Of a stretch of 12,854 nucleotides of DNA, positions 1 through 12,854 are shown one piece after another (positions within the stretch are counted from its first letter, which is position 1; the number at the start of each line of letters is the position of its first letter). Both the position numbers and the translations under genes were made by a program. The DNA lies in assembly GCA_029856435.1 (NCBI GenBank), contig JAHQXB010000181.1, positions 1 through 12,854 of the forward strand, read 5' to 3'. This stretch comes from Candidatus Jordarchaeia archaeon (GTDB taxonomy: Archaea; Asgardarchaeota; Jordiarchaeia; Jordiarchaeales; Jordiarchaeaceae). The notes beneath the pieces were generated by a model. It was not told where the DNA came from. It did not search any database and saw nothing but the letters and a program-made list of their open reading frames with translations.

Positions 1-342
1 GCACTCCTGTTTGTAGGGATCTGTTTTTGTGGCTGGCTTTGAGAGAAACCATCTCCCCATCTTTTAACACCTTTGTGTAGAAAAATGGAGGTGGGAAGGG
101 ATGCAGAGGCAGGCTAAGGCAAGGTCACCACAAAAATTCAGCCCCCGGAGTGTTGCTTAAACATATGGGAAAAGGCCTCCCAGAATTTGCTAATTTCTAA
201 AAAATCGAGAGATACAGTGAAGTTTAACTTATTTTTTCTTTTGTTTACTTATTTACGCTTGAAGGTAATTCTGGATTTCTATCCTTCCTTTTTCGCGTTT
301 CAAAACTATATTTTTTAGTCTTATTTAGGTTCTGTCTGAGTT

Positions 343-936
343 TTATTCTGGTTCACAGACTCCTTCTTTTGCCAGCCGGGACAGTTCTTCTCGTCCTTGT
401 ATGAATCCTCGGGCGATTAAGGTGTCTTTTTCTTTTAGTTTGAATGAGTCAGGAGGGTTGTAGTACCATTTTTTGCCTCTGCGGACTGCTATTATTCGCA
501 TTCCTATTTTATCATCTAGTGCAGCTTTTCCAATTGTCTTATTTATGAGGGGTGAATCCTTATTGAGGCAGACTCGGGTTATTGTTTCCTCTGCTTCTTC
601 GAAAACTAGTTTCAAAACTGGGTGGGGCTCGATACCCCTTAGAACTATATCCGCTATGTATGCTGCTGCATCAGCTATGTTTTCCGATGCCACCCCAATT
701 CTGATTAATCCCAGCTTTGTTTGTGGGTCAATTAATTCGTCTTTGATGTTTAGCACAGCGAGTTCAAAATCTACGTGCAATTTGTCAAAAAACTTTTCCA
801 GATTGGAAAGCTCCTCCGCTATTTCTTTGCTGTTAAAGAGGAGGGCGGAGTAAGCCAAATCCACCATTAGTTCCGAGGTGTTCTTCATCTCAACCAACAT
901 ATCTTCTATCGATTTTAACTTCTGCTCAGACTTCAT
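343..936 (-). CDS. PhoU + TrkA_C (RCK_C) domain protein ('potassium channel family protein', COG3273-like), paralog 2
   Basis: 197-aa ORF. N-terminal helical PhoU-like region (MLVEMKNTSELMVDLAYSALLF) and C-terminal RCK_C signature (IGMRIIAVRRGKKWYYNPPDSFKLKEKDTLIARG). Aligns end to end with 939..1547. Confidence 0.85.
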   Translation of the reverse strand: MKSEQKLKSIEDMLVEMKNTSELMVDLAYSALLFNSKEIAEELSNLEKFFDKLHVDFELAVLNIKDELIDPQTKLGLIRIGVASENIADAAAYIADIVLRGIEPHPVLKLVFEEAEETITRVCLNKDSPLINKTIGKAALDDKIGMRIIAVRRGKKWYYNPPDSFKLKEKDTLIARGFIQGREELSRLAKEGVCEPE

Positions 937-938
937 TT

Positions 939-1547
939 CTAATCTTCCACTTCCAATACTTTCCCCGCCGCAAGAGCTTTAAACCTTTCAATACCCACAT
1001 CTGAACCCCGTGCTATTACCACATCGCCAGGCTTCAACATAAACTTCTCCTCAGGATTAATAATTAATCTTTTTCCACGCCTAAGCGCTATAATATCCAC
1101 GCCTACACGGTCAACCGTACCAAGCATATCTAACGTTTTATTACTGATAGAAGAATTTTCAGAAATCTTAACACGCGCCAAACGTTCTTCAGCCTTAACA
1201 AAAGCATTTATTACCAATCGAGGATCCGCCCCGCGAAGTATCGTTGCCGCAATATCCCCCGCAGCATCAGAAATTTTATCCGTTGCTGAAGCAACCTTCA
1301 TAATACCTGCGATCTGCTCCGCATCGTTCTTGTCCCTAACAGCAAGAGCCGCATTCATAAGAAGCAGATAACTGAGCGAATCTATTCGCTCCTCCAGCTC
1401 CAGAACTTCCTCCACCAATTCCGAATCATTAAACAGTATAGCCGAATAAGCCAAATCAATCATTAACTCAGAAATATCCTTCATCTCGGTCAAGAGTTCC
1501 CTTACACTCAGTGGCTTATACTCTATTTCTTCCTCTTCGTCTGCCAC
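939..1547 (-). CDS. PhoU + TrkA_C (RCK_C) domain protein, paralog 1
   Basis: 202-aa ORF with GTG start 8 nt after AGGAGG. Motifs LLTEMKDISELMIDLAYSAILF and VGVDIIALRRGKRLIINPEEKFMLKPGDVVIARG. Ends 2 nt before the paralog, so likely co-transcribed. Confidence 0.85.
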   Translation of the reverse strand: MADEEEEIEYKPLSVRELLTEMKDISELMIDLAYSAILFNDSELVEEVLELEERIDSLSYLLLMNAALAVRDKNDAEQIAGIMKVASATDKISDAAGDIAATILRGADPRLVINAFVKAEERLARVKISENSSISNKTLDMLGTVDRVGVDIIALRRGKRLIINPEEKFMLKPGDVVIARGSDVGIERFKALAAGKVLEVED

Positions 1548-1662
1548 TAGATAATCCTCCTACAAGACTGCAAAACAATAATATCTCCACTAAGCCAACT
1601 TCTGCAGTCTCAAGTATAAGAATAATTAACAACAAAATAAAAGTTTCCTCAAAAACACTCAA
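1516..1662 (-). CDS. Possible small hydrophobic protein (48 aa) or gene remnant, not in ORF track
   Basis: Manual translation from TTG at 1662: MSVFEETFILLLIILILETAEVGLVEILLFCSLVGGLSSGRRRGRNRV*. Purine-rich GGAAGGGG just upstream. Overlaps the next gene by 32 nt. Confidence 0.25.
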   Translation of the reverse strand: MSVFEETFILLLIILILETAEVGLVEILLFCSLVGGLSSGRRRGRNRV

Positions 1663-1941
1663 GACCCCTTCCTACATAGAAAATCCTTCAGAAACGACTT
1701 AAACACATGTCATACAACAATTTTAGAATTATTCTCTCAAATTATTAAATAAAGTGAAATTATCATATAAAATAGTAAAATAGTCGATTTTTGTCCTCAA
1801 ACTAGAAAGAAAAATTAAAAGGCGCTTATCCTCCCTTGACTGCATAGAATTGCTGGATTAATGCGTTTCTAACTAGTAACCCATACATCATTCCCTAAAA
1901 GCAAATTACACTCAACAATTTTTTTATTAGGTGATTTTGCA

Positions 1942-3120
1942 ATGGCAATTGTTTCAATAGTAAAAACCAATGGAAATGTTGAAGAAGGAGTTAGAAAAGC
2001 GGTAGAATTAGCAGGCGGCATTGACATCGAACCCGGCGCAAGCATCCTCATAAAACCCAACCTCAGCTGCGCCAAACCCTCCGGAAGCGGTCTAGTTACA
2101 AGCGTCGAAGTCATTTCCGCCATGGTAAAATTGGTAAAAGAGATGGGAGGTAAACCTCTGGTTGGAGACCTGCCAATCGCCGGCTGGGACCCAAAGGAAA
2201 CATACAAAATCACAGGAGTCAAAAAAGCCACAGAGGACGCCGGCGGGCAATTCATCGACTTCAGCAAAGACCAACCTGTAACCATACAGATACCAGACGC
2301 CGTAAAACTAAAAAGCGTGAAACTAGTACGCACCGCACTCACCGCCGACGCCATAATCTCCCTACCCGTCCTCAAAGCACACTTCTTCACGGGACTAACA
2401 TTATGCATTAAAAACCTAAAAGGTCTAACACTACAAGACCAAAGAACAAAAATACATGTACTTGGCCTATATGACCCTATAATCGACCTCTTTTCGGCCC
2501 TAAAAAGCAAAGTGATATTTGGACTAGTAGACGGTACAGTGGGCTGCGAATCAATAAGACCCTCCGGACCATACTACGGCCCCACCGAAGGGAAACCCAT
2601 AAAACTCGATACCCTCATAGCGGGAAAGGACATCGTGGCAGTCGACAGTGTAGCGGCAGTAACCGCAGGAATAAAGCCCAAAAGCATGAAACTACTCCAA
2701 ATCGCCTATGAGAGAGGATTAGGAGAAATAGAAGACATAGAAGTAAGAGGCGAAAAAATAAAGCCCCACAAACTCAAACAAACCCTATTCGGACGAATTA
2801 TGGGCAGCCTAAACAGTCTATGGACATCCAAAATCGCCAACCCCATAACTCACCCCCTAGTGAAGCGCCTTTTTGGTCCCCAAGTACAAAGCTTACGATC
2901 CGTAGAAAAAGAACTCCAAGAGGTTGTTCCCAGCAGAATAGTCCTAGCTGGCGAATGCGATAATTGCGGAATATGCGTCAAGAGCTGCGGCATAGGCAAC
3001 ATAAAACTGGGCAAAAACGGACCCATAATAGGCGATAAATGCATCGTCTGTCTCATATGCGTGGAAGTATGTCCGAAAGCAGCCTTGGCAGTTAAGAGGG
3101 TTGAGGAGGTTTCAGCTTAG
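1942..3120 (+). CDS. DUF362 domain protein with C-terminal 2x[4Fe-4S] ferredoxin domain
   Basis: 392 aa. DUF362 motifs ILIKPNL, SLPVLKAH, TLCIKNLKG, DIVAVDSV. Two CxxCxxCxxxC motifs (CDNCGICVKSC, CIVCLICVEVCP). AGGTGA upstream of ATG. 3' end overlaps cca by 9 nt (convergent). Confidence 0.88.
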   Translation: MAIVSIVKTNGNVEEGVRKAVELAGGIDIEPGASILIKPNLSCAKPSGSGLVTSVEVISAMVKLVKEMGGKPLVGDLPIAGWDPKETYKITGVKKATEDAGGQFIDFSKDQPVTIQIPDAVKLKSVKLVRTALTADAIISLPVLKAHFFTGLTLCIKNLKGLTLQDQRTKIHVLGLYDPIIDLFSALKSKVIFGLVDGTVGCESIRPSGPYYGPTEGKPIKLDTLIAGKDIVAVDSVAAVTAGIKPKSMKLLQIAYERGLGEIEDIEVRGEKIKPHKLKQTLFGRIMGSLNSLWTSKIANPITHPLVKRLFGPQVQSLRSVEKELQEVVPSRIVLAGECDNCGICVKSCGIGNIKLGKNGPIIGDKCIVCLICVEVCPKAALAVKRVEEVSA

Positions 3121-4518
3121 TAGCCAGTTGGGTTTTCCTAGATAGTATTTTGTTAAAAATTCGGCGAAGTCCGGATTTTGGAGGTAGATGTTGGATATTT
3201 CTGTGTTTAGGAGGATTTCGAACTTTTGAGAGATTTTTTCTGCGATGTATTTTCCGAGGCCTAGTGTTTTTATTTTGTTGCGTATTTCGTGGTCTAGTAG
3301 TTTGTCGGCTCTAGTGTGTTGGCGTAGGAGTTCTACTACCCATTTTCCGTTTTCTATTCGGGGTCCGGATACGGTTCTATCTGATTTGGTGTGTTTTTTT
3401 AGGAAGGGGGGTTGGCCGATGCTTCCAGGTGGGGGGCCCAAATGTTTGTATGTTTTGGGGATTGTTATGCTTTCAAGCTCTAGTATTAAGATTGTTTTTT
3501 CTTCTCCGGACCAGGCGTCTTTGTTGATTATTTTGAAGTCTTTGGATTCTAGGAAGCTTTTGAGGGCGTCGAGGGATTTGTAGATTTGGCCCCATAAGGT
3601 GTCTGGTGGGATTTTGGGTGTTTCGAATGTTAGGAATAGGGTGTCAGTTCCTTTTTTTCCGTGGAGGTTTTGGAGTTCTTCAGGGCTGAAGGGTTTGATT
3701 TTGTTTGGGAAAAAGAAGATTTCTCGTGGTTCTTCTAGAAAGGCTTTTGATGCTGCTTTGAATTCTCCGATTTTTTGTTTGGTTAGTGCCGCGGAGACAT
3801 TTCTTTTGGGGTCTACTGGGTCAATTACCACTAGTGGTTCAGAAAAAATTTTTTTAATTTCTTTGATATTGGTGTAGTGGTTTTCTATGTCTATGATGTG
3901 TTGTGGTTCCCATTTGATACATTCCTCGAGGAGGCGTGGGAAGGATGAGTAGTGCATCATCAAGATTTCGCACAGGTATCCAGAAAATCCTCCAATTCTT
4001 ATTTCGGCACCATAGGCATTTATTCCCATTAGAAATTGTTTCAGGAGTCTTACTTCTCTTTTTAAAGATTCGTTAAGATTTTTTTTGACGTAGGCGGTGT
4101 GAAGTGGGGTTCTGTCAACTGAGGAGACTAGTTCTGTAGCGTCGCTGATCTCGAAACTGGGAACGAAATCGACTTGGAACTCCTCTATTTCGGCACGCAG
4201 GTATGGGTGTTCGGCATATTTCTCTTTGCCTTTTCCTCCTGTTACTTTTCGCGCAATTTTTAATCCTAATTCTCCGATCTCTTTATAGGTGTAAGTTCTT
4301 GGAAAAACCATGAAAATGTCGATGTCTGGATTTGTTTTTATCCACGTGTCCTTCGCTATGGAACCCACGAGTACCGGGTTGACGGTGATGTTTAGATTCG
4401 CCGCTTCGTCCCTCACCCTTTTAATTAACTCTTGGGATAGGCGTTCTACTTTCATTCTATCTTCTGTTGAGGGTATAATCTTTTTGGATACCTCTTCGCA
4501 TACTGTTTCTAAATTCAA
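3112..4518 (-). CDS. cca: Archaeal (class I) CCA-adding enzyme / tRNA nucleotidyltransferase
   Basis: 468 aa, TTG start. Pol-beta nucleotidyltransferase motif LVGSIAKDTWIKTNPDIDIF, plus YAEHPY, VDRTPLHT, YGAEIRIGGFSGYLCE and VVIDPVDPKRNVSAA, all typical of archaeal CCA enzymes. Confidence 0.95.
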   Translation of the reverse strand: MNLETVCEEVSKKIIPSTEDRMKVERLSQELIKRVRDEAANLNITVNPVLVGSIAKDTWIKTNPDIDIFMVFPRTYTYKEIGELGLKIARKVTGGKGKEKYAEHPYLRAEIEEFQVDFVPSFEISDATELVSSVDRTPLHTAYVKKNLNESLKREVRLLKQFLMGINAYGAEIRIGGFSGYLCEILMMHYSSFPRLLEECIKWEPQHIIDIENHYTNIKEIKKIFSEPLVVIDPVDPKRNVSAALTKQKIGEFKAASKAFLEEPREIFFFPNKIKPFSPEELQNLHGKKGTDTLFLTFETPKIPPDTLWGQIYKSLDALKSFLESKDFKIINKDAWSGEEKTILILELESITIPKTYKHLGPPPGSIGQPPFLKKHTKSDRTVSGPRIENGKWVVELLRQHTRADKLLDHEIRNKIKTLGLGKYIAEKISQKFEILLNTEISNIYLQNPDFAEFLTKYYLGKPNWLLS

Positions 4519-4562
4519 GGTTCAATCCCCAAAAATGCAGGATACAAAATGAATATTTAGAC

Positions 4563-5120
4563 TTAAGGTACGCTTCTTAGTGTACTGTACTTGGGTCCCT
4601 TTGGGGTGAGTTTGCTTTCCTTTAACCTAATGGAGTTTACAGTCATGGTTCCGATTTCTAGGGTTGAAAGGTTGAAGATTAGTTTGGCTAGTTTTTCTTT
4701 ATTATGTGCGCTTTTTACTCTGGCAATAGTTGCGTGTGGGGTGTATTCTCTTCCTTCAGGTTTAAATTTGAGCTTTCTAATCTGCGTCTCTAAATCATTA
4801 TATATGCGAATAATTTCCTCTTTGCCTTTCCGGGCTCCTATCCATATATTATTTATTCTGGATAAACTGGGAAAGCAGCCTACTCCATAGAGTTCAAGTT
4901 CTATAGGTGTTAATTCAATGGTCTTCATACTTTCATAAATTTTATCTACCATTTCAGGGCTAATGTTATCCAGAAATCTGAGCGTAAAGTGAAGATTTTC
5001 TGGCTCCACCAGTTTGAGCTTTGCCCCTGTTTTTGTCAGCTCCTGTTGTATGTCGAGAATCTTTTGAATTAAACCCTTATCTTCGATATCGATTGCTATG
5101 AAAGCCCTAATGCCTTCCAG
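4563..5120 (-). CDS. thpR: RNA 2',3'-cyclic phosphodiesterase / 2'-5' RNA ligase (2H phosphoesterase), about 185 aa
   Basis: Two 2H motifs, LHFTLRF and PHATIAR, plus the C-terminal LKESKLTPKGPKY. The frame stays open upstream of the track's start (5009) and gives the conserved N-terminus (L)EGIRAFIAIDIE. There is an in-frame TAG at 5135-5133, so the best start is CTG 5120-5118, 8 nt after GGAGG. Confidence 0.92.
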   Translation of the reverse strand: MEGIRAFIAIDIEDKGLIQKILDIQQELTKTGAKLKLVEPENLHFTLRFLDNISPEMVDKIYESMKTIELTPIELELYGVGCFPSLSRINNIWIGARKGKEEIIRIYNDLETQIRKLKFKPEGREYTPHATIARVKSAHNKEKLAKLIFNLSTLEIGTMTVNSIRLKESKLTPKGPKYSTLRSVP

Positions 5121-5212
5121 AAGATATTCCTCCTACTCCAGTTTCTACAATAATCATAAATCAGATAATATTGAGATATTTGGAATTCTTTTTACCTGTA
5201 TGATATTAATGT

Positions 5213-5701
5213 CTATATTTCGTGTAAAACCTTTTTTAAAACTTTAGATAAATCTTCTACCGCTTTTTCGAGTTCGGGGGATAATGGTTCACCAAAACCT
5301 GTGGATTTAGGTTGAATACCAATGAGCGCTATGGAAACATCCATATTTCTTTTAAGATAGTTAATAAATAAGCTGAGGGGAATTCTATGGGTTGAAATTG
5401 CGAGTCCGTCGATATTTGAGGAATCCACTATTCTTATGGTTCCCGGCTGCTCACTCATGTCTGCGGCGTCTATTATAATTATGTGTGAAGGTTTAATTCT
5501 GCGCAGTTTGCCCGTGAAGTTTTCGGGAGACGCGCCGGATTCAATTATGTTGACTTTGGGGATTTTACCTTTTAGTCTTTTGCAGATTTCCATTCCAACG
5601 TAATCGTCTCCCCGAAATTCGTTTCCTACACCTATTAATACCACTTTTTTAGGTTTGTTAAGAAATTTTTTAAGCTTGTTCTCTAATTCTTCATATGTCA
5701 T
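5213..5701 (-). CDS. hycI: Hydrogenase maturation endopeptidase, HycI-like
   Basis: Motifs LIGVGNEFRGDDYVG, SPENF, IIIDAAD, ISTHRIPL and IGIQPK. ATG at 5701 preferred; the track's TTG at 5716 is an alternative. Confidence 0.88.
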   Translation of the reverse strand: MTYEELENKLKKFLNKPKKVVLIGVGNEFRGDDYVGMEICKRLKGKIPKVNIIESGASPENFTGKLRRIKPSHIIIIDAADMSEQPGTIRIVDSSNIDGLAISTHRIPLSLFINYLKRNMDVSIALIGIQPKSTGFGEPLSPELEKAVEDLSKVLKKVLHEI

Positions 5702-5763
5702 AATATCTGGCACCAATAACTGGTAATTAATGCATATAGAAAAGGTCTCTGTATAAAAATCTG

Positions 5764-6357
5764 GTGGAGCTTATGAATGAAAAAAATGATTCAGACGAGG
5801 AAAACGAAACAGAAGAGGTGGAAGAAGTAGTAGAGGAAAAGGTGACTGCCCGCCTTAAAGAAGATGCCGTGATAGTTGGGGCAGAGGATGCTCAGAAGAT
5901 TTATGAGAGAGGTTTCTTTGGGGAAATTCAAGAGGACGGAACCCTTAAATTATCCCCTGTAGAATCACTACTCCTTGTGGAAAGAAACAGATTAGAAGTG
6001 CTAAATGATAATAATGAAGTCCTAAATTTTCAGGCTCTTACAAAAATTTTTATGAAATATAATCCCAATCTCTGGTTAAAGTATTTAGTCTACAGAGATT
6101 TAAGATCTAGGGGGTATGTTGTTAGGTCTGGGTATGGGGGGAATATAGATTTTAGACTATACCCTAGGGGGGCAAAACTTGGAACTGACACTTCAAAAAG
6201 TCTCATCTACATTGTTAGTGAGGGAGCCCCGATTGGTTTAGAGGAGTTAGATAGAGTCACAAGGTTAGCGGTCTCTACAAGAAAGAGGTTAACTATGGCT
6301 GTGGTGAATCGGCAAGGGGAAGTCACGTATTATCAAGTGTCTCAAGTCTCGATTTAA
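5764..6357 (+). CDS. endA: tRNA splicing endonuclease family protein, probably the non-catalytic (structural, beta) subunit
   Basis: EndA N-domain (GFFG...LKLSPVESLLLVE) and C-domain (KYLVYRDLRSRGYVVRSG..DFRLYPRG...STRKRLTMAVVNRQGEVTYY). Against the recalled catalytic consensus, Tyr is Gly and His is Thr, while Lys is kept. The start may be ATG 5773, which follows GGTGGAG. Confidence 0.85.
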   Translation: MELMNEKNDSDEENETEEVEEVVEEKVTARLKEDAVIVGAEDAQKIYERGFFGEIQEDGTLKLSPVESLLLVERNRLEVLNDNNEVLNFQALTKIFMKYNPNLWLKYLVYRDLRSRGYVVRSGYGGNIDFRLYPRGAKLGTDTSKSLIYIVSEGAPIGLEELDRVTRLAVSTRKRLTMAVVNRQGEVTYYQVSQVSI

Positions 6358-6456
6358 GCGCGTACTAATTAATCAACTCTCCATATATCACAAGGGAAAT
6401 ACTTGGTTTTATCTATCTTTAGATTAATTTTTTATACCTAGCTAGGGTGCTGTGGA

Positions 6457-7992
6457 TTGACAAGTTCTCGTGACTCGTTGCTAAATCCCGCTTTAGGATT
6501 TTATGTGGAGGAGATTGAAACCACAGAAGATATTGCGATTCCTCAGAATCCTTTGGACAGGGTTATCGGGCAGGATCATGCAGTTAAAATGGCTAAGCTG
6601 GCGGTTCGGCAAAGGAGGCATCTATTGCTGGTTGGCTGTCCGGGCGTCGGAAAATCTATGATAGCGCAAGCTATGGCTTTTCTGCTGCCCCCGCCCAAAG
6701 AAGAAATATGGATAGTGGATAATCCAAAAAACCCCGAGAGACCTTTTGTAGAAACTAGAAAAGGCGGAGAAATTGATAGAGGGAAAGATATTGGCGAAAT
6801 AGTTAGTCCAGATAAAATTCCCGCCGAAGTGGCTATAAAACTTGGTTTCAAATGCAGAAAATGTGGGGCGTTAACCTCCGCTTTAAAGAAAAGGTGTGAA
6901 ACATGCGGAGAAGAGAAGGAGGGTTATGAGGATAGAAAATCCGCATCGCCTTTTCGGGACTTGTTCGAAACTGAAATGTTCAATTCTTCTAAGAAACAAA
7001 TCAAGATGAACAAAATTGTGCCTTATATAAGGAAGGTGGATGGTAAACAGGAAGTCACTGTTTATGAGCAGATAGATACTGACCCGTTAAAACCTTCTGT
7101 GCGTGTTTTGAATCAAAATGCCCTCGAGAAGCTTAGGAAAATAGAAAAGAGTAGGCCCAGTAAAGTTCTCGTGCCCCTAAAAAGGAAAACTTTTATACAA
7201 GCAACTGGCGCCAGTGAAACAGAACTTTTAGGGGACGTAAAACATGACCCTTATGGTAACCATCCTGAACTCGGCTCTCCACCATACACTAGAGTGGTTC
7301 CTGGCGCAATTCATGAGGCTCACGAGGGAATCTTGTACATAGATGAGTTACCTCAGCTGGGGCATCTGCAAACATTCCTTTTAACCGCCATGCAAGATAA
7401 AAAATTCGGGATATGTGGGCGGAATCCTCAGAGCAGTGGCTCAAGTGTGAGAGTTGATTCTGTTCCCTGCGATTTTATTTTTGTTGGCGCCTGCAACATT
7501 CAAGATTTAAGATTAATACTCTCCCCTCTCAGATCGCGTATACAAGGCAATGGATATGAAGTGTTACTGAATTCAACTATGCCAGACACTCCAGAAAACA
7601 GGGCTAAAATTGCTCAGTTCGTTGCTCAAGAGGTTGTTGCAGATGGCCGAATTCCACACGTTACAAGAGAGGCAATAGAGGAACTGATTCAAGAGGCGAT
7701 AAGAAGAGCACAGATAATCGATGGAAAAAGCAATGCTATCACTCTTAAACTTAGAGACCTTGGCGGAGTAATTAGGATGGCAGGAGACCTCACCCTAGAA
7801 GTAGAGAGCCCACTTGTGGAAAGAACCCACATGAAACAAGCCATAAAACTCTGTTTGCCAGTAGAAGAACAAATTAAAAGAGAATATGGTTCCCTAGAGA
7901 AAGCCTTAGAGAAAGAATTACCACTAGCTGAGCGAGATTTGAGCAAAAGTAATTATCCTGAAAACTATCAGAATCAAAGCTTGTACGGTTAA
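6457..7992 (+). CDS. LonB-like AAA+ ATPase lacking the Lon protease domain and membrane anchor, with Zn-ribbon insert
   Basis: 511 aa. LonB-type N-terminus PLDRVIGQDHAV, Walker A GCPGVGKS, GDVKHDPYG, Walker B ILYIDE, Arg-finger region PLRSRIQG. CRKC...CETC insert. No long hydrophobic stretch and no C-terminal Ser-Lys protease motif. Confidence 0.82.
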   Translation: MTSSRDSLLNPALGFYVEEIETTEDIAIPQNPLDRVIGQDHAVKMAKLAVRQRRHLLLVGCPGVGKSMIAQAMAFLLPPPKEEIWIVDNPKNPERPFVETRKGGEIDRGKDIGEIVSPDKIPAEVAIKLGFKCRKCGALTSALKKRCETCGEEKEGYEDRKSASPFRDLFETEMFNSSKKQIKMNKIVPYIRKVDGKQEVTVYEQIDTDPLKPSVRVLNQNALEKLRKIEKSRPSKVLVPLKRKTFIQATGASETELLGDVKHDPYGNHPELGSPPYTRVVPGAIHEAHEGILYIDELPQLGHLQTFLLTAMQDKKFGICGRNPQSSGSSVRVDSVPCDFIFVGACNIQDLRLILSPLRSRIQGNGYEVLLNSTMPDTPENRAKIAQFVAQEVVADGRIPHVTREAIEELIQEAIRRAQIIDGKSNAITLKLRDLGGVIRMAGDLTLEVESPLVERTHMKQAIKLCLPVEEQIKREYGSLEKALEKELPLAERDLSKSNYPENYQNQSLYG

Positions 7993-8299
7993 AACCCCTT
8001 ATGAACAACTATAAAAATGGAAGTATGTATTTAGTGCAAATAAGTAAGTTTGTCTTTTTATGGTTCCCCCTTCTCTTAGCTATTTTTGGCTTCTTTTTTC
8101 CCAGAATGAGTGCCAATCCCAAAAAGCTAAAAGCGGGGTGCTTCTAAAAATTAGTGGGTTGCTATCCGTTTCTCAATTACAGCAGCTAAATATATTCCAA
8201 TCCAAAATAAGCCTTAATCTTGAACTTTTTCTCAAAATAGACCAAAAATTTATTAAATTCTGAGCCGTTATTCGAAGTGCTTTCAAATGAGGAGTTACT

Positions 8300-9112
8300 A
8301 TGGCTCAGAAAAAGACAGCCCAAGAGCTTTGGAAGGAAATAATTAAACCGGTAGTTCCAAGATCCCACAAGCTCTATGATCTATATTTTAAATATACTTT
8401 TATGGGGATTAAAAGAGGTCAGTGGTTGATTGCCACGCTCAAACGTTTTATTGATTTTAAAGGAAAGCGTGTTTTGGATGTTGGCTCGGGTTCGGGGGGA
8501 ATATCTATAGCGTTTGCTAAGAATGATATAGAAATAGTTAATTTTGATGCAGATGAAAGATACACAATTGTGTCGAAAAGATGGGCGGAGGAAAATGCAG
8601 TAGAGCTTAACCAAATGCTTGCCAGCGGAGAAGAAATGCCATTTAAAGATGGATCATTTGATGTAATCATTTGCAGTGACGTTATAGAGCACTTAGAGAG
8701 ACCTAAAAATTTGGTAAGGGAGGTATCCCGTATCCTCAAAAATGGGGGACTAGTTTACTTAACATGCCCAAACAAAACGTCGCCCAGACTCATATGGGAA
8801 GACAACCACTACTTTCTGCCCCTAGTCGTATTACTACCAAGAAAATTAGCAGATGTGTACATAAGGGCAACTGGCAGAGGCCAAAAAACCGAGGTAATAT
8901 TTCTACCTACATATTCAAAACTTGTAAAAATGTTCAGGGAAGCTGGAATAACTCTTTATTCATTTGAACTCGAAAATAAAATTAACGAGTTTAAAAAATC
9001 TTCACTATACGAGAAGGTTCCTGGTCTCGTGAACTTCTACAGTAAACACGTATACTTGAAATGGATAAGTCCGTTCTGGATATTTATCGGAAAAAAGAGG
9101 AAACACCCATAG
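8300..9112 (+). CDS. Class I SAM-dependent methyltransferase, paralog 1
   Basis: 270 aa. Motif I VLDVGSGSG, then EEMPFKDGSFDVIICSDVIEHL and RILKNGG. GAGGAG upstream of ATG. Confidence 0.9.
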   Translation: MAQKKTAQELWKEIIKPVVPRSHKLYDLYFKYTFMGIKRGQWLIATLKRFIDFKGKRVLDVGSGSGGISIAFAKNDIEIVNFDADERYTIVSKRWAEENAVELNQMLASGEEMPFKDGSFDVIICSDVIEHLERPKNLVREVSRILKNGGLVYLTCPNKTSPRLIWEDNHYFLPLVVLLPRKLADVYIRATGRGQKTEVIFLPTYSKLVKMFREAGITLYSFELENKINEFKKSSLYEKVPGLVNFYSKHVYLKWISPFWIFIGKKRKHP

Positions 9113-9160
9113 ATAGATTTAACCGCAAAAATTGAAAATTACCTTTAGGTGAGAAGAAAA

Positions 9161-9997
9161 ATGTCTAAAAAGAAGACCACAAGGGAACTATGGGACGAAT
9201 TCGTGGGGCCATTCCTCCCCCCAACACACTTATTATATGCTCCTTACACTGAATACACCTTTAAAGGAATAGAAAGAGGGCAAGAAATAGTGAATCTACT
9301 AAGACGCTTCACAAAATTGAAAAATAAAAGAGTTTTAGATCTTGGGCATGGTTCGGGGGGAATATCCATAGCCTTCGCAATGGGAGGCGCCCAAATAGTG
9401 GGCATAGACATAGAAAAAATGTATCCTCTAATAGCCCGTTCTTGGGCACAGGATAATAAACAGGAAGTGAACCTTCTAAGAGCAAGTGGTCTAGATTTAC
9501 CATTCAGGGATGAAACGTTTCACATAGTTTCATGCAATGATGTAATAGAACATGTGGAAGACGCTGAAAAATGTGTTAAAGAGATAAGTAGGGTACTAAA
9601 ACATGGAGGATTAGTATACGTAACATGCCCCAATAGAATAGCCCCAATAATAGTTATGAGAGATGGGCACTACGCCCTACCCTTAGAGTCGCTCCTCCCA
9701 AGAAAACTAGCCGACATATATGTGAGAGCAATGGGTAGAGCCCAAAAAACGTACGTGCCCTTTCAACCCACCTTCCCAAAGATGATTCGTGTGTTCAAAA
9801 AGGAGGGAATAGACCTCTTCTCTATAGAACTAAGCCTAAAAATTAATTCCTTTCATAACCCTCCACCGGGTGAGGCTGGAGGAAAAATAAAACAAAAAAT
9901 ATCCAGAATACTCCCCGGACTAGTCGAACTTTATGCAAAACACTTCTACCTAAAATGGATATGCCCCCTGTGGCGATTTGTTGGTGTGAAAAATTAA
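9161..9997 (+). CDS. Class I SAM-dependent methyltransferase, paralog 2
   Basis: Motif I VLDLGHGSG, then DLPFRDETFHIVSCNDVIEHV and RVLKHGG. ATG 9161 preferred over GTG 9149 because it follows AGGTGAG and aligns with paralog 1 (MSKKKTTRELW vs MAQKKTAQELW). Confidence 0.9.
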   Translation: MSKKKTTRELWDEFVGPFLPPTHLLYAPYTEYTFKGIERGQEIVNLLRRFTKLKNKRVLDLGHGSGGISIAFAMGGAQIVGIDIEKMYPLIARSWAQDNKQEVNLLRASGLDLPFRDETFHIVSCNDVIEHVEDAEKCVKEISRVLKHGGLVYVTCPNRIAPIIVMRDGHYALPLESLLPRKLADIYVRAMGRAQKTYVPFQPTFPKMIRVFKKEGIDLFSIELSLKINSFHNPPPGEAGGKIKQKISRILPGLVELYAKHFYLKWICPLWRFVGVKN

Positions 9998-10127
9998 AAT
10001 AACTTAGCTATTTGGGGATGCCCATAAGAGAATGGTGAGCAGTACGGATTTTAAATTATAGAACTAGAAGAATAAAGGAGTGGTAGCGGGATGTGGATTC
10101 GAACCACAGATCTCAGGGTTATGAGCC

Positions 10128-10154
10128 AACCGCCCTTACGGGTTTCCTTAAGGT
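10128..10154 (-). other. tRNA-iMet intron 3 (27 nt, position 29/30)
   Basis: ACCTTAAGGAAACCCGTAAGGGCGGTT. Central helix CCGC/GCGG (4 Watson-Crick pairs), bulges AG|A and TT|G, intron helix CCTTA/TAAGG. Confidence 0.92.
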
Positions 10155-10170
10155 CTGCGGGATCTCCTGA

Positions 10171-10200
10171 GTGGGCTTCCTCTTCTCTCGAAGAGTTCAT
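10171..10200 (-). other. tRNA-iMet intron 2 (30 nt, position 15/16)
   Basis: ATGAACTCTTCGAGAGAAGAGGAAGCCCAC. Central helix GGGT/GCCC, bulges AG|A and AC|T, hairpin CTCTTC-GAGA-GAAGAG with a GNRA loop. Confidence 0.82.
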
Positions 10201-10205
10201 CTACC

Positions 10206-10236
10206 TTAGACTTGGATTCTCAATTTGAGAATCCAT
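10206..10236 (-). other. tRNA-iMet intron 1 (31 nt, position 10/11)
   Basis: ATGGATTCTCAAATTGAGAATCCAAGTCTAA. Central helix GGAT/GTCT (two G-U pairs), bulges AG|A and AA|G, perfect 10-bp hairpin TGGATTCTCA-AAT-TGAGAATCCA. Confidence 0.82.
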
Positions 10237-10302
10237 CTATCCCGCTAACAAGCACACTCTTCCCGCTACGTTTTAGGACAAGGAATCTTATACTTAGAGC
10301 TT

Positions 10303-10310
10303 TATTTAAA
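10303..10310 (-). promoter_or_regulatory. Candidate TATA box for tRNA-iMet
   Basis: TTTAAATA on the minus strand, about 57 nt upstream of the mature 5' end. It implies a leader long enough to include the 10261-10268 repeat. Confidence 0.35.
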
Positions 10311-10405
10311 TCTATCGTTACTTTTTGTATTCTGAAAAAACTTTTTTGTCTATCCTTCGCCATCAATTTTTCAATGAAACTAAACTATTTGGCGTTAGAG
10401 GAAGT

Positions 10406-10414
10406 AAAAAGGAG
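10406..10414 (-). terminator. Candidate oligo-T terminator after tRNA-Ile
   Basis: CTCCTTTTT a few nt after the CCA. A similar CTCCTTT follows the tRNA-iMet CCA. Confidence 0.35.
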
Positions 10415-10417
10415 TAT

Positions 10418-10527
10418 TGGTGGGCCCAACGCGATTCGAACGCGCGCCAGCGACCCTTAAAGGAATTACTCCTTTGAAGTCTTTCGGTTATCAGCCGAAC
10501 GCTCTAACCAGGCTGAGCTATGGGCCC
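10418..10527 (-). tRNA. tRNA-Ile(GAT): tRNA-Ile (GAT) with one intron; exons 10527-10481 and 10448-10418
   Basis: Joined exons give 78 nt: GGGCCCA TA GCTC AGCCTGGTTA GAGC G TTCGG CTGATAA CCGAA AGGGC GCGCG TTCGAAT CGCGT TGGGCCC A CCA. All stems pair. Anticodon at 10492-10490. CCA is encoded. Confidence 0.93.
10449..10480 (-). other. tRNA-Ile intron (32 nt, position 45/46, variable loop)
   Basis: ACTTCAAAGGAGTAATTCCTTTAAGGGTCGCT. Long intron hairpin with an AAAGGA/TCCTTT core. Central helix CGAA/GTCG has one A.G mismatch. Bulges AG|A and CT|G. Confidence 0.78.
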
Positions 10528-10655
10528 ACCCATTTTTTGGTTTATGCTTGAATACCTTTGTGTACTCTTTTCTCTTTAGTGTAGCTGTGAGCTTTAGTGG
10601 ATTTATTGATGTTGTTTTTTATTAAAAAGTCTTTCTCATACCTTTTTAAAGTAAT

Positions 10656-11408
10656 CCCACTTTCCGCACCCTTACTTATATTTTTATTAATTTCAAGTAC
10701 AATGGTTGAGGTATGGACGGCATCAGCAAAGTAATCGACTATCTGGGCATAGTTTCCGGCGTATGCAGGGAAATCCACCTAGCGGAAGAGATAAACCGCA
10801 TCGTGGGGTAAACGACCAGCAGAAAGTCACAACCGGCGACGCCACCCTTGCCATGGTCATTCATAAATGCCCTGGGTTTCATAAGCAACCCCCTCTACCT
10901 CTTCCCAGGATTCATGCGCAACAAACCCGTAGAACTCCTCATAAGGGAAGCCCCAAAACCAGAAGACTTCAATGACGACACCTTGGGAAGAGCCCTAGAC
11001 CGACTGTACCAGAACATCCCCACCCAGATCTTCACGCACATCGCCCTCAAAGCTGCGAAACTCGTAGGGGTCGAGAAAAAATTCCTCCATCTCGACACCA
11101 CCACCATGAGCGTCCACGGCCAGCACCAGCAACAAGAAGACGAAATGACCCCCATCACCATAACTTATGGCCGTCCCAAGAAGAACGGGCGGAACGACCT
11201 AAAACAGTTTATAGTCTCCCTCATCACCCTCTCCCGGTCAGACCTCCCCATATGGCTCGACGTCCTGAGTGGCAACTCCTCCGACAAAAACCACTTCCCA
11301 GAGGTAATAAAGAGATTCTCAAAAGAACTCGCCGCTGGAGACGGTGAAGAAGTGTACTACGTCATGGACGCCACACTATACAGTAATGACAACATTCAAG
11401 AAGTCTCC
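10656..11408 (+). pseudogene. IS1634-family transposase remnant (left part of element; two indels; 3' truncated)
   Basis: ATG 10713 gives MDGISKVIDYLGIVSGVCREIHLAEEINRIVG*. After a missing G (10805-10808) the frame reads VNDQQKVTTGDATLAMV. After a TCAT duplication (10857-10864) it reads INALGFISNPLYLFP...FNDDTLGRALDRL...HLDTTT...YGRPKK..RNDLKQF...GNSSDK...YVMDATLYS. It stops at the MITE. The left end near 10656 (CCCACTTTCCGC) is tentative. GC is visibly higher than in the flanks. Confidence 0.85.
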
Positions 11409-11598
11409 CCCCCGGCGATAGATTCGCGGGATCTTTGCTATGGTTTTTTGCCGTTGTGTTCCCTGATAATTTATGGTTTTATCGGTGTTTTTCCTCAATT
11501 TTTAATATTTCCATCCCACTTAAGTGGTGAGAAACAGTTTTGAGAACAGCCAAAAAAAGGCCCAAAAACACGAGATTTTGCGAATCTATCGCCGGGGG
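11409..11598. mobile_element. 190-bp MITE-like non-autonomous element with 19-bp perfect terminal inverted repeats
   Basis: CCCCCGGCGATAGATTCGC (11409-11427) is the exact reverse complement of GCGAATCTATCGCCGGGGG (11580-11598). AT-rich interior with no convincing ORF of its own. Internal 12-bp palindrome CCACTTAAGTGG (11516-11527). No target-site duplication visible. Confidence 0.8.
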
Positions 11599-11834
11599 CG
11601 GCTCCTTAAAGCCTGTACAGCCACATGGGAGGAGCATGAGGTAGTTATTCACCCTAAAAAATTTTAGAAATCAAACAAATACTTCAATTTTTTGGACATG
11701 TTGTTCGTCTATAGCATAAAAGATATATATCTTCTTTGAATATGTACTCAATACAATTGAAGAACCCTTTTCGAAAATTGTTTCGTGAGGTGAAATAAGG
11801 TTGCAGAGGTGTTCTTTCCTCCACAGTTGGAGGG

Positions 11835-12383
11835 TTGAAGAAATTCGCTGAAGCAGATATCTTCGAACTATTAAATAGAATAGACTCCCTCATAGAGGGC
11901 ATAAATCTATTTTTGAAAGACGAAAAAGAGGAAAACAAGAATTTTTTGTTGAGTTCTTTGAAAAAGAATTTTCTTAAAGAATTCTCCCTACTGAGAGAAG
12001 GAATCGAAAAATTAGCCTCTATCGCATTGACGAAAAAACAAAGAGAAATTCTGATGTACGTATCAAATCTAGAAGACGCCACCGTTTTCACAAGGCTTGC
12101 CGAAGAAGTTTCGGAAAAATTTGAAATGCCTAAATCAACGGCTAGGTGGAATCTTAACAGACTTAAAAAAGCAGGGCTTATAACTGCAGGAAACAAAGAA
12201 AACAAAGGCATTCCAGTATCTCTCACATATATCGGTAAAATAGTAGCGCGCAAAGTGTATATCGATAATATAAGAGAGAATAAGTTCGTATCTGCCAATG
12301 TTACACAATTTGTAGACACCCTCGAATTCAAAAACATGCAAAAGGAGGCAATCGAGGAAGTACTTCAACTAAAAATGCTTTGA
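11835..12383 (+). CDS. Winged helix-turn-helix domain protein with N-terminal helical extension (putative transcription regulator)
   Basis: 182 aa, TTG start. wHTH-like core LTKKQREILMYV...FTRLAEEVSEKFEMPKSTARWNLNRLKKAGLITAG...VSLTYIGK. Confidence 0.7.
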   Translation: MKKFAEADIFELLNRIDSLIEGINLFLKDEKEENKNFLLSSLKKNFLKEFSLLREGIEKLASIALTKKQREILMYVSNLEDATVFTRLAEEVSEKFEMPKSTARWNLNRLKKAGLITAGNKENKGIPVSLTYIGKIVARKVYIDNIRENKFVSANVTQFVDTLEFKNMQKEAIEEVLQLKML

Positions 12384-12529
12384 CGTAGAGAAAGCATATT
12401 TGTACAAGGTAAATGTGGGGGTATTCCCCCACTGAATTTAGCTGAGCCTACCCAAAAAAAGGAATAATATTTTCCTTCTCAGAAAAGATTATCCTCCCAG
12501 CTTATATATAGTACTTCAGTAAACTTTTA

Positions 12530-12854
12530 TAACAGTAGTGATCTATGTTATTGTGGTGTTTGTGATGATCCTAGTGAAGGTTACCCGTGATGTTGATGTG
12601 AAGTTGTTGCGTGAACTCTGGAAGAACGAGAAGAACAGATTGAAGAGGGATCGGCTCCACGCGGTGATCCTTTGCGGCGGACAACAGCAAGAGGAGGACA
12701 GTCACCGAGATAGGCAACATACTGGGGAGGCCCCGCCAGACGGTATCCAGGTGGATCCACACATTCAATGAGGGCGGTTTGGAGGCACTCGACCCAAAGT
12801 GGGGCGGAGGTAGACCCAAGAAGTCGGCGGATTTAGAGGAGAAGCTGAAGGCAG
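12530..12854 (+). mobile_element. IS630-like transposase, N-terminal HTH part with a +1 frameshift; runs off the window
   Basis: ATG 12565 gives MILVKVTRDVDVKLLRELWKNEKNRLKRDRLHAVIL. From 12674 a second frame, open to the window end, reads AADNSKRRTVTEIGNILGRPRQTVSRWIHTFNEGGLEALDPKWGGGRPKK, the typical IS630 HTH + GRP motif. TATA at 12528-12531 is a candidate TA target. Higher GC than the flank. Confidence 0.72.

Follow-up and report, generated by a model that had tools for sequence, protein, structure and literature searches.

The closest described counterparts of the gene considered here are the multiply interrupted tRNA genes of Freyarchaeia and Atabeyarchaeia, where introns are found in 92-95% of tRNA genes, often several and up to four in each (Valentin-Alvarado et al. 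2024, PMC11291895). A preprint puts these families at ~2.2-2.4 inserts per tRNA gene, reports that tRNAscan-SE misses ~30% of inserts, mostly those in the D arm, finds a two-subunit EndA in most Asgard genomes and gives the route by which the Asgard tRNA introns arrived as unknown (Goswami et al. 2026 preprint, 10.64898/2026.10.13.758758). An initiator tRNA (iMet) gene with three introns is listed for Atabeyarchaeia-2 (PMC11291895, Supplementary Data 4). The multi-intron tRNAs of the Thermoproteales (Sugahara et al. 2008; PMC4033280, PMC4090602) likewise carry up to three bulge-helix-bulge (BHB) or relaxed-BHB introns at non-canonical positions, and the enzyme that processes them is likewise an (alpha beta)2 EndA, one that has the Crenarchaea-specific loop (PMC4033280, PMC4090602). 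The Thermoproteales, however, belong to a different phylum, and their introns are well detected by current software (preprint 10.64898/2026.10.13.758758).

The window analysed here (the whole stretch of DNA, 12,854 nt; coordinates refer to it unless a genome is named) comes from an Asgard archaeon of the genus Freyarchaeum, the genus to which the published complete Freyarchaeia genome (G005) also belongs. Every checked tRNA coordinate of Supplementary Data 4 of PMC11291895 bounds a tRNA exactly in G005. A triple-intron tRNA is ordinary in this lineage and its kind is already published. The initial annotation of the window, which held such tRNAs to be rare and found mainly in the Thermoproteales, overstated the rarity: multi-intron tRNAs are the rule in the Asgard lineage (PMC11291895; 10.64898/2026.10.13.758758). 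What looks new, and is directly testable, is a copy of one strand of the acceptor stem in the leader of the gene; the words 'leader', 'initiator' and 'iMet' have no occurrence in the preprint (10.64898/2026.10.13.758758), and PMC11291895 does not mention a leader element either.

Structure of the initiator tRNA gene

The iMet gene lies on the minus strand at 10246..10081 and is 166 nt long. Excision of precursor nt 11-41 (31 nt), 47-76 (30 nt) and 93-119 (27 nt), 88 nt altogether, yields a 78-nt product that ARAGORN reads as tRNA-Met(CAT) with a normal cloverleaf. The introns sit at 10/11, 15/16 and 29/30 in standard tRNA numbering, none of them at 37/38, and leave exons of 10, 5, 16 and 47 nt. 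Exon 1 (10237..10246) supplies tRNA positions 1-10, which are the acceptor 5' strand, U8, A9 and G10, and is separated by intron 1 (10206..10236) from exon 2 (10201..10205), a micro-exon of positions 11-15 that is invariant across the genus. Intron 2 (10171..10200) precedes exon 3 (10155..10170), which holds positions 16-29 and a D loop with two extra nucleotides; intron 3 (10128..10154) interrupts the anticodon stem, and exon 4 (10081..10127) contributes positions 30-76, comprising the CAU anticodon, the T arm, the acceptor 3' strand, A73 and CCA. All three 5' intron junctions read AG/A (the slash marks the junction). The initial annotation had described an initiator tRNA in four exons, interrupted by three non-canonical BHB-type introns, and the ARAGORN product and the register test described below bear this out; the spliced junctions that it gave, ATAG/GGTAG/TCAGG and GCAG/GGCTCAT, are confirmed as written, as is the observation of a three-intron initiator tRNA gene.

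Archaeal initiator tRNAs are distinguished by an A1:U72 pair and by an anticodon stem with three G:C pairs in a row (29-31:39-41). The product has both: A1:U72 is read from the spliced sequence and the three G:C pairs occupy exactly those positions of the anticodon stem. In G005, the other two tRNAs with a CAU anticodon and a Met annotation carry G1:C72. The CAU anticodon is presented in a 7-nt loop, CUCAUAA, on a 5-bp stem, the T arm is normal, A73 is present and CCA is encoded. The product is identical at 70 of 78 positions to the uninterrupted iMet of a sister-family genome, and 20 of the 20 cloverleaf pairs are paired in all sequences of the genus.

In its unspliced form the gene escapes standard tools, as the initial annotation had anticipated: ARAGORN calls no tRNA in the DNA, and the Rfam tRNA model does not match it even at E<=10. 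Run over the whole genome in intron mode, ARAGORN makes 6 calls, several with implausible introns of multi-hundred-nt to kb scale, and in the assembly that contains the window (G000) only six places score high enough for the cut-off of the Rfam model. The published Freyarchaeia table has 38 tRNAs and iMet is absent from it (PMC11291895); the G005 orthologue, at G005:1729308-1729446, is unlisted and lies next to a listed tRNA-Ile. The iMet gene fills a gap in the published tRNA set. Published Freyarchaeia sets are also without the tRNA-Phe described below, and the gap is inherited by the gene counts, codon-usage models and intron censuses that are built on tRNAscan-SE calls. With iMet and Phe added, the published set is still without Cys, Glu, His and several other isoacceptors. 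A search for the missing tRNAs with Atabeyarchaeia-2 genes as queries gave only Ala and Ser-GCT fragments; further heavily interrupted Freyarchaeia tRNA genes probably remain undetected.

The only tRNA of the window that Rfam detects is tRNA-Ile(GAU) (10421-10527, minus strand; 60.5 bits), with an insert of ~30-34 nt in the variable region; for its G005 orthologue the published table gives two introns (PMC11291895). Just beyond the tRNA pair is a transposase-like ORF (10848-11543, plus strand) with DUF4277 and a DDE_Tnp_1 fragment. Upstream of iMet, 57-64 nt from the mature 5' end, a TATA-like box, TTTAAATA (10303..10310, minus strand), sits in a block that is nearly invariant across all six genomes of the genus. 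If it is the promoter, as its sequence and conservation suggest, it predicts a leader of roughly 30-35 nt. A crude TATA regular expression applied to 38 tRNA upstream regions was uninformative on promoter distances.

Splice sites and splicing enzymes

A BHB site consists of a 4-bp central helix between two 3-nt bulges and is cut after the second bulge nucleotide. This cutting rule was applied to each intron and the outcome compared with shuffled introns. In the register that restores the tRNA, the central helices of intron 1 (GGAU/GUCU) and intron 3 (CCGC/GCGG) form four of four pairs; that of intron 2 has three of four in the precursor and becomes complete (GGGU/GCCC, 4/4) after removal of intron 1. 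Four pairs arise by shuffling with P ~0.03, ~0.03 and ~0.008 for introns 1, 2 and 3, and the three registers together are far beyond chance. An inner hairpin adjoins the site in intron 1 (10 bp) and in intron 3 (5 bp), and that of intron 2 (6 bp) is offset by a small internal loop. With an outer helix of 0-1 bp at all three places, the sites fall outside the strict hBHBh' definition and are relaxed HBh'-type motifs, not strict BHB. In minimum-energy folding, both the precursor and the intermediate without intron 1 show these central helices, and in the intermediate GGGU/GCCC forms. A fourth intron between two copies of AGCGGGA was considered and rejected, as the central-helix strands would be identical instead of complementary.

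These helices are built largely from nucleotides that the mature tRNA uses elsewhere. The intron 1 helix takes G5, G6 and A7 of the acceptor stem together with U8, and so cannot coexist with that stem; intron 2 borrows the 5' strand of the D stem and intron 3 its 3' strand together with the top of the anticodon stem, so that the sites of introns 2 and 3 each occupy one D-stem strand. Since the splice-site helices use mature-stem nucleotides, the precursor must adopt a fold that is not tRNA-like. The order of events is probably also constrained: the intron 2 helix needs G10 of exon 1 and lacks a pair until G10 and G11 have been joined, which argues for removal of intron 1 first.

Relaxed motifs without an outer helix, and the offset hairpin of intron 2, make cleavage depend on a broad-specificity enzyme. 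The genome encodes two full-length EndA paralogues, both matching PF01974 and PF02778. The one in the window (5764..6357, plus strand) is of the beta, non-catalytic type, with Thr aligned to the catalytic His of M. jannaschii EndA. The other (G000:C104:1178-1756) is catalytic; its best match is the A. pernix catalytic subunit 3P1Z_B (E 3e-45), and it keeps a Lys aligned to K44 of the Crenarchaea-specific loop, whose role in the specificity of the A. pernix enzyme has been described (PMC3488258). The pair fits an (alpha beta)2 enzyme of broad specificity, judged by domain content and aligned residues; this is the type of EndA that is linked with relaxed, non-canonical sites (PMC4090602). RtcB is present in the genome. 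The primary transcript would then carry three short introns, each folding into a relaxed BHB site, presumably cut by a two-subunit EndA of the (alpha beta)2 type, and the exons would be joined by RtcB.

Some side observations on these genes deserve recording. The RtcB gene (G000:C93:302-1636, minus strand) matches the full Pfam profile and has one in-frame TGA, which could be a selenocysteine codon, an intron or an error. The EndA gene of the window closes a cluster of tRNA-maturation genes (3112-6357) that lies close to both tRNAs: a CCA-adding enzyme (3112-4518, minus strand), a LigT/ThpR-type 2H phosphoesterase (4563-5009, minus strand) of only 148 aa in which the N-terminal part of the profile is not covered, and a HycI-type protease (5213-5716, minus strand) precede it. 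In the published annotation of Atabeyarchaeia-1 an EndA gene is likewise two genes from a hydrogenase maturation protease gene.

The leader copy of the acceptor strand

The 23 nt that precede the mature 5' end (10247..10269, minus strand) form a conserved leader block. Its first 9 nt (10269..10261), GTAGCGGGA, are a copy of the acceptor 5' strand and can form 9 bp with the acceptor 3' strand plus A73 and C74; we refer to this copy as the decoy. The 23 nt are almost invariant in six genomes (the first 15 at 15/15), and the spacer upstream of them and the introns vary. The duplex of the leader with the 3' end has a predicted energy of -17.6 kcal/mol vs -13.1 for the true strand, the best value of 38 tRNAs. 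In the corresponding ranking of the 38 G005 tRNAs iMet (-17.6) is followed by Thr-CGT (-16.5) and then, at a distance, by the next tRNA (-10.7 kcal/mol). iMet and Thr-CGT are the only tRNAs in this ranking whose first intron lies at or before position 10, and the first splice site of Thr-CGT uses acceptor nt 3-6. For the unspliced precursors, leader included, the fold with the decoy is ahead of the fold with the true acceptor stem by 3.7-10.5 kcal/mol in six of six, and with the decoy paired the central helix of intron 1 forms in most of the six.

A blind scan of G000 for a CCA-ended 3' strand, a 5' strand pairing with it and a leader bearing a copy gave 45 matches. The real tRNAs among them are iMet, Thr-CGT and an unannotated tRNA-Phe(GAA) (G000:C27:14641-14802, minus strand), which has a leader decoy and three introns (at 9/10, in the anticodon arm and at ~53/54); the central helix of the first is perfect and consists of acceptor nt 4-7. 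None of the three decoys varies within the genus, whereas the spacers beside them do. A decoy is present in three of three tRNAs whose splice-site helix uses the acceptor vs none of 37 others, and it is absent from iMet genes without the 10/11 intron. The invariance of acceptor stems and decoys alike leaves no covariation within any one gene of the genus; the support for the decoy is that of three genes with three different sequences. A search for the tRNA-Phe outside the genus matched only an unrelated tRNA (in G009), and the Atabeyarchaeia tables contain no tRNA with a first intron before position 13.

Two further genes offer observations of their own. In G005 the tRNA-Phe orthologue (G005:C1:1547576-1547793) has a fourth intron, in the T loop. 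Introns 2 and 3 of tRNA-Phe are near-identical and change in parallel from species to species, which, as sequence patterns go, suggests that introns within a gene have been copied or have undergone gene conversion; a reading of the intervening DNA between repeats as a fourth intron was rejected for tRNA-Phe too, the strands being likewise identical. The iMet of Atabeyarchaeia-1 (L097; G021:C1, about 463.8 kb) spans 213 nt and is absent from the published table. An apparent fifth insert lies within the 3' acceptor strand or beside it; a strict BHB register could not be fitted to this insert by hand. Right after CCA the trailer of the gene repeats the 3' strand (CCCCCGCTAC); G041 and G031 have neither the fifth insert nor the trailer repeat. 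This gene may be a mirror case of the leader decoy.

What the decoy might do can be outlined. While exon 1 is engaged in the intron 1 site, the leader copy probably pairs with the 3' acceptor strand. It would serve as a placeholder through which the 3' strand stays in a helix and the first exon, 10 nt long, stays attached to the rest of the molecule; once splicing is done, the true acceptor stem would form and the leader be removed. The decoy probably helps the excision of the first intron. Even with all three introns out, secondary-structure energy alone favours the decoy helix over the true acceptor stem by ~3.5 kcal/mol, so that removal of the leader needs tertiary folding or capture by RNase P.

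RNA data for the locus consist of a single 200-nt metatranscriptome contig, which comes from a close relative. It covers 10059-10253 with all three introns unspliced, ends near the borders of the gene and stops 7 nt into the leader, short of the decoy; it is a weak hint of an unspliced precursor. Spliced junctions were not seen in RNA, in two runs that matched a small part of the window and in contigs that are blind to rare or short mature forms.

The serious alternative accepts the gene and its introns as real and denies the leader repeat a part in splicing. The repeat would then be a leftover duplication from the insertion of an early intron (how the Asgard tRNA introns arrived being unknown; preprint 10.64898/2026.10.13.758758) or some other element; it could act as promoter-proximal DNA or mask the 3' end. 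Transcription of the decoy is not seen, the RNA contig having stopped short of it, covariation within the genus is absent, with helix 1 never varying, and the persistence of a favoured decoy helix after splicing sits uneasily with a role in splicing alone. A leftover duplication does not, however, readily account for decoys that stay invariant beside spacers carrying substitutions and indels, nor for three decoys each matching its own acceptor strand with pairing extended to N73. The spacers of 3, 14 and 17 nt are unlike the product of one insertion mechanism, and the restriction of decoys to genes whose splice-site helix uses acceptor nucleotides (the 3/3 vs 0/37 given above) speaks for a link with splicing. 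We regard a leader repeat without a splicing role as doubtful, if a good deal short of negligible. The reading that we prefer, and hold with considerable confidence, is that of a functional and sole iMet gene with three relaxed-BHB introns cut by EndA, intron 1 first, and with a leader decoy that aids the processing of intron 1.

A more general proposition, that in these archaea any tRNA intron whose splice helix borrows from the acceptor comes with a flanking decoy copy that pairs to N73 during splicing, we would give an even chance. The decoy would then be a cis-acting aid to archaeal tRNA splicing of a sort not described before, and would explain how introns so close to the end of a tRNA persist. 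If confirmed, the leader decoy would provide a testable rule for where introns settle near tRNA ends. The decoy signature, if confirmed, would also find tRNA genes that other tools miss, the tRNA-Phe recovered by the blind scan being a case in point.

Conservation, intron history and comparison with known systems

The initiator locus is single in G000, an assembly that is 97.8% complete (blastn-short and a pattern search for anticodon arms), and single in each of five further genomes of the genus, one of them closed. No second initiator-type anticodon arm was found by blastn-short and pattern searches among these six genomes, and the suggestion in the initial annotation that this might be the sole initiator tRNA gene stands, at one locus per genome. 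(The scan for CAU anticodon arms also met a CRISPR-like array in G000:C173, around 2970-3150 on the plus strand, with the repeat GTCTCAATTCCACTATGGTTCGATTAAAAC.)

Across the six orthologues compensatory changes occur at 28:42, 49:65 and 52:62 and every cloverleaf pair is kept; the exons are better conserved than the introns. The processing structure is 97% paired across orthologues: three pairs of the intron 1 hairpin show compensatory double changes in the genus, and in the central helices exchanges of G-C and G-U are the only variation. By this pattern of substitution the gene is under selection as a tRNA, and a pseudogene is very unlikely.

Two more drastic alternatives can be weighed against these data. 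The inserts might not be endonuclease introns at all, and be retained expansions, sequences removed by another route or assembly artefacts. Relaxed motifs lacking an outer helix would suit such a view; it can hardly be right, given that the same inserts appear in independent assemblies, including the closed and long-read-validated genome (PMC11291895), that the exact cutting register restores a canonical tRNA in three cases of three, and that a tRNA could not work with inserts left in its D and anticodon stems. That the locus is a decaying pseudogene and initiation relies on another tRNA, as silence from the standard tools and the lack of spliced RNA might suggest, is scarcely credible in the face of one locus per genome with no other initiator-type arm, G1:C72 in the other two Met-called CAU tRNAs, exons more conserved than introns, three stem pairs altered on both sides and still paired, and a conserved promoter-like box.

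If the gene is the functional initiator that we take it to be, synthesis of every protein in the organism begins with a tRNA that must be spliced three times, with a 5-nt exon released in one of these events. The gene is a stringent natural substrate on which to see how endonuclease and ligase handle crowded, non-canonical sites.

Each of the six genomes of the genus carries introns 1 and 2. Intron 3 occurs in four of them (G000, G001, G003 and G004) and is exactly absent from G005, from G002 and from the sister family, in which iMet is uninterrupted or has one intron, in the T loop. Intron 3 is probably a recent gain, which is the simpler reading. The 10/11 intron is seen only in this genus among the genomes searched. 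A blastn-short search of the genome for source copies of the three introns gave nothing below E 0.05 besides the introns themselves.

The Atabeyarchaeia-2 iMet is also occupied at 15/16 and 29/30, and its 15/16 intron ends in the same GCCCAC. By the present reading that gene (L073; G031:C1:470714-470904, minus strand) has four inserts, at 15/16, 29/30, beside the anticodon and in the T loop (191 - 113 = 78 nt); the published three omit the one at 15/16. Position 29/30 of iMet is occupied in three distant lineages (L014 in G020, L073 in G031 and 10128-10154 of the window) by introns whose bodies are unrelated and whose central-helix strand, GCGG, is identical. As far as comparison of these sequences goes, the recurrence speaks for one of two histories: an ancient intron that was lost in places, or a site at which introns land preferentially.

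With the published multi-intron tRNAs of Freyarchaeia and Atabeyarchaeia the gene shares lineage, phenomenon, non-canonical sites, D-arm inserts of the kind missed by tRNAscan-SE and a two-subunit EndA. It differs from that set in being unlisted for Freyarchaeia, in having a 10/11 intron that, among the genomes searched, is seen only in the genus, and in its leader copy. For the leader copy the nearest parallel is in split and permuted tRNAs (the halves of Nanoarchaeum equitans, the permuted iMet of Thermofilum pendens and examples from Cyanidioschyzon merolae), in which a flank likewise pairs with another part of the transcript and lets endonuclease and ligase act on an otherwise disrupted tRNA (PMC4090602). 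There, the flanks pair mutually and form the BHB site itself. The iMet leader, in contrast, duplicates a strand of an exon and has the 3' acceptor strand as its partner; the leader forms no cut site, and frees, and would tether, the strand from which a cut site is made.

Follow-up and report, generated by a model that had tools for sequence, protein, structure and literature searches.

A three-intron initiator tRNA gene with a five-nucleotide micro-exon in the Asgard genus Freyarchaeum, and a predicted preference for removing intron 1 before intron 2

How can an exon of five nucleotides be kept when the nearest cleavage sites of the introns on either side of it lie only 5 nt apart? The question is raised by a tRNA gene in a stretch of archaeal DNA of 12,854 nt, referred to here as the window. 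A preliminary description of this DNA had proposed a defined pathway in which intron 1 is spliced before intron 2, so that the micro-exon would not be released by simultaneous cleavage. The reading that joins all the evidence, and to which somewhat better than even credence is given, is that of a functional single-copy initiator gene with three relaxed introns, overlapping splice motifs, a genuine micro-exon, and leader-aided splicing in the order 1 then 2.

The initiator tRNA(CAU) gene occupies positions 10246-10081 on the minus strand and, as read from the sequence, is divided into four exons and three introns, all on that strand. Exon 1 (AGCGGGAUAG, 10246-10237) supplies tRNA nt 1-10, an assignment based on the sequence, intronless orthologues and ARAGORN, and is followed by intron 1 (31 nt, 10236-10206), which interrupts position 10/11 and ends in AA. 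Exon 2 is the micro-exon GGUAG (10205-10201), corresponding to nt 11-15, which form the 5' strand of the D stem and the start of the D-loop. Intron 2 (30 nt, 10200-10171) lies at position 15/16 and ends in AC. Exon 3 (10170-10155), assigned to nt 16-29 on the same three grounds as exon 1, is separated by intron 3 (27 nt, 10154-10128, position 29/30) from exon 4 (10127-10081), which comprises nt 30-76 and carries the CAU anticodon, the T arm, the 3' acceptor strand, A73 and an encoded CCA. When the exons are joined, ARAGORN recognises a tRNA-Met(CAT) of 78 nt with a cloverleaf of normal size, and does so in all six members of the genus. An A1-U72 pair is present, the two ends reading AGCGGGA...UCCCGCU, and the anticodon stem is closed by three consecutive G-C pairs, 29-31/39-41 (CAGGG/CCCUG). 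Judged from the sequence, the A1-U72 pair and the three G-C pairs mark the spliced product as an archaeal initiator.

The unspliced locus escapes standard searches. ARAGORN applied to the whole window called no tRNA, and Rfam at E<=10 returned nothing over 10246-10081, matching only the neighbouring tRNA at 10421-10527. Being missed by standard finders is the one point in favour of a decayed pseudogene or a chance resemblance, an explanation that is nevertheless considered vanishingly improbable: the genome contains one match to the gene and one GG-CUCAUAA-CCC anticodon arm, the locus is its sole initiator-type gene, conservation with compensatory changes extends across seven loci, and the spliced product is a perfect cloverleaf. 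The neighbouring tRNA (10421-10527, minus strand) has the anticodon GAU (Ile) and one intron, located in the variable region, and CCCAU at its nt 4-8 could base-pair with AUGGG in its leader. For the orthologue of this tRNA-Ile(GAU) in the genome G005, two introns are listed, which shows that members of the genus differ in intron content.

The positions of the junctions are established by comparison with relatives. A search of 40 relatives recovered orthologues in each of the other five species of the genus, which is Freyarchaeum (Asgard). Three congeneric orthologues are 93-94% identical, and two others, 71-72% identical, are without intron 3. This intron is absent from the genomes G005 and G002 and from the metagenome locus L034, in which the sequence CAGGGCUCAUAACCCUG runs uninterrupted. 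In five sister-family genomes the 5' half is continuous (...GGGGUAGUCAGGAGAUCCC); it is the same as the product of joining exons 1, 2 and 3 and has an identical D stem, GGGU/UCCC. Because the flanking bases differ at each junction, the boundaries cannot slide, and the intronless orthologues, the intron-3 polymorphism and ARAGORN together fix the junctions at 10/11, 15/16 and 29/30. The micro-exon GGUAG is invariant in seven loci and equals the GGUAG of the intronless orthologues; these observations and ARAGORN bear out the earlier reading of exon 2 as GGTAG at 10205-10201. Introns 1 and 2 are likewise kept in the seven loci, in every one of which the terminal A of intron 1 (10206) is invariant. 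A metagenome scan for the exon 1-intron 1-exon 2 pattern produced 15 loci, 13 of them chance matches and two real (L030 and L034), with L034 representing a new sequence variant among the metagenome loci.

In a canonical BHB motif, the 5' bulge contains the final base of the exon (N) together with N-1, bases N-5 to N-2 pair with intron positions -6 to -3, and the 3' bulge is made up of the last two intron positions (-2 and -1) and the base that opens the following exon. Central helices of 4 bp occur at these offsets in all three introns, for intron 2 only after intron 1 has been removed. They are formed by GGAU (nt 5-8, G5-U8, 10242-10239) with GUCU (10211-10208) for intron 1, by GGGU (G10-U13, with G10 at 10237) with GCCC (10176-10173) for intron 2, and by CCGC (nt 24-27, 10160-10157) with GCGG (10133-10130) for intron 3. 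The inner helix is a hairpin of 9-10 bp with a single bulged A in intron 1. In intron 2 it begins with U-A and G.A (U-A/U-A in G005, G002 and L034) and continues with 6 bp, the hairpin being CUCUUC/GAAGAG, and in intron 3 it consists of 4 bp, CCUU/AAGG. A proper outer exon-exon helix, h, was found in none of the three introns when positions N-6 and N+2 were examined: these are G4/G12 for intron 1 and A9/C17 for intron 2, and intron 3 has only C23-G31. With the inner helix present and the outer one missing, the three introns belong to the relaxed HBh' type.

A naive relaxed-BHB motif scan was rejected as evidence, since it yields 60-110 candidates per locus and missed the true introns 1 and 2 of the window. 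As about 100 candidates per locus arise by chance, the motif alone proves nothing, and it is the comparative evidence, not a BHB match, that carries the case for the architecture. In the structure model, 98.4% of cells pair over six distinct sequences, a value reached by none of 500 shuffles. The intron-1 hairpin carries three compensatory pairs, and the central helices of introns 1 and 2 vary from G-C to G-U on the intron side only, as in G002, where GCCC becomes GCUC and pairing is retained as G-U. Two-sided covariation was sought over the six distinct sequences in the central helices and in the leader ('decoy') helix described below; none was found, the exon sides being invariant and the decoy helix free of variation.

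The genome encodes two paralogues of the splicing endonuclease EndA. The paralogue on contig C104 matches the catalytic chain of the Aeropyrum pernix heterotetramer with an E-value of 3e-45, and Y/H/K (Tyr, His, Lys) are aligned. The paralogue in the window (5764-6357, plus strand), which has the Pfam tRNA_int_endo N and C domains, is without the catalytic His: TDTS replaces KEHS of M. jannaschii EndA in the alignment, and the Tyr of the catalytic triad is apparently present (FRLY). It is probably a structural subunit of the splicing endonuclease, and the enzyme appears to be of the tolerant two-subunit type, a putative (alpha-beta)2 assembly. Relaxed motifs are known substrates of EndA enzymes with two subunits (PMC4090602, PMC5829648). 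This tolerance fits the HBh' introns described above, and by the same token a 3-bp helix may remain cleavable. The window also contains genes for a CCA-adding enzyme (3112-4518, minus strand) and a LigT/2H phosphoesterase (4563-5009, minus strand); together with the EndA paralogue gene, these lie within 7 kb of the two intron-bearing tRNA genes.

The motifs of introns 1 and 2 overlap by shared bases. G10 is both the last base of exon 1 and the outermost pair of the intron 2 central helix, and G11 is both the third base of the intron 1 3' bulge (A, A, G11) and the second pair of the intron 2 helix. Since G11 is common to both, the two motifs cannot be fully formed together. As long as intron 1 is present, the base preceding G11 is A10206, which places an A/C in the position of the G10 pair. 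The junctions and motif offsets agree with the preliminary description, which had the intron 2 helix pair G10-U13 with GCCC while G10 sits in exon 1, and the AGGU strand with its A.C mismatch that had been predicted for retained intron 1 is likewise seen, A10206 being the invariant base noted above. Only the ligation of exon 1 to exon 2 thus brings the intron 2 motif to full strength. The structural dependency of intron 2 on intron 1 is real, conserved and, through the shared G11, stronger than first stated.

The size of this dependency was estimated with constrained partition functions in ViennaRNA, in which the central helix was enforced, the bulges were kept unpaired, the native leader was 34 nt long and folding was protein-free. 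With the native leader, removal of intron 1 raises the predicted intron-2-competent fraction from 3e-4 to 0.028 in G000 (88-fold), from 9e-4 to 0.17 in G001 (195-fold), from 1.5e-3 to 5e-3 in G005 (3.4-fold) and from 9e-4 to 8e-3 in G002 (9-fold). Without the leader, the increase is 4.6-fold in G000, 11-fold in G001, 147-fold in G005 and 2-fold in G002. Overall, the predicted rise covers 2- to 200-fold and has the same direction in every species modelled, with or without the leader; the intron 2 fraction also rises when folding is carried out at 60 C. The modelled intron-1-competent fraction shows no systematic dependence on intron 2. For the isolated motifs of G000 at 37 C, dG is -15.3 kcal/mol for intron 1, -12.1 kcal/mol for intron 3, and -12.8 kcal/mol for the complete intron 2 motif vs -8.8 kcal/mol with A in place of G10, so that G10 is worth 3-4 kcal/mol to the isolated intron 2 motif. 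Intron 1 has the most stable of the three motifs in four of five species, the exception being G002, in which it is predicted to be weak (P ~2e-4, dG -5.3).

An obligatory order does not follow from these values. Three of the four intron 2 central-helix pairs exist while intron 1 is still in place, and an A/C can form a wobble-like pair. The intron 2 motif is also loose even when complete, the nearest-neighbour model leaving a 7x3 internal loop and no clean 3-nt bulge, which implies that the enzyme already tolerates imperfection here. These points, and the tolerant enzyme indicated by two EndA paralogues, speak for splicing without a defined order, in which either intron could be removed first, a relaxed endonuclease would cut the 3-bp AGGU/GCCC helix with much the same efficiency as the 4-bp one, and the micro-exon would be kept because two enzymes cannot sit 5 nt apart simultaneously. 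Moreover, the models give only a small effect in G002 and, when the leader is included, in G005. An absence of order is nevertheless judged somewhat unlikely, as the predicted direction is identical across all species and conditions, G11 is unable to serve both motifs simultaneously, and the intron 1 motif is the more stable one in most species. Of the proposed defined pathway, therefore, the part that stands is a modelled bias toward 1 then 2, seen in all species; with three pairs pre-existing, an obligatory order would be a stronger claim than the models support. In these models, removal of intron 1 before intron 2 amounts to a strong preference rather than a proven obligation.

The region upstream of the gene contains further conserved sequence. 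A TATA-like box, TTTAAATA (10303-10310, minus strand), is located 56 nt upstream of tRNA nt 1 and is conserved in all congeners. In other tRNA genes of G005, a similar AAATTTA box lies 35-45 nt upstream of +1, and from this spacing a leader of about 30 nt is deduced here. Within the leader, a conserved 15-nt element, GUAGCGGGAAGAGUG (10269-10255, minus strand), begins with 9 nt that constitute a spare 5' acceptor strand, or 'decoy', complementary to the 3' strand UCCCGCUAC with A73 and C74 included. The element is invariant in five of the six distinct sequences and has one change in L034, and its flanks are variable. It is separated from tRNA nt 1 by the 8-nt spacer UGCUUGUU (10254-10247, minus strand), which shows no covariation and has two possible partners in predicted folds, A1-G4 and the AAGC of intron 2. 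A contig scan for the 15-nt element gave only chance matches, in unrelated bacteria.

The second AGCGGGA upstream of the gene could also be read as the true 5' exon, with the stretch between the two copies as a fourth intron, because splicing anywhere within the repeat would yield an identical mature sequence. This reading was rejected on BHB geometry and is held to be very improbable: if both sites fall within the repeat, the central helix would have GCGG on each strand, and GCGG cannot pair with GCGG, and sites at the repeat edges give only two of four pairs and leave the motif geometry unmet.

Both the MFE and the alifold structures show the decoy paired to the 3' strand, with the intron 1 motif formed; nt 5-8, which the intron 1 central helix needs, would otherwise sit in the acceptor stem. 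The modelled intron-1-competent fraction is 0.15-0.23 with the native leader in G000, G001 and G005, compared with 5e-7 to 3e-5 without a leader and medians of 8e-7 to 3e-3 with shuffled leaders, so that the native leader boosts the predicted intron 1 motif 1e3- to 1e5-fold. In the models, the conserved leader copy appears to be necessary for the intron 1 motif to fold. We infer a double role for it: it releases nt 5-8, and it keeps hold of the 10-nt exon 1 once cleavage has taken place. The models were also examined for a post-splicing switch to the true acceptor stem, and none is predicted: the decoy remains favoured by 1.5-5 kcal/mol with all introns removed, and the model gives no account of how the leader is displaced for RNase P and the true acceptor stem prevails.

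A comparable arrangement is found in one other gene. Only tRNA-Thr(CGT), with an intron at 8/9, shares with the initiator an intron inside the first 10 nt among the tRNAs of G005, and it has a conserved leader sequence, GGAGCC, complementary to its 3' end GGCUCC. This GGAGCC resembles the 5' strand GCCUCGG with one inserted U, and the leader GGAGCCUUCGGUGA is identical in two species (G000 C94:~7337-7590, plus strand; G005 L193). Among the 36 listed tRNA genes of G005 that were compared, no leader copy was found in front of the other 34.

The leader may act on intron 2 as well. Its second half (AAGAGUG) is a potential partner of CACUC at the boundary between intron 2 and exon 3, and since the intron 2 effect differs between species, this pairing is kept as a rival or additional mechanism. 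As a rival, it holds that the leader rather than G10 imposes the order, GAGUG...GCUU pairing with AAGC.CACUC and masking the 3' end of intron 2 together with the splice site until intron 1 has gone or the leader has rearranged. The duplex occurs in the full-precursor MFE structures of G000, G001 and G005 and in the alifold consensus, the native leader cuts the full-precursor intron-2-competent fraction 14- to 60-fold in G000 and G001, and the C16 lineage has an extra leader G able to pair one step further in. However, the leader raises the intron-2 fraction in G005, clean covariation was not found, both G005 and L034 have disrupted outer pairs, and the proposal is a thermodynamic prediction. 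Masking by the leader as the source of order is rated improbable, and the shared bases G10 and G11 remain the preferred explanation.

The preferred pathway, in which splicing is ordered by the overlapping motifs, would consist of four steps. The leader's acceptor-strand copy would hold the 3' acceptor strand of the primary transcript, thereby freeing G5-U8 for the intron 1 motif and tethering the 10-nt exon 1. Intron 1 would then be excised and the ends ligated, and the completed GGGU/GCCC helix would present intron 2. With intron 1 gone and the ends joined before intron 2 is cut, the micro-exon would always be covalently attached to a larger piece. A bolder version makes every step depend on the one before, in the manner of an assembly line: the leader would be needed for intron 1 and removal of intron 1 for intron 2, RNase P would trim the 5' end only after splicing had started, and the 5-nt exon would depend on the enforced order. 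This version is decidedly tentative and, taken as a whole, fairly unlikely; if true, it would reverse the usual order of ends first, introns later.

The locus matters in part because an initiator tRNA is indispensable and this is the only gene for it in the lineage, one that is missed by standard tRNA finders and by the published table; Asgard annotations here consequently appear to be without an initiator. It is also a compact natural substrate for testing how overlapping motifs and a leader helper strand can order protein-catalysed RNA splicing. The introns may have relatives elsewhere: tRNA-Pro(CGG) of G005 (L175) has a D-loop intron, AACUCUUC...GAGAAGAGGAG, that resembles intron 2 of the window (AUGAACUCUUCGAGAGAAGAGGAAG), and intron 1 of G005, G002 and L034 also begins AU(G/U)AACUCUC. 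These similarities suggest a spread of related introns from gene to gene and from one position to another, a process that has been described for Thermoproteales.

Valentin-Alvarado et al. (2024, PMC11291895, Supplementary Data 4) reported that many introns interrupt the tRNA genes of both Freyarchaeia and Atabeyarchaeia, and G005 is the complete Freyarchaeia genome of that study, a single contig of 3,576,204 bp from the same genus as the window. The supplementary table lists 38 tRNAs and no initiator, both of its Met(CAT) genes starting with G1. The initiator orthologue at G005 C1:1729301-1729446 (L162) is not in the table; it lies about 160 nt downstream of tRNA-Ile(GAT), number 18 in the table, whose coordinates in G005 are exactly those tabulated. 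As in the gene described here, introns at 15/16 are common in the published set (five genes) and short exons occur. With 5 nt, the micro-exon is at the lower extreme of the exon sizes listed for the lineage (7-9 nt), and it is therefore extreme but not different in kind. That study is silent on splice order and leaders.

Ordered removal of closely spaced tRNA introns has already been published, and the principle is not new. In archaeal tRNAs, introns that lie close together may have to be removed one after another (PMC8450103, PMC3978253), and nested introns in which the last BHB is formed only once the others are gone are cited in PMC3978253, PMC3728597 and PMC8450103, in general agreement with the preliminary description, which had taken sequential BHB formation as established and had named Thermofilum pre-tRNAs as the case. 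A close parallel is provided by the multi-intron tRNAs of the crenarchaeal Thermoproteales, as they are presented in PMC8450103 and in the citations of Sugahara 2007 and Tocchini-Valentini 2009 in PMC3978253 and PMC3728597. Those accounts describe, as here, two to three BHB-type introns per tRNA, a motif completed only after removal of a neighbouring intron, and a genome encoding a two-subunit endonuclease of relaxed specificity. By the same accounts, the dependency is total in Thermoproteales, whereas here it is partial, involving one of four helix pairs and one shared bulge base; the present case differs further in its Asgard lineage, in the 5-nt exon between the introns and in the involvement of a leader copy of the acceptor strand. 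In multi-intron pre-tRNAs of Cyanidioschyzon merolae, the order tracks the calculated free energies of the motifs, the more stable BHB being spliced first (Soma et al. 2013, PMC3728597), and RT-PCR detected only one kind of intermediate (PMC3728597). The motifs of Cyanidioschyzon fold independently and their order is experimental, whereas in the Freyarchaeum initiator gene the motifs overlap and the order is a modelled one.
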